This document shows, piece by piece, positions 1-64,000 of a stretch of 64,000 nt of DNA. The stretch is taken from assembly GCF_047723915.1 (NCBI RefSeq), contig NZ_JBDOBQ010000010.1:12720-76719 (forward strand), in the 5' to 3' direction. The position numbers were made by a program, and so were the translations under genes. Numbering within the stretch: position 1 is the stretch's first letter; each line of letters starts with the position of its first letter. This DNA is from Acetobacter sp. Lineage in GTDB: Bacteria; Pseudomonadota; Alphaproteobacteria; Acetobacterales; Acetobacteraceae. Under the pieces are notes generated by a model. The model was not told the origin of the DNA. It searched no databases and saw only the letters and a list, made by a program, of their open reading frames with translations.

Positions 1-308
1 CCGTCGGGTTGTTCCTCCATGCTGCCTTCAGCCCGGTCCTCGTACGCAAGCACGACAACCCCCGCCTGCGCGCACAGGCCCAGATACCAGAGCTTGTGGC
101 AGGCCGATAATGACGCCACCAGCAGTTCCTCGGGGTTCCAGCGGGTGGCGTCGCCCCGGAACGCAGGGTCGGACGACCCGGCAATGGCGGGCTTGCCGGG
201 TACGCTCATCACATGGTCGCGCGCATAGGTGCTGTATTGTGCAGTACCGTCCCCGGTATTGCCGGTCCATACCACCTGCACGCCATACCGGTGCTGCCTG
301 CCCGCCAT
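1..308 (-). CDS. OsmC family (peroxiredoxin-like) protein, N-terminal part only; the gene runs off the left edge
   Basis: Hand translation of the minus strand from ATG 308-306 (AAGGGA just upstream) gives MAGRQHRYGVQVVWTGNTGDGTAQYSTYARDHVMSVPGKPAIAGSSDPAFRGDATRWNPEELLVASLSACHKLWYLGLCAQAGVVV... This is typical OsmC-fold sequence (RWNPEELL..SL..CH). It is absent from the ORF track because no stop lies in the window. Confidence 0.7.
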   Translation of the reverse strand, partial: MAGRQHRYGVQVVWTGNTGDGTAQYSTYARDHVMSVPGKPAIAGSSDPAFRGDATRWNPEELLVASLSACHKLWYLGLCAQAGVVVLAYEDRAEGSMEEQPD

Positions 309-356
309 TACTGTCCCTTTCAGGCCAGCGGGCAGCATGCACCGAAGGCCGTTTTT

Positions 357-1565
357 TCAGATCACCGCTTCTTCCACAAAGGGTTCGCCCTTGACCACGC
401 GGGCATACCCCAGCGGGGACAGGTCAAGTGCCCGGTATTCACCATACAGAATCTGCTCGGACAGGCCACGCCCGATGGCGGGGGACTGTTGCAGGCCATG
501 ACCGCTGAAGCCGTTGGCGAACAGGAAGTTCGTCACCTCCGGGTGGGGGCCGACAATCACGTTATGGTCCAGCGTGCAGTAGTCGTAATGCCCGGCCCAG
601 GACCGGATGACCTTGAGCGATTCAAAAACCGGAACGCGTTCGGCCAGCACAGGCCAGATCTCGTTTTCGAATTCGTCATGGGCGATATCGAAATCATCCG
701 GGTCGACCGCAGGGTCCGGGTCGGGTTCGGTCCCCATGAGGAAATACTGCCCCTCGGGCCGGAAGAACACGCCGCTGGGGTCGATGGTCAGCGGCACCTT
801 GCCCGCCAGCTTGTCGCGGCAGTCCACCACGAACAGCGAGCGCCGCCGTGGCTCGACCGGAATGTCCAGCCCCGCCATGGCCGCAACCCGCGTGCCATGC
901 GTGCCCGCCGCATTGACCATAACCCCGCACGACACCGTGGCCCCGCTGCGCAGGGTCAGCGCCGTAACCCGGTCGCCGTTGCGTTCAAGCCCCACGACTT
1001 CATCTTCGATATAGGTCGCACCCAGCGACCGCGCCTTGGCCCGCATGCCAAACAGCAGGCCCGTATTGTCGAACCAGCCCTCGCCACTCAGCCCGTAGCT
1101 GCCCAGTTGCAGGTCATCGGCCATCAGCCACGGAAAACGCGCGCGCAGTTCCGCCTGGTCCAGCAGCACGGTTTCGGCCCCCAGATCGGTCTGGGTTTTG
1201 CAGTTGCGGCGCAAAAGGGCCTCGGCCCGGTCGTTATTGGCCAGGAACAGGTAGCCGTTTTCATGCAGGGACAGGTCGATGCCGTCCCCCTCCACGGCGG
1301 AAATGGTCCTGAAATCGCGAATGAACTCGGCCCCGAACATGGACATCTGCACGTTCAGGGGGTTGGAGAACTGGTGGCGGATGGAACTGGATGACAGCGA
1401 TGTGGCCGCCTTCTGGTAAGTCCAGTCCTTTTCGATCACCAGGATGGACCCCTTGAAATCGGGGTTGGACGCCAGAAAATACGCGGTGGCGCTGCCCACG
1501 ACAGCCCCGCCCACGATCACGACATCATACGCGGCCTGCAGGTCCGGCTTGGATACGTCCGACAT
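357..1565 (-). CDS. FAD-dependent oxidoreductase (DAO / glycine-D-amino-acid oxidase family)
   Basis: 402 aa. N-terminal dinucleotide-binding motif VVIVGGAVVGSATAYFLA. Length and overall pattern fit the DAO family. Confidence 0.85.
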   Translation of the reverse strand: MSDVSKPDLQAAYDVVIVGGAVVGSATAYFLASNPDFKGSILVIEKDWTYQKAATSLSSSSIRHQFSNPLNVQMSMFGAEFIRDFRTISAVEGDGIDLSLHENGYLFLANNDRAEALLRRNCKTQTDLGAETVLLDQAELRARFPWLMADDLQLGSYGLSGEGWFDNTGLLFGMRAKARSLGATYIEDEVVGLERNGDRVTALTLRSGATVSCGVMVNAAGTHGTRVAAMAGLDIPVEPRRRSLFVVDCRDKLAGKVPLTIDPSGVFFRPEGQYFLMGTEPDPDPAVDPDDFDIAHDEFENEIWPVLAERVPVFESLKVIRSWAGHYDYCTLDHNVIVGPHPEVTNFLFANGFSGHGLQQSPAIGRGLSEQILYGEYRALDLSPLGYARVVKGEPFVEEAVI

Positions 1566-1568
1566 GGA

Positions 1569-2387
1569 TCAGCCTTTCCGGGCAAGATCGTCAAAATGAC
1601 CGGCGGCGCAGAAACTGCCGCCCTGAAAACGCACGGCGGGGTCGTTCGGGTCGCCCTGTTCCACCTGCGCCATGACCTCGGCCGCGTAATCGTCTGCGCT
1701 GTCCTGCGGCGCATACCCCAGCACGGAGGCATAGTCATTGTTCCAGAACCGCTGGCTGTTGCGCGACGTGGCAAAGCTGATCATGTGCCCCACGCGCGGC
1801 GCATCCAGACAGCAGGCCACAAGGGAGCGGAAGTCGCGATAGGACAGCCAGGTGATCAGGTGCCGCCGGTCCACGGGCTTGGGAAAACACGAGCCGATGC
1901 GCAGGCATACGCTCTCGATCCCGAACTTGTCGAAGTAATAGCGCGACAGGTCCTCGGCATAGGCCTTGGAAACACCATAGAGGCTGTCAGGTCTTTTGGG
2001 GGCATTGGCGTCTATGGTGTGGGTGCGTTCATGAAAGCCCACGGCATGGATGGAGCTGGCATAGACAATGCGGCTTACCCCGCACTGACGGGCGGCCTCA
2101 TACACATTGTACGTGCCGACGATATTGGCGTTCAGCACATCCGTCCACGGCCCTTCCACCGCCTGCCCGCCCAGATGCACGATGGCGTCGCACCCGCGCA
2201 CGGCCTCCAGCACCGCATCCCAGTTGCCCAGATCGGCCACCGTGCTGTCTTCATACGCGGCAAGGTCCGTTATGGCCGTGCGGTCGCTCAGGCGCAAAGC
2301 GGGGGCCAGGTCCTGGCCGGACAGGCGCAACTGCCGGCCCAGCGCACCCGCGGCACCGGTTATCAGAACTTTTTTGAATTTGCTCAT
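1569..2387 (-). CDS. NAD-dependent epimerase/dehydratase-type SDR, uronate-dehydrogenase-like
   Basis: 272 aa. Contains VLITGAAGALG Rossmann motif, YGVSK catalytic motif, LRIGSCFPKP and PNDPAVRFQGGSF. These resemble Agrobacterium/Pseudomonas Udh as I remember it. Confidence 0.75.
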   Translation of the reverse strand: MSKFKKVLITGAAGALGRQLRLSGQDLAPALRLSDRTAITDLAAYEDSTVADLGNWDAVLEAVRGCDAIVHLGGQAVEGPWTDVLNANIVGTYNVYEAARQCGVSRIVYASSIHAVGFHERTHTIDANAPKRPDSLYGVSKAYAEDLSRYYFDKFGIESVCLRIGSCFPKPVDRRHLITWLSYRDFRSLVACCLDAPRVGHMISFATSRNSQRFWNNDYASVLGYAPQDSADDYAAEVMAQVEQGDPNDPAVRFQGGSFCAAGHFDDLARKG

Positions 2388-2394
2388 GACCCGA

Positions 2395-3729
2395 TCATCC
2401 TTTTTTCAATGTGGAGAGACACGCGACCATCGCCGCCAGGGCGGTTCGCAGGTTCTCCTCCGATGTCGCGAAAGACAGACGCAGATAATTGCCGACCCCG
2501 AAGGCCTGCCCGGGCACCACGGCCACGCCGCCTTCGTCCAGCAGGTAGTCGGCCAGGGCGATATCATCCCCGATCAGGCGGCCATCGGGCGTGTAACGGC
2601 CAAGATAGGCGCTGCATTCGGGAAAAATGTAGAACGCGCCATCCGGCGGAACCACGCGCAGTTCCGTTCCGGCCAGCCCGTCCAGCACCAGGGCGCGGCG
2701 GCGCGTATAGGCGGCCTGCGCCTCGACCAGAAAATCCTGCGGGCCGTCAAGGGCCGCGGCCGCCGCCACCTGCGAGATGGAGGACGGGCAGGTCGTGGTT
2801 TGCGATTCCAGCTTGTTCAGCGTCCTGATCAGCCCCGCCGGACCCGCCGCGTAACCCAGCCGCCAGCCGGTCATGGCATAGGCCTTGGACACGCCGTTCA
2901 CCACCAGCGTGCGGTCTTTCAGCGCCGGGCACGCCTTGGGAAAGGAGCAGACCTCCACACCGTCAAAGCGGATATGCTCGTAAATCTCGTCGGACATGAT
3001 GCAGACCTGCGGGTGGCGTTCAAGCACGGCCCCCAGCGCCTGCAGTTCGGCCTGCGTATACACGGCACCCGACGGGTTGGACGGGTTGTTGAGCATCAGC
3101 CAGCGTGTCTGCGGGGTAATGGCAGCCGCAAGCCGTTCGGGCGCGAGCTTGAAGTTGCTCTCCGCCCCGCAGGGCAGCAGCACCGCCTGCCCGCCATTAT
3201 ACTCCACCATGTCACGATAGGAGAGCCAGAAGGGGGCCGGGATCAGCACCGTGTCACCGGGGTTGAGAGACCCCATGAACAGATCGAACAGGATCTGCTT
3301 GGCACCCACGCCAACGGCAATTTCATCCGCCGTGTAGGTCAGCCCGTTTTCACGCGCGAACTTGCGGATAATGGCGTCTTTGAGCACCGCAAGGCCGGAC
3401 GGGCCGGTGTAATGCGTCAACCCGCCCTGCATGGCCTCAAGCGCTGCCTGCACGATGGGGGCTGGCGTGTTGAAGTCGGGCTCGCCCAATGACAGGTCGA
3501 ACACCGTGCGCCCCTGTGCGCGCAGGGCCGTCGCACGCATGGACGCGGCCATGGCGGCGGACAGGCGGATACCCGCCGTGCGCGCGTTTTCAAAACACGG
3601 GCCGGATACCGCACCGGACACCGCACCGAGCACACAGCCGGCGGTCGGGGCCGAAACCGGGCCCGAAGCCGGCGCGGCGGATACGCTGGCCGATACCGTG
3701 GCACCCGGGGCGTTGCCTGCCATGCTCAT
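2395..3729 (-). CDS. PLP-dependent aminotransferase, class I/II (aspartate aminotransferase-like)
   Basis: Contains LSLGEPDFNTP, NNPSNPSG and SKAYAMTGWRLGY (PLP-lysine motif). I trimmed the track ORF (to 3792) to ATG 3729, which forms an ATGA overlap with the stop of the upstream gene at 3726-3728. Confidence 0.85.
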   Translation of the reverse strand: MSMAGNAPGATVSASVSAAPASGPVSAPTAGCVLGAVSGAVSGPCFENARTAGIRLSAAMAASMRATALRAQGRTVFDLSLGEPDFNTPAPIVQAALEAMQGGLTHYTGPSGLAVLKDAIIRKFARENGLTYTADEIAVGVGAKQILFDLFMGSLNPGDTVLIPAPFWLSYRDMVEYNGGQAVLLPCGAESNFKLAPERLAAAITPQTRWLMLNNPSNPSGAVYTQAELQALGAVLERHPQVCIMSDEIYEHIRFDGVEVCSFPKACPALKDRTLVVNGVSKAYAMTGWRLGYAAGPAGLIRTLNKLESQTTTCPSSISQVAAAAALDGPQDFLVEAQAAYTRRRALVLDGLAGTELRVVPPDGAFYIFPECSAYLGRYTPDGRLIGDDIALADYLLDEGGVAVVPGQAFGVGNYLRLSFATSEENLRTALAAMVACLSTLKKG

Positions 3730-5366
3730 GCCCCCTGCCCCGACTGACCAACTGCCGCCACGTAGCCGTTGCTGGTGTCGTATTCCTGCCATTCGGCCGG
3801 GCGTTGCGCGGGATCACCATAACCGCCGCCACCCGGCAGGTTCAGCACCAGCCTGCGACCGGGCGGCACATCCTGCTTGCCCTTGCCGCGCAGGCGCGTG
3901 CCGTCATCCAGCGCGACCGAACCGGGTGCGCCCGCCTGCCCGCCCGCGCGGCCCAGAGCGGGGTTGTCGATCCGGTCGAACATGGCCGAGAACTGGAGTT
4001 TGTAGCCTTCGGCCGCCTCGATCTCGATCGTCTGGCCCAACCCGCCGCGATACTGCCCGGCACCGCCGGAGCCTTCGCGCAGTTCCTTGCGCCAGATAAT
4101 GACCGGGCCGACATGCTCGGTCGCTTCCACGGGCATGGTATGCACCCCGCTGGGGAAGGCAGTAGCGTTCATGCCGTCCAGCGTGGGGCGCGCACCCGTG
4201 CCCCCACTGTTGAACATGAGCATTTCCGCATTGCGGCCTGTCTGGCCCGGCAGGGGGCGCAGGCTCATATGCAGGTTCCACAACGCACCAGCCCCTTCCG
4301 CCGGAACGCGGTCGGGCAGGGCCTTGTGCAGCGCACCCAGCACCAGATCGGGCACGAAATGCCCCAGCACATGCCGCACCGACACCGGAGCCGGACGCTG
4401 CGCGTTGAGAATGCAGTTATCGGGCGCGGACACGCTGAAGGGTTCGAGCGAGCCGAAATTATTGGGAATTTCCGGCGCTACGATACATTTGATCCCGTAG
4501 CACGCATACGCCATGACATAGACCAGCGGCACGTTGATACCAAAGCGGCTGGGGCCGGACGTGCCAGAAAAGTCGACATGCACGGTATCGCCCTTGATGG
4601 TCAGGGTCGCGTGCAGTTCCACCGGTTCGTCATACCCGTCAAGGCGCAGGCTGTTGGTCCACTGCCCCTGCGGCAGGGCCGCCAGCCGTTCGCGCGTGGC
4701 GCGGCCGCTATGGCCCAGAATGAACCCGCCCAGATGTTCGAGATCGGCCATGCCGAATTCGCGCATCATGTCCACAAGGCGGCTGTGGCCCGCATCGTTA
4801 CAGGCGGCAAGGGCGAAGATATCGCCCACAACCTTGTCGTCCTCACGCACGTTGTTGCGCACGATATGCAGCAGCGTGTCGTTCTGCCTGCCCGCATCGA
4901 ACAGTTTCATGATCGGGATGAACAGGCCTTCTTCATAGACCTCGTTCGCATCCGGCCCGAAGCCTCGGCCACCCACATCCACCACATGGGCGGTAGAGGC
5001 AAAATACCCGATCAGCCTGCCATCGAGAAAAGACGGCGTGACAACCGTGATATCGTGCAGATGGCCCGTACCCTTCCATGGATCGTTGGTGATGTACACA
5101 TCACCTTCATGGATATTGTCCGGCCCGATATCGGTTATGAAATGCCCGACCGATTCCGCCATGGCGTTCACATGCCCGGGTGTGCCGGTCACGGCCTGGG
5201 CCAGCATGCGCCCGCGCACGTCGAAAATACCGGCCGACAGGTCTCCCGCCTCACGCACGGAGGTGGAAAACGCGGTGCGGATCAGGGCCTGGGCCTGTTC
5301 CTCCACCACGGAAATCAGCCGGTTCCACATCACCTGCATGTGGATATCAACAAATGTGTCCTGCAT
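3726..5366 (-). CDS. hyuB: Hydantoinase B / oxoprolinase family protein
   Basis: VMWNRLISVVEEQAQAL... and the overall sequence are typical of Hydantoinase_B. Start moved to ATG 5366, which has GGAG about 9 nt upstream; the track start is 5420. Confidence 0.85.
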   Translation of the reverse strand: MQDTFVDIHMQVMWNRLISVVEEQAQALIRTAFSTSVREAGDLSAGIFDVRGRMLAQAVTGTPGHVNAMAESVGHFITDIGPDNIHEGDVYITNDPWKGTGHLHDITVVTPSFLDGRLIGYFASTAHVVDVGGRGFGPDANEVYEEGLFIPIMKLFDAGRQNDTLLHIVRNNVREDDKVVGDIFALAACNDAGHSRLVDMMREFGMADLEHLGGFILGHSGRATRERLAALPQGQWTNSLRLDGYDEPVELHATLTIKGDTVHVDFSGTSGPSRFGINVPLVYVMAYACYGIKCIVAPEIPNNFGSLEPFSVSAPDNCILNAQRPAPVSVRHVLGHFVPDLVLGALHKALPDRVPAEGAGALWNLHMSLRPLPGQTGRNAEMLMFNSGGTGARPTLDGMNATAFPSGVHTMPVEATEHVGPVIIWRKELREGSGGAGQYRGGLGQTIEIEAAEGYKLQFSAMFDRIDNPALGRAGGQAGAPGSVALDDGTRLRGKGKQDVPPGRRLVLNLPGGGGYGDPAQRPAEWQEYDTSNGYVAAVGQSGQGA

Positions 5367-5391
5367 TGATGTCTGCTCCACGCTGCTGGGG

Positions 5392-7473
5392 TTAATGGCG
5401 GGTGGCCAGAAGGCTGCCATCCGACTGGACGGTGGCCGTGAACTGCGCGCTCAGGATGGTTGTGGTCTCGGCCTCGGTAATAATGGCGGGGCCTGCGACA
5501 ACATCGCCCGGCACCAACTCCGCGCGTTCCACCACCTGGGCGGATACGAAAGACCGGCTGACGGAATCAAAGAGTTTGCGTGACACGCCCGAGGTGATCT
5601 GCCGTGTGGCACCCACCGGGGTTGCGGGCTGCGCCCGCTCCACCGGCGTGCTGACCCGCAGCGACCAGCTTACGATCTCGACCTCCGGCCCGACAATGGC
5701 GCGGCCGAAAAAGCGCGTATATTCCTTCATGAATTCGGCCCCGATCGCAGCGGTGTCGCCCGCGTGGAACACCTCGAATGGCAGGCGGACGGGAATATCC
5801 CAGCCCTGCCCGGCATAACGCATGAAGGCCGTGCATTCGACCGTGGTGGCCGCACTGCTTTCAATGGCCGAGACAAAGCCCAGGGCCTCGTCACGCATGG
5901 ACTCCAGCAGGGCGGCAACCCTGGGCTGCTCGAAGCGTGACAGTTCCACCCGGCCGCTGCGCACCGTCTCGTAGCCGAACGGGGCCAGCAGGAAGCCGAT
6001 GGCCGAGCCCACACCCGCACCCGGCGGCACGATAAAGCTGTCGATCCCCAGCTTTTCGCACAGGCGGGCCGCATGCAGCGGGCCGCCGCCACCAAAGGTG
6101 ATCATGGTGAAAGTGCTGATATCCTTGCCGCTTTCAATGGCATGCACGCGGGCGGCGTTGGACATGTTCTCGTCCACCACCTCGCACACGCCGTAAGCCG
6201 AAGCCTCGACCGAAAGGCCGATCTGCGCGCCAATGTCCTGATCCAGCGCATGGGACGCGGCAGGCACGGACAGCGCCACCTTGCCACCGGCAAAGTTGTC
6301 GGGGTCCAGCTTGCCCAGTACCAGATTGGCGTCCGTCACGGTGGGGTTGATACCGCCCCGCTGGTAGCAGGCAGGCCCGGGTTCGGATGCGGCACTTTTC
6401 GGCCCCACGCGGATCTGGCGCAGCGAATCCACACTGGCGATGGACCCGCCGCCCGCCCCGATTTCGACCATTTCCACCACGGGAATGGATATGACCATGC
6501 CGCTGCCCTTGCGGAACCGATAGGTACGCGCGACCTCGAAGCTCTTGGCGGTCTTGGGCACGTAGTCCTCGACAAGGCAGATCTTGGCGGTGGTGCCGCC
6601 CATGTCGAAGGACACGACATGCTCGCGCCCATGGCGGCGGGCCACGTCCTCGGCAAAGATCACCCCGCCCGCCGGACCCGATTCGACCAGCCGCACCGGA
6701 AATTCCGCCGCGTGTTCGAGCGAGATAATACCGCCGCCGGAATGGATCATGTAGACAGGGCAGCCCATGCCGCGCGCCGCCAGCGCCTTGACCAGCCTGT
6801 CGAGATACGCCTTGATGACAGGCTTGACGTAGGCATTGGCGCAGACGGTGTTGAAGCGTTCCAGTTCGCGGAACTGCGGCGCCACCTCGGAGGAGATGGA
6901 AATGGACACGTCGGGCAGCCGGGCCAGAATGGCGTCACGCACCAGGCGTTCATGCGCGCCGTTGGCATAGGCGTGAATAAACCCGATGGCGACGCTTTCG
7001 TACCCGCCTTCGGCCAGGCGGGTGATCAGCGCGTCCAGCGCCGCGCGGTCCACATCCAGCAGCACCTGACCCGCCGCATCCATGCGCTCGCGCACCACAA
7101 AGCGGTCCGCGCGGCTGATCAGGGCGGGGGGCAGGGTGATGTTCAGGTCATACTGTTCGAACCGGTTTTCGGTGCGCATTTCCAGCACATCGCGAAACCC
7201 CTCGGTGGTGACGAACGCGGTGCGCGCGCCACGCCGCTCGATCAGCGAATTGGTGGCCAGCGTGGTGCCATGCACCACAACCCCGATCTCGGCCAGCGCT
7301 ACGCCCGCATCGGCGCAGACCTGCTCGATTCCCTTGAGAATAGCCCGCTCGGGCGCTTCGTAATCCGTAAGAACCTTGGTGGAAACCAGCCGCCCGTCGA
7401 CCTTGAGCGCGACATCCGTAAAGGTGCCACCAATATCCACGCCAACACGACAGTCCTTGTGCCCCGACGCCAT
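5392..7473 (-). CDS. hyuA: Hydantoinase A / oxoprolinase family protein
   Basis: The CRVGVDIGGTFTDV N-terminus and ~690-aa length are typical of Hydantoinase_A. Start trimmed to ATG 7473 (MASGHKDCRVGVDIGG). Confidence 0.85.
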   Translation of the reverse strand: MASGHKDCRVGVDIGGTFTDVALKVDGRLVSTKVLTDYEAPERAILKGIEQVCADAGVALAEIGVVVHGTTLATNSLIERRGARTAFVTTEGFRDVLEMRTENRFEQYDLNITLPPALISRADRFVVRERMDAAGQVLLDVDRAALDALITRLAEGGYESVAIGFIHAYANGAHERLVRDAILARLPDVSISISSEVAPQFRELERFNTVCANAYVKPVIKAYLDRLVKALAARGMGCPVYMIHSGGGIISLEHAAEFPVRLVESGPAGGVIFAEDVARRHGREHVVSFDMGGTTAKICLVEDYVPKTAKSFEVARTYRFRKGSGMVISIPVVEMVEIGAGGGSIASVDSLRQIRVGPKSAASEPGPACYQRGGINPTVTDANLVLGKLDPDNFAGGKVALSVPAASHALDQDIGAQIGLSVEASAYGVCEVVDENMSNAARVHAIESGKDISTFTMITFGGGGPLHAARLCEKLGIDSFIVPPGAGVGSAIGFLLAPFGYETVRSGRVELSRFEQPRVAALLESMRDEALGFVSAIESSAATTVECTAFMRYAGQGWDIPVRLPFEVFHAGDTAAIGAEFMKEYTRFFGRAIVGPEVEIVSWSLRVSTPVERAQPATPVGATRQITSGVSRKLFDSVSRSFVSAQVVERAELVPGDVVAGPAIITEAETTTILSAQFTATVQSDGSLLATRH

Positions 7474-7527
7474 CCCGACACTCCCAGATTCGTGGCGGCA
7501 CCCGCGCGCCGCCCATAAATTTATAAT

Positions 7528-7546
7528 ACAGGTCATATTGACTTGT
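7528..7546. promoter_or_regulatory. Imperfect palindrome ACAgGTCA-TAT-TGACtTGT in the hyuA/permease divergent spacer; candidate operator
   Basis: 7 of 8 arm positions are complementary. It directly follows a TATAAT hexamer (7522-7527) and lies inside an AT-rich 160-nt divergent intergenic region. Confidence 0.3.
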
Positions 7547-7632
7547 ATGATTTGTGTCAATGACGTATCGTTCTTTTATGACAACGACCATCGCCGCTGT
7601 TCCGGACCGCAAAACTGGAGATACATACAGGC

Positions 7633-9183
7633 ATGACTGAAAACACCCCCCACCCCGCACCGGACGGTGCCCGCAGGCTCGGCCTGCTGGACCTGGTGTT
7701 TATCGGCTGCGGCGCCACGTTCGGTTCGGGGTGGCTGTTCGCCGCGTCCAAGGTGGCAGGCATGGCCGGGGTGTATTCGCTCTATAGCTGGGCGGTGGGT
7801 GGGCTGATCGCGCTGCTGCTGGGGTTCATCTACTGCGAACTGGGGGCCGCCCTGCCCAAGACCGGCGGCGTTGTGCGATACCCCTATATATCGCACGGGG
7901 ATTTTCTGGGCTTCAACATCAGTCTTGTCACACTTGTCGCGTTTTCCTCCATTGTTGCGATCGAGGTGGTGGCCGCGCGGCAATATGCCTCGGGCGCGTT
8001 CCCGTTCCTGGGCCATGCGGACGGATCGCCCACGCTGGCGGGCTGGCTGGTACAGTTCGCGTTCCTGCTCTTTGCCTATTTCGTCAACCGCAAGAGCGCC
8101 AAGTCCTTCGCGTGGATCAACAACATTGTCACGACCCTTAAATTCTCGGTGCCGTTCCTGAGCATTGTCGTGCTGGCCATGCATTTTTCTACAGCCCCCT
8201 TCCATGTGCCGCTGGGCAGCGCAACGCCGCTGGCATCGGTTGTCGTGGCGTTGTCCACGGGGGGGATCATTTTCTCCTATCTGGGGCTGACCCCGATCGT
8301 GGCTGCGGCAGGCGAGGTCAGGAACCCCCAGCGCAACGTGCCCATAGCCCTGTGTACGGCCGTGCTGTTCACGGGGGTTGTATATCTTGCGTTGCAGACG
8401 GTGTTTATCGGCAATATTCCCATGGCCGATCTCAGGAACGGCTGGGTTGATATTCCCGGCCTGTTTCCCCTGCCTTTTCACGACATCATGCTGGTGATCG
8501 GGGCGGCGTGGCTGGGGCGGCTGGTCCTGGTGGATGCGTGTGTTTCCCCCCTTGGCACGGGCAACGTGTTCATGAACTCCACCTGCCGCGTGGCCCAGGC
8601 CTGGCTGGAGGAACTTGGCGCGGCCCCCACCCAGCCCGACCCCGACAGGCCCATAGGCCCCCGCGCCATGGGCCTGTCCTTCGCACTGTGCTTTTTCTGG
8701 ACCCTGCCTTTTCCGTCCTGGTCCAGCCTTGTGGGCGTGGTGTCCACCGCCCTGGTCATGAGCTACACTTTCGTACCCGTTGTCATGGCAGCACTCCGCC
8801 GCACGGCCCCTGACATGCCCCGCCCCTTCCGGGTGTGGTGCCCGCAGGTTGTCGGCCCGATCTCGTTCATCCTGTCCTCCTTCGTCATTCTCTGGGCTGG
8901 CTGGAACACGGTCGCATGGCTGATCGGCGGGCAGTTCGTGCTGTGCGTCGCGTACCTGATCTACCAGCTACCCCGCCGTACGACATGCAACGGGCTGCGT
9001 TCGGCGGGCTGGGTGCTGGCCTATTACGCGGGCATGATCGTGTTTGCCTGGGCCGATCAGACCCAGGCCATGGAAACACTGCGCAGCCCCGCCCTTCTGG
9101 CCGCTTTTATCGTGTTCCTGTGGGGCATTTACCTGTGGGCCGCCCGCAGCGGGCAGGATGTCGACCATGCGCAGTTCGCCTGA
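7633..9183 (+). CDS. APC-family amino acid permease
   Basis: 516 aa, polytopic hydrophobic protein. The N-terminal LLDLVFIGCGATFGSGWLF is typical of amino acid permeases. Confidence 0.85.
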   Translation: MTENTPHPAPDGARRLGLLDLVFIGCGATFGSGWLFAASKVAGMAGVYSLYSWAVGGLIALLLGFIYCELGAALPKTGGVVRYPYISHGDFLGFNISLVTLVAFSSIVAIEVVAARQYASGAFPFLGHADGSPTLAGWLVQFAFLLFAYFVNRKSAKSFAWINNIVTTLKFSVPFLSIVVLAMHFSTAPFHVPLGSATPLASVVVALSTGGIIFSYLGLTPIVAAAGEVRNPQRNVPIALCTAVLFTGVVYLALQTVFIGNIPMADLRNGWVDIPGLFPLPFHDIMLVIGAAWLGRLVLVDACVSPLGTGNVFMNSTCRVAQAWLEELGAAPTQPDPDRPIGPRAMGLSFALCFFWTLPFPSWSSLVGVVSTALVMSYTFVPVVMAALRRTAPDMPRPFRVWCPQVVGPISFILSSFVILWAGWNTVAWLIGGQFVLCVAYLIYQLPRRTTCNGLRSAGWVLAYYAGMIVFAWADQTQAMETLRSPALLAAFIVFLWGIYLWAARSGQDVDHAQFA

Positions 9184-9228
9184 CAGACCATGCCTGACGG
9201 ATGCAACGGCCAGGTCCTTATGCCGCAC

Positions 9229-9315
9229 TACCTGACGGGTCCACCTGAGCAGCCCACCTGACGGCCCATCCGGCGGGCACCTCCGGTGGGCACACCCGGC
9301 AGGCATGCCCGCCGG
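9229..9315. repeat. Degenerate 12-nt periodic tract (about 7 units)
   Basis: tacctgacgggt/ccacctgagcag/cccacctgacgg/cccatccggcgg/gcacctccggtg/ggcacacccggc/aggcatgcccgc, read directly from the sequence. Confidence 0.6.
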
Positions 9316-9447
9316 GATATCATACATTTCCCCTATCCTATCAGACAGGAACAGTATTTTTCATGTCGTTTGCTCCAGCACCCCGTGGCCTGCCGCCACA
9401 CAATGCAGCCCCCCATGCCACCGCCCCGCACCATGGAGGCATCGCCC

Positions 9448-10209
9448 ATGTCTGACACCACGCACACAGCCGCCCGCGCGCATACAAGCCTTGTCACCGG
9501 GGCCACAAGCGGCATAGGTGCGGCCATTGTGGCCGCATTGTCAGCGGCGGGGTATAAGGTTTTTGCAACCGGCCGCAACCCCGACGCCCTGGCCCGGCTT
9601 GCAGCCCTGCCCGGTGTCACCGCCATACAGGCCGACGTGCGCGATACCGACACGCTGTGCAGCCTGCTGGGCGATGCGCGGATCGACAGCGTGATCAACA
9701 ATGCCGGGCAACTGACGACAACCGGCCCGTTTGTCGGCACCGATCCCAGCCAGATCGACACCATGATCGACATCAACCTCAAGGCCCCCATCCGCCTGAC
9801 ACACAAACTGCTGCCAGCCATGATCGAACGGCGCGCGGGGCATCTGGTCTTTGTGGGCTCCATTGCCGGGCATGCGGCTTTTCCGGGGTCCTGCGTATAT
9901 GGCGCGTCCAAGTCGGGTATCGGGGTGTTCTGCGACGCTTTGCGCTGCGAACTGCTGGGCAGCGGCGTGCGCGTGACCGAACTGGTGCCCGGCCGGGTGG
10001 AAACGTCGCTCTACCGCGACACGCATGGCCCCGACGGCGCCAAGCGCGCCCTGTATGACGGCTACCGTTCCGTGCAGCCGCACGACGTGGCGGGGCTGGT
10101 CCGCACGGTCCTGGAACTGCCCGACTATGTCGATATCTCCCGCATGGAAATCATGCCGACAGACCAGGCGGCGGGTGGGGGTTCCATGGTCAAGTTCGCG
10201 GCGGTATAA
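9448..10209 (+). CDS. Short-chain dehydrogenase/reductase (SDR)
   Basis: Contains TGATSGIGAAIV cofactor motif, NNAG and YGASK. Start set to ATG 9448, which has GGAGG 8 nt upstream; the track ORF starts at 9286. Confidence 0.85.
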   Translation: MSDTTHTAARAHTSLVTGATSGIGAAIVAALSAAGYKVFATGRNPDALARLAALPGVTAIQADVRDTDTLCSLLGDARIDSVINNAGQLTTTGPFVGTDPSQIDTMIDINLKAPIRLTHKLLPAMIERRAGHLVFVGSIAGHAAFPGSCVYGASKSGIGVFCDALRCELLGSGVRVTELVPGRVETSLYRDTHGPDGAKRALYDGYRSVQPHDVAGLVRTVLELPDYVDISRMEIMPTDQAAGGGSMVKFAAV

Positions 10210-10218
10210 CGCGCCACC

Positions 10219-11655
10219 ATGGTCCAGACCTCCCCCACAGCCCCGCCAGACATGCCTGCCGCCAACCGCGGCGGAGCCACCCAGCACGCTCCCGCCCCGG
10301 ACACGGACGTTCGGGGGCAGGTCCGCTACAGTGCTGTGGTGCCGCTGTTCATGGCGGTGCTGCTTTCGGTGCTGGACTATGCCGTGGCCAATATCGCCCT
10401 GCCCACCATTTCGGGCGCGCTGTCGGTGTCGCAGGCGGAATCGGTGTGGGTGGTCAACGCCTACCAGCTTGCCAACGCCATGCTGCTGCTGCCGCTGGCC
10501 GCATGGGCCGACAGGCTGGGCAGTGCGCGGCTGTGCCAGGCGGGGCTTGTCGTCATCATGCTGGGGTCGGCACTGTGCGCCACCACATCCTCCTTCGGGA
10601 TGCTGGTGTTCGCACGGATCATCCAGGGGGCGGGCGGGGCCTGCGTCATGTCCGTCAGCGCAGCCCTGGTCCGCTCGGTGTATCCACCGGCCCTGCTGGG
10701 GCGCGGGCTGGCGCTGAACGCGCTGGTGACAGCGCTGGGGTTCGCCATCAGCCCGGCTGTGGCCTCCGTCATCCTGTCCGTCGCGTCATGGCGGTGGCTG
10801 TTCCTTTTCAACCTGCCCTACGGGGTGCTGACCCTGGCGCTCGCACTGCGCTTTTTCCCCGCAACACCGGTCCATGCCAATACCATCAAACCCCTGCCGG
10901 TCGTGCTGAACCTACTGTTTTTCGGCGGGGTGCTGGTCGGGGCCGACCTGCTGGCCCACGGCAATGCCCCGCTTGCGGGCTGGGGCACCCTGCTGGGCGG
11001 CGTAGCCTGCCTGCTGGCCCTGCTGCATGTGCAAAGAGAGGCGCAAACCCCGCTCCTGCCCGTGGACCTGCTGGTAAAATGGCCTTTCGGCCTGGCGTTT
11101 ACCGTGTGTTTCATGGGGTATATGGCGGCCAATTTCTTCATGGTTTCCATTCCCTTCGCGCTGACGGGCATTTTCGGGCGCACGGCCGTGCAGAGCGGGT
11201 TCATCATCATGTTCTGGCCCGCGGGCATGGTTGCCGCCGGCCCGCTGGTGGGCCGCCTGTCCGACCGGGTGCCGGCGGCCGTGTTGTCCACCTGCGGGCT
11301 GGTCGTGGTGGGGGTGGGCTACCTGCTGCTGCGCATGACGCCGATTGACGCCGCGGACTGGAATATCATGTGGCGGCTGGGCCTTGCGGGCGTGGGCTTT
11401 GCCTTTTTCGTGGCCCCCAACAACAAGGCCATGATGGATGCAGCCCCCCTGCACCGGTCGCGCAGCGCCAGCGCCATGCTGTCTGTCGCGCGGATCATGG
11501 GCCAGTCCACGGGGGCGATTTTTGTGGCCCTTGTCATGGCGCATGTCCACCAGGGGGCCGCCCTGCTGTGCCTGGAACTGGGCGTGGCCACGGCCTGGGG
11601 GGCGGCCGCACTCAGCCTGTCACGCGCGCGCATGACATCCCGCCCCGCTTCCTGA
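10219..11655 (+). CDS. MFS transporter (DHA2-like, about 14 TMS)
   Basis: 478 aa, polytopic. LDYAVANIALPTISGAL and the WADRLG motif are typical of the EmrB/QacA subfamily. The start could be 10252. Confidence 0.8.
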   Translation: MVQTSPTAPPDMPAANRGGATQHAPAPDTDVRGQVRYSAVVPLFMAVLLSVLDYAVANIALPTISGALSVSQAESVWVVNAYQLANAMLLLPLAAWADRLGSARLCQAGLVVIMLGSALCATTSSFGMLVFARIIQGAGGACVMSVSAALVRSVYPPALLGRGLALNALVTALGFAISPAVASVILSVASWRWLFLFNLPYGVLTLALALRFFPATPVHANTIKPLPVVLNLLFFGGVLVGADLLAHGNAPLAGWGTLLGGVACLLALLHVQREAQTPLLPVDLLVKWPFGLAFTVCFMGYMAANFFMVSIPFALTGIFGRTAVQSGFIIMFWPAGMVAAGPLVGRLSDRVPAAVLSTCGLVVVGVGYLLLRMTPIDAADWNIMWRLGLAGVGFAFFVAPNNKAMMDAAPLHRSRSASAMLSVARIMGQSTGAIFVALVMAHVHQGAALLCLELGVATAWGAAALSLSRARMTSRPAS

Positions 11656-11672
11656 ATGCAAGGGTGACACGC

Positions 11673-12383
11673 ATGCACTCCCTTCCCTCCACAACGTCCC
11701 TGTCCGACACGATCGCCAGCGCGCTGATGCAACGGATCGTGAACGGCACATACGCCCATGGCGACAAGCTGCCGAGCAATGCCGAGTTATGCGAGGAATT
11801 CGGGGTCAGCCGCACGGTCGTGCGCGAGGCCCTGGCCTCGCTCAAGCTGGGGGGGCGTATTGTCTCGCGCCAGGGATCGGGGGTGTTCGTGTCGGACCGG
11901 GGGCAGAAAATGCCCGCCATGGCCTGGCCGTTACCCAATATCCGCGCCTGTCTGGAAATTCTGGAATTCCGCATCGGGGTGGAAATGCAGGCCGCGGCCC
12001 TGGCCGCCCAGCGCCGCACGCCCGACACGCTACAGGCCCTGTACCAGGCCCATGCCGCCTTCGCGGATGAAAACTGGCACGACACGGAAAAGGAAGCTCT
12101 GGCCGATTTCGGCTTTCATCTGGCCATAGCCAGGGCGGCAGGCAACCCGCGCTTTGCCGAATTCCTGCAAACCACCATTGCCGAGATATGCCGCGACCTG
12201 CACACCAAATATACCGAAAGCGCCAAGCACAGCGCGACGTATTTCGCCCAGACGGTCAGGGAACATACCGAAATCCTGGCCGCCATCTCGGACGGGGATG
12301 CGACACTGGCCCAGACCCGTATGCAACTGCACCTTGAAGACGGGCTGAACCGCTACCGCCGCCTGCTCAGCACCGCGCGCTAG
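11673..12383 (+). CDS. GntR/FadR-family transcriptional regulator (wHTH plus FCD domain)
   Basis: Contains LPSNAELCEEFGVSRTVVREALASLK HTH and a C-terminal FCD-like helical domain. Start trimmed to ATG 11673. Confidence 0.85.
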   Translation: MHSLPSTTSLSDTIASALMQRIVNGTYAHGDKLPSNAELCEEFGVSRTVVREALASLKLGGRIVSRQGSGVFVSDRGQKMPAMAWPLPNIRACLEILEFRIGVEMQAAALAAQRRTPDTLQALYQAHAAFADENWHDTEKEALADFGFHLAIARAAGNPRFAEFLQTTIAEICRDLHTKYTESAKHSATYFAQTVREHTEILAAISDGDATLAQTRMQLHLEDGLNRYRRLLSTAR

Positions 12384-12439
12384 GCTGGCCCCACGGGTCG
12401 GCGCAAGCCGGGCAGGCATGTCCACGCGGGCACACACAC

Positions 12440-12700
12440 TCAGGCGGCCACGCTTGGGCAGGCACGCTCAGCCGGGCACACTCCCTGCCCCCAGACACGG
12501 ACACGCCCCCGCTGACACGCCCATATGGGCATAGCTCCCCGGCACTCCATACGGGCACTCCCACACCGCACGTCCATTCTGGCACACCCATTCTGGCACA
12601 CCACACCGCCACTCCCGCACGGGCAGGCACGCACAGCCACGCCCGGCAACAGCACGCACGCCAGCCCGCAAGCCAGCCACACGCCACACCGGCCGGGTGG
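12440..12700. repeat. C/A-rich low-complexity tract with reiterated GGCAC(A/T)C motif; includes an exact 14-nt tandem duplication
   Basis: CCATTCTGGCACAC occurs twice in tandem (12574-12587 and 12588-12601). GGCAC recurs at roughly 13-14-nt spacing. The tract lies between convergent genes. Confidence 0.6.
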
Positions 12701-12721
12701 AGCCTGAAGGGGAAGTAGCGC

Positions 12722-13870
12722 CTAATGGTGGACCCTTACCGCCAGCAGGGCAGCGGCACTGGCCAGAACGATCGCGCCCGCCATGGTGGTCACGCCAAAC
12801 AGGCCATAGGCCGCATAAAGTGGCCCCATGCACAGCGGCCCCGCGAAAACGGCCACATAGGTTACCGCGCTGTAAATCCCCATGACCACACCGCGTGCCT
12901 CTGCCGCGTAGCGGTTGAGCGTCACGATCAGGGCATTCAGGGCCAACTGGTTCAAAAACCCCCAGACCGCACTGTTGATGAACGCCCACGACCGGACGGT
13001 GGAGGCTGGTAGCCACGCGACATAGCACAGGCTGATCAGGACAAGGGCTGTCACCATATAGGGTTTTGTGGCACGGGGTGCGAAATGGCTGAGCATCAGC
13101 CCCGCAATGCCAAACCCCAGCCCATAGGCGAACACGAACGACCCCGCCCCCTGGGCCGACAGGTGCAGCGCCACGCGCAGCCCTTCGCCAAAATAGGCGA
13201 ACGTGCCGTAAAACGCGGTCATGTATCCGAAAACCAGCAGCAGCATGAACGCAACGCCGGGAATACGCAAAGCCCCCCGCAGCGCAACCCGTTCCACCGG
13301 GCGGGACAGGCTGATCCCGCGCAGGGACAGCCACAGCGCGCAGGCAACAGCCAGCGACAGGGTGCCCGTTATCACATACACCGAGCGCCAGCCCACATGT
13401 TCGGTCACATAGGCCGCGAACGGCACCCCGAACACCAGCGACAGGGCCCAGCCGGTCAGCACCAGCCCGATGACCTTGGCCTCCTTCCCGCGGGGGGAGA
13501 CCGCCGCGGCTGTCGCGTAGGTTCCAGGCAGCAGGACGCCCACCGCCACCCCCGCCATGGCCTGCGCCAGACACAGATGCAGCCAGTGCGCGCTCAGGCT
13601 GCTGCTCAGTTCGGCAACCCCCAGCAGCACCGCCGAAAGCGACAGGACCTTCGCCGGCCCCCAACGGTCAAGCTGCGCGGACAGCGCGAGAGACGACACA
13701 GCCGTAGCCGCCCCGAACGCGGAAATCGCCCACGCCACATGCTGCGGAACGGTCCCGAGTGACGCGCTGACTTCGCGCAGGATGGGGGTCAGAACGAACG
13801 CGTTGGACCCTACGGCCACCACGGCGGCGAACAGCGCCGCAACCTGCGCCCAGCGAGCATGATGTGACAC
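12722..13870 (-). CDS. MFS transporter (12 TMS)
   Basis: Polytopic hydrophobic protein. Start placed at GTG 13870, which has GGGAGGAAG upstream; the track ORF extends to 13945. Confidence 0.75.
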   Translation of the reverse strand: MSHHARWAQVAALFAAVVAVGSNAFVLTPILREVSASLGTVPQHVAWAISAFGAATAVSSLALSAQLDRWGPAKVLSLSAVLLGVAELSSSLSAHWLHLCLAQAMAGVAVGVLLPGTYATAAAVSPRGKEAKVIGLVLTGWALSLVFGVPFAAYVTEHVGWRSVYVITGTLSLAVACALWLSLRGISLSRPVERVALRGALRIPGVAFMLLLVFGYMTAFYGTFAYFGEGLRVALHLSAQGAGSFVFAYGLGFGIAGLMLSHFAPRATKPYMVTALVLISLCYVAWLPASTVRSWAFINSAVWGFLNQLALNALIVTLNRYAAEARGVVMGIYSAVTYVAVFAGPLCMGPLYAAYGLFGVTTMAGAIVLASAAALLAVRVHH

Positions 13871-14149
13871 CGTGTAAGCTTCCTCCCGTTTGGCCCTGTG
13901 CAGGTGGCACGCACGCAAGGCACGGATCAACCGGAATCTTCGCAAACCGGAACGAATTGCCGCATTTTGCCCGCCAGCACGGCCCCGCGGCGCCAGGCCA
14001 GCATAAACACCCGCGACGCACGGACCGGCAGCGCCTTGCCGCCGACCCGCCTAAAGCGAAGCACATGGTCAACACAGCAGACCGAAAACCCGGGCAGAGA
14101 CGCTGCACCGGCCAGCCACAACGAACGGCTACAACGGCCAGTTACCCTG

Positions 14150-14400
14150 AACCGGCCCACCGATACGGCACACCCACTGGTTCACCGACTGATTCACCGA
14201 CCGGCTCACTGAGCGACATACTGAATGGCACGACTGGCCACACTAACCCGCCAGACCAACTGGCTAAGCTGACTGGTTAATCCGGCTGACACTAACCCGG
14301 CCAGCTAACCCACTTGGCTAACTCAATGAGCTAACCCGGATGACAAAGCCAAGGGGCAACCACCCGGCCAGACCGATCGGCCCGCGTGCCCCACCTGAGC
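14150..14400. repeat. Degenerate about 12-nt periodic tract in a 650-nt spacer
   Basis: cacccactggtt/caccgactgatt/caccgaccggct/cactgagcgaca/tactgaatggca/... followed by reiterated CTAAC/CTGGCTAA motifs. Confidence 0.6.
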
Positions 14401-14524
14401 GGCCGGGCCGATGGCAATACCCCGGCGTCAATAGCCCAATGCCAGCACCCCGGCGCCAGCACCCCAGCGCCAAAACCCCAGTGTCAATAGCCATTAATAG
14501 TGTATGGACCGGACCCTGACCTGC

Positions 14525-16327
14525 CTACAGGCTTTGCAGGGCGTACAGGCGCTGGTACAGCCCGCCCTCCCGCGCGACAAGGGTGTGGTGGGGGCCATCT
14601 TCGACAATATGGCCATGTTCGAAAACCAGAATACGGTCCAGTCCCACCACGGTCGCCAGCCGGTGGGCCACCACCAGCACGGTGCGCCCCTGCATGAGCC
14701 GTTCCATGGCCTCCTGCACCTGTGCCTCGGATTCCGAATCGAGACTGGCCGTGGCCTCGTCCAGCACCAGAATGGGGGCATCGGCCAGGAACGCGCGGGC
14801 AATGGCCACGCGCTGGCGTTCCCCGCCCGAGAGCTTGATACCGCGTTCGCCCACCAGTGTGGCGTAGCCTTCGGGCAGGCGTTCGATAAAGCCCGCCGCA
14901 TTGGCCTGTTCTGCCGCATGGGCGATCTGCTCTGGTGTCGCACCGGGCCGCCCATAGGCGATGTTTTCCGCCAGACTGCGGTGGAACAGCATGGGGTCCT
15001 GCGGCACAAGGGCGATCTGTGACCGCAGGGCCGACTGCGCGACAGTGGCGATATCCGTGCCATCGACCCGCACCACGCCCTCCTGCGGAGCGTAAAGGCG
15101 CTGGAGCAGCTTGGTAAAAGTGGACTTGCCCGACCCCGACGGCCCCACAAGCCCCACGCGCGAACCGGGGGCGATCACCACCGACAGGTCAGAAAAAATG
15201 GCGCGGGTCTGGCCGGGATAGCGAAAACCGACATGCTCGAAACGGATTTCACCCTGCGTGATACGCAAGGCAACCGGGCGCGCGGGATCGCTGACCGCAA
15301 CGGGGGTGCGCCACAGCAGCAGCAGTTCCTCCATTTCATTGACCGAACGCTGCACCACGGACACCTGCTGCCCGATCTCGCGCAGGTAACCCTGCACCAG
15401 AAAGGTCATGGTCAGCACATAGGCGACATCGCCCGGGCCTGCCTGCCCGCGCCACCACAGCCATACCGCCCCGCCCGCAAGCGCCAGACGCATGACCATG
15501 ACGGCGGCCCCCTGAATGTTGGCGCTGTCGGTGCCGCGCACCCACATGAGGGCGGTGGCCGTGCGCCAGCGGGTCATGATGCCTGCCAGCAGCCGTTCCT
15601 CGCGCTCTTCCGCGCCAAAGGCCTTGACCACGGCATTGCAGGTCACCGCGTCGGCCAGGGCAGCACCCATGCGGCTGTCCCCCGCGTTGGCGGCCTGCGC
15701 GGAGGGCGCGACGTAACGCAGTGTCAGCAGGCAGGACAGCAGGATGAACATGGCCGACAGCACGCCCAGCAGCGCGCCCATGGCCGGCCAGTGCCAACCC
15801 AGCACCAGCGTTGTCAGCAGCAGCAGGCAGGCTTCGGGCAGGAGCATGAGCAGCAACGTGTCATCGAGCATGTCCACCGCCCACATGCCGCGTGTCAGCC
15901 TGCGCACGGTCGACCCCGCAAAGGTGCTGGCATGCCAGTCCGTGGACAAGCGCTGCACATGGGCGAACGCCTCGGTGCCGATTTTCTGCATGACGCGGGT
16001 GGTCAGCGCCGTAATGCCCAGATAGGCGTAACGCTTGGCCAGCACGCTGCCAAAACCGCAGGCCGCCATGGCCCCCAGCATCCACGCGGCGTCGCGCACC
16101 GCGCCCCCCTGCCCCGCCGGGCCTGCGACATCCCCCACAAGGCGGCCGGCTATGACCGGCATCATGACATCGGCCACGGTGGCGACAAGCGTGCCAGCCA
16201 CCGTCACGCCCAGGAACACGGGAAAAGCCAGCCAGTGCCGCGCCACAAACCGCAGCACATCGACAAAAAGCGATGCCTGGCGCGCATCTTGGCCATTCCG
16301 GGCCGTATCGGAACCTGAATCAGACAT
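14525..16327 (-). CDS. ABC exporter, fused permease/ATPase (MsbA-like half transporter)
   Basis: Contains Walker A GPSGSGKST, signature LSGGERQR and Walker B ILVLDEATS, with an N-terminal 6-TMS domain. Start trimmed to ATG 16327 (MSDSGSD...). Confidence 0.9.
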   Translation of the reverse strand: MSDSGSDTARNGQDARQASLFVDVLRFVARHWLAFPVFLGVTVAGTLVATVADVMMPVIAGRLVGDVAGPAGQGGAVRDAAWMLGAMAACGFGSVLAKRYAYLGITALTTRVMQKIGTEAFAHVQRLSTDWHASTFAGSTVRRLTRGMWAVDMLDDTLLLMLLPEACLLLLTTLVLGWHWPAMGALLGVLSAMFILLSCLLTLRYVAPSAQAANAGDSRMGAALADAVTCNAVVKAFGAEEREERLLAGIMTRWRTATALMWVRGTDSANIQGAAVMVMRLALAGGAVWLWWRGQAGPGDVAYVLTMTFLVQGYLREIGQQVSVVQRSVNEMEELLLLWRTPVAVSDPARPVALRITQGEIRFEHVGFRYPGQTRAIFSDLSVVIAPGSRVGLVGPSGSGKSTFTKLLQRLYAPQEGVVRVDGTDIATVAQSALRSQIALVPQDPMLFHRSLAENIAYGRPGATPEQIAHAAEQANAAGFIERLPEGYATLVGERGIKLSGGERQRVAIARAFLADAPILVLDEATASLDSESEAQVQEAMERLMQGRTVLVVAHRLATVVGLDRILVFEHGHIVEDGPHHTLVAREGGLYQRLYALQSL

Positions 16328-16730
16328 GCGCAACCTGTTCTTGAAACCCTGAACCACCCGGCACCCGCCGCGCGGCACCCGTCCTGTATCGTGAAGTGCA
16401 CGGCCCACGCAAATACGCATGCGCCCCGCCTGCAAACGCAGCCATGGCCAACGAGCAGCCAACAGGCGGCGCACGGCGCACCGGGCGCGTGATACGCCCG
16501 ACCCTGCCAGAGATACGCCGGGCCGCATGCGCCTTTGCCCCATACGCCCCCCGGCCCGGACCAGCCGCCCGCATGCCCGCATGAAAAACCGCCTACCCCC
16601 TTGCAGGCGCGCAGGGCTGGGCACAGATCGCGCCACGGCCTATGCTGCGCCACCATACAACCAGCCAGACACCAGCCCGCGCAGCAAGGCCCAGCCGCCA
16701 GCACCGGGCCATGACCCGGGCGACAGATCA

Positions 16731-17978
16731 ATGACCGAACCGCGCGACCCCGCACAGCCCCCCCGCCCCACCGCCACGCGCACAGCCCGGCCCCGCAAGG
16801 CCGCGCCACGCAGGACCGTTGAGAACCCGGTGAAGCAGGCAACAACCACACCCGCGACCAAGCGCCGCACGACAACGCAACGCATGACGGACACACCCAA
16901 GGTGGCCGGGACCACCCGGCACCCAAATACGCCAGACATGGCGGATACCGCCGCGACCTCCCCGCGCGGCGCCGCCCTGGCCCGATCCACGACCAGTTCC
17001 TCGGCCCGTTCCACGGCCACCCCCCTGATGAGCAACGCCCCAGCCAGCACCCCGGCGCCGGACGCCGCACCAACAGGCGGAGCGGCCAGGCCCGCCCGGA
17101 GCAGAGCCGCCCCCCAAAAAGCCGCCAGCACCCCCACGCGCAAGGGCGGCAGTAAAACCCGGGCCAAAACCGCCACCCCGCCCAAGGCAAGCCCCGCAAA
17201 ACGCGCAAAAAAAGACCCCGAAGCCGCGATCGGCAACAGAACCACCCGGCGCGCGGCTCAGACACAGGCCGAACCTGCCCCGGCCCTGATCGCCCCGCGT
17301 GATATGACGGCTGAAGAAATCCGCAGTTTCCTGCTCGATCTGGCGCGCACCTGGCCCGACGCGAAAACGGAACTGCACTATACCGACACATTCAGCCTGC
17401 TGGTGGCGGTAGTCATGTCCGCGCAGGCGACGGATGCATCGGTCAACCGGGTCACGCCAGCGCTTTTCGCGGCCGCCCCCACCCCACAGGCCATGGCGAC
17501 CCTGGGGGAGGACAAAGTGGGCGAACTGATCCGCACCATCGGCCTGTGGCGCAGCAAGGCCAAAAACGTGGTGGAACTGTCACGCCAGCTTGTGGCCAGC
17601 TATGGCGGGCAGGTGCCCTCCACGCGGGAGGCGTTGGAAAAACTGCCCGGTGTGGGCCGCAAGACCGCGAACGTGGTGCTGAATGTCGCCTTCGACCAGC
17701 CCACGGTGCCGGTCGACACGCATGTGTTCCGCCTGGCCAACCGGTCGGGGCTGGGGCGCGGCAGAACGGTGGAAGCGGTGGAAGCCGCACTGGAACGCCG
17801 CATTCCCACCGACATGAAGCGCGATTCCCACCACTGGATGATTCTGCACGGGCGCTACGTGTGCAAGGCGCGCAAGCCCGAATGCTGGCGCTGTGCTGCC
17901 AGCGGGCCATGCCTGTTCCCCGCCAAAACCCCGGCCCCGCGCGCCAGACCGGCCAGAACGACAGCCACAACGGGCTGA
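16731..17978 (+). CDS. nth: Endonuclease III (Nth) with a long basic low-complexity N-terminal extension
   Basis: The core from 17304 on carries the HhH motif LPGVGRKTANVVL and the Fe-S cluster CKARKPECWRCAASGPC. The upstream in-frame T/P/A/R/K-rich region has high third-position GC. Possible starts are 16419, 16731 and 17304. Confidence 0.8.
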   Translation: MTEPRDPAQPPRPTATRTARPRKAAPRRTVENPVKQATTTPATKRRTTTQRMTDTPKVAGTTRHPNTPDMADTAATSPRGAALARSTTSSSARSTATPLMSNAPASTPAPDAAPTGGAARPARSRAAPQKAASTPTRKGGSKTRAKTATPPKASPAKRAKKDPEAAIGNRTTRRAAQTQAEPAPALIAPRDMTAEEIRSFLLDLARTWPDAKTELHYTDTFSLLVAVVMSAQATDASVNRVTPALFAAAPTPQAMATLGEDKVGELIRTIGLWRSKAKNVVELSRQLVASYGGQVPSTREALEKLPGVGRKTANVVLNVAFDQPTVPVDTHVFRLANRSGLGRGRTVEAVEAALERRIPTDMKRDSHHWMILHGRYVCKARKPECWRCAASGPCLFPAKTPAPRARPARTTATTG

Positions 17979-18089
17979 ACCCCGACCAGAGCACAGCCCG
18001 GACCCGGCCCTTTGGCCAGACGCAGGACGAAACGGGACGGGACAGGCCCGGCACCTACCCGCGCCGGATCGGCGGGCCCGCCGGCAAAC

Positions 18090-18290
18090 CCGTTCACCGG
18101 TCTGCTTGCAGACCTGCGCCCCCCAGTGGCAACCGACTGGCAGCCCGATAACGGCCAACTGACTGCCCACTGGCCAACCCGCCGATACCCTGCTGCCAAA
18201 CCGGCTGACACCCACCATCCGGCACCATCTGGCACCACCCCGGTCGGCACCCGCCCCGCTGCCGGGAACAGCCCGCAAACGGCCCGGAGC
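18090..18290. repeat. Degenerate short-period (10-12 nt) tract between convergent nth and hemH
   Basis: gcaaccgactgg/cagcccgataac/ggccaactgact/gcccactggcca/... and catccggcac/catctggcac. Confidence 0.55.
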
Positions 18291-18300
18291 CGTGCGGCGG

Positions 18301-19455
18301 CTACAGCCAGCCTGCCAGTTCGCGGCGGGCCAGTTTTTCCAGCAGGTCGATACTGGCCGGGCTGTCGTTCAGGCAGGGGATGAGGGTGAAGGATTCGCCC
18401 CCGGCCGCCATGAATTCCTCACGCACCTCGTTGCCGATTTCATCGAGCGTTTCCAGGCAGTCGGCCATGAAACCGGGCATGACCACGGCAATACGCGTGA
18501 TCCCGCGTGCGGGCAGCGCCTTGATAAACGGGGCCGTATAGGGTTCCAGCCATTTGGCCGGCCCGAAACGGGACTGAAAGGTCATGGGCAGGGTGGTTTC
18601 ATCCATCCCCAGCGCGGCGCGCAGGGCCACAACCGTTTTAAGACAGTCCGCCGCATAGGGGTCGCCCTTTGTCACGTAATCCTTGGGCAGGCCGTGGAAG
18701 GACGCCACGACCACCTGGAACGGCTCGCTCGCAGTTTGGCCCGCAGCTTGGCCCGCAACCTGCCCCGTAGTCTGACCGACGGACGGGGAAGAAGTCCGGG
18801 GCGGAATCTGGGGCGTAGTCCGGGGCGCACTCGGGGCGGACATCTCGGCCAGGGCACGGTCCTGCGCATCACGCACGCTCCGGGCCAGGGCCGCGATAAA
18901 ATCGGGGTCATCCGCAAAGGGGGGCAGGGTGCGCAGGGCAGGCTGGTTGCGCAGTTTCATGAGCGCGCGAAAAATCTGGTCGTTGGCCGTGGCGGTGGTG
19001 GTCGCACTGTATTGCGGGTAAAGCGGCATGACCAGAATACGCTCGCACCCCTGACGCAGCAGGTCATGCAGGGCCTCGGCCAGTGCAGGGCGGCCGTAAC
19101 GCATGCCCCACACGACCGGCACACCCGATACGCCAAGGCGTTCGGCCAGTTTTTCAGCCTGACGGCGTGTGACCCCGCGCAGGGGGCTTTCGTTGCGTTC
19201 GATGTCCCATATACGGGCGTAGGCGCGGCCACTGGCCTTGGGGCGGGTGGTCAGCACAATGCCCTGCAGGATCGGCTGCCACAGCACGGGCGGGCCTTCG
19301 ATCACCCGCCGGTCGGACAGGAATTCCGACAGGTAACGCCGTACGGCACCGTAGCCCGTGTCTTCCGGCGTGCCGAGATTGACCACGATAACACCCGGCT
19401 TGCCCGCCTGGGCCTGCTGGCCCGACCCTTCGGCCGGAATATGATGAAAGACCAT
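18301..19455 (-). CDS. hemH: Ferrochelatase
   Basis: Contains VNLGTPE, YLSEFLSDRRV, MRYG.P, LYPQYS and SFHGLPKDY. Start trimmed to ATG 19455 (MVFHH...). Confidence 0.9.
   Translation of the reverse strand: MVFHHIPAEGSGQQAQAGKPGVIVVNLGTPEDTGYGAVRRYLSEFLSDRRVIEGPPVLWQPILQGIVLTTRPKASGRAYARIWDIERNESPLRGVTRRQAEKLAERLGVSGVPVVWGMRYGRPALAEALHDLLRQGCERILVMPLYPQYSATTTATANDQIFRALMKLRNQPALRTLPPFADDPDFIAALARSVRDAQDRALAEMSAPSAPRTTPQIPPRTSSPSVGQTTGQVAGQAAGQTASEPFQVVVASFHGLPKDYVTKGDPYAADCLKTVVALRAALGMDETTLPMTFQSRFGPAKWLEPYTAPFIKALPARGITRIAVVMPGFMADCLETLDEIGNEVREEFMAAGGESFTLIPCLNDSPASIDLLEKLARRELAGWL
18727..18840. repeat. In-frame 12-nt degenerate tandem repeats inside hemH (38-aa insert)
   Basis: gcagtttggccc/gcagcttggccc/gcaacctgcccc/gtagtctgaccg/... 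gaagtccggggc/ggaatctggggc/gtagtccggggc. Encodes SAPSAPRTTPQIPPRTSSPSVGQTTGQVAGQAAGQTAS. Confidence 0.7.
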
Positions 19456-19501
19456 GAAACCCCCGTGCTTTACCGTTCCTGGCCTGCAAAGCCGAACGCC
19501 G

Positions 19502-21013
19502 TCAAGACGACGCCTTGCCCCGCCCTGCCCGCGCCGCACTCCGCCGGGCGGCACTGCGCGTAACACGCCCGCCAGCCCCCACCCGCCGGCCCGCCCCGGA
19601 AGACGAGCCGGAGGGCAAGTCAGACAAAGGCGGAATGGGGTCTGAGCCCGTACTATGCGTACCCCCCGCCGCGGGGGAATACGCCAGCGGATCCGGCGGG
19701 ACCGTAGCGGCCGGGACCTTACCGGCTGAAGGTGCACCGACAGGGGGCGCACCAACCGCGGCACCACCGACAGAGGAACTGCCGACAGGGGAGCGACCGG
19801 CTGGAGATTCACCAACCGGGGGCTTGCCAACCGGGGGACGACCAACTGGGGGACGACCAACCGGCAGCACTCCGCCCTGCACGGGGTCGGGCGACCCCGC
19901 CCCATCCCCCATGCCGGGGGTGGCGGTCAGGCTCCGCACACCCAGATCGAGGCATTTGCGCATGACCGAGGGTAATGACGCCGCCCGCGCCCGATCCAGC
20001 GGCAGCAGAAAACGGTCGCGCACATCCTGGTTGGAAAACCGCGTAACGCAGGCCGCATACACCACAAGTTCCAGCGTGAAATGCGTGAACACATGCACCA
20101 CCGTACCCGCCACCTGCCACGAAGCCTGCACCCGCACCGGGGCGTGGGCCAGGGCCTCCTCCTCCGGCCAGGGGGTGGCCCGCCAGTCCGTTCCGGGCAG
20201 TTCGGTCATGGCGGCCAGCAGCCCGGTTTCGGGCCTGCGACGCAGCAGCACCTGCCCTGCCGCATCCATGGCCAGAAAATGCGCCCCGTACCGCACGGGC
20301 CGCGCCACCTTTGGGGCTTTGCGCGGCAGGCTGGCAGCCGTACCGGCGGCATGGGCCGCACAGTTCCCCACCCACGGGCACAGGCCGCAGGCGGGCGAGC
20401 GCGGCGAACACAGCGAGGCCCCAAGATCGAACAGGGCCTGCGCAAAGGCCGATGGCCGTGCCCGGGCCTGCGGGTCCGCGTTCAGGGTTGCGGCAAGGCC
20501 TGCCAGTGTCCGGCGGGCGGCGGGCAGGGGGTCGGTCACGTTGAACAGGCGGGCGGTCACACGTTCCACATTGCCGTCCACCGGCACGACCGGCACGCCA
20601 AAGGCAATGGCCGCCACAGCCGCCGCCGTATAGGCCCCTATGCCGGGCAGAGCCCGTAGCCCTTCCACCGTTGCCGGAAAACCCCCAAGGGCCGCCACGG
20701 CCTGCGCGCAGGCATGCAGGTTGCGCGCCCGCGAATAATAGCCAAGCCCCGCCCAGGCGGCCAGAACCTGCTCGCGCTCGGCCGCGGCCAGCGCCTGCAC
20801 GGTGGGGAACAGGACCAGGAATTTTTCGTAATAGGGAATGACCGCCTTGACCGTGGTCTGCTGGAGCATGATCTCGCTCAGCCAGACACGGTAGGGGTCG
20901 GGGGCGGGACTGGCGACACCGCCACCCGCTTGCCCATCCGGCAGCCGCCATGGCAAGGAACGGGAATGTCTGTCATACCAGTGCAGCAGGGCATGGGCGG
21001 GCGGTATAGTCAC
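19502..21013 (-). CDS. mutY: A/G-specific adenine glycosylase MutY with a repeat-containing C-terminal extension
   Basis: Contains WLSEIMLQQTTV, HhH LPGIGAYTAAAV and Fe-S CSPRSPACGLCPWVGNC. The start is uncertain (GTG 21013 or ATG 21091). The upstream part of the track ORF (to 21688) is rejected because DUF721 occupies it. Confidence 0.8.
   Translation of the reverse strand: MTIPPAHALLHWYDRHSRSLPWRLPDGQAGGGVASPAPDPYRVWLSEIMLQQTTVKAVIPYYEKFLVLFPTVQALAAAEREQVLAAWAGLGYYSRARNLHACAQAVAALGGFPATVEGLRALPGIGAYTAAAVAAIAFGVPVVPVDGNVERVTARLFNVTDPLPAARRTLAGLAATLNADPQARARPSAFAQALFDLGASLCSPRSPACGLCPWVGNCAAHAAGTAASLPRKAPKVARPVRYGAHFLAMDAAGQVLLRRRPETGLLAAMTELPGTDWRATPWPEEEALAHAPVRVQASWQVAGTVVHVFTHFTLELVVYAACVTRFSNQDVRDRFLLPLDRARAASLPSVMRKCLDLGVRSLTATPGMGDGAGSPDPVQGGVLPVGRPPVGRPPVGKPPVGESPAGRSPVGSSSVGGAAVGAPPVGAPSAGKVPAATVPPDPLAYSPAAGGTHSTGSDPIPPLSDLPSGSSSGAGRRVGAGGRVTRSAARRSAARAGRGKASS
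19731..19880. repeat. Ten degenerate 15-nt tandem units at the mutY 3' end (PVGRP-type pentapeptide repeats)
   Basis: ggtgcaccgacaggg/ggcgcaccaaccgcg/.../ggcttgccaaccggg/ggacgaccaactggg/ggacgaccaaccggc. The minus-strand frame reads PVGRPPVGRPPVGKPPVGESPAGRSPVG... Confidence 0.75.
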
Positions 21014-21023
21014 GGAGGCAGTT

Positions 21024-21506
21024 ATGGCGAAGGAACCCCGCGCGGGCAAGCCGAAGGCGCAGGTGCAGGACCAGCCGCCGCGCCGCGCCATGACGGCGCG
21101 CAGCCTGGCCGCCCTGCTGCCCAACGTGACCGCGCCCGCCTTCCGCCGCCGGTCCCCCACGGGGGCGCGGCTCATGGCCTGCTGGGCCGATGCGGTGGGC
21201 CCCGCCCACGCGCGGCTGACAACCCCGCAGCGCCTGAGTGCGGGCACCCTGACCATAGCCTGCGCAGGCCCGGTCGCGCTGGAACTGCAACACCAGGCGG
21301 ACATGCTGATCGCCCGGATCAACACATGGTGCGGGGACAGGCTGGTAACACGCCTGCGCTTCGTGCAGGACCCGCTGGCCGGCACCCAAAAAAAACCCGC
21401 ACGGCGCAAGCCCGGCCCCGCACGGCCCTGTACCCTGCCCGACCTGCCCGAAGGCCCGCTGCGCACCGCGCTGGAGGCCCTGGGCACGGGCATTGCCCAG
21501 GACTGA
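21024..21506 (+). CDS. DUF721 (DciA-like) protein
   Basis: LLPNVTAPAFRRRSPTGARLMACWADAVGP...GTLTIACAGPVALELQHQADMLIARIN is typical of DUF721. It is divergent from mutY, as is common in alphaproteobacteria. Alternative start at 21090. Confidence 0.7.
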   Translation: MAKEPRAGKPKAQVQDQPPRRAMTARSLAALLPNVTAPAFRRRSPTGARLMACWADAVGPAHARLTTPQRLSAGTLTIACAGPVALELQHQADMLIARINTWCGDRLVTRLRFVQDPLAGTQKKPARRKPGPARPCTLPDLPEGPLRTALEALGTGIAQD

Positions 21507-21653
21507 AGCGCCGTTCCATAAAAACAGCCGACGGCACATTCCGCGCCATGCCCGCCCTGTGCCCCCTTCAATGCCACTTTCAATGCCACGTTCAGTAACA
21601 CCGACACGTCATGCCCCATTGCATCGGCCAGCGCGGGCAGGCACCATAACGCC

Positions 21654-22835
21654 ATGTGGTGTGGCTTTTTTCCTCCCTTTTCGCGCACGGCCCGACCCCG
21701 TACCGGGGGGCAGCGCCTGCGTGCGGGGCTGACGCTGGGCGCGCTGGCAATACTGGCCGCCTGCGCGGGACCTGTGCGCAGCTACCGCCCGCCCGGCTCC
21801 GCCCTGAACCCGTGGGGGCCTTATATCCGCGAAGCGTCGCAGCGGTTTTCCATTCCGCAGGGGTGGATACGCGCCGTCATGTGGCAGGAATCGGGTGGGC
21901 ACCAGTATATTCACGGCCACCTGACACGTTCGGTCCACGGGGCTGTGGGGCTTATGCAGGTCAAGCCCGACACCTACCACGAACTGGCCCGGCGCTACGG
22001 CCTGGGGTCGGACCCGTACGACCCGCATGACAATATCATGGCGGGCAGCGGCTATATCCGTGAACTGTATGACCGGTTCGGCTCCCCCGACTTTCTGGCC
22101 GCCTATAGCTGCGGCCCGCAATGCATGGCCAATTACCGCGCCGGTTCGGGCTCCCTTCCCGGGTATGCGCGCAGTTATCTGGCCGCTGTCTCCCCGCACC
22201 TGAACGATCCCGTGCCCGCCGTGACCGAACCCGGGCCCGACACCACCCCCATGACAACACCCGTACGCGTGGTTGCGGACAGCACCCCCGCCCCGCCGGA
22301 GGACGCAACCGCCCAGGCCGACGCCCAGGCGGCGGAATCGGACATGCAGACCGACAGCGCAGCCCCCGTGGCCGTGGCCAGTGCTGACATGCCCGCCCCG
22401 GACGACACGGCAACAGGTGGCCTAGGCCCCGGCACGCCCGATACAGTCAGCCCCAACCCGCGCGCGGGGAGCAGCTACGGCCCTGCGGCCGCGACACAGA
22501 CCGTGCCGGAACCCCCCATCATGGCGGGGCCAACTGCCAGTTCCACCCTGCGCGGGCGCGGGCCGGCCCTTGTGTGGAAGCAGAACGCACAGACCGGTAA
22601 CGCCGTTATCCAGATCGGGGCGTTTTCCACCCAGACACGCGCGCGCGACGCGCTACGCCTGGCCCACAGCGCCACACAGGCGCTGAACAGCGCCACCGAC
22701 CGGGTCGAGCCCATCCCGCACGGGCCGCACCCCATATGGCGCACCCGTATTGCGGGCCTGCCCGCCGGGCGGACACAGGCCATATGCGCCAGCCTGCGCC
22801 AGCAGGGCCTGTCCTGCGTGACGGTGCCGCAGTAA
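21654..22835 (+). CDS. Lytic transglycosylase lipoprotein (SLT domain) with C-terminal SPOR domain
   Basis: Contains lipobox ILAAC, SLT catalytic region MWQESGG...GLMQV, and a C-terminal IQIGAFS...SPOR-like segment. Confidence 0.8.
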   Translation: MWCGFFPPFSRTARPRTGGQRLRAGLTLGALAILAACAGPVRSYRPPGSALNPWGPYIREASQRFSIPQGWIRAVMWQESGGHQYIHGHLTRSVHGAVGLMQVKPDTYHELARRYGLGSDPYDPHDNIMAGSGYIRELYDRFGSPDFLAAYSCGPQCMANYRAGSGSLPGYARSYLAAVSPHLNDPVPAVTEPGPDTTPMTTPVRVVADSTPAPPEDATAQADAQAAESDMQTDSAAPVAVASADMPAPDDTATGGLGPGTPDTVSPNPRAGSSYGPAAATQTVPEPPIMAGPTASSTLRGRGPALVWKQNAQTGNAVIQIGAFSTQTRARDALRLAHSATQALNSATDRVEPIPHGPHPIWRTRIAGLPAGRTQAICASLRQQGLSCVTVPQ

Positions 22836-23103
22836 AAATCCTGCCATGCGGCACAGCACCGTTCCCGCACAGATCGGAAAATATTTTATTCCAGAGTAAT
22901 TTTTTCCAAAGCATGCCCGTATTTCATGCCCTGCGGCGCGGGACCGCCCGATCCCGTTTAAAAACAGCGTTTTAATCTTTCTGCGCTAGAGACTGGGTAA
23001 GCGGGGCCGAAAGGCCGCGCAACGCAGCTTACAAGACTTTGTGAATTTTCCGTTATTTTTTCGATTTTGTTAAGAAACGGGCATTCCACGGGTACCTACG
23101 CGC

Positions 23104-25950
23104 ATGCACCTTGCCAGCCAGCCTTCCACGACACCCGCGCAGGTCGGCTCCCTGCATATTACCCTGCTGGGCCATATGGCGGTTGCCTCCACCGCCGGGG
23201 TGTCCCTTCTGCCCACGGGGGCCAAGACACGCGCATTGCTGGCCGTTCTTGCCCTTTCGGCCCGCAGGCCGGTCGCGCGCACATGGCTGGCGGAACTGCT
23301 GTGGTGCAGGCGTGGCCCCGAACAGGCCCGCGCGTCGCTCCGGCAGGAAATCCACCGCCTGCTTGGCGTGCTGGAACCGCTCAGCCCCCCGGTGCTGGAC
23401 GTGCAGCGCCATACGCTGGCCCTGCGCCGCGCCGGAATCCGGGTGGATACCGACGCCGTGCTGGCCGCCACGCCGCAGACCGTGCTGGACCTGCCCGAAA
23501 CCCTGCCCCCGCTGCTGGAAGACCTGGGCGCGCTTGACGGGGCTTTCAGAACCTGGCTCGACGGCGAACGCGCGCGGCTGGCCAGCCATATCCGCCACCA
23601 GCTTGAAACCCTGCTGGCCGACGCCCCCGACCTTGCCACCATAAAGGAAGCGGCCCGCCGCCTGCTGCTGCTGAACCCCCTGCATGAAGCCGCATGGCGC
23701 GCACGGATCAAGGCCGAAACCCGCAATGGCGAGGAAGGGGATGCCCTGTCGAGCGCCAGAGCCTGTCTCGATACGTTCCAGAACGCGTTGGGCAGTCTGC
23801 CGGGGCAGGAGACCATGCGCCTGATCACCGACCTGCGCGCAGCCCATGACCGCAATGCCTGCGCCCCTGCGGCACCGGGCAGCCCCCAGTCGTCGCGCCT
23901 GAGAGCCATGGTGTTCCTGACCTGCGCGGGCACGCCCGGCCCACATACCCGCACCCCGGAACCCGCCGCCGGGCCCGCCGCCAGCATACCCGCCAATGTG
24001 CCTGCCAATATGTCAGCCAGTACGTCATCCAGTATGGCCTCAAATATGCCTGCCGGTGCGCCAACCGGAATGCAGACCCGTATGCCCGACGGTCTCGCCG
24101 CTGGGCTGGGGGCCGGGCCGTCCAGCCGCCGTGGCACGGAACAGGCCCGCATGCAGGCCGCCAGCCCCCCCGATGCGCCCTATGCTACCGATTGTGCCGC
24201 CCACTACACCCCCGAGCGTACTACCGACCTTGCCACGGGTCGTGCCACCCCCCACGACGTGCCGCCCCTGTCGGCAGATACGGGCGCTGCGGCTGAACGC
24301 ACCCACACGGACAGCCGCCCCCATGTGGAGCAAAGCACACGCAGGGCCAGCCGACCGGCCACGTTCCTGCCTGCCCGTGGCCTGCCTGCCAGCGGCCTGC
24401 CACTGGCCGAACAGTTCCGTGACGAACTGACCCTGAACCTTGCGGTGCATGACCTGTTCGACCTCAGCCTTCTGCCGGAGCGTCTGCCCGGAACGCCTGC
24501 CCCCGCACCGCCCTACCAGCGCCAGGCCGATTTTCTGATCGGGATTACCCTGACCGATGGCGACCGCGATGAAATCCGCTGCACGTTGCAGGCATTCGAC
24601 ACCCGCCGCAACGATGCCGTCCTATGGGGGCAACGGGTGACGGTGGGCGTGCGGGACATCTCCGAAATCAGCCACCGGCTTGCCGCGACACTGGTCACGA
24701 CCCTTATCGTGGCCGCGGCCCGGCATGTGGCGGACAAGCCCGACAGCGCTCTCAGCCCCATGGAAAAAGGACTGCGCGCGTTTATCCTGACCGTGCGGGC
24801 CGACGCCACGCAGGACGCCACACCCCCCGCCCCTGCGGCGGTTACGACCGGTATTCCCGCCAGTATTCCCGCCGGTATTCGAGACGGTGTGCGGGCCGAT
24901 GTCCGGGCCAGCGTTCCGACTGCCGCTCACGCCAACGATCGGGCCAACGATCGGGCCAGTGTCCAGACCCGCATTCCGGCTCACCTTCAGGCCAACGCTC
25001 AGGCTGGTCCTGCGGCGGGCATGCCGGCATCCGGCACCACAGACACCGTGGCCGCCACAGGACCGGCGGATACACCGCGGCGGAACACCGCCGGGACCGG
25101 GACTGGCTCAGGGATTGGCACTGGCACTAACTCAGACACTGGCACCATGCCGGACGGTGACGAAAAGACCCAGTACCGCGCCATAGAACGGCTGATCGGC
25201 GCCGCACAGGCCAGCAGCCCGGAAGACCCGTTCCTGTTTTTCGTGCATGCGCATTACCTGCTGTGCCGCCTGCATGACGACTGGGGCAGCCCCGCGGCCC
25301 AGACAGCGCGGCACCTGAACAGCGTGCTGCGGCGCGGGCTGGCCATAACCCCGGCCAGCGTGCCCTGCCGCTACCTGCTGGCCGCGGGCCTGTTCCACGC
25401 GGGCGAACTGGGGGAAGCCCAGGCCCTTCTGGGCCTGATGCATGACGCAAGCCGGATCGATTCCCGCTGGGGCATGCTGGCCATGCTGGACGCGCTCAGC
25501 GCCCTGTGCGCGGGGGATGCGGTCACCGCCGCGCGGCTGTATGGAGAATTCTTCAGTCTCGCCACGCCGCTGCCCGGCACGCTGCTCCCTTCGCAGAATT
25601 TTATTCTTTCATGTTTTCTGGCCGGTCGCCACGCCGACACGCTGCGCCACGCCCAGGGGCTGCTGGCGGTCAACCCGTGGCGCACGGCTGTTCTGGTGCC
25701 GGCCATGGCGGCGGCAAATAGCCTTGGTTATCAAGACCTTGTGCGCGATTACCATAACAGGATCAGGGCCCGGCACCCCGATCTGACCCCCCAGACCATA
25801 GAGCAGCATTACAGCTACGTGCCCCGCTCGCTCCGGCACCAGTTACTGGCCGCGATGCGCTACGACCACGGCCATGCCGCCCCCAAAGCCCCCATGACAG
25901 GCAGGGAACACCATGCAGACGCTTGGCGGGACAGACCTGAGAGGATATGA
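23104..25950 (+). CDS. Large transcriptional regulator: OmpR/PhoB-type wHTH plus BTAD (SARP-like) N-terminus, repeat-rich linker, C-terminal TPR-like region
   Basis: The N-terminus reads LHITLLGHMAV...KTRALLAVLAL...WLAELLW...ARASLRQEIHRL, followed by a BTAD-like helical segment. The upstream region is AT-rich. Confidence 0.7.
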   Translation: MHLASQPSTTPAQVGSLHITLLGHMAVASTAGVSLLPTGAKTRALLAVLALSARRPVARTWLAELLWCRRGPEQARASLRQEIHRLLGVLEPLSPPVLDVQRHTLALRRAGIRVDTDAVLAATPQTVLDLPETLPPLLEDLGALDGAFRTWLDGERARLASHIRHQLETLLADAPDLATIKEAARRLLLLNPLHEAAWRARIKAETRNGEEGDALSSARACLDTFQNALGSLPGQETMRLITDLRAAHDRNACAPAAPGSPQSSRLRAMVFLTCAGTPGPHTRTPEPAAGPAASIPANVPANMSASTSSSMASNMPAGAPTGMQTRMPDGLAAGLGAGPSSRRGTEQARMQAASPPDAPYATDCAAHYTPERTTDLATGRATPHDVPPLSADTGAAAERTHTDSRPHVEQSTRRASRPATFLPARGLPASGLPLAEQFRDELTLNLAVHDLFDLSLLPERLPGTPAPAPPYQRQADFLIGITLTDGDRDEIRCTLQAFDTRRNDAVLWGQRVTVGVRDISEISHRLAATLVTTLIVAAARHVADKPDSALSPMEKGLRAFILTVRADATQDATPPAPAAVTTGIPASIPAGIRDGVRADVRASVPTAAHANDRANDRASVQTRIPAHLQANAQAGPAAGMPASGTTDTVAATGPADTPRRNTAGTGTGSGIGTGTNSDTGTMPDGDEKTQYRAIERLIGAAQASSPEDPFLFFVHAHYLLCRLHDDWGSPAAQTARHLNSVLRRGLAITPASVPCRYLLAAGLFHAGELGEAQALLGLMHDASRIDSRWGMLAMLDALSALCAGDAVTAARLYGEFFSLATPLPGTLLPSQNFILSCFLAGRHADTLRHAQGLLAVNPWRTAVLVPAMAAANSLGYQDLVRDYHNRIRARHPDLTPQTIEQHYSYVPRSLRHQLLAAMRYDHGHAAPKAPMTGREHHADAWRDRPERI
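23982..24125. repeat. In-frame 12-nt degenerate tandem repeats (tract 1) inside the regulator
   Basis: cagcatacccgc/caatgtgcctgc/caatatgtcagc/cagtacgtcatc/cagtatggcctc/aaatatgcctgc/cggtgcgccaac/cggaatgcagac... Confidence 0.7.
24850..25146. repeat. In-frame 12-nt degenerate tandem repeats (tract 2, about 25 units) inside the regulator
   Basis: ggtattcccgcc/agtattcccgcc/ggtattcgagac/ggtgtgcgggcc/gatgtccgggcc/.../aacgatcgggcc/aacgatcgggcc/.../attggcactggc/actaactcagac. Confidence 0.75.
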
Positions 25951-26052
25951 AGGCTGGCAGGAACACCTGAGCCGCCAGCCAGGCCCGAGAACGGCTCAAA
26001 CGGCGGACCGGGAAGGACGGATACCCCAGCGCCAAGGAGCCGTATCAACATC

Positions 26053-26613
26053 ATGCTTCGCCGTCTCAAGCACTTCCGCCCTGCCGCCGGTCGCGCATTT
26101 TTCTCGCCCCCATCCCCGCGGGCGTCCCGTCCCGCTCTGGCCCCTGCCCTGGCCCTGGGCGGACTGTGCCTGCTGGGCGGGTGTTCGCTGTTCGGGGGGA
26201 GCAGCAACACCAGCAGTTCCCTGGCCGCACCCAACAGCGAACTGCTGACCGAGGACCGTGGCGCATCCGGCGGGGAGGCCTCGCTCAAGGGTGGGGTCAA
26301 CGCCTATCTGTGGCGCGCGGCACTGGATACGCTGTCCTTCATGCCCATCGCCTCCACCGATGCGGAAGGCGGCATTATCCTGACCGACTGGTACACCCCG
26401 CCAGCCGCCCATGACGAACGCTTCAAGATCACCGCTTTCATTCTGGACCGCCGCCTGCGGTCCGACGCCCTGCGGCTGAGCGTGTTCCGCCAGGTCCGCC
26501 AGGGCGATTCGTGGGTAGACACCCAGCCCGCGCCCAACACCGCATCGGATATCGCCACGCGCATTCTCTCCCGCGCGCGCAAGCTCCGCGCCGATAACGG
26601 CAACCGCGATTGA
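26053..26613 (+). CDS. DUF3576-type lipoprotein
   Basis: Contains lipobox LLGGC, VNAYLWRAALDTLSFMP and TDWYT. It sits upstream of leuS, as in other alphaproteobacteria. Confidence 0.75.
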   Translation: MLRRLKHFRPAAGRAFFSPPSPRASRPALAPALALGGLCLLGGCSLFGGSSNTSSSLAAPNSELLTEDRGASGGEASLKGGVNAYLWRAALDTLSFMPIASTDAEGGIILTDWYTPPAAHDERFKITAFILDRRLRSDALRLSVFRQVRQGDSWVDTQPAPNTASDIATRILSRARKLRADNGNRD

Positions 26614-26619
26614 TCCCCC

Positions 26620-26663
26620 GGCACGGGGGCGGGGGCTGGCCGCGCGCCGCCCCGCCCCGTGCC
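26620..26663 (+). terminator. GC-rich hairpin after the DUF3576 gene (no U-tract)
   Basis: GGCACGGGGGCGGGG ... CCCCGCCCCGTGCC forms a roughly 14-bp stem with one bulge. Confidence 0.3.
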
Positions 26664-26733
26664 CGCCGGCCCGGCATCCTGTAGCGTTGCATGGCCGTAT
26701 TCCGTCCTTTCCAGACTGGCTGCGTAATCTTTC

Positions 26734-29367
26734 ATGTCCCAATCGACCAGCACATCCCTGACCTACGATTTCCATACCGTCGAACCCAAATGGCAGGCCG
26801 CCTGGGACAGCGCGGGCATTTTTACCGTGCCCGACGTGCCCCCCGCCGACCGGCCCAAATATTATGTGCTGGAAATGTTTCCCTACCCGTCGGGGCAGTT
26901 GCATATGGGCCATGTGCGCAACTACGCGCTGGGCGATGTCATTGCCCGTTACAAGCGCGCGCGCGGCTATGCGGTGCTGCACCCCATGGGCTGGGACGCC
27001 TTTGGCCTGCCGGCTGAAAACGCGGCGCGCGAACGCGGCGTACACCCGCGCGAATGGACCCTGAACAACATTGCCGCCATGCGCGCGACCCTGCAGCGCC
27101 TTGGCTTTTCGCTGAACTGGGACCGCGAGATCGCGACCTGCCTGCCGGACTACTACGGCAAGCAGCAGAAGCTGTTTCTGGACTTTCTGGCCGCGGGGCT
27201 GGTGGAACGGCGCGAAAGCTGGGTGAACTGGGACCCCGTGGACCACACCGTGCTGGCCAACGAACAGGTGGTGGACGGCAAGGGCTGGCGCTCGGGGGCG
27301 CCGATCGAGAAAAAACAGCTTTCGCAGTGGTTCCTCAAGATCACCGATTTTGCCGAAAGCCTGCTGGACGGACTGGGCACGCTCGACCGCTGGCCCGAAC
27401 GCGTGCGCACCATGCAGGAACGCTGGATTGGCCGGTCCGAAGGGGCGCGCATCCGCTTTTCGCTGCATCAGCCGCCCGCCGGGCTGGATACCGACCTGAA
27501 CGCGGTGGAAGTGTTCACCACCCGGCCCGACACGCTGTTCGGCATGTCGTTCCTGGCCATTGCCCCCGACCACCCGCTGGCCGCATGGGCCGCGGCGCAG
27601 AACCCGCAGGCGGCGGATTTCGTGGCCGAATGCCGCAGGCTGGGCACCTCGGTCGAGGCGGTTGAAACGGCGGAAAAGCGCGGGTTCGACACCGGGCTGC
27701 GCGTCAACCACCCGTTCATGGACAAGAGCTTTCCTGTCTGGATCGCCAATTTCGTGCTGATGGACTACGGCACGGGCGCGCTGTTCGGCTGCCCGGCGGG
27801 AGACCAGCGCGACCTTGATTTCGCGCATAAATATGCCCTGCCGGTGCTGCCGGTCGTTCTGCCCCCGGGCAAGGACCAGGCGGATTTTACCGTGACCACC
27901 CAAGCCTATACGGGCGATGGCGTGCTGATCAATTCCGGCTTTCTGGACGGGCTGAGCACGCAGGACGCGCGCAGTGCCGCCATTACCCGGCTGGAAGACC
28001 AGGGCGTGGGCGAAGGTGTCACCAACTGGCGGCTGCGCGACTGGGGCATTTCGCGCCAGCGCTACTGGGGCTGCCCCATTCCCGTGATCCACTGCGACAC
28101 CTGCGGCCCGGTGCCCGTGCCCGACGCGCAACTGCCGGTGGAACTGCCCGAGGACGTCACCTTCGAGAAGCCCGGCAACCCGCTGGACCACCACCCCACC
28201 TGGAAGCACACGACCTGCCCGTGCTGCGGCAAGCCCGCCCTGCGCGAGACCGACACGTTCGATACGTTCGTCGACAGTTCGTGGTATTTCGCCCGGTTTA
28301 CCGCGCCGCACGCCGCCACCCCCACGGTACGTGCCGCGGCCGATGCCTGGCTGCCGGTTGACCAGTATATCGGCGGGATCGAACACGCCATCCTGCACCT
28401 GCTCTATGCGCGCTTCTTTACCCGCGCCATGCACCGCACCGACAACCTGGACATGGACGAACCCTTTGCCGGGCTGTTCACCCAGGGCATGGTCAGCCAC
28501 GAAAGCTACAAGGACAGCGCGGGCAACTGGCTCTACCCCGAAGAGGTGGAGCGCGGGCCGTCCGGCGTGGTCAAGACCGGCACCACCGAACCCGTGACCG
28601 TGGGCCGGGTGGAAAAAATGTCCAAGTCCAAGCGCAACACGGTGGCCCCGGTGGCCATTATCGAGCGCTTTGGCGCGGATACGGCGCGCTGGTTCGTGCT
28701 GTCCGACAGCCCGCCCGAACGCGACATGGAATGGACCGAGGCCGGCGTGGCCGGGGCCGCGCGCTTTGCCCAGCGCCTGTTCCGCACGGTCTGCGCCATT
28801 GCCGCCAGCGTGCCCGCAACGCCTGACTGCCCGGCCGAAATCTGTGCCGAAGCCGACACCCTGCGCCGCACCACGCACCGCACCATTGCCGCCGTGACCG
28901 AGGCGCTGGAAAGCTTTGCCATCAACGTGGCGGTGGCGCGTATCCATGAACTGACATCCGCCATGGCGGAGGCTGAAAAAGCCGCCGCCAAGGGCCACGA
29001 TACCCCGGCGGGTCTGGGCTTTGCCCTGCGTGAAGCGGCACGCACGCTGTGCCTGCTGAGTGCCCCCATGATGCCGCATCTGGCCGAGGAAATGTTCGCA
29101 ACCCTCGACCCCGCCGCCGGTCTGGCCGCCAGCCAGTCCTGGCCCCAGGCCGAGCCCGACCTGCTGGCCGCCACCAGCCTGACCATTGCCGTGCAGATCA
29201 TGGGCAAGCTGCGCGGCACCGTGCAGGCCGAACCGGACGAGGACGCCGCCGCCGTGCTGGCCAGGGCGGAAGCGGAACCGAACGTGGCCCGGCTGCTGGA
29301 GGGCAAGCGCATTGTCAAGCGCGTGCATGTGCCCAACCGTATCGTCAACTTCGTTACGGCAGGCTGA
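26734..29367 (+). CDS. leuS: Leucyl-tRNA synthetase
   Basis: 877 aa. Contains the HIGH-type motif [11 protein letters not shown] and the KMSKS motif. Confidence 0.97.
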
Positions 29368-30065
29368 TGCGCCCGCCCCGCCCCGCCCTGCGTTGCATAC
29401 GGGCCGCGCTGGCCACCCTGCCGGTGCTGGCCCTGCTGGTGCCTCTGGCGGGCTGCGGCTTCAAGCCCCTGTACGGTACACAGGACGGGCAGGCGGATAT
29501 CACGGCCGAAATGGCGCAGATCTATGTCGCCAATATCAACGAACGCTCGGGCCAGCAGCTTCGTCTGGCCCTGCAGGCCGAACTGGAACAGGGTGCCGCC
29601 GAAGACCCGCATAAATATACGCTGGTCGTCCAGCCCTCCTTCGGGGGGGAAGCGGTGGATATCCATTCCGACAACACGTCGGGGCGTACCCGCATAACCG
29701 GCCATGCCCACTGGCAGCTTTTCACGGTGGACATCAACCCCAGACTGCTGGCCCAGGGCGATACGAGCGCGCTGGACGGATATACCGGCACCTACGAACA
29801 GTATTTCGCCCAGACCCTGAATGCCGAGACGGCCATCGGACGGCTGGCCCATACACTGGCCCACCAGGTGGCGCAGCAGGTGGCCATATGGTTCCGCACC
29901 AGAGCCACACCGGCCAGCACGCGCGACCGGGGACCGCGCGCCATGTACCCGGCGGGTGGCGCGATCTCGCAGTCTGAAAAACAGGGGCCGATGGAACAGG
30001 AAGGCGAAGACGCCGTTCCCGACATGGCGACCGGGCGGTCCACGCCCGATGCCGGGCAGCTTTAA
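29367..30065 (+). CDS. lptE: LPS-assembly lipoprotein LptE
   Basis: Contains lipobox VPLAGCGFKPLYG. The ATG overlaps the leuS stop (TGATG). The leuS-lptE-holA synteny is conserved. Confidence 0.8.
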   Translation: MRPPRPALRCIRAALATLPVLALLVPLAGCGFKPLYGTQDGQADITAEMAQIYVANINERSGQQLRLALQAELEQGAAEDPHKYTLVVQPSFGGEAVDIHSDNTSGRTRITGHAHWQLFTVDINPRLLAQGDTSALDGYTGTYEQYFAQTLNAETAIGRLAHTLAHQVAQQVAIWFRTRATPASTRDRGPRAMYPAGGAISQSEKQGPMEQEGEDAVPDMATGRSTPDAGQL

Positions 30066-30074
30066 GGCCGCGCC

Positions 30075-31100
30075 ATGAAAATAGACGCCCGCACCCTGCC
30101 CCGCGTCCTGGCCGACCCGGGTGCGTGGCGGGCGATCCTGCTGTACGGAGAGGATACGGGGCTTATTCGTGAACGCGCGCAGGACGCGGTGCGTAAAATT
30201 GCAGGCACAACGGACGACCCGTTCCGCATTGCCGTGCTGGACCGCGAAACCCATGACCGGCTGGAGGAAGAAGCCACGGCCCTCTCGCTCATGGGCGGGC
30301 GGCGTGTGGTGCGCGTGCGCGACGCGTCGGACAGCCAGCTCAAACCTCTTGAACACAGCCTGGCCCAGAACACCGACACCCTGCTTGTGCTCGAAGCCCC
30401 CGGCCTGGCCTCGCGCTCCAAGCTGCGCGCCTTTATGGAAGCGCGACCCGACTGCGCCTCCATCGGCTGTTACCCAGAGGAAGGCCGCAATCTGGAGGGC
30501 AGCGTGTCCAAAATGCTGGGCGCGCATCAGGTCCGCATAGACCCCGATGCACTGCACTGGCTGACCACCCGTCTGGGGGCCGACCGCGCCGCTGCCCGCA
30601 GCGAGGTCGAAAAACTGGCCCTTTACGCGGGCGATGGCGGCAGGCTTGATCTGGAAGACGTGCGTGCCTGCATTGGGGATGCCGGCAGCGTTTCGGTCGA
30701 AGACGCAGCCTTTGCCGCAACGGAAGGGCAGAGAGCGCAGGCCGATCTGGCGCTGGAACGCGCGCTGGCCGAAGGCACCAGCCCCATTGCCATTATCCGC
30801 GCTTTTCTGGCCCATCTGCACCGCCTGCGCCGGGTGCGCGCGGCCATGGCCACGGGGCTGAGCCGCACCGACGCCCTGAAAACCCTACGCCCGCCGGTGT
30901 TTTTCAAACGCACGGCAAGCTTTGGCCGCGCGCTGGAACTCTGGACCCTGCCCGCCTTAACGCGGGAAACCGCGGCGTGGCAGGCGCTGGAACTGGCCTG
31001 CAAACAGACCGGCGCGCCCGACACGCTGCTCTGCCGCCGTCAGGTTGCCATACTGAGTGCCCGGGCGGCGCAGACCGGCAGCAAAAACGCACGGGGCTGA
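30075..31100 (+). CDS. holA: DNA polymerase III delta subunit
   Basis: 341 aa. Begins ILLYGEDTGL... and sits after lptE in the conserved position. Confidence 0.85.
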   Translation: MKIDARTLPRVLADPGAWRAILLYGEDTGLIRERAQDAVRKIAGTTDDPFRIAVLDRETHDRLEEEATALSLMGGRRVVRVRDASDSQLKPLEHSLAQNTDTLLVLEAPGLASRSKLRAFMEARPDCASIGCYPEEGRNLEGSVSKMLGAHQVRIDPDALHWLTTRLGADRAAARSEVEKLALYAGDGGRLDLEDVRACIGDAGSVSVEDAAFAATEGQRAQADLALERALAEGTSPIAIIRAFLAHLHRLRRVRAAMATGLSRTDALKTLRPPVFFKRTASFGRALELWTLPALTRETAAWQALELACKQTGAPDTLLCRRQVAILSARAAQTGSKNARG

Positions 31101-31338
31101 ACGTACCGCCCCTTGGCCTTTGTCTCTCTCCCACGTCATCGGGCGGCAACTGCACATACCGGCTCCGGCCCCGCCAGGCGCGATTCTCCGGCCACGGTCG
31201 GTTCGCCGTGGCGACTACACCCCCGCTGCGGAAAAAGAACACGACATCGTACCCGGCGGCGGATCGCCAGGAGACTGGCAGCCCGCAACGGTTCGCCCCT
31301 TGCCGGGAGAGGGTGGTTTTTGTATAGAGAGTGCGTGT

Positions 31339-31658
31339 GTCCGCGTAGCTCAGCAGGATAGAGCACAGGATTCCTAGGTAAAATTGGGCACCATGTCAGG
31401 AAACGGCATGGTGAATCCGCTCAAAGTCGGGGAACGCTACGGCCGCAAGGCCTTGCCAATCCCGAGCCAAGCCGCCCTTGCGGGCGGAAGGTGTAGAGAC
31501 TGGACGGGCGGTGCCTAAAGACCTGCATGCAGGTCCATGGCAAAGGGACAGTCCAGCCCACAAACGTTCCCCCCGGCATGCCGGTGGTGGTAACGGCTGT
31601 GAAAACCGCAGTGGGATGAATCCTGGGGCCGTGGGTTCGAATCCCGCCGCGGACACCA
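31339..31658 (+). tRNA. tRNA-Arg(CCU) gene interrupted by a group I intron (exons 31339-31375 and 31619-31655, then encoded CCA)
   Basis: The joined exons fold into a canonical cloverleaf: acceptor GTCCGCG/CGCGGAC, D arm GCTC/GAGC, anticodon stem CAGGA/TCCTG with loop TTCCTAA, and T arm GTGGG-TTCGAAT-CCCGC. Confidence 0.9.
31376..31618 (+). ncRNA. Group I intron (IC3-like, bacterial tRNA-intron type), 243 nt, no ORF
   Basis: It is inserted after the anticodon U and ends in G. CCGAGCCAAGC (31462-31472) and GAAGGTGTAGAGACTGGACGG (31487-31507) match the Azoarcus/Agrobacterium tRNA-intron core as I remember it. Hairpins lie at 31389-31413 and 31520-31535. Confidence 0.85.
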
Positions 31659-31674
31659 CACATTTTTCATTCAT

Positions 31675-31711
31675 CTGGTTTTTTTGCGTTTTATTCCTGC
31701 AAAAAAACCAG
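31675..31711 (+). terminator. Bidirectional-type terminator hairpin after the tRNA
   Basis: CTGGTTTTTTTGC (31675-31687) and GCAAAAAAACCAG (31699-31711) are perfect 13-nt arms rich in T and A runs. Confidence 0.6.
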
Positions 31712-32132
31712 TCCTCCTTCCATTTTCCCAACACGCCATGACATGCACCCCTGTCGCGCCCCCCCTGTGCCGACAGGTGCATTGTATAGGGTTTAGCCCC
31801 AGGCTTTGGAGCGCCGTGCGCGCCTCCCTCCACCACCGGAAAAACTGTTGAAAAATATGCATCCGCGCCGTCTCTCACGACGGATGCGCCGACGGTGCAT
31901 GTCCTGTTTCACGGTGATTTCACGTACGCACTTCAATGATGAACGTACAACCCTGTACATCTGCAGCGCACCGTGGATATTCATGATGAGTGTATGAAGT
32001 ATTAATATATTGAATAAGTATGATTCATGTCCTGAATCAATAGTCATACGGCACAATATTATTTTTGTTGAAAAATTAAATTAATAAAACTTACTCTGTT
32101 CTCCATTCATTTCCTTCAATGGAGTCTCGCTG

Positions 32133-32378
32133 ATGGCGTCTATGCTCAGGTGTGCAAGCTGCACGTGTTCCACGTGCGCGGTCGCCTGCGAGGTCGTTTC
32201 TCTCCGGTTTGCACTGGACATGGTCCGGCGCGAACTCTCAGCGGACAGTCTGGCAAAACTGCTTGTTTATTTCGATGCATTGCATGACACGCACAAAATC
32301 CCGTTTTGCGATACACGCGCCATACTACGCGGGATCACCATCCCGGATTTTGTACCGCATATGGCGTGTCTCGAATAA
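32133..32378 (+). CDS. Hypothetical small protein (81 aa) with a Cys-rich N-terminus
   Basis: ORF in a lower-GC patch, with GGAG 11 nt upstream of the ATG. The N-terminus is MASMLRCASCTCSTCAVAC. No family recognised. Confidence 0.3.
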   Translation: MASMLRCASCTCSTCAVACEVVSLRFALDMVRRELSADSLAKLLVYFDALHDTHKIPFCDTRAILRGITIPDFVPHMACLE

Positions 32379-32513
32379 GCGGACCATATGTCCACACGCT
32401 GAATCGGCCCTATATGGGGCAGCCCGTGCCATGGTGCCCGAGCGTCCTGATAGCCCCCTGACAACGCCCTGATCCCCTGACTGCCCGCGTCCGGTTCACT
32501 GGCCAGACAATGC

Positions 32514-33737
32514 TCAGGCGGGTCCTGCGCGTTGGCGCAGCATGGTAAAAAACCCGACACAGGCTGCTGCAAAGCCAGCGGCAGCACCCACGCCGAGGGC
32601 CCAGCGCGGGCCGAACGTATCAGCCACCCAACCTACGATCGGCGCACCGACGGGGGTACCGCCCAGGGCGACACCCACCCGCAGCGCCAGCACGCGCCCA
32701 CGCATTTCGGGCGTGGTGGAAAGCTGCATGAGACTGCTGGAGGTGTTGGTAACAGTCAGCATGGCTACGCCGGTCATGGCCAGGGCAGCAGCAAAATACC
32801 AGTAGCCCGGCGCAAAAGCGGCCAGAACACAGCCAAGCCCGAAAATACCCGAACCTGTCACCAGCAGATCGAAACGCGGCTTCTCCCGCCCTGCCCCCAG
32901 AATGGCACCGGCAATCGTACCCACCGCCATGATAGCCGAAAGCACACCATAGCCCCATGCATCCGTATGAAAGACGCTGACCGCCATGGTGGAGATGAAA
33001 ATAGGAAAGTTCATGCCGAATGTCCCGATCAGGAACAGCATGATCAGGATCGCACGGAGGTCAGGTCGCACCCAGGCGTAACGTAAACCGGCGGTAAAGC
33101 TGCCCTTTGTTCTGCGCGCCCGGGCATGCTGGCGCAGGGTGCTGGTGCGCAGCGCCAGCAGGGAGAACAGCACCCCGATAAACGATGCCCCATTGATCAG
33201 AAACGCCCAGCCGGTGCCGATCCAGGCAATAACCATGCCCGAGACGGCAGGCCCGATCATGCGCGCGGCGTTGAATGAGGTGGAATTGAGCGCCACGGCA
33301 TTATGCAGGTCTTCGTCCCCCACCAGCGCGGCCACAAACACCTGACGCACCGGCGCGTCGAACGCGGCCGCGCTGCCGAACAGGAAAGCGAAGACATAGA
33401 CATGCCACAACCGCACCGCCCCGGTCAGTGTCAGCAGGCCAAGTGCCAGAGCCAGAACACCCATGGCCGCCTGGGTCAGCACAAGCAGGCGACGCTGGTT
33501 GAAATGATCGGCGGCAAAGCCTGTCCAGGGCAGCAGCAGCATCTGCGGTCCGAACTGCAACGCCATGACCACCCCCATGGCCGAAGCGTCATGATGGGTC
33601 AACTGGGTCAGGACCAGCCAGTCCTGCGCCGTGCGCTGCACCCATGTCCCGATATTCGAGACAAAGGCCCCCCCGGCCCAGACACGGTAATTGGCGTTCC
33701 GCAGCGAGCGGAAAACAGCGTTGGGGGAATACGTCAC
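32514..33737 (-). CDS. MFS transporter (EntS/MFS_3-like)
   Basis: 407 aa, polytopic. FRSLRNANYRVWAGGAFVSNIGTWVQRTAQDWLV is typical of this subfamily. The GTG start overlaps the upstream stop (GTGA). Confidence 0.8.
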   Translation of the reverse strand: MTYSPNAVFRSLRNANYRVWAGGAFVSNIGTWVQRTAQDWLVLTQLTHHDASAMGVVMALQFGPQMLLLPWTGFAADHFNQRRLLVLTQAAMGVLALALGLLTLTGAVRLWHVYVFAFLFGSAAAFDAPVRQVFVAALVGDEDLHNAVALNSTSFNAARMIGPAVSGMVIAWIGTGWAFLINGASFIGVLFSLLALRTSTLRQHARARRTKGSFTAGLRYAWVRPDLRAILIMLFLIGTFGMNFPIFISTMAVSVFHTDAWGYGVLSAIMAVGTIAGAILGAGREKPRFDLLVTGSGIFGLGCVLAAFAPGYWYFAAALAMTGVAMLTVTNTSSSLMQLSTTPEMRGRVLALRVGVALGGTPVGAPIVGWVADTFGPRWALGVGAAAGFAAACVGFFTMLRQRAGPA

Positions 33738-34093
33738 GGCTGGCGCATCACCTGAGCACCGTAAAAAGCGGCCGAAATGCGGTCATGCATAAGCGGGACA
33801 GAAAACGCGCCCAGCCCGGCTGCCGCGCCCTCGCTCATATCCGTCAGCATAAAACCGCCATCCTGCCAGAGCAGCCCACAAGCAACGCTCAGGTTACGCC
33901 CCTCCAATAGGACGTTGACAGTGGCAGCCGACAGCCCCCGCCGCGACGGGCTTGCAAACAGTGCCTGGAACGCGCGCCCCATCATGCCGCTGCCCCCGTG
34001 GAGCACCGCATGAGCCACAAAAAAGCCGCACCACACCAGGACAAAGGACAAAGCCACACCAGTGTCAGTTCCCCCGCCCAGGCAGCAGGGCAA
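33734..34093 (-). CDS. Hypothetical protein (start uncertain; could be 33988)
   Basis: It fills the gap between the isochorismatase and MFS genes. Its stop overlaps the MFS GTG start (GTGA), which suggests translational coupling. No family recognised. Confidence 0.35.
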   Translation of the reverse strand: MPCCLGGGTDTGVALSFVLVWCGFFVAHAVLHGGSGMMGRAFQALFASPSRRGLSAATVNVLLEGRNLSVACGLLWQDGGFMLTDMSEGAAAGLGAFSVPLMHDRISAAFYGAQVMRQP

Positions 34094-34631
34094 TCACCTC
34101 CGCACTCGACCCCACCTCACCCAGTCGGGGAAAAACCGTGTGTATGCTGTAGTCGTGCCCCTGCGCTCTGGTATCGGTCATGGCGTCAGCCGCAAGGGTC
34201 ACGTTGAACCCTGCCTCATAGGCCTGCCGCGCGGTAGCCTCCACCCCGATCGAGGTTGCCACACCTACCAGCACCACCTGGGTCACGCCTCGTGCTTTCA
34301 GCCTCGTCTCCAGATCGGTGTTGGCAAAAGCACCCCATGTACGCTTGGTGACGATCATATCGCCGGGCTGCGGGTCGAGTTCGGGTAGGAAATCCGTAAA
34401 ATCAGGCGGGATGGTACCGCTGGAAGCGGGTGGCGTTTCCGTCCGCCCCGGAGCCCTGCCGGCAACATTGACCAGCACCACAGGCAGCCCACGCGCCCTG
34501 AAAGCACCAGTCAGTTCGCATGTCCGGGCGAGAACCTGCGCGATGGGATGAAGAAAAGCCGCACCGGCAAGACCTTTTTGCAGGTCAATGACGACAAGAG
34601 CCGTGTCGGGATCGATAATGGACAGCGCCAT
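34065..34631 (-). CDS. Isochorismatase-family cysteine hydrolase
   Basis: Contains ALVVIDLQKG, TKRTWGAF and LVGVATSIGVE (catalytic Cys replaced or nearby; typical family layout). Start at ATG 34631 with AAGGAG upstream. Confidence 0.8.
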   Translation of the reverse strand: MALSIIDPDTALVVIDLQKGLAGAAFLHPIAQVLARTCELTGAFRARGLPVVLVNVAGRAPGRTETPPASSGTIPPDFTDFLPELDPQPGDMIVTKRTWGAFANTDLETRLKARGVTQVVLVGVATSIGVEATARQAYEAGFNVTLAADAMTDTRAQGHDYSIHTVFPRLGEVGSSAEVIALLPGRGN

Positions 34632-34679
34632 GGGAACTCCTTGGGCAAAAGGGGCCCGCAAGGCCGACCCCGGTCACGA

Positions 34680-35132
34680 TCAGTCTTCCACGATCCGGCG
34701 CAGCAGCCCGACAGCCGTGTTGAGCAGCGCCTGCTCCGCCGGTGAAAAACGGGACTGGACAGTACGGGCCAGCCAGTCCTGCCTGGCTGCACGCCCCTGA
34801 GCGACCTGCTGGCGGCACGATGCGGTAAGAGACAGTAAGGTCTGCCTTTTATCTGCGGGATCGGGTTCAGCCTGGACCAGACCTGACTGTATCAACGCGG
34901 CAATAACGGGAGCCATGGACTGGGGCCGCATACCGGCCCCACGCGCCAGGCTGGATGTTGTCGCGGGGCCTTCCGCCTCAAGTTGCAGCAACACCGAAAC
35001 CTGGGACGGTGTCAGATCACCCACATGGGCCTGCTCGCGCAGGCGGCGCTTGAGCTTGCCCAGCAGGGCACGGAGATCCTGCGCGAGGCGTGACGCATCG
35101 GGCGAGGGCTGAGTGTCTGGTTGTGCAGTCAT
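34680..35132 (-). CDS. MarR-family transcriptional regulator
   Basis: Contains LTPSQVSVLLQLEAEGPATTSSLARGAGMRPQSMAPVIAAL wHTH. Start trimmed to ATG 35132. Confidence 0.85.
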   Translation of the reverse strand: MTAQPDTQPSPDASRLAQDLRALLGKLKRRLREQAHVGDLTPSQVSVLLQLEAEGPATTSSLARGAGMRPQSMAPVIAALIQSGLVQAEPDPADKRQTLLSLTASCRQQVAQGRAARQDWLARTVQSRFSPAEQALLNTAVGLLRRIVED

Positions 35133-35295
35133 GATACATGATCCAACCATAAATACAGTCTACCTGTAAAGATAAACTGTTTAGTCTAGCTGTGCTTATG
35201 GCAGTACGGATGCACGCGCTCCGGGCTGGCAGTCGCAACCTCTCGCCCTTGGTCGTGCAGCGGAACACCCGGCTTGCGGACCACGCAGTCCATCG

Positions 35296-35337
35296 TGGAA
35301 AGCTTTGTGGAAACCCCTTGGAAACTCTCTTGGAAAC
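35296..35337. promoter_or_regulatory. Four phased direct repeats of TGGAAA(C) at 12/11/12-nt spacing
   Basis: TGGAAA starts at 35296, 35308, 35319 and 35331, in the divergent spacer between marR (35132) and the TPR/GT9-like gene (35485). Confidence 0.4.
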
Positions 35338-35484
35338 CGTGCCGGGGGGTTGACCTGCGCTGCGGATCGTTGAATGAAAACGAAAGCAGCACCTGCTCTG
35401 CCCGCAGGCTGGCAGGACGGACGGAACGCGCCGGAAAAGCCGTGCCCGACCGGGCTTGGTGCATGCAGCAAGGGGGAGTGAACA

Positions 35485-36969
35485 ATGCAGGCAAACCAGA
35501 CAGTCACGCCTGCCGCGCCCCCGCCCCGGGTAGAGGCATGCGCGCAGACCGGACACCCTCCTGGCAGTGGCGAGGCGCTGCAACTTGCGGGCCACCTGAC
35601 GGAGGCTGAGCAGGCCTACCGCCGGGTTCTGGCCCAAAACCCCGATGACGCCCGGACCCTGAGCAATTACGGCGGCCTGCTATGTGCGGTCGGGCATTTT
35701 CCGCAGGCGCGGGAAACGCTGGTCCGTGCCCTGACCCTTGCCCCCGACATGGCGGATGCATGGTCCAATATGGGCAATGTCCTGTTCCGGCTCCAGCAGT
35801 ATGACGACGCAATTGCCGCCTACCGGGAATGCCTGACCCGCCACCCCACCAATGCGCTGGCGCTGAGCAACCTGGGCGTGGTGCTGGACCAGCGCGGACA
35901 GCACGCCCTGGCGCAGAAATTCCACACCGCCGCCGTGCAGCTCACCCCCCATAATGCACAGACCCGCACCAACTATGCGCTGTCCCTGCTGGCGCAGGGA
36001 GATTACCTGCGGGGTTTTGACGAATACGAGTGGCGGTGGAACACGCTGGCCACCCGCTATAACGGGCTGAACGCGCCGCTATGGAATGGCGAACCCTTTG
36101 CCGGGCGCACCCTGCTGATCCATACCGAGGGCGGGTTTGGCGACATGATCCAGTTCGCCCGTTTTATTCCCCTGGCCGCCCAGCGGGGCGGGCGTACCAT
36201 CACACGCGTCAGGCCCCAGTTGCTCAGCCTGCTGGAACAGTCGTTCCCGGATCAGACCTTTGTCACCGAGGATGACCCGGTTCCAGCACATGACCTGCAA
36301 TGTTCCGTGCTCAGCCTGCCACGCGCCCTGAAAACGACGCTGGCCACAATCCCCTACCCGCAGGGTTTTCTGCGCGCGGACCCGCACAAGGCGGCGTTCT
36401 GGGCTGGCAGGCTGGCGCAGGACGCGGCAGACTGTTCCCTGCCCCCGGGCATTTCTCCCCTGCGTATCGGGCTGGTCTGGGCCGGTGCGCCCCACCCCGA
36501 GGTCCGGGTTGCCGAACTGGCCGACCGCCAGCGTTCGACCGATCTTGCAACCTTTGCCCCCCTGGCCGGGGCGGCCCCTACGGCCCTGTTCTACAGCCTG
36601 CAACTGGGTGAAAGAGCAGAGCAGGCCCACACACCGCCACCCGGCATGCGCCTGTTCGACCACACGGCCCTGCTGCGTGACTTCAGCGATACGGCGGCCC
36701 TGATCAGCCAGCTTGACCTCGTGATCGCGGTGGATACCTCCACCGCCCATGTGGCCGCCGGGCTGGGAAAACCGACCTGGATGCTGTCGCGCCTGGATCA
36801 GTGCTGGCGCTGGCTTTCGGGGCGGGTCGATTCCCCCTGGTATGACAGCCTGCGGATCTACCAGCAGGTGAAGCCGGTCGACTGGTCGGCCCCTATGGAG
36901 CGGATCTGCGCGGATCTGCGTCTTTTCACCCCGGCCCGCGCGCAGGCGGGGCAGGACGTGAGCGCATGA
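35485..36969 (+). CDS. TPR-repeat protein with C-terminal glycosyltransferase-family-9-like domain
   Basis: The N-terminus has TPRs (AEQAYRRVLAQNPDDARTLSNYGGLL...). The C-terminus has GGFGDMIQFARF... and VIAVDTSTAHVAAGLGKPTWML, typical of the GT9 fold. Confidence 0.75.
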   Translation: MQANQTVTPAAPPPRVEACAQTGHPPGSGEALQLAGHLTEAEQAYRRVLAQNPDDARTLSNYGGLLCAVGHFPQARETLVRALTLAPDMADAWSNMGNVLFRLQQYDDAIAAYRECLTRHPTNALALSNLGVVLDQRGQHALAQKFHTAAVQLTPHNAQTRTNYALSLLAQGDYLRGFDEYEWRWNTLATRYNGLNAPLWNGEPFAGRTLLIHTEGGFGDMIQFARFIPLAAQRGGRTITRVRPQLLSLLEQSFPDQTFVTEDDPVPAHDLQCSVLSLPRALKTTLATIPYPQGFLRADPHKAAFWAGRLAQDAADCSLPPGISPLRIGLVWAGAPHPEVRVAELADRQRSTDLATFAPLAGAAPTALFYSLQLGERAEQAHTPPPGMRLFDHTALLRDFSDTAALISQLDLVIAVDTSTAHVAAGLGKPTWMLSRLDQCWRWLSGRVDSPWYDSLRIYQQVKPVDWSAPMERICADLRLFTPARAQAGQDVSA

Positions 36970-37406
36970 GCACCGACCGCGACGACTACGAACTGGACAT
37001 GCAGATCGGCCACCTGCTGCGCCGGGCCTACCAGCGCCATACGGCCATTTTCCAGAAAGGCATTGCCGACGACCGGCTGACATCCGTGCAGTTCGCAACC
37101 ATGGTCACAATCCGGCAGTTCGGCACCGCCCCGCTGGTCCAGATCAGCCATGCCACCGCAATCGACCATGCCACATTGCGCGATATCGTCGCCCGGCTGA
37201 AGGAGCGCGGTCTGCTGTGCGTGGTGCAGGACAAGGCGGACCGCCGTCAGCGCCTGGTGTCCCTTTCCCCCGAGGGTGAAAAACTGCTCCAGGACACCAT
37301 ACCGGCTGCCCGTGCGGTGACCGAGCTGACACTTGCCCCGCTGGATGCCTGTGAACGGATCGCCGCATTGCAGGTCCTGAAAAAACTCGCCCCCGAGGAT
37401 ATCTGA
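36966..37406 (+). CDS. MarR-family transcriptional regulator
   Basis: 146 aa. Contains LTSVQFATMVTIRQFG... wHTH. ATGA overlap with the preceding gene. Confidence 0.85.
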   Translation: MSTDRDDYELDMQIGHLLRRAYQRHTAIFQKGIADDRLTSVQFATMVTIRQFGTAPLVQISHATAIDHATLRDIVARLKERGLLCVVQDKADRRQRLVSLSPEGEKLLQDTIPAARAVTELTLAPLDACERIAALQVLKKLAPEDI

Positions 37407-37669
37407 GCCGGATTTTCGGCCATTTCTCATGGCGCCCACACGGTCGCCTCCCTGTTTCCACACGAAAAGCGGGGATAGGGCCGGGTCTTTCGGGCTGAGC
37501 CATGACGGTCGCGTGGTTCCTGTATTGGCCGGTCCGGGTGGTGTCGGCCTTGCCCATGCCGCCGGGGCAGGGCGGCATGGGCTGATGTACGCAAGGCAGG
37601 TGCCGGTATACCCCGCTACGCAAGCCCCGCCGTGCCGCATATGATCCGGCCCGGCAGAAGGGGTGCACG

Positions 37670-38887
37670 ATGGCTGAACAGAACGCGCAGAGCAACCGCT
37701 CCGAACTTAAACTTTCGCCCGAGCGCACGCTCAGTGCCGCGCAGGATGCACTTGTGCGCCAGATTACGGCTTTCTGCGAACATCATGGCCGCGACAGCCA
37801 GGCTGTCTTCGTTCTGCATGGAGAGGCCGGAACCGGGAAAAGCCTTGTTCTGAACAAGGCCTTCACTGCAATCCAGCAGGCGGCGCGCGTGGGCGATCCA
37901 GCCAGTCCGCTGGCGGGCACGCGCAATGTATTTCTGGTCAACCATCCGGAAATGATAAAACTTTACCGCAATATTTCCGAAAAATCAGACGTTCTGCGCA
38001 AGAAGGACTACGAGCGCCCGACCACATTCATCAACCACATGGACAAGACCGGCCAGCGGGCCGATATCGTCTTTGTGGACGAAGCCCATCTGCTGCTCAG
38101 CCGCGCCGACCGTTACAACCGCTTCACGCAGGACAACCAGTTGCGTGAAATTATCCGGCTCAGCCATGTCGTGGTGCTGGTTTTCGATCCCGGGCAGGTT
38201 CTGAAGTTCAAAAGCTACTGGAATGACAGTCAGCTTGCGCAAATACTCGGCCCTGTCCCGCACGAGGTCCATACCCTGAAGGAACAGTTCAGGGTCCGGG
38301 CCGAACCCGACATGCTGGCCTGGATTACGGCGTTCCGCCACAGAACGCTGCGACCGCTCCCCGCGAAACAGGATTTCGACTTCCGTATTTATGACGATGC
38401 CGCCGTCATGTATCGCGACATTCAGGACCGCAACGCACGGTACGGACTGTCACGCATGCTGGCTACATACGATTACCCCTACACGCTGAACGGGCAGGAC
38501 CATTTCATACACGAAGGCGCGTTCAGGCTGCGCTGGGACCGTGCGCGGCCCGAACAGCGCCTGCCATGGGCCGAACGGCCCGATACGATTGACGAGGTGG
38601 GGTCGGTCTATACCGTGCAGGGCTTCGACCTGAATTATGTGGGGCTTATTCTGGGCCCGTCGGTCATGTATGACCCGCATACGGCGCGTATCGTCATTGA
38701 CCCTGCCAGGTATGAGGACAGCGCCGCCTTTGCGGGGCGCGGCCACCTGCACGACCCCGACGCCATCAAGGAACAGATCATGCTGAACGCCGTTAACGTT
38801 CTGATGACGCGTGGCACAAGGGGGTTATATGTCTATGCCAGCAATCCGGCCCTGCGGCATGCGCTCGCGGCCCTGCGCCGGGACTGA
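37670..38887 (+). CDS. DUF2075-type P-loop NTPase (Schlafen-group-3 helicase-domain homologue)
   Basis: Contains Walker A GEAGTGKS and Walker B IVFVDEAHLL, plus C-terminal VYTVQGFDLNYVGLILG and VLMTRGTRGLYVY, which are typical of DUF2075. GC is visibly lower than in neighbouring genes. Confidence 0.75.
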   Translation: MAEQNAQSNRSELKLSPERTLSAAQDALVRQITAFCEHHGRDSQAVFVLHGEAGTGKSLVLNKAFTAIQQAARVGDPASPLAGTRNVFLVNHPEMIKLYRNISEKSDVLRKKDYERPTTFINHMDKTGQRADIVFVDEAHLLLSRADRYNRFTQDNQLREIIRLSHVVVLVFDPGQVLKFKSYWNDSQLAQILGPVPHEVHTLKEQFRVRAEPDMLAWITAFRHRTLRPLPAKQDFDFRIYDDAAVMYRDIQDRNARYGLSRMLATYDYPYTLNGQDHFIHEGAFRLRWDRARPEQRLPWAERPDTIDEVGSVYTVQGFDLNYVGLILGPSVMYDPHTARIVIDPARYEDSAAFAGRGHLHDPDAIKEQIMLNAVNVLMTRGTRGLYVYASNPALRHALAALRRD

Positions 38888-39021
38888 TACCCGGCACCGA
38901 CAGGGTGCGGGGGCACCGGGGGCGGCTTGTGTCCTGTCGCAAATCCGTGGTTTTTTTCATTGCTGGCGAATAGGCCAATAACCGATTTTGTGTTATAATC
39001 CATCACGTTTCCCAGAATCCG

Positions 39022-39681
39022 ATGAGGCCTTGCGTGCCTATTCCCGACATATCGCCCGCTCCACGCAAGCGCGGCCGCCCTGCACGGGGCACACCGCCAA
39101 GCCGGGACGTTGTCCTGGGTGCCGCCCTTGCGCATTTTTCCCTGACCGGTTTCGACGGCACGGGCCTGCGCGACATTGCGGCCACCGCCGGGGTGGACGC
39201 AGCCCTGATTTCGCACACATTCGGCTCGAAGCTCGATTTATGGAAAGCCGTGGTCGATGAAATCGCCAACCGGCTGGCGGAGGCGCAAAAAGACATCATC
39301 CGCCTGCACGACGCCAGTGCGCCCACGGAACAGCGCGTGCGTGAAGGCCTGTCCTGTTTTATCGCCACCAACTGCAAGATACCGGAACTGGCGAAATTCC
39401 TGTCCGATGAAATGAGCCAGCCCGGCGCCCGGCAGGATTATGTCATGCTGCGGATCTGGCAGCCTTATCAGGCCGCCATGCTGCCCCTGCTCCACGATGC
39501 AAAAGCCGACGGGCTGCTGGGCGAGGGTTCGCCCGAACTCACGCTGCGCATGCTCATGGGGGCCATCATGCTGCCGCTGATGATGATCCGGCGCAGCGGG
39601 GACCTGCCTCTGGGCGAAATGTCCCGCCTGAAGGACCGGCTGGTCAAGACCGTGCTGCCCATGTTCCTGGAAGCCACCTGA
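39022..39681 (+). CDS. TetR-family transcriptional regulator
   Basis: KRGRPARG...VVLGAALAHFSLTGFDGTGLRDIAATAGVDAALISHTFGSK HTH. Confidence 0.85.
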   Translation: MRPCVPIPDISPAPRKRGRPARGTPPSRDVVLGAALAHFSLTGFDGTGLRDIAATAGVDAALISHTFGSKLDLWKAVVDEIANRLAEAQKDIIRLHDASAPTEQRVREGLSCFIATNCKIPELAKFLSDEMSQPGARQDYVMLRIWQPYQAAMLPLLHDAKADGLLGEGSPELTLRMLMGAIMLPLMMIRRSGDLPLGEMSRLKDRLVKTVLPMFLEAT

Positions 39682-39741
39682 CGGAAAACCCCTGCAGCCA
39701 CCACCCGGCAAGATGGCGGCCCGGGACCGGTGCGGGTATGT

Positions 39742-40161
39742 TCAGGTACCGGGGTTGTTGATCTGGTGCACCCATAGCGGCAGGTTGTAATAGTTCGTCA
39801 CCCGCGTGATCATGCCATCGCGAATATCGAAAAACGCACCCACAGGCAGCGCGTATTTCTGGCCCGTGGCGGGGGGCAGGCCCTGCTCGGTCTTGAGATA
39901 TTCGCCATGCACCACGAACTCCACCGCCGCGCGCGTGCCGTCGGGCGTGGTCATGACAACCCGGTCGGCCGAACGTTCGCGGTAGAATCCTTCCATCCGT
40001 TTGAGAAAGGCCGCGAATTTATCGCGCCCTGTCTCCTGCCCGCCCTGGTTGATGTCATGCACGACATCCTCGCTCAGCAGGGCGAGAATGGCGGCGCTGT
40101 CCTCGCGGTTGAAGGCATCGTAATAGGCTTCGATCAGGGCGTGTGTCTGCTCGGCGGACAT
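39742..40161 (-). CDS. NTF2/SnoaL-like (ketosteroid-isomerase-related) protein
   Basis: 139 aa. IEAYYDAFNREDSAAILALLSEDVVHD is typical of the SnoaL fold. Confidence 0.7.
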   Translation of the reverse strand: MSAEQTHALIEAYYDAFNREDSAAILALLSEDVVHDINQGGQETGRDKFAAFLKRMEGFYRERSADRVVMTTPDGTRAAVEFVVHGEYLKTEQGLPPATGQKYALPVGAFFDIRDGMITRVTNYYNLPLWVHQINNPGT

Positions 40162-40175
40162 GTCTTGTTTCCTGT

Positions 40176-41054
40176 TCAGGCGGAAAAGGGCTGTACGGGG
40201 GCCGGCGGAACCGTCTTGGGCCAGTCGCGGCAGTTCCGCACCGCACCGTTCTCGCGCACTTCGTCCAGGGTTGCGGGGTCCAGCGTCGCGAACACCCAGC
40301 CCCCCTGGTCCAGCGTGCCTTCGGCCATGATCCCGTCAGCGGGAAAACCCCGGTCAACCGGGCCATACACGCCCGCGCAGCCGTGGTTTTCATCCAGCGT
40401 GGCAAGCCAGGGTGCCAGCCCCACAGTGGGGGAGACCGCGACAAAGCACTGGTTTTCCAGCGCCCGGGCCTGGGCCGAAATACGCACGCGGTTGAAGCCG
40501 TGCATGGAATCGGTGCAGGTCGGCACCAGGATCAGCCACGCCCCGGCTTCGATCTGGGCGCGGGCCAGCATGGGGAATTCGGAATCGTAGCAGACCGAAG
40601 TGCCGATTTTGCCCCAGGGTGTTTCAAACACCCCCGGCAGGTCACCCGCGCGCACACCCCAGGATTCGTTTTCAAACCGGGTCATGACATGCTTGTCCTG
40701 AAAGGCGACCTGTCCGTCCGGCGCGATCAGGGGTGCGCGGTTGCGTACAAAACCCACTTCCGGCCGGGGCAGCGTGCCGGGCATGAGCCATACCTTATGG
40801 CGGCGCGCGGTCTCGCGCATGATGGCCAGAATGGCGTCGCTCTGCTGGCATACGGCTTCCAGTTCAGCGGACGGGTCGGGCCGGTCGGTCAGGGCGCCGG
40901 CCACTTCCATGCAGGAATATTCCGGCATGAGCAGCAGATCCGCCCCGGCTGCCCCTTCGGCCACCAGCGTGTCCAGATGGTGTGCGTAATCGTCGATGGT
41001 GCGGTTGCGGGCGACTTCCCAGGCCAGCACGCCCAGACGCAGGGGCTTGTTCAT
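40176..41054 (-). CDS. Carbon-nitrogen hydrolase (nitrilase-superfamily amidase)
   Basis: The E-K-C triad context is visible (LLLMPEY, FQDKHV, GTSVCYDSEFP). Confidence 0.85.
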   Translation of the reverse strand: MNKPLRLGVLAWEVARNRTIDDYAHHLDTLVAEGAAGADLLLMPEYSCMEVAGALTDRPDPSAELEAVCQQSDAILAIMRETARRHKVWLMPGTLPRPEVGFVRNRAPLIAPDGQVAFQDKHVMTRFENESWGVRAGDLPGVFETPWGKIGTSVCYDSEFPMLARAQIEAGAWLILVPTCTDSMHGFNRVRISAQARALENQCFVAVSPTVGLAPWLATLDENHGCAGVYGPVDRGFPADGIMAEGTLDQGGWVFATLDPATLDEVRENGAVRNCRDWPKTVPPAPVQPFSA

Positions 41055-41689
41055 AGGGCTTTCTCCTGTTGCAAAAGCTCGGCCGGAACCGGCCTGCCGC
41101 GCAGTGGTTTTATGAAAAAATCAAGCAGGTGCGATGTTTCGGCGGCCTGCTCCGGTTCTTTCCAGTCCAGCGTGCAGGTCACGCCCGGCAGGGGCTGGAA
41201 CCCCCGTTTTGCCCAGAAGGCATGCAGGCTTGTCGCCCCTTCTGGTTTGGCCGGGTGGTCCGCCGGGCGGCGCACGGCGCAGAATGTTGCGAAATCGGCC
41301 GTGCTGGTGGCCAAAGCGTGGCGTTCGCGCTCCTCGAAAAAGCGCACGCCCAGACCATGCCCCCGGTAGGACGACAGCAGGACGGATTCACCAAAATAGA
41401 AGAACGACTCCGCCGACAGGCCGCGCTGTTCGAACGGGGCGCGGATGGCGTCCATTTCGTCGCGCATGGGCAGGCAGGTGGACGCGCCGACAATGCGCGC
41501 CCCGTCGCGCGCGACAATGACGGCGGCTCCCGTACTGCGCACATACAGGCCCAGATAGGTCTGCTCGTACGCCTCGTCACCGTCGTACAGGTATGGCCAT
41601 TCGCGGAAAACCGTAATCCGCAACCGCGCAAGGTCAGGCAGGATGGGCACGATATCCGTGCCGGTCAGTGTTTCGATCGTGATGCTCAT
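41051..41689 (-). CDS. GNAT-family N-acetyltransferase
   Basis: Contains the YRGHGLGVRFFEERE acetyl-CoA-binding motif. 4-nt overlap with the nitrilase-like gene. Confidence 0.8.
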   Translation of the reverse strand: MSITIETLTGTDIVPILPDLARLRITVFREWPYLYDGDEAYEQTYLGLYVRSTGAAVIVARDGARIVGASTCLPMRDEMDAIRAPFEQRGLSAESFFYFGESVLLSSYRGHGLGVRFFEERERHALATSTADFATFCAVRRPADHPAKPEGATSLHAFWAKRGFQPLPGVTCTLDWKEPEQAAETSHLLDFFIKPLRGRPVPAELLQQEKAL

Positions 41690-41718
41690 GTCTTCAACCC
41701 GAATTCCCTGGTGCCACG

Positions 41719-42597
41719 TTACCCGCCCTGCAGGACCGCTTTCAATGTCGCGCCCAGCAGGGAGGGGTCGGGGGCGATATGCACCCCGGCACCGCGCAGC
41801 GCCTCGATCTTGGCGGCGGCCGTGTCATCCCCGCCGGAGACGACCGCGCCCGCATGGCCCATGCGCCGCCCCGGCGGTGCGCTAAGCCCCGCCACCAGCC
41901 CCACGACGGGCTTGGTCGTACGGCTGTCGCGCAGGAAGCGGGCTGCCTCGCATTCCGACTGACCGCCGATTTCCCCGATCATGATAATGGAGTCGGTCTG
42001 CGGGTCGGCCAGGAACATCTCCAGCACATCAATGAAATCCAGCCCCTTGATGGGGTCCCCGCCTATGCCGACACTGGTGCTCTGGCCCAGCCCCAGGGCC
42101 GATGTCTGGGCCACGGCCTCGTACGTCAGGGTGCCCGAGCGCGAGACAATGCCCACCCGCCCCGGCCTGTGAATGGGGGCTGGCATGATGCCGATCTTGC
42201 ATTGCCCGGGCGTGATGACCCCCGGACAGTTCGGCCCCACCAGCCGGCTGGACGACCGGTCCAGCGCCTTGCGCACACGCAGCATGTCCAGCACGGGAAT
42301 GCCCTCTGTAATGCACACGATCAGCGGCACCTCCGCCCCGATCGCCTCCAGTATGGCATCGGCCGCGCCCACGGGGGGCACGTAGATCACGCTCGCCGTC
42401 GCGCCCGTGGCGGCCACGGCCTGGGCCATGGTGTCGAACACCGGCAGGTCCAGATGCGTGCTGCCACCCTTGCCCGGGGTTACGCCGCCTACCATGCGTG
42501 TGCCGCAGGCAATGGCCTGCTGGGCATGGAAGGTACCCTGCGCACCGGTAAAGCCCTGTGTCAGCACGCGTGTTTCATGGTTGACCAGAATAGCCAT
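41719..42597 (-). CDS. sucD: Succinate--CoA ligase alpha subunit
   Basis: Contains QGFTG..GTFH and SRSGTLTYE, with the MGHAGA phosphohistidine loop. Confidence 0.9.
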
Positions 42598-43796
42598 CAG
42601 ACTGTCCTCCGTGCGCGGACGGCGGCCACGATCTTGCTGGCCGCGTCTCCCAGGTCCTGCGCGACCGTTACCGGCAGGCCGGATGCCTGCAGCAGGGCCT
42701 GTCCTTCCTCCACATTGGTACCTGCAAGCCGCACCACCAGCGGCACGCCCAGCCCCACATCGCCACAGGCGGCAATTACGGCCTGGGCGATCAGGTCGCA
42801 GCGCATGATGCCGCCGAAAATATTGACCAGAACGCCTTCCACCTGCGGGTCCGCCAGCAGAATGCGAAAAGCCGCCGTCACGCGCTCCCGCGTGGCGCCC
42901 CCGCCAACATCGAGAAAATTGGCCGGGGCCTCGCCACGGGCATGGATGATGTCCATGGTGGCCATGGCAAGCCCGGCCCCGTTGACCATGCAGCCGATCG
43001 AACCTTCCAGCCCGACATAGGACAGGCCGAAGCGCGAGGCTTCGACCTCACGCGGGTCTTCCTCGTTTTCGTCGCGCAGTTCCTCGATATCCGAGTGGCG
43101 GAACAAAGCGTTGTCGTCAAAGCCCATTTTCGCGTCCAGGGCCAGAAGTTCGCCCCCCTCGGTCACCACCAGCGGGTTGATCTCGATCAGGGCCGCGTCA
43201 AGCTGGACAAATGCCTTGCAGGCGGCACGCACAAGGGCTGCAAAGGACTGGATCAGCCGCCCCGACAGGCCCAGGCCCACGGCCAGATTGCGGGCCTGGT
43301 AGTCCATGAACCCAAGCCCGGCATCGATACTGACACGCAGGATACGCTCGGGCGTTCTGGCCGCCACATCCTCGATATCCATACCGCCATCGGGGGAGGC
43401 GACAATGACCAGGCTACGGCTTTCCCGGTCGATCAGCAGCGACAGATAAAGCTCGCGCGCGATGGCGCAGCCCGCCTCCACATAAAGCCTGCGCACCAGA
43501 CGCCCGGCAGGGCCGGTCTGGCGGGTGACAAGAACGCGGTCGATCATCTCGCAGGCGACACGTTCCGCTTCGGCCGCGCTGCGCACGATCCGCACGCCGC
43601 CACTGGCCGGTTCACCCACAAACTGGCCCGCACCACGCCCGCCGGCATGGATCTGGGCCTTGAGAACGAACACATCGCCCGGCAGGGATTTTGCAATTTC
43701 CTTTGCCTCGACTGGCGAATGGGCGACATGGCCCTGTGGCACCGGCACCCCGAACGATTTCAGGATCGCCTTTGCCTGGTACTCGTGAATGTTCAT
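42597..43796 (-). CDS. sucC: Succinate--CoA ligase beta subunit (ADP-forming)
   Basis: Contains [20 protein letters not shown] and [11 protein letters not shown] malate thiokinase-type enzyme cannot be excluded. Confidence 0.85.
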
Positions 43797-43933
43797 GCTA
43801 TCCTGTCAGCTTCGGAATAAGACTATCGGACCACGCGGAAAATCGGCATGATGAGGGACACACAACGCCTGCATACAGCGTGTGACACCCCTCCCCAGGA
43901 CGCGACCCGGCATAGCCACGACCGGCACCAATT

Positions 43934-43953
43934 TAATCACCAATCGGTGATTA
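43934..43953. promoter_or_regulatory. Perfect palindrome TAATCACC-AATC-GGTGATTA upstream of sucC
   Basis: 8-bp arms, 138-157 nt upstream of the sucC ATG, in a locally AT-rich patch. Confidence 0.35.
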
Positions 43954-44093
43954 TATGAGAGCACAAGCGCCGTCAATCGACCCGATGGCGCGCAATCATG
44001 ACAGGGCGGTATCAGCCGTCGGGCGGCGCGGCGACTCCCTGCACACCAAGCTGGCGCCCCCCATGCGTCGACGGATGGCGCGAAGCCTGCTGT

Positions 44094-44139
44094 CCGGCAG
44101 TGCTGGCCGCGCCTTGACGCCCCCGGCCAGCACTGCCGG
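44094..44139. repeat. Perfect 16-bp inverted repeat (CCGGCAGTGCTGGCCG / CGGCCAGCACTGCCGG) with a 14-nt loop
   Basis: Read directly from the sequence. Intergenic, between the radical-SAM gene and sucC. Confidence 0.6.
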
Positions 44140-44227
44140 TCTGCTCTGTCGGGTCTACGCGGACCGATCTGCCGCCGCACCACGGGTGCCTCCGGACCGG
44201 ATTTGGCGAAGGCGGATAGCAGGGAGC

Positions 44228-44256
44228 AAGTCCGGCTTGCTCCCTGCCGTGTGCGC
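44228..44256 (-). terminator. Hairpin GCAGGGAGCAAG-TCCGG-CTTGCTCCCTGC downstream of the radical-SAM gene
   Basis: Perfect 12-bp stem, 37 nt after the stop at 44293. No clear U-tract. Confidence 0.4.
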
Positions 44257-44292
44257 ACTGCAATCGGCCTCAAGGTCCTGTCAAAAATCCGG

Positions 44293-45912
44293 TCAGGCCG
44301 GTACGAGAACCGGATCGGCGGGCTGTTGCAGGACGGGTGGGGCATGCCAGCGACCCTGTTCGACAGTGCTGATTTCCCGGTCGATCTCGCCCACGACCTG
44401 GCGGGCGAACGGACCGAGATGCAGATACAACGCACTGGTCATGACCACATAAGGCAGGGCTTTGGGGTTATGCAGGGCGCAGTCCAGCATCATGCGCCAG
44501 AATGACCCGGCCGTTCCCGGACCCGCGCGGTGAATGCGCAAAAGAAGCCGGAAGAAACTGCGCAGATCGCCCTTTATCATCTTGTGGCCCCGCTCGCGCC
44601 TGAGCATCCGGCCCAGCCGGCGCACACGGTCGAAATAGGCGGATGGATGATAGATTTCCTCCAGCACCGTGCGGTAGTCGTTCAAAACATCCTGACGCGG
44701 TCGTTTTGTTTCGAAATTCAGCCCCGCGGTGCACTGGTCCCCCGATTGCGTCTGCTCACTGCCCGAGAACAGCCGCCCTTCGGCCAGCAGGCGGCGCGTG
44801 AGCTGCGTCGTGGGCAGGGCATAAAGCAGGCCGACCATGCAGACGGGAATGGCCGTGTCCTCAATGCATTCGATCATGCCTTGGGCAACACTGCCTTTTT
44901 CACTATCGAACCCGACAATGAAACCCGCATTCACGAATATCCCGGCCCTGTATATTGTCTCGATACTCTGTTGCAGGCTGCGGCGCGTGTTCTGCTTTTT
45001 CTGCGTCATGACCAGGGTATCCGTATCGGGGCTTTCTATCCCGATGAACACCGCGAAAAAATTGGTCTCGGACAGGCCACGCAGCAGGTCCGCGTCATCG
45101 GCAAGGTTGATCGAAGCCTCGGTCGAAAATTCGAACGGAAATTTCTTTCTGTTCTGCCATTTTTTCAGCTCCGGCAGAAATTTCTTGAGCGCCTTTTTAT
45201 TCCCGATCAGATTGTCATCGACAAAATCGACATGCCCGCGATACCCAAGGGCGTACAGGGCGTCGAGTTCCGCCAGAACCTGTTCATTGGTCTTGGTGCG
45301 TGGCACCCGGCCGTACAGTTCGATAATATCGCAGAACTCGCAACTGAACGGGCACCCGCGCGAAAACTGCACACCAACATGCAGGTACTGGTCAAGCTTG
45401 AGAAGATCGAAGCGTGGCAAGGGGCTTTTTGTAACGTCTGTCTTGCCCATCGGGGCTTCGAACACGCCTGTCGCGGCCCCGCTGCGCCAGGCCGCAACAA
45501 AGTCCGCCATGATTTCCTCGGCTTCTCCCAGAACCTGAAAATGCGCGGCACTGTAGAGAGCGGGGCTGGATGTCACATCGGGGCCGCCAACCACCACCGG
45601 CTTGCCCAGGGTGCGGCACATCTCAATCAGGTGCAGGGCGTCGTTTCTCTGGGGCAGCATGCCGCCGGTCATGACCAGATCGGCCCAGGCCAGATCGTCG
45701 TCGCTCAACACCTCGGTGTTGCGGTTGACCAGCCTGATCTCCCAGTGTGCGGGCAGCAGGGCGGCAACGGTAATCAGGCCCAGCGGGGCTGCCGGATAAC
45801 GCGCCCCGGACAGGTCACAGGTCTCCTTATAGTTCCAGAACGAACTGGCATTGAAGAGCGGGAAGATCATCAGGACCCGGCAGGTGTCGGGTCTGGCGAC
45901 AGGGCCCGTCAA
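44293..45912 (-). CDS. B12-binding radical SAM protein with DUF4070-type C-terminus (class B methylase-like)
   Basis: Has an N-terminal B12-binding-like region, the CPFSCEFCD (CxxxCxxC) cluster motif and a conserved C-terminal region. 539 aa. Confidence 0.8.
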   Translation of the reverse strand: MTGPVARPDTCRVLMIFPLFNASSFWNYKETCDLSGARYPAAPLGLITVAALLPAHWEIRLVNRNTEVLSDDDLAWADLVMTGGMLPQRNDALHLIEMCRTLGKPVVVGGPDVTSSPALYSAAHFQVLGEAEEIMADFVAAWRSGAATGVFEAPMGKTDVTKSPLPRFDLLKLDQYLHVGVQFSRGCPFSCEFCDIIELYGRVPRTKTNEQVLAELDALYALGYRGHVDFVDDNLIGNKKALKKFLPELKKWQNRKKFPFEFSTEASINLADDADLLRGLSETNFFAVFIGIESPDTDTLVMTQKKQNTRRSLQQSIETIYRAGIFVNAGFIVGFDSEKGSVAQGMIECIEDTAIPVCMVGLLYALPTTQLTRRLLAEGRLFSGSEQTQSGDQCTAGLNFETKRPRQDVLNDYRTVLEEIYHPSAYFDRVRRLGRMLRRERGHKMIKGDLRSFFRLLLRIHRAGPGTAGSFWRMMLDCALHNPKALPYVVMTSALYLHLGPFARQVVGEIDREISTVEQGRWHAPPVLQQPADPVLVPA

Positions 45913-46244
45913 TTGCGCATATGGCCATGGTCAAGAAGCCCTCCCCCCATGGTCATGGGGCTCATGCGGACGAACTGACCCACCCTTGGTGAAACGGTAA
46001 CTATTCCGGCGAACGATCATCGTATGGATCTTCCATCTGGGTGAAGAGATGTTTCTACCCCGTCTCTTTGCCAATAGCGAACGGAAGAGCGCGCAGAATA
46101 AAACGTTGGGCAATTTTTACCTGTGCGCCGGATAGCTACGCGAACGCGACATATCGCCCTGGCGGGCTGTTTTTTCCCCGCATCCATGCAGCCAGAGCCA
46201 TCCGGGCGCGCTAGAGTGCCCCCAGTTTGATCTGGAGCAGCCTG

Positions 46245-48783
<2,539 letters not shown>

Positions 48784-48919
48784 AAGGCCCGACCATATTC
48801 CCCGCCCCACAAGACCGAACGAGCGGCCCGCGCACCGGAAACGGCCCGTTCGGCACTACGCCTGTGGCAACGTTCAAAACCATACCTTACGCGCCACATA
48901 TATGGGCCCGCCCGAACGC

Positions 48920-50401
48920 TCAGGGCTGCCCCGGATGTTCCAGAACACGACGGGTCAGCTCGATGGACGGTACGGTCTCGGGCATGAGAATGGGAGGTTT
49001 GTTCCTGACCAGTTTCCAGCCGATCACCATCAGCACCGCCAGAATGGGGCTTAACGCCACGGTCAATGTACCGTCAGGATAGTCAAGCGCCATCAGCACC
49101 AGAACGCTGGCCAGAAAACCCAGCGTCAGCCATGACGTAACCGGCGCGCCGGGCATGCGGAACGGGCTGGGGGGAGCCTTTCCACGCGCTACCGCGCGAC
49201 GGTAGGCGATCTGGCTGGCAAGGATGAACCCCCAGGTGCTGACAATGCCCAGCGCTGAAATGTTCAGCACGATCTCGAACACCTGCGCGGGCACGATATA
49301 ATTGAGCACCACCCCCACAAGGTAGATCGAAACCGTCAGGAAAATACCCGCGGATGGCACGGACTGACGGTTCATGTAAGCCAGAAAGCGTGGCGCGGAC
49401 CCGCCAAGGGCCAGAGCGCGCAGGACGCGGGCGGTGGAATACAGACCCGAATTCAGGCTGGACAGGGCGGCTGTCAGCACCACGAGGTTCATGGCCGTAT
49501 CCACCCCCGGCACGCCCAGCGCCTGAAAAAACGTAACAAATGGCGACACACCGGCCCTGTAGGCGGTCCAGGGCAGCAGGCAGACCAGCAGCACCACAGA
49601 ACCCACATAAAACAGCGCGATACGCCAGATCACGCTGTTGATGGCGCCGGGCAGGATCTCACGCGCGTTCTCGCACTCCCCCGCCGCCGTTCCCAGCATT
49701 TCTATACCCGAATAGGCGAAGACCACTCCCTGGATCAGCACAAGGGCCGGCAGTACGCCGTGGGGGAAAATACCGCCATTGTCGGTAATCAGGTGCAGGC
49801 CCGTGGCATGGCCCGCGACCGGCACGCGCAACCCCAGAAGAACCGCCCCCACAACCAGGAACAGCGCAAGAGCCGCCACCTTTATGAGAGAGAACCAGAA
49901 CTCCATCTCGCCAAAATATTTGACGCCGACCATGTTCATGCCGGTCACGACACACAGCGCGCCAAGGGCGAAAACCCATTGCGGTACCGCCGCGAACGGC
50001 GCCCAGAACTGCATGTACAACGCCACCGCCGTAATATCGACAATGCCGGTCATGGCCCAGCTGAGAAAAGACATCCAGCCCGCGACATAGGACGCCCGAT
50101 CCCCCAGGAATTCCTGCGCGTAGGAGACAAAACTGCCACAGGTGGGGCGGTACATGGCCAGTTCACCCAGGGCACGCAGGATCAGGAAGCAGAAAACGCC
50201 GCAGACCAGATAGACAATGGCAAGGGCCGGGCCCGTCGCCTGCAGCCGCGACCCCGCGCCCAGAAAAAGCCCGGTGCCGATCGCGCCGCTGATCGCAATC
50301 ATCTGGACCTGACGCCTGCCCAGCCCCTTGTGGTAGCCTTCCTCCGTCACGCTGCTGGCCAGAGGCCGGGCGGGAGCGTCTGTATGAGCGGGTGTGGCCA
50401 T
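48920..50401 (-). CDS. APC-family amino acid permease (AroP/GabP-like)
   Basis: LGRRQVQMIAISGAIGTGLFLG is the family signature. Start trimmed to ATG 50401. Confidence 0.85.
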   Translation of the reverse strand: MATPAHTDAPARPLASSVTEEGYHKGLGRRQVQMIAISGAIGTGLFLGAGSRLQATGPALAIVYLVCGVFCFLILRALGELAMYRPTCGSFVSYAQEFLGDRASYVAGWMSFLSWAMTGIVDITAVALYMQFWAPFAAVPQWVFALGALCVVTGMNMVGVKYFGEMEFWFSLIKVAALALFLVVGAVLLGLRVPVAGHATGLHLITDNGGIFPHGVLPALVLIQGVVFAYSGIEMLGTAAGECENAREILPGAINSVIWRIALFYVGSVVLLVCLLPWTAYRAGVSPFVTFFQALGVPGVDTAMNLVVLTAALSSLNSGLYSTARVLRALALGGSAPRFLAYMNRQSVPSAGIFLTVSIYLVGVVLNYIVPAQVFEIVLNISALGIVSTWGFILASQIAYRRAVARGKAPPSPFRMPGAPVTSWLTLGFLASVLVLMALDYPDGTLTVALSPILAVLMVIGWKLVRNKPPILMPETVPSIELTRRVLEHPGQP

Positions 50402-50667
50402 GCAAGAGCTCCTGCCTGAAATATCCTGCGCCAACCCGACGCATGGGGGCAGGCCGACCAGAACATCCGACCGGGGTGGCACCACCGGGCAGGCCTCGTC
50501 AGTTCCCGGCGTACCTGCCTTCCCCCATGAATACCAGCCTGCGCAAGTCGTTGCGTACCAGGAACAGTGTGTCAGACAAAAACCCGCCGGGCAAGCACCA
50601 TGCGCGCCGTGAAGGCCGCCCCTGTCAGGTGGCCCTTGCCATCCCCAGCAAGAAGCCGCACAGACGC

Positions 50668-51150
50668 CTAAAGCGCCTGGAACATGACGAACGCATCCAC
50701 AAAACCCGCATTGGGGTGTTCGAACGCATGGGGCAGGCGCCCCACGATCTCGAATCCCAGGCTCGACCAGAGACCGACCGCCCGCACATTGGTGGCGACA
50801 ACAAAATTGAACTGCATGGCCCTGAACCCCCACAGTCGCGCCATGGCAATGGAATGGGCGCACATGGTCCTGGCAATGCCGCGTCCGGTATGCTGCGCAC
50901 TGGTCATATAGCCGCAGTTGCAGACATGCCGCCCGCCACCGCGCTGGTTGGGCCGCAGGTAGTAAGACCCCAGAACCTGCCCGTCTTCCACCGCGACAAA
51001 GGTCTCCTTGTCAGGGCCCATCCAGTAAGCCAGGGCGTCACCCTCGGTCATGTCCCGGTCGAGGGCATAGGTTTCCCCCGCGCGGATCACGGGTTCCAGA
51101 ATAGCCCATATGGCAGAACGATCGTCTGTGCTGACGGGGCGAACGATCAT
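50668..51150 (-). CDS. GNAT-family N-acetyltransferase
   Basis: 160 aa from ATG 51150. Contains the HTGRGIARTM acetyl-CoA-binding loop. Confidence 0.8.
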   Translation of the reverse strand: MIVRPVSTDDRSAIWAILEPVIRAGETYALDRDMTEGDALAYWMGPDKETFVAVEDGQVLGSYYLRPNQRGGGRHVCNCGYMTSAQHTGRGIARTMCAHSIAMARLWGFRAMQFNFVVATNVRAVGLWSSLGFEIVGRLPHAFEHPNAGFVDAFVMFQAL

Positions 51151-51417
51151 ACGGGACACCTTGCAATCTGCCGGACAGGCAAGTGAGGATACAAAGCCCC
51201 ACAGAAGCCGAAAACCAGGTCGAATATGGACTGGATACCCGGCACGGAGAAGCACACAGACGGGAATTCCAACCTGCTCACAGAATATTGCTCCCGATAA
51301 AAAGTAATACAAGAATCGTTACGACGTCAATTGGACAGAACATCTATGAGCAAAATGGTTTCAGAAAGGTTATTCCTGCCCCCGGATAATTCTTCATAAC
51401 CGGCGGATTACGGACAC

Positions 51418-51446
51418 TTGACTGATATTATTTTATTACAATAAAT
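51418..51446 (+). promoter_or_regulatory. Candidate sigma70-type promoter (TTGACT-N17-ATAAAT) in the AT-rich spacer upstream of bcsB
   Basis: Hexamers read directly from the sequence. The spacer 51300-51540 is the most AT-rich stretch near the bcs genes. Confidence 0.25.
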
Positions 51447-51660
51447 TAACTTGCGTGTACTTTTCCACCCGGATAAATCATACCGCGATTAGTGCAATTT
51501 TTTAATTTCCCCCTGTTTTACCGCTGATTTTACCTACCCGACGCGTTTCCGCCCAGAGCGGGAATCGCCGCGCCCAACCCTGCTGCCCTGCCATACCGCC
51601 TGACCGGCATCTCCTTTATTCGGGGGTGTTGTGTACCGCATTTGAGAGAAAGAAGCTGTC

Positions 51661-54306
51661 GTGTTCAAAGCCGGTTCCCGCCTGATCTGGTCTGTCAGCG
51701 CACTGAGCGTTGCAGGCTGGATGGCCTTGACAAATAGCCCTGCCGCATGGAGCGCTGGCTCCCAGGATTCCGCCCCGTACGAAGTACCGGAACATCCCAG
51801 CGCGCCACTCTCCCCCTCGGATGTCTCGCTCAACGCACCTGCGGGTCACGCGCCGACCGGCGCCGCAGCCATTCCCGGACCCAGCGTGCCCGCCACCGGC
51901 AGGCCCGCCACCGCCACGCCGTATGGCAACGCGCCCCTGCCCCCAAGCGGTATCCCGCAGCCATCCGACCTGCCGCCTCCGGCCATTCCCGCATCCGACA
52001 CGATGCAGGCGCCGCCAGCCCCGGCCCCGGCCCCCAGCGCGCCGGTCATGCAGCCGCCCGCTGGCTATGCCCCTGGCTACCCCGCCACATCCTACCCGAA
52101 TGCAGGCCAGGCACCCCAGGCTCCTGCCATGGCGGATACCGGCCTGGCGCAACCCGAAATCACACGCACCCTGACCCTGCGCGACCTGGGCGTACCCGGC
52201 CCCATGACGCTGCGCGGGTTTTCACCATTGCAGGGGCTGGATATTCCCATCCCCGCTGATGAAGTGGTCACCCGTGCGCAGATCGTGCTGGATGGCGCGC
52301 TGTCCCCGTCCCTGCTGCCCGAGGCCAGCAGCCTGACTGTCACCCTGAACGAACAGTATGTCGGGACAGTTCAGGTCGATCCCAAGAATTCGCGGTTCGG
52401 TCCTCTTGTTTTCGATATCGATCCCATCTTTTTTTCCCGCCTCAACCACCTGAACTTCCAGTTCGCGGGGGAATACCGGCGCGACTGTAACGATCTGCAC
52501 AACGGTGTGCTCTGGGCACGGGTTTCCGATCTTTCCAAAATTATCGTCACCACGGTCAAGCTGCCGCCCGTGCGCAGGCTGGCCCACCTGCCTGCCCCAT
52601 TCTTTGACAAGAACATGCACGATGTGCTGCGGGTGCCGTTTGTCTTCCCGCACGCCAACGGCCAGAGCGACCTGAAGGCCGCGGGTATTGTGGCGTCGTG
52701 GTTCGGCAAGCTGGCCGATTTCCGCGGCACGTCCTTTCCCGCATCCAGCGCCTTTCCCGCCACCGGCAATGCCGTGGAGATCGGCGAGAACCTGCCTGTG
52801 GACAGCAATGGCACCCTGCCATCCGGCCCCACCGTGTTCGAAGCGGCCAACCCCAATGACCGCTGGGGCACCATTCTTGTCGTGACCGGGCGCAACCAGC
52901 AGGATGTTGAAATTGCCGCGCGCGTTCTGGCGTTTTCATCCGACACGCTGGGCGATGTCCCTTACCGCGTAGTAAGCGACGTCACACTGGCGCCGCGCAA
53001 GCCCTACGACGCACCAGCCTTCGTGCCGACCGACCGTGTCGTACGCTTCGGGGACCTGATCGCCGAACCCGACCTGCAACGCCAGGGTGGCGCACCGCTG
53101 GGTATTTACGTACCGTTCCGCCTGCCGCCCGACCTGTTCCGGTGGAAACAGCACAGCTACCCGGTCAAGCTGAATGTCCGTACCCCCGCCGCCGCCGCGT
53201 TCGAACGCGAAGGGGCGCGGTTCGACGTCCTGGTGAACAATGCCTATGTGCAAAGCTTCCCGCTGTTTTCCGACGCGGTCTGGAAAAAGGTCGAAAACCA
53301 TATGCCCGGTCTGCAGACCGGAGCGCTGACTTTCAATTCCGCCCTGCCCCCATGGCTGCTGTTCGGTGGCCGCAACCAGCTTGACCTGAGCTTTAACGTG
53401 CTGCCCATCGACCGTGGCGCCTGCCGCCGCGTGAACGATGACTTCATTGCCGAAGTCGATTCCAGCTCGACCTTCGATTTCCGCAACAGCTACCATTACA
53501 CCACCCTGCCCGACCTGTCGTATTTTGCCGGTGCCGCCTTTCCGTTTTCCAGAATGGCCGACTATTCCCAGACCGCCGTCGTGCTCCCACCGCAGCCCGA
53601 CATGGGTGTAACCTCGGCTTTTCTTGAACTCATGGGCTTTCTGGGATCCTCGACCCAGTATCCGGTCACGGGGATCGATCTGGCTTCCAGCGCCGATCTG
53701 AGCGGCCTTGCCCAGAGCAAAGACATCATCGTGCTGTCGACCATCGACCAGTTGGGGACCGCAAACTCCCTGCTGTCCCGCTCGGCCTATGAAATCAGCG
53801 GCCAGTCCATCAGGCTGGGCCAGAAAACCCTGCTCGACGGGTTGTGGTATCTGTTCCAGGACAAGGACGACGCAGGCCAGAACAACAATGCAAAACCAGC
53901 CCTGAACACGCCGATCGTCAATGCGTCCCTGCTGGTGGGCGGGCAGTCGCCCTACACAAACCACCGCTCTGTCGTGGCCATCCTGGGCGACCGCCCGGCC
54001 CAGCTCCAGCAGATGATTGCCAGCCTGCGCGACCGCCAGTTCCTGCCGGCTGTGCAGGGTGACCTGGTGATCAAGAACGGCACCGTGCTGACGAATTATC
54101 GTAACGCCAACCGCTATACCGTGGGTTCCCTGCCGCTGTGGATCCGCATCGAGATGGCTCTCGAACACCACCTGCTGTTTCTGGCATTTGCCGGACTGCT
54201 TGGAACGGGTGTGCTCGCCTATGGCACGGCCAGGTGGCTGAGAGCGCATGCCCGCCACAGATTGCAGCGCCGCCTTCCCGGAGAAGACGAGCCCATCGAT
54301 TCGTGA
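51661..54306 (+). CDS. bcsB: Cellulose synthase periplasmic subunit BcsB (stand-alone, own signal peptide, Pro-rich linker, C-terminal TM anchor)
   Basis: 881 aa with a GTG start. The signal peptide ends around PAAWSA. The BcsB-type core runs from LTLRDLG... onward. The C-terminal hydrophobic helix is LLFLAFAGLLGTGVLAYG. Confidence 0.85.
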   Translation: MFKAGSRLIWSVSALSVAGWMALTNSPAAWSAGSQDSAPYEVPEHPSAPLSPSDVSLNAPAGHAPTGAAAIPGPSVPATGRPATATPYGNAPLPPSGIPQPSDLPPPAIPASDTMQAPPAPAPAPSAPVMQPPAGYAPGYPATSYPNAGQAPQAPAMADTGLAQPEITRTLTLRDLGVPGPMTLRGFSPLQGLDIPIPADEVVTRAQIVLDGALSPSLLPEASSLTVTLNEQYVGTVQVDPKNSRFGPLVFDIDPIFFSRLNHLNFQFAGEYRRDCNDLHNGVLWARVSDLSKIIVTTVKLPPVRRLAHLPAPFFDKNMHDVLRVPFVFPHANGQSDLKAAGIVASWFGKLADFRGTSFPASSAFPATGNAVEIGENLPVDSNGTLPSGPTVFEAANPNDRWGTILVVTGRNQQDVEIAARVLAFSSDTLGDVPYRVVSDVTLAPRKPYDAPAFVPTDRVVRFGDLIAEPDLQRQGGAPLGIYVPFRLPPDLFRWKQHSYPVKLNVRTPAAAAFEREGARFDVLVNNAYVQSFPLFSDAVWKKVENHMPGLQTGALTFNSALPPWLLFGGRNQLDLSFNVLPIDRGACRRVNDDFIAEVDSSSTFDFRNSYHYTTLPDLSYFAGAAFPFSRMADYSQTAVVLPPQPDMGVTSAFLELMGFLGSSTQYPVTGIDLASSADLSGLAQSKDIIVLSTIDQLGTANSLLSRSAYEISGQSIRLGQKTLLDGLWYLFQDKDDAGQNNNAKPALNTPIVNASLLVGGQSPYTNHRSVVAILGDRPAQLQQMIASLRDRQFLPAVQGDLVIKNGTVLTNYRNANRYTVGSLPLWIRIEMALEHHLLFLAFAGLLGTGVLAYGTARWLRAHARHRLQRRLPGEDEPIDS

Positions 54307-54418
54307 ACGCTGGCCACGGCCCCGCTACGTCACCATACTCCCCCGCAGGTGCGACCCCTGCGGGGGTCTTTGTCGATTTCAGCCATTTCGACAGACATAA
54401 AATACAGGAAACAGGATC

Positions 54419-55072
54419 ATGAGCGCCCTTCTAGCCGGACTGACATTGCTGATCATCGGAGACAGCCACGTTACGTTCAAGGATTCCCTGCTTTCGATCC
54501 TGCCTGAAGCCTATACCGAAGCCGGGGCCAAGGTTGTGACATACGGCGTCTGTTCCTCCACCGCCGCAGATTGGGTAGTGCCCAACCCCAATAATGGCTG
54601 TGGTGCGTCGCAGCGCATTGGCGCAGCCCCTCTGACCGCGCCGAACATGACCCCGGCCGCCCCCCCGCCGATCACATCGCTGATCGCGCAGTGGCACCCC
54701 GATGTGGTCATGGTTGTGCTGGGTGACACCATGGCAGCTTACGGGCAGAACGAAATTTCCAAAAACTGGGCGGATGAACAGGTCAAGACCCTGACCATGA
54801 CGCTGGGCAAGACCGCATGCATCTGGATTGGCCCGACCTGGGGCGAATACAGCCCGCGTTATGGCAAGACCGACAAACGCGCCCAGGAAATGGCCGATTT
54901 CCTGAAAGAGGAAGTCGCGCCCTGCACATATATTGACGGCACAAAACTGATGCAGCCCGGCAGCCCCAGGACAATCGACGGGGTGCACCTGACACCGGCC
55001 AGCTACAAGGTCTGGGGCAATGGCATTCTGCAGCAGACCATGCCAGTGCTGGAAAAGCTGCGCAAAGGATAA
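54419..55072 (+). CDS. bcsX: SGNH/GDSL-type hydrolase, BcsX-like
   Basis: 217 aa. Block I is IIGDSH and block V is IDGVHLT. Its position between bcsB and the AT3 gene matches the Komagataeibacter bcsX context. Confidence 0.7.
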   Translation: MSALLAGLTLLIIGDSHVTFKDSLLSILPEAYTEAGAKVVTYGVCSSTAADWVVPNPNNGCGASQRIGAAPLTAPNMTPAAPPPITSLIAQWHPDVVMVVLGDTMAAYGQNEISKNWADEQVKTLTMTLGKTACIWIGPTWGEYSPRYGKTDKRAQEMADFLKEEVAPCTYIDGTKLMQPGSPRTIDGVHLTPASYKVWGNGILQQTMPVLEKLRKG

Positions 55073-55156
55073 CGCCCCCGCGTGCCGCCGGCGCGTCGGG
55101 ACCCTGTATCGTCTTATACGGTCCTTTGTGCCGTAAACCCGTGGTGAACCAAGGTC

Positions 55157-56302
55157 ATGTTACTTTCGCTGGCGCCCGAAACATGGAAAAGCAGGCTGAA
55201 GGCTGAATTTTTTCCGCTCAACCGGCGTCGCGATATCGATGGCCTGCGCGGACTGGCCATACTTCTGGTCATGTTTTTTCATGCAGGCTGGCTGAAGGGC
55301 GGTTTTATCGGGGTCGATATTTTTATCGTCATCTCCGGTTACTTCATGGGCCGTTCGGCCTTCATGCAGCATCCTTTCCGGGCTGAACGCTTTGTATGGC
55401 GTCGCCTGTACAGGCTGGTACCAGCCCTGCTGGTGATGATTATCGTGGTCTGCGCCAGCATGCTGTGGTGGGTTCTGCAGAGCGACCGGGCGGATATCGC
55501 ACAGAACGGTGCCTATGCGCTGGTATACCTGTCCAATATCTGGGCCAGCCACCATGTCGGGTATTTCGAGGGGCAGGCAATTGCCTATCCGTTCCTGCAC
55601 ACATGGTCGCTGTCGCTGGAAATGCAGTTCTACCTTGTCATTTTTCTGGTGGCCCTGCTGCTGCCCCGCCTGAAAAGCCGGCGCGGCCTTCTATATGCCC
55701 TGCTGGCGGCGTCGTTCCTGTACAGCATCGTCGCCAGCTACCGGGGTGAGCATGCCGCCTATTACAGTATCCTGTCACGCCTGTGGGAGTTCTCGCTGGG
55801 GACGCTGATCTGGGTCTTGCCCGCGCTGCCGCAATCCCTGCTGCTGTCCGGCCTGTGCTATGGCGTGGCGGTTGCGGTTCTGGTCCTGTGCGCGGTGTTC
55901 TATGACCTGACCTTTGCCTGCCCGTCGCTCATGGCCCTTCTGCCCTGCGTGGCAACCATGCTCATCATCATGCAACCCCACGCACTCACGCGCCGGATGC
56001 TGGAACCCCTGTCCCCCGTCGGGGTCATTTCCTATTCGCTGTATCTGTGGCACTGGCCTGCCATTGTTCTGGCGGCGTACCTGCTGTCTTTCCAGGTGCA
56101 GGGCCTGACGATGGCGCTTGTTCTGGTCGGGGCCGTTCTGGCGGGAACACTGAGCTACCTCTGGGTTGAACGCCCCCTGCTCGATTACGAAAACCGTGCC
56201 ATGCCTGCCGCCGCACGCAGAGGGGCTGGCATCCTGGTCGGGTTGTGCGGTGCTACGGCACTCGTCCTGGCCTGGCTTTCCTTTCTGTCACGCGTGCATT
56301 GA
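55157..56302 (+). CDS. bcsY: Membrane acyltransferase family 3 (AT3), BcsY-like
   Basis: 381 aa, about 10 TMS. Contains the AT3 signature DGLRGLAILLVMFFH. Confidence 0.8.
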   Translation: MLLSLAPETWKSRLKAEFFPLNRRRDIDGLRGLAILLVMFFHAGWLKGGFIGVDIFIVISGYFMGRSAFMQHPFRAERFVWRRLYRLVPALLVMIIVVCASMLWWVLQSDRADIAQNGAYALVYLSNIWASHHVGYFEGQAIAYPFLHTWSLSLEMQFYLVIFLVALLLPRLKSRRGLLYALLAASFLYSIVASYRGEHAAYYSILSRLWEFSLGTLIWVLPALPQSLLLSGLCYGVAVAVLVLCAVFYDLTFACPSLMALLPCVATMLIIMQPHALTRRMLEPLSPVGVISYSLYLWHWPAIVLAAYLLSFQVQGLTMALVLVGAVLAGTLSYLWVERPLLDYENRAMPAAARRGAGILVGLCGATALVLAWLSFLSRVH

Positions 56303-56308
56303 CAAGCA

Positions 56309-59300
56309 ATGGTAAAGACCATGTCCAACGCCCATAACATTCGCACACCCGACCCACATGCTCCCAGAACCGTAAGGCTGGCTGTCGTATCCCGTCGGGA
56401 ACGCAAACGCTATGTGCTGCTGGGCACGCTGGGTGCTGTGTGGAGTGCGACACTCTCCTCCGGGTTCGGGCAGGCGCTCAACGGCGGCGCCAACCCCGCG
56501 CCCCCCTCAGCCCCACTGTCCGTTTTCGCCAATAGTGGCCCTGTCGCCCCCGCCCAGTCGCAGCAGAGCGCCAGCGTCGAAAATGCCATGTTCTACCGCA
56601 TGATTTCAGAAGCGGAATACTGGCTTTCGCAGCATCAGTTCGACCGCGCGCAGGATTCGGTCCAGCGTGCTCTGGACATGGCACCCCACAACGCCCAGGC
56701 CCTGCTGCTGCTGGGCACGGTGCAGAAGGGCCTGGGCAATGTGACGGCCGCTGAAAAAACACTGGCGCTGATGCAGGACACCGGCGCACCGGCGGATCTG
56801 CGCTCCGCCCTGCGTGACATTATAGACGCAAAACCCGTCGACAAGGACAAGCTGGCCCAGGCCCGCGCACTGGCGGCGTCAGGCAAAATGCTTCAGGCAT
56901 CGCTGACCTACAAGGCGCTGTTCGACAATGGACCACCCCCGCCCGATCTGGCTCTGGAATATTATGGCGTGCTGGGCTCCACCATTCTGGGGTACCAGGA
57001 GGCAGTGACCCGGCTGCAGCAATGGCTGCAACGCAACCCCGCCGATCTGGACGCGCAGTTACTGTATTACCGTATTCTCACATACCGCGAGACGTCGCGC
57101 GCCATGGGGCTGGAAGGGCTGAAAAAACTGGCCTCGGCCGACATATCGCCCCGTATCCGCCGCCAGGCTTATGCCGCATGGCGGCAGACATTGCTGTGGG
57201 AACCTATTCGCGGGTCATCCATCCCGCTTTTTTACGAGTGGCTGGCCCAGCATCCGACCGATGCGGAAATTGCCGACAGGCTGGAAAAATCCCGCGCAGA
57301 ACAGGGCCGGATTGATGCCGATACCGCACGCGTGGAGGGTTTCAGCCATCTGAATGCCGGCCGGATCGATGAAGCGGGCAAGGACTTCAGGCAGGCTCTG
57401 ACCTACAACGCCCACGACGCCGCGGCCCTTGGTGGCATGGGGCTTGTGGCCGAACGCCAGCATGACTGGCACCACGCGGAAGAAAACTTCCGGCTGGCCA
57501 TGGCGGCGGACCCGGCAACAGCCAGCCAGTGGCGTTCCGCCCTGACAGGGGTGAGGCAGAGCATGGCCGGGAACAACCCGCTGGCGGCACAGATTGCCCG
57601 CGCCCTCGCCGCCGATCGCACCGACGACGCCCGGCGCGACATAGCTGAACTGGCCCGGCAGCCGGGGCAACAGGTCAACGCCCTGCTGTTCCGTGCTCAG
57701 CTTGAACTGCGCGAAGACCACCGCCCCGAAGCCGAAGAAGCCTATCGCAGCGCCCTGATGCGCGCACCCGGCAACAAGGGCGCACGCACGGCCCTGGTCA
57801 CACTCCTGCTCCAGGACGGAAAACTGGATGAAGCCGAGGACGTGATCCGTCGCGACGGCACTGTGCAGCCCGAACTGGCCGCCCAGGTCCAGAGCGCGCG
57901 ATTTGTCCTGCAGGCAGACACGACGACGGACCCCGCCGAACGGATATCCCTGCTGCGTGACGCTGTAAGCACCACGCCCGCAGACCCCTGGGTACGCCTG
58001 AAGCTGGCCCAGGCCCTTGCGGCAACACACCATGCGGATGAGGGGCAGGCTGTCATGAACAGCATGCTCGATCAGCCCCACCCCCCCGCGTGAGGCGCTG
58101 GCCGCCGCCATTATCTACGCCGACGGGCAGAACGATTTTGCCACGTCCAATGCCCTGCTCAGGCGGGTGCCGCCAGCTGGCCTGTCACCCGACATGCGCC
58201 AGATCATGGCCCGCACACAGGCCGGGCTGGATGTCAGCACCGCGGAACGCAACAGTACCACGGCCGTGGCGGAGCTTAGAGCCCTTGCCAGCAGGCCTGA
58301 CCCGTCAGGCCAGAGAACCCTGCTGGTCGCAGATGCCCTGCTCCGACACGATGACGTGCAGGCAGCGTATGAGGTGCTCAAACAGGGGCAGGCCCAGGCC
58401 ACGAACCTGACGCCATCACAGCGGTTGAGCTATGCCGGTCTTTACCTGCGTATACTGGCCACGCGCGGCAGCGCACGCTTCCACCGGCGGATACGCCAGG
58501 ATGTCCTGGCATGCCTGAACGCGTTCGACGCCCAGACCCGCGACAAGGAACCGACCGAGCGCGAAGCCGAAGCCCGCACCCGAATCGAGGACGGGTTCAT
58601 GGCAATCCGGGCCGACGATCTGGTGCGCCGGGGCTGGCCGGACGATGCGCGCAACCTGCTCGCGCCCTATATCGCCACCCACCCCGACGCGATTGAATCC
58701 CGCCTGGCCATGGCCCGTGCGCTGGGTGCGCAGGACCGGCCCGAACGCGCGCTGGCCGAGGACATGCGGGTTCTTGAACACGCGCCAAATAACACCCGCG
58801 TTCTGGCCGCCGCCGTGCATGACGCCACCATGGCAGGTGATACCCGCACAGCAGACACACTGTCACGACGCCTGCAAAGCCTGGCCCCTGACACGCGTGA
58901 AACCTGGAGCGCACTGGCAGAAAGCGCGCAGTCGCGTGACAACATGCACCGCCAGCTTGGCGCCATGGAGCATGTGCGCGCAGTCGACTGCGAAGACAGT
59001 GACAGCGAAACCTGCGACCGCGAGGACCTGCGCGAGCCCGATTACCGCTGGCCCCTGATCGCAGCCGGGTATGTGAACCAGCAGGGCGTCATGCTACCCG
59101 ATTCCTACCATTACCTGCGCGACGATACGACAACCGCGGCCAACAACCGTTCCATCGTCTACCTGACCGATTCCGTTTCCCCGCAGATGGATGGCAATAT
59201 CTTCATTCGCAACCGCACAGGTGACGCGGGACTGGGACAACTGACCGAACTGGCCGTACCCATTACCGGCAGCATTCCGTTTGATTCGTGGAATCACCGT

Positions 59301-60254
59301 ATCTCGTTCTCGATTTCGCCCACCTTCCTGTTCACCGGTAACCCGCTGGGGAATGACGGCTCCAACCACCAGTTCGGGCAATGCGCCACCCAAGGTAGCG
59401 CCGGGCTGTGTGCGGGACCCGGCCACCATTATTACGTTCAGGGCGTGGGGCTGAACGTCAACTACGTCAACCGCTGGTTCAGCGCGGATGTGGGCTCGAC
59501 CCCGCTGGGCTTTCCTGTCGCCAATGTGCTGGGCGGGGTTGAGTTCGCCCCGCATCTGGCGCGCGACCTTGTGCTGCGCATTGCCGGCGGCCGCCGCATG
59601 GTCACCAACAGCGAACTGTCCTACGCGGGCATGAAAGACCCGGTATCGGGCCGGACATGGGGCGGTGTCACGCGCGACTTCGGGCATGGCATGCTTGAAT
59701 GGGGGCATCCGGGCTGGAACCTTTACGCAGGCGGCGGCTTTGCTTACCTGGACGGCACGCATGTCGCCTCCAATACGGAATTCGACGTACAGGCCGGCGG
59801 CAACGCCACGATCTGGCAGTCGCACGAACGTCAGGCGATCCGCACCGGGCTTGATTTCACCTATTACGACTACCAGCACAACCGCTATCTCTTTACCTGG
59901 GGACAGGGCGGTTACTTCTCGCCCCAGGGCTATTACGCCATCATGGTGCCGCTGGAATGGACTGGCCATCAGGATGAGTGGACCTGGCTGCTGCGCGGCG
60001 AAGGCGGTTTCCAGCATTACCATAGTAACGCTGCAGGATATTTCCCGCTTGGCGGACTGCAGGCGGTTACAGGCACCGCATCCAGTACAGGCGCGCAGTC
60101 AGCCAGCGGTGTTGCGGGCAATGTGCAGGGCCGGGTTATCTACCAGGTCACACCCAGCCTGCGCGTAGGGGCCCAGGCAAGCTACAGCAGGGCCGGAAAC
60201 TGGTCGGAAATTGCCGCCATCCTCATGGCACACTACACGTTTGATACTTTCTAG
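56309..60254 (+). pseudogene. bcsC: Cellulose synthase subunit BcsC (TPR region plus C-terminal beta-barrel), split by a +1 frameshift at C7 run 58081-58087
   Basis: Two adjacent ORFs (56309-58093, and frame +1 open from 58059 to 60254) together span 3946 nt, which is 3n+1. The N-terminal part is TPR-rich and the C-terminal part ends in a barrel-like ...YSRAGNWSEIAAILMAHYTFDTF. Deleting one C restores a roughly 1314-aa protein. Confidence 0.8.
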
Positions 60255-60323
60255 TTTTAATGCTTTCCGCAATGTTGCGTATCGGATAGCCATAAAAAGC
60301 CCCAGGCCGACAGAAGGAAACAC

Positions 60324-62021
60324 ATGAAACAGACCCTGCGCGTTATGTGCTCGCTCTGCTGCCTGGGGGGGATTGGACCCGCGGTGACAGGCGGTTTGGC
60401 CATGGCGGCTACATGCACGCAGGCTCCCCCTCCCGGCCCCATGGACGACACACATCTGGGTTACAGGGTCAACGATCTCTGGCAGTCCTGCGGTACTGTG
60501 TGGCGGGCAGTTTCCGTGCATGCCGGTGCCGCCGTATGGCAGGCCATGCCACCCGCACGGCAATCCGCACAGGGGCCCGCAGACGCATTCGGCCAGCATA
60601 TCCTGTTCGCTGGAGGAAGCGTGCGCATGGTCTCGGGCTACACCGGCCCGGCCCTGGACGTGACGCTGACGACGCAAGGCCAGCCCAGCGCCCAAACCCT
60701 GAACATTACCGCCGCCGGGCAACTGGACACCACCCCCCTGCGTCAGCGCGACCCCGGAACCTATGCGCTGGTGACGCGGGTATATGACCAGTCGGGCCAT
60801 GGTAATCACCTGCTGGCAACGCCTGACAGGGTTGTCGTGCATATTGGCGAAGTCCGGGTGGGCGACACGGAAGCCCTGTCCTGGGGCGAGGCCAACGGAG
60901 CGGGCGGATTTGTGCTGCCCCCGACACTGAGCGTGGATGCCAGGAGCTTTGTCTTCGGCACAACAGGGGCATATGCCTCGTCCAATTCGGGCTACGCCGC
61001 CTACCCGGTACCCCTTCTGCTGGGGCAGGGCGGCGCGGGCCACGAAGCCAAGGTTTATTTCGGCGGTTATGAACTGGACGGGTTTGTCCATGTCGCGGAT
61101 TCAGGCAATCCTGACCAGCGGCTGGATCTGGTCGTCACCAATTCTCCGGCGTCATTTTCGCTCTGGGCGCATGACGGCACCTACCAGGTCACCTCGGGCA
61201 ACGCCGTGGCCATGGGCCATAGCCGGATTACTCCCACAACGCTCACAGGCGGGTATATCGGTTTCAATGCCGATGGCGGCCCCTGGTTCAGCCAGGGTCG
61301 CAATACCGGAATATGGACAGGGTTTGTTCTGGCAGACCATGTCAGCGACCCCGAAGCAGTCATGCGCTTCCGTGCCGCTGCGGCTGCACAGGGCCATTAC
61401 GCCCCGCAGATCCGCACTGCTCTTGTCGCCATTGGTGACAGCCGCACGGAAGGCTACCTTGTAGCAGACGGGCAGAACTGGCCCCGGCTTGCGCAGGCCT
61501 ACGGCCAGTACCAGAGCTACAACCTTGCGGTTTCTGGCGCGACCACCCGCCATATGCTGGGCATGCTGCCTGCCGCCGCCCATATCGCGCACAACGCAGG
61601 CCCGCATGTGGCAGTGGTGTTCGGGGGCTTCAACGACCATCTGAGCCAGAACAACATCAACTACGACGAAACCCTGGCCAACCTGCACCGCCTGATACAC
61701 ACCCTTCAGGACCTGAAATACAGGGTCATCCTGATCGCAGAAGCCCCGACCGACCCGACGCTGCGCGGCAAGGTACTGGCCGCCCTGGCTACAGGAACGC
61801 TGCACCCCGACGCCGTGGTGGACCCGTTCGCCGCAGGGATGCCCCTGTCCAATCTGGCAAACAGCCTGTACTGGAACAGTGACGTCACACACCCAAGCTT
61901 GGCAGGCCAGGCAGAACTGGCCAGGCTGCTATGGCCGGCAATAAGCGCGGCATTCGCCGCAGGTGAGAACCCGACCATGCCACAGGATGTGCATCACCCG
62001 CAGGCGAGTTCCCCGCCATGA
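60324..62021 (+). CDS. Secreted two-domain protein: N-terminal concanavalin/GH54-like beta-sandwich plus C-terminal SGNH hydrolase
   Basis: Has a signal peptide (…GGLAMAA). The VYDQSGHGNHL motif resembles the IYDQSGNGNHL of GH54 arabinofuranosidase B catalytic domains, from memory. The C-terminal SGNH blocks are IGDSRTEG, SGATT, GGFND and DVTHP. Confidence 0.65.
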   Translation: MKQTLRVMCSLCCLGGIGPAVTGGLAMAATCTQAPPPGPMDDTHLGYRVNDLWQSCGTVWRAVSVHAGAAVWQAMPPARQSAQGPADAFGQHILFAGGSVRMVSGYTGPALDVTLTTQGQPSAQTLNITAAGQLDTTPLRQRDPGTYALVTRVYDQSGHGNHLLATPDRVVVHIGEVRVGDTEALSWGEANGAGGFVLPPTLSVDARSFVFGTTGAYASSNSGYAAYPVPLLLGQGGAGHEAKVYFGGYELDGFVHVADSGNPDQRLDLVVTNSPASFSLWAHDGTYQVTSGNAVAMGHSRITPTTLTGGYIGFNADGGPWFSQGRNTGIWTGFVLADHVSDPEAVMRFRAAAAAQGHYAPQIRTALVAIGDSRTEGYLVADGQNWPRLAQAYGQYQSYNLAVSGATTRHMLGMLPAAAHIAHNAGPHVAVVFGGFNDHLSQNNINYDETLANLHRLIHTLQDLKYRVILIAEAPTDPTLRGKVLAALATGTLHPDAVVDPFAAGMPLSNLANSLYWNSDVTHPSLAGQAELARLLWPAISAAFAAGENPTMPQDVHHPQASSPP

Positions 62022-62097
62022 CGCATCGGTGTCATTTCATGCTTTTCCCGCTCCTTCCCCGCAAGGACGACCCAGACATATCAGGTAGCCACGCCCT

Positions 62098-64000
62098 ATG
62101 AGACCCACCACCCAACGATCCGCCAACGCTCTACCTTATGCTTTTATGATTATCGGAACGGTGCTCGTACTCGTGGCTAGCCAGGCTGTCATTACCCCCA
62201 TAGCCCAGATCTATCTCAGCATTGCCGTACTGCTCTGTGCGATCGCGCTGCGCAACAGGCCTGGCCACATGGCCGGGCTCCTGATGATCGGCCTGTCCAC
62301 GTTCGTATCCCTGCGCTATATTTTCTGGCGCCTGACCAATACACTCGCATTCGAGAACTGGTTGCAGACTACCCTGACCCTGATGCTGCTTTTTGCGGAA
62401 CTCTATTCCTGGATCATCCTGTTCCTGGGATACATGCAACTGGCCTGGCCGCTGAACCGCAAGGAATTTCCCCTTCCTCCGGACGACAGCCTGTGGCCCA
62501 GCGTCGATGTCTTCATCCCCACCTATAACGAAGACCTTTCTGTGGTCAGGAACACCGTTCTGGCAGCTATGGCCATGGACTGGCCCGCCAGCAAGCTGCA
62601 TGTCCATGTGCTCGATGACGGTCGACGCCCGGAATTCCAGGCTTTCGCGCGGGATGTAGGGGTCAGCTACATTACCCGGCCCAACAACGCCCATGCCAAG
62701 GCAGGTAACCTCAACCACGCCCTGACACGGACTAACGCCGAACTGGTCGCGGTGTTCGACTGCGACCACGTACCTGTCAAAAGCTTTCTGACACGTACCA
62801 TCGGATGGATGGTCCAGAACCCCCGCATATCACTGGTGCAGACACCGCAGCACTTCTATTCGCTCGATCCGTTCCAGCGCAATCTGGACACGTACGGCCG
62901 TATCCCGCCCGAAAGCAACCTGTTCTACGGCCTTGTCCAGCCCGGCAACGATTTCTGGAACGCGACCCTTTTCTGCGGATCCTGTGCGGTCCTGCGCCGG
63001 TCCGCTCTGGACAGTATCAACGGCTTTGCGGTGGAAACCGTAACGGAAGACGCCCATACCTCACTGAAAATGCAACGCAAGGGGTGGGAATCCGCTTACC
63101 TGCGCGAAACCCTGGCGGGCGGGCTTGCGACCGAAAGCCTGGCGCTGCATGTGGGCCAGCGCATACGCTGGGCGCGCGGCATGGTTCAGATTTTCCGGAT
63201 CGACAACCCGCTGCTGGGGCGCGGGCTCAGCCTCGGCCAACGCCTGTGCTATCTTTCGGCCATGCTGCACTTCTTCTTTCCCATACCGCGGCTTATTTTT
63301 CTTATCTCCCCGCTGGCGTTCCTATTCCTTGGGCAGAACGTCATTTTCGCAACCCCGGTCGCGGTCATGACCTATGCAATCCCGCATCTGGTGCAGTCGC
63401 TCATGACCCAGTCGCGCATGCAGGGGCGCTGGCGGTATTCAATCTGGAATTACGTTTACGAAACCTCGATCGCGATCTTCCTGGCCCCCGTCGTACTGAT
63501 AGCGTTTTTTGCACCCTCTCGCGGTACCTTCAACGTGACCGCGAAAGGTGGTTTGATTTCACAGAACTATCTCGATACGCGCATGGTGCGACCCAATGTC
63601 ATCATGTGTTTCGTGCTGATTCTGGCGGCCTTCGTGGGTGTGGGCGGCATGATCATCCACCACGCGAATGCAGCACTTTTCCAGACCTATGGCATGAATC
63701 TCATGTGGGTTTCAGCCAACCTGCTGATCGTGCTTGCCGCCATTACCGTAGGGTATGAACGCAAGCAGATACGCCGTGCGCCGCGTATTCCCGCCCAGCT
63801 TGCTGTCACTGTGCTCGCACCCGGACAGCCGCAGCGCTACGAAGCCCGGACACTGGATCTTTCCAAGGGTGGGCTATCGTTGCAAATGCTCCAACCACTT
63901 CCTCCGGGGCTGGAAACGGTGAATGTGGAATACGTCAACAACGCTGACAAGATCACAGCAAATGTGCCCGCCCACATCATCAACCAGCAGGATAATATTG
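62098..64000 (+). CDS. bcsA: Cellulose synthase catalytic subunit BcsA (GT2 plus PilZ), 3' end beyond the window
   Basis: Hand translation from ATG 62098 gives ...VFIPTYNED...LDDGRRPEF...AKAGNLNHAL...FDCDH...QTPQHF...FCGSCAVLRR...VTEDAHTSLKM...QRIRWARG..., followed by PilZ motifs RRAPR and DLSKGG. It is absent from the ORF track because there is no stop in the window. The start could also be a downstream ATG. Confidence 0.95.
   Translation, partial: MRPTTQRSANALPYAFMIIGTVLVLVASQAVITPIAQIYLSIAVLLCAIALRNRPGHMAGLLMIGLSTFVSLRYIFWRLTNTLAFENWLQTTLTLMLLFAELYSWIILFLGYMQLAWPLNRKEFPLPPDDSLWPSVDVFIPTYNEDLSVVRNTVLAAMAMDWPASKLHVHVLDDGRRPEFQAFARDVGVSYITRPNNAHAKAGNLNHALTRTNAELVAVFDCDHVPVKSFLTRTIGWMVQNPRISLVQTPQHFYSLDPFQRNLDTYGRIPPESNLFYGLVQPGNDFWNATLFCGSCAVLRRSALDSINGFAVETVTEDAHTSLKMQRKGWESAYLRETLAGGLATESLALHVGQRIRWARGMVQIFRIDNPLLGRGLSLGQRLCYLSAMLHFFFPIPRLIFLISPLAFLFLGQNVIFATPVAVMTYAIPHLVQSLMTQSRMQGRWRYSIWNYVYETSIAIFLAPVVLIAFFAPSRGTFNVTAKGGLISQNYLDTRMVRPNVIMCFVLILAAFVGVGGMIIHHANAALFQTYGMNLMWVSANLLIVLAAITVGYERKQIRRAPRIPAQLAVTVLAPGQPQRYEARTLDLSKGGLSLQMLQPLPPGLETVNVEYVNNADKITANVPAHIINQQDNI

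Follow-up and report, generated by a model that had tools for sequence, protein, structure and literature searches.

The stretch of DNA analyzed here (64,000 nucleotides, hereafter the window) very probably carries, at positions 31339 to 31658 of the forward strand, a tRNA-Arg(CCU) gene of an Acetobacter lineage that is interrupted between U36 and A37 by a 243-nt group I intron of subgroup IC3, class Arg.5Ug, without an open reading frame (ORF). We put the probability of this reading, which includes splicing as proposed below and inheritance of the intron as a neutral passenger, at roughly 0.93. The intron is a member of a known family, already noted in acetic acid bacteria, and is an ordinary feature that annotation missed.

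The gene was delimited with ARAGORN in intron mode (ARAGORN -i), which called a tRNA-Arg(cct) at 31339 to 31658 with a 243-nt intron at 31376 to 31618 and junctions reading ttcct/aggtaa...gggatg/aatcc. Two forward-strand exons of 37 nt each (31339-31375 and 31619-31655) join into a clean 74-nt tRNA-Arg(CCU) cloverleaf, which is followed by an encoded CCA. When the exons were joined in silico across the predicted ligated junction (...GGAUUCCU joined to AAUCCUGG...), the same 77-nt tRNA was obtained; it folds into a regular cloverleaf with UUCCUAA as its anticodon loop, and ARAGORN called tRNA-Arg(cct) from both the spliced and the unspliced form. Exon coordinates, cloverleaf, and the loop (TTCCTAA) had been given in a preliminary description of this DNA and proved exact to the base, both in ARAGORN intron mode and on reading the sequence. 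The features of the locus are as follows.

31300 to 31328, forward strand: promoter-like element, with -35 TTGCCG (31300-31305), a 17-nt spacer, and -10 TATAGA (31323-31328).
31339 to 31375, forward strand: tRNA-Arg(CCU) exon 1 (ARAGORN -i), comprising the acceptor 5' strand, D arm, and anticodon stem 5' strand.
31376 to 31618, forward strand: group I intron, subgroup IC3, class Arg.5Ug, 243 nt, without an ORF.
31383 to 31388, forward strand: internal guide sequence, of which GGG (31386-31388) forms P1 with the exon 1 CCU.
31389 to 31413, forward strand: P2 hairpin of 9 bp with a GGAAAC loop (GAAA at 31400-31403).
31417 to 31422, forward strand: P3 5' strand, CCGCUC (partner at 31506-31511).
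31427 to 31465, forward strand: P4 (31427-31432 with 31460-31465) around J4/5 AA, P5 (31436-31437 with 31455-31456), and P5a (31441-31452, GCAA loop).
31466 to 31492, forward strand: P6 (GCC/GGU) and the P6a hairpin (31472-31487).
31496 to 31501, forward strand: P7 5' strand, G(A)GACU, followed by J7/3 GGAC (31502-31505).
31506 to 31511, forward strand: P3 3' strand, GGGCGG, from pair counting.
31512 to 31542, forward strand: P8 (UGCC/GGCA) and the palindromic hairpin P8a (31520-31535).
31543 to 31554, forward strand: J8/7 AAGGGAC (31543-31549) and P7 3' strand AGUCC (31550-31554), nearly invariant.
31558 to 31618, forward strand: P9 domain, comprising the outer helix CCAC/GUGG (31558-31561 with 31611-31614), P9a, P9b, and the terminal GAUG.
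31567 to 31593, forward strand: P9a, a variable, U-bulged hairpin of 27 nt, the longest in the family sample.
31597 to 31608, forward strand: P9b, CUGU-GAAA-ACCG, a 4-bp stem presenting the L9 GAAA tetraloop.
31619 to 31658, forward strand: tRNA-Arg(CCU) exon 2 (ARAGORN -i and alignment), comprising A37 and A38, the anticodon stem 3' strand, variable loop, T arm, acceptor 3' strand, discriminator A, and the encoded CCA.
31675 to 31711, no strand assigned: A/T-rich inverted repeat (CTGGTTTTTTTGC ... GCAAAAAAACCAG), perfect over 13 bp, 17 nt after the tRNA, and without a T tail.

Exon 1, which is near-identical across the 16 homologues of the alignment, ends in the loop residues U32, U33, C34, C35, and U36, the last of which (31375) is nucleotide -1 of the 5' splice site. 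With the one extra D-loop residue taken into account in canonical numbering, the intron sits between U36 and A37, directly 3' of the anticodon. Read from the sequence, the exons carry A20, C35, and the discriminator A73, which we take to be bacterial arginine identity elements. Archaeal and eukaryotic tRNA introns of the protein-spliced kind are short, lie canonically at 37/38, have a bulge-helix-bulge motif on their flanks, and are cut by a splicing endonuclease; an intron of this kind was ruled out by the length of 243 nt, the 36/37 site, the group I core, and the bacterial host. The insertion site (UUCCU/...G/AA) is the same in all 15 homologues and equals position 5 of Williams (2020), with U-1 and omega-G.

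An IC3 fold was transferred by homology from the Azoarcus intron to that of the window and written onto a MAFFT alignment of 16 sequences. Pairs were counted explicitly, since the pre-tRNA has more than 300 positions and lies beyond the size suggested for calibrating a covariance model; the variable P9a, which MAFFT did not align reliably, was for that reason checked by folding each sequence separately. Over 69 pairs in the 16 sequences, 94.6% of cells were paired, compared with 31 to 45% when the 3' partners were slid by 1 to 3 columns. Both sides had changed in 29 pairs (112 cells), the covariation score was 0.288 versus 0.04 to 0.09 in the slid controls, and 0 of 500 shuffles reached the observed pairing or covariation. 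Covariation was seen in P2, P3, P5a, P6a, P8, P8a, and P9b; in the peripheral helices, pairing has been maintained by compensatory change, a sign of selection on the fold. P1, P4, P5, P6, P7, and the P9 outer helix are invariant and fully paired in the 16 sequences, so it is conservation and not covariation that supports them, together with Azoarcus homology in the case of the core. Comparison of the 16 homologous pre-tRNAs supports a complete P1-P10 fold of subgroup IC3.

At the 5' splice site, all three P1 pairs are present in 16 of 16 sequences, including the wobble U31375.G31386, and the intron ends in G in all 16 (omega-G, G31618), so that both the U.G pairing with GGG at 31386-31388 and the terminal G proposed earlier hold throughout the family sample. 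For a candidate P10, AUU (31383-31385) with the exon 2 AAU, pairing was counted in 13 to 16 of the 16, and the whole 3-bp helix could form in 13. P2 has both-sided changes in eight of its nine pairs around an invariant GGAAAC loop; P3 is 100% paired, with one pair changed from C-G to U-A in five sequences; P4 and P5 are 100% paired; and covariation affects all four pairs of P5a and five of the six in P6a. P7 does not vary among the 16 sequences, and all of its pairs form, giving a pseudoknot across P3. It is identical in sequence to that of an Azoarcus-type tRNA-Ile intron (L004) and contains the invariant predicted guanosine-binding pair, G31498:C31553; a G-binding base triple or pocket, G129-C176, is described in PMC13168695. 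Both-sided changes were counted in two of four pairs in P8 and five of six in P8a. P9a measures 8 to 27 nt and forms a hairpin in 13 of the 16 sequences, being too short to fold in three. Covariation covers three of the four P9b pairs, and the lone unpaired cell, in the second pair, is the window's own U31598.C31607 (CUGU/ACCG). This mismatch and the long, U-bulged P9a are specific to the window copy, and each might make folding less efficient. GAAA is found in both L2 and L9, and insertions and deletions among the homologues lie within hairpin loops.

The preliminary description had also singled out a 9-bp hairpin (31389-31413) and a palindromic one (31520-31535), which are P2 and P8a, both covarying, and two core motifs, CCGAGCCAAGC at 31462 and GAAGGTGTAGAGACTGGACGG at 31487, each of which occurs once in the 64-kb window. 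Its suggestion of kinship with the Azoarcus tRNA-Ile and Agrobacterium tRNA-Arg introns is borne out by the 15 homologues, the IC3 covariation, intron-aware detection, and an RF00028 alignment that spans the full model but scores below threshold.

Assignment to IC3 follows from a U.G pair in P1, omega-G, a P3-P8/P4-P6 core with the P3/P7 pseudoknot, and a P7 G-C next to the bulge with conserved J6/7 and J8/7. The sequence used for the Azoarcus tRNA-Ile intron was cross-checked against the Azoarcus-type tRNA-Ile intron L004 (Polynucleobacter) and the G-binding pair in PMC13168695. The window intron shares with that of Azoarcus the subgroup, insertion 3' of the anticodon, P4, P6, GAAA on L2 and L9, and a near-identical J6/7-P7-J7/3 and J8/7 (GGUGUAGAGACU(A/G)GACGG and AAGG.A.AGUCCAG). 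The Azoarcus intron differs in its host tRNA, its length (205 nt), and its simple P9 hairpin, whereas P9 of the window intron has three parts (outer helix, P9a, and P9b); next to J7/3 in P7 the window intron has a canonical G-C where Azoarcus has A.C, and the P5 receptor motif also differs. The tRNA-Leu(UAA) intron has the same IC3 core but lies in a different tRNA and is inserted at U34/A35, two positions upstream.

Within IC3, the host tRNA-Arg(CCU), the 36/37 insertion, full-length homology, the alphaproteobacterial host, and a compact form without a homing endonuclease ORF place the intron in Arg.5Ug, which is one of the four classical IC3 tRNA intron types; together these types make up 3,453 of 5,292 introns mapped in about 80,000 genomes (Williams, 2020). 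With other alphaproteobacterial Arg.5Ug introns it has in common the host gene, the site after nucleotide 36, U(-1), omega-G, the internal guide sequence TGGGC, the IC3 core, and the lack of an ORF. Members of the class measure 222 to 252 nt, and the window intron aligns over its full length with those of Rhodobacter, Mesorhizobium, Methylorubrum, Xanthobacter, Skermanella, and Ca. Tokpelaia, differing from other members only in peripheral hairpins (P9a, at 27 nt the longest sampled, and the U.C in P9b).

From this fold and its relatives we infer that the window copy is spliced, by a two-step guanosine-initiated transesterification. The gene would be transcribed from its own promoter, and the intron would fold into its P3-P9 core while the guide GGG pairs with the CCU at the end of exon 1 to form P1, placing the U.G wobble at the splice site. 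Free guanosine, held in the P7 pocket at G31498:C31553, would then attack after U31375; the terminal G31618 would take the same pocket, with exon 2 probably aligned by the exon-exon anticodon stem and the short P10 (AUU/AAU), and the freed 3'-OH of U36 would join A37. RNase P and 3' trimming would yield the mature 77-nt tRNA, which is expected to read AGG codons.

The proposed chemistry, with its G pocket and exon alignment, would proceed autonomously. It is unlikely, in our view, that this is a true group I intron for which "self-splicing" is a misnomer because a host protein or RNA chaperone is needed in vivo. P9b is weakened in the window copy, and the P5 internal loop is unlike the canonical 11-nt tetraloop receptor of Azoarcus, but GAAA in both L2 and L9 would suit the intramolecular tetraloop docking that stabilizes IC3 introns without protein. 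Among relatives, the Agrobacterium tRNA-Arg member is also reported to self-splice. Although reviews describe many group I introns as dependent on proteins in vivo (PMC7717549, discussion; PMC3984707), the family member BbgpI in the tRNA-Arg of Bartonella bacilliformis (PMC7717549) and the compact Azoarcus IC3 intron (PMC13168695) self-splice in vitro.

Relatives were sampled in two ways. For the first, the J6/7-P7-J7/3 block (AAGGTGTAGAGACTNGACGG) was scanned in one genome per species and found at at least 120 loci, whose taxon counts describe a sample and not a census; the matches listed came from Alpha-, Beta-, and Gammaproteobacteria, Acidobacteria, Nitrospirae, Chloroflexi, Bacteroidetes, and others. 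Intron-containing tRNA genes (ARAGORN -i) accounted for 105 of 121 motif-centered segments among the matches listed, with tRNA-Leu(UAA) the commonest host (50 calls), 13 of CAU anticodon, six tRNA-Arg(CCU), and four "His(atg)." On inspection of the junctions, all four tRNA-His(atg) calls proved to be tRNA-Arg(CCU) genes whose intron had been placed three nucleotides off, and the Phe and Ser calls were put down to a similar misplacement by a few nucleotides. The tRNA-Arg cases with a named taxon among the matches listed were all alphaproteobacterial (Rhodobacter, Methylorubrum, Xanthobacter, two Mesorhizobium, Skermanella, Ca. Tokpelaia, and an Acetobacteraceae MAG); two more came from Proteobacteria-labelled MAGs. 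By blastn, 15 independent tRNA-Arg(CCU) homologues were 72 to 85% identical to the window's pre-tRNA over the full 320 nt, the nearest pre-tRNA being that of Acetobacter sp. L127 (85%) and the others lying at 72 to 78%.

The second sampling was independent of the intron sequence, as holA neighborhoods were fetched via holA orthologues. In the window, the tRNA is preceded by leuS, lptE, and holA (30075-31100) and followed, on the opposite strand, by a gene for an MFS transporter (32514-33737). The holA product occurs in GCA_047721985.1, GCA_047724815.1, and several SRA assemblies, and its nearest named homologues are those of Acetobacter species (75 to 83% identity), which places the host in the Acetobacter lineage of the Acetobacteraceae. 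The arrangement leuS-lptE-holA followed by a split tRNA-Arg(CCU) was found in the window and in an Acetobacter sp., A. pomorum, Gluconacetobacter diazotrophicus, Komagataeibacter xylinus, Lichenicoccus, and Rhizosaccharibacter, so that surveying the orthologous locus in related genomes, a check named in the preliminary description, placed the split gene in the same slot in six further Acetobacteraceae, with introns of 226 to 252 nt. The holA slot was without any tRNA in Gluconobacter, Asaia, Acidomonas, Kozakia, and A. nitrogenifigens, and no intron-less allele was found at this slot among the 12 Acetobacteraceae lineages examined.

These data bear on whether the intron could be a recent horizontal arrival in the window genome, which we consider quite improbable. 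Paquin, Heinfling, and Shub reportedly surveyed the intron in alpha-purple bacteria in 1999 and are said to have argued for sporadic distribution and horizontal transmission. Beyond L127 (85%), the introns do not rank in identity as the holA genes do, with A. pomorum, Ga. diazotrophicus, and Mesorhizobium all at about 77 to 78%, and Granulibacter apparently lacks the intron (PMC4596401). Against a recent arrival, the same gene, site, and holA-downstream slot recur in seven Acetobacteraceae lineages, the closest relative of the intron is in the closest Acetobacter genome, and neither a homing endonuclease ORF nor any Arg-type copy on plasmids or phages was found (the plasmid matches were of Leu type, and the only phage match was a 68% core match in Gordonia phage Daredevil). 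The lack of a homing endonuclease and the shared slot in several genera point to a vertically inherited, essentially neutral passenger and not to an active mobile element.

The Leu-type plasmid matches form an observation of their own. A distant blastn search of PLSDB with the pre-tRNA matched 1,265 plasmids, 921 of them conjugative, at about 84% over the intron core, in hosts including Escherichia, Klebsiella, Salmonella, and Acinetobacter. In pCTX-M3 and in a Klebsiella IncL/M plasmid, the match is flanked on one side by a gene for a tmrB-like ATPase, itself adjacent to aac(3)-IId/IS26, and on the other by small hypothetical ORFs close to ISCfr1. The plasmid locus is a complete 299-nt tRNA-Leu(UAA) gene with an IC3 intron between U34 and A35, and it is 95% identical to the chromosomal copy of one Bradyrhizobiaceae genome, with which homology runs about 170 nt upstream of the tRNA-Leu, and 93% identical to a copy in Novosphingobium. 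The split tRNA-Leu(UAA) was present in 636 of 5,426 complete Escherichia coli genomes (12%) at ≥99% identity, with no annotated feature at the locus among the matches listed, and among the papers listed in full-text literature searches none linked group I introns to tmrB/aacC2 or IS26. The split tRNA-Leu, which lies unannotated beside aac(3)-IId/tmrB on more than 1,200 resistance plasmids, could mark the origin of that resistance module and would mean that clinical Enterobacteriaceae carry a group I ribozyme; it is a more interesting lead than the split tRNA-Arg.

At the tRNA-Arg locus itself, a promoter-like element ends 10 nt before tRNA position 1. A simple sigma-70 scan did not call it, but TTG and TA.A are kept at the same spacing upstream of the Acetobacter, Gluconacetobacter, and Komagataeibacter orthologues, and TTGCCG-N17-TATAGA probably functions as a promoter. 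The inverted repeat at 31675-31711 was not called by a terminator scan and is a possible transcription stop signal. The window pre-tRNA is 100% identical in a second assembly (L121 and L122); the two assemblies are independent, so the peculiarities of this copy are not assembly errors.

It is highly improbable that the intron is a decayed, splicing-defective relic in a tRNA pseudogene, with AGG read by tRNA-Arg(UCU) or another CCU copy: the P9b U.C unique to the window sequence, the enlarged P9a, and a low RF00028 score would fit such decay, but the catalytic core, the nucleotides at the two splice sites, and the two exons are intact and match other members exactly, the peripheral helices show compensatory changes, the promoter-like element is kept, two assemblies agree, and a single mismatch in a peripheral stem of 4 bp can be tolerated in a family whose other members show unpaired cells in P2, P5a, P6a, and P8a. 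There is, in our estimate, only a very slight chance that the intron is kept across Acetobacteraceae because the efficiency of its splicing controls how much tRNA-Arg(CCU) is made, and hence how AGG is decoded, as GTP, Mg2+, temperature, or acid stress vary, with the enlarged P9a and mismatched P9b tuning the candidate gate; conservation in a fixed slot is equally expected of a neutral passenger that is hard to lose.

The earlier expectation that standard annotation would miss this tRNA was borne out. ARAGORN with default settings found no tRNA in the whole 64-kb window, and Rfam at gathering thresholds gave no hit there. A permissive local search with RF00028 scored 23.7 bits versus a gathering score of 50 (E value, 7e-4; all 253 model positions; 31364-31568). 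Elsewhere in the group, the A. pomorum orthologue (62.2 bits) and the tRNA-Ile intron L004 (54.5 bits) lie above the gathering score, which 8 of 10 family loci miss and which is an operational criterion, not a biological one. Williams (2020) used 12 RF00028 seed sequences, none of them bacterial, with cutoffs of 18 to 20 bits. Other low-scoring local Rfam matches (miRNA models, mascRNA, and a tmRNA fragment) were rejected as arising from the downstream inverted repeat, which accounts for the spurious miRNA-model matches, and from the tRNA T arm. With nhmmer and a profile of the 16 homologues (the window's own sequence among them), the sole match in the window was this locus (E value, 3e-85), well outside what chance would give, and the local fold z-score was -2.9. 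In the public gene calls for the contig, the interval from 31100 to 32133 is empty. No Pfam match was obtained for the mechanical ORFs that overlap this tRNA, and they were rejected as coding.

The preliminary description knew of no such intron in acetic acid bacteria, and here it was mistaken. The tRNA-Arg intron was reportedly first found in Agrobacterium tumefaciens by Reinhold-Hurek and Shub in 1992. In acetic acid bacteria, Kawai et al. (2015; PMC4596401) reported a split tRNA-Arg in Asaia bogorensis, Acetobacter pasteurianus, Gluconobacter oxydans, Komagataeibacter medellinensis, and Gluconacetobacter diazotrophicus but not in Granulibacter. A claim of novelty fails because the intron is a classical Arg.5Ug intron and a split tRNA-Arg had already been reported in these five genomes. 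Theirs is the same phenomenon in the same family, Acetobacteraceae, and the A. pomorum, Ga. diazotrophicus, and K. xylinus loci are syntenic orthologues of the window locus; the window genome, GCA_047721985.1, belongs to a different organism of the Acetobacter lineage, and PMC4596401 gives a table footnote without coordinates, structure, or splice sites.

The practical value of the finding is an annotation fix, and it opens no biological question. Where the literature offers a table footnote only, base-level coordinates and a covariation-supported fold are now given for the acetic-acid-bacterial copies. As with BbgpI, the window tRNA stays unannotated unless the intron is removed, and because default tRNA finders and Rfam thresholds skip the gene, the genome would seem to lack tRNA-Arg(CCU), as was first the case with Bartonella bacilliformis.

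Scanning genome contigs for a 20-nt block of the IC3 group I intron core (AAGGTGTAGAGACTNGACGG) returned at least 120 loci (L001 to L120). Among the matches listed, the block lay within intron-split tRNA genes far beyond Proteobacteria and Cyanobacteria, with hosts in Acidobacteria, Nitrospirae, Chloroflexi, Bacteroidetes, and Gemmatimonadales, as well as Ca. Saccharibacteria (L063), Tsukamurella (L099), Vibrio agarilyticus (L066), and a Bacilli MAG (L103). Many host tRNAs were assigned by ARAGORN among these matches (Thr, Ser, Phe, Gly, Asn, and others); several of its assignments were rejected as artefacts of a misplaced intron.

A complete tRNA-Leu(UAA) gene, with an IC3 group I intron between U34 and A35, was found adjoining tmrB/aac(3)-IId/IS26 on resistance plasmids, and is not annotated in their records:

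L135, 2927-3225 (pCTX-M3, NC_004464.2 61823-62121): split tRNA-Leu(UAA)
L136, segment of K. pneumoniae p6Inc: split tRNA-Leu(UAA)

In PLSDB, 1,265 plasmids matched, and the split gene was carried by 636 of 5,426 complete E. coli genomes. With 95% identity between the plasmid gene and a chromosomal copy from Bradyrhizobiaceae (L024), the sequence comparison hints at an alphaproteobacterial source for the widespread tmrB/aac(3)-IId resistance module. Full-text literature searches found no published report of a split tRNA-Leu(UAA) beside tmrB/aac(3)-IId/IS26.

Further intron-split tRNA loci came from two MAGs:

L008 (Nitrospirae MAG VBOF01000190.1), segment called as tRNA-Met(cat), 591 nt: CAU-anticodon tRNA with an intron of ~515 nt
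L013 (Proteobacteria MAG JAFEFH010000001.1), 5652-5671 (+) and 6129-6148 (-): two identical intron-split tRNA-Leu(UAA) genes, in inverted orientation, ~0.5 kb apart

The L008 intron exceeds its relatives in length by ~300 nt; the extra sequence, located near the intron 5′ end and ahead of the catalytic core, is possibly an ORF for a homing endonuclease or what remains of one.

Out of the phage records searched, only Gordonia phage Daredevil (NC_048021.1) resembled the window intron core (68% similarity over ~150 nt). The matching stretch (41896-42050) is unannotated and possibly represents a phage-borne group I intron from the same subgroup.

Within the window intron, the P9b stem (CUGU-GAAA-ACCG, 31597-31608) contains a U.C mismatch seen in 0/15 other family members. 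The mismatch is real, since two independent assemblies (L121 and L122) share the P9b sequence. Downstream, the ~850 nt separating the tRNA from the MFS transporter gene (31659-32513) contain no recognisable gene. The following features lie there:

31675-31711: perfect 13-bp A/T-rich inverted repeat (CTGGTTTTTTTGC-11 nt-GCAAAAAAACCAG), shortly past the tRNA
32133-32378: 81-aa ORF called in the public record

The inverted repeat lacks a T tail, was not called in a terminator scan, and gave spurious low-score matches to miRNA models in Rfam. The 81-aa ORF had no match in Pfam.

Four short metagenomic contigs with the same holA, the gene directly upstream of the split tRNA (L123 to L126, Logan SRA assemblies), stop 26 or 99 nt into the pre-tRNA. 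The breaks probably arise because co-occurring acetic acid bacteria share an identical tRNA exon, at which the assembly graph branches. Split tRNA loci such as the window tRNA-Arg(CCU) will frequently be lost at contig ends.
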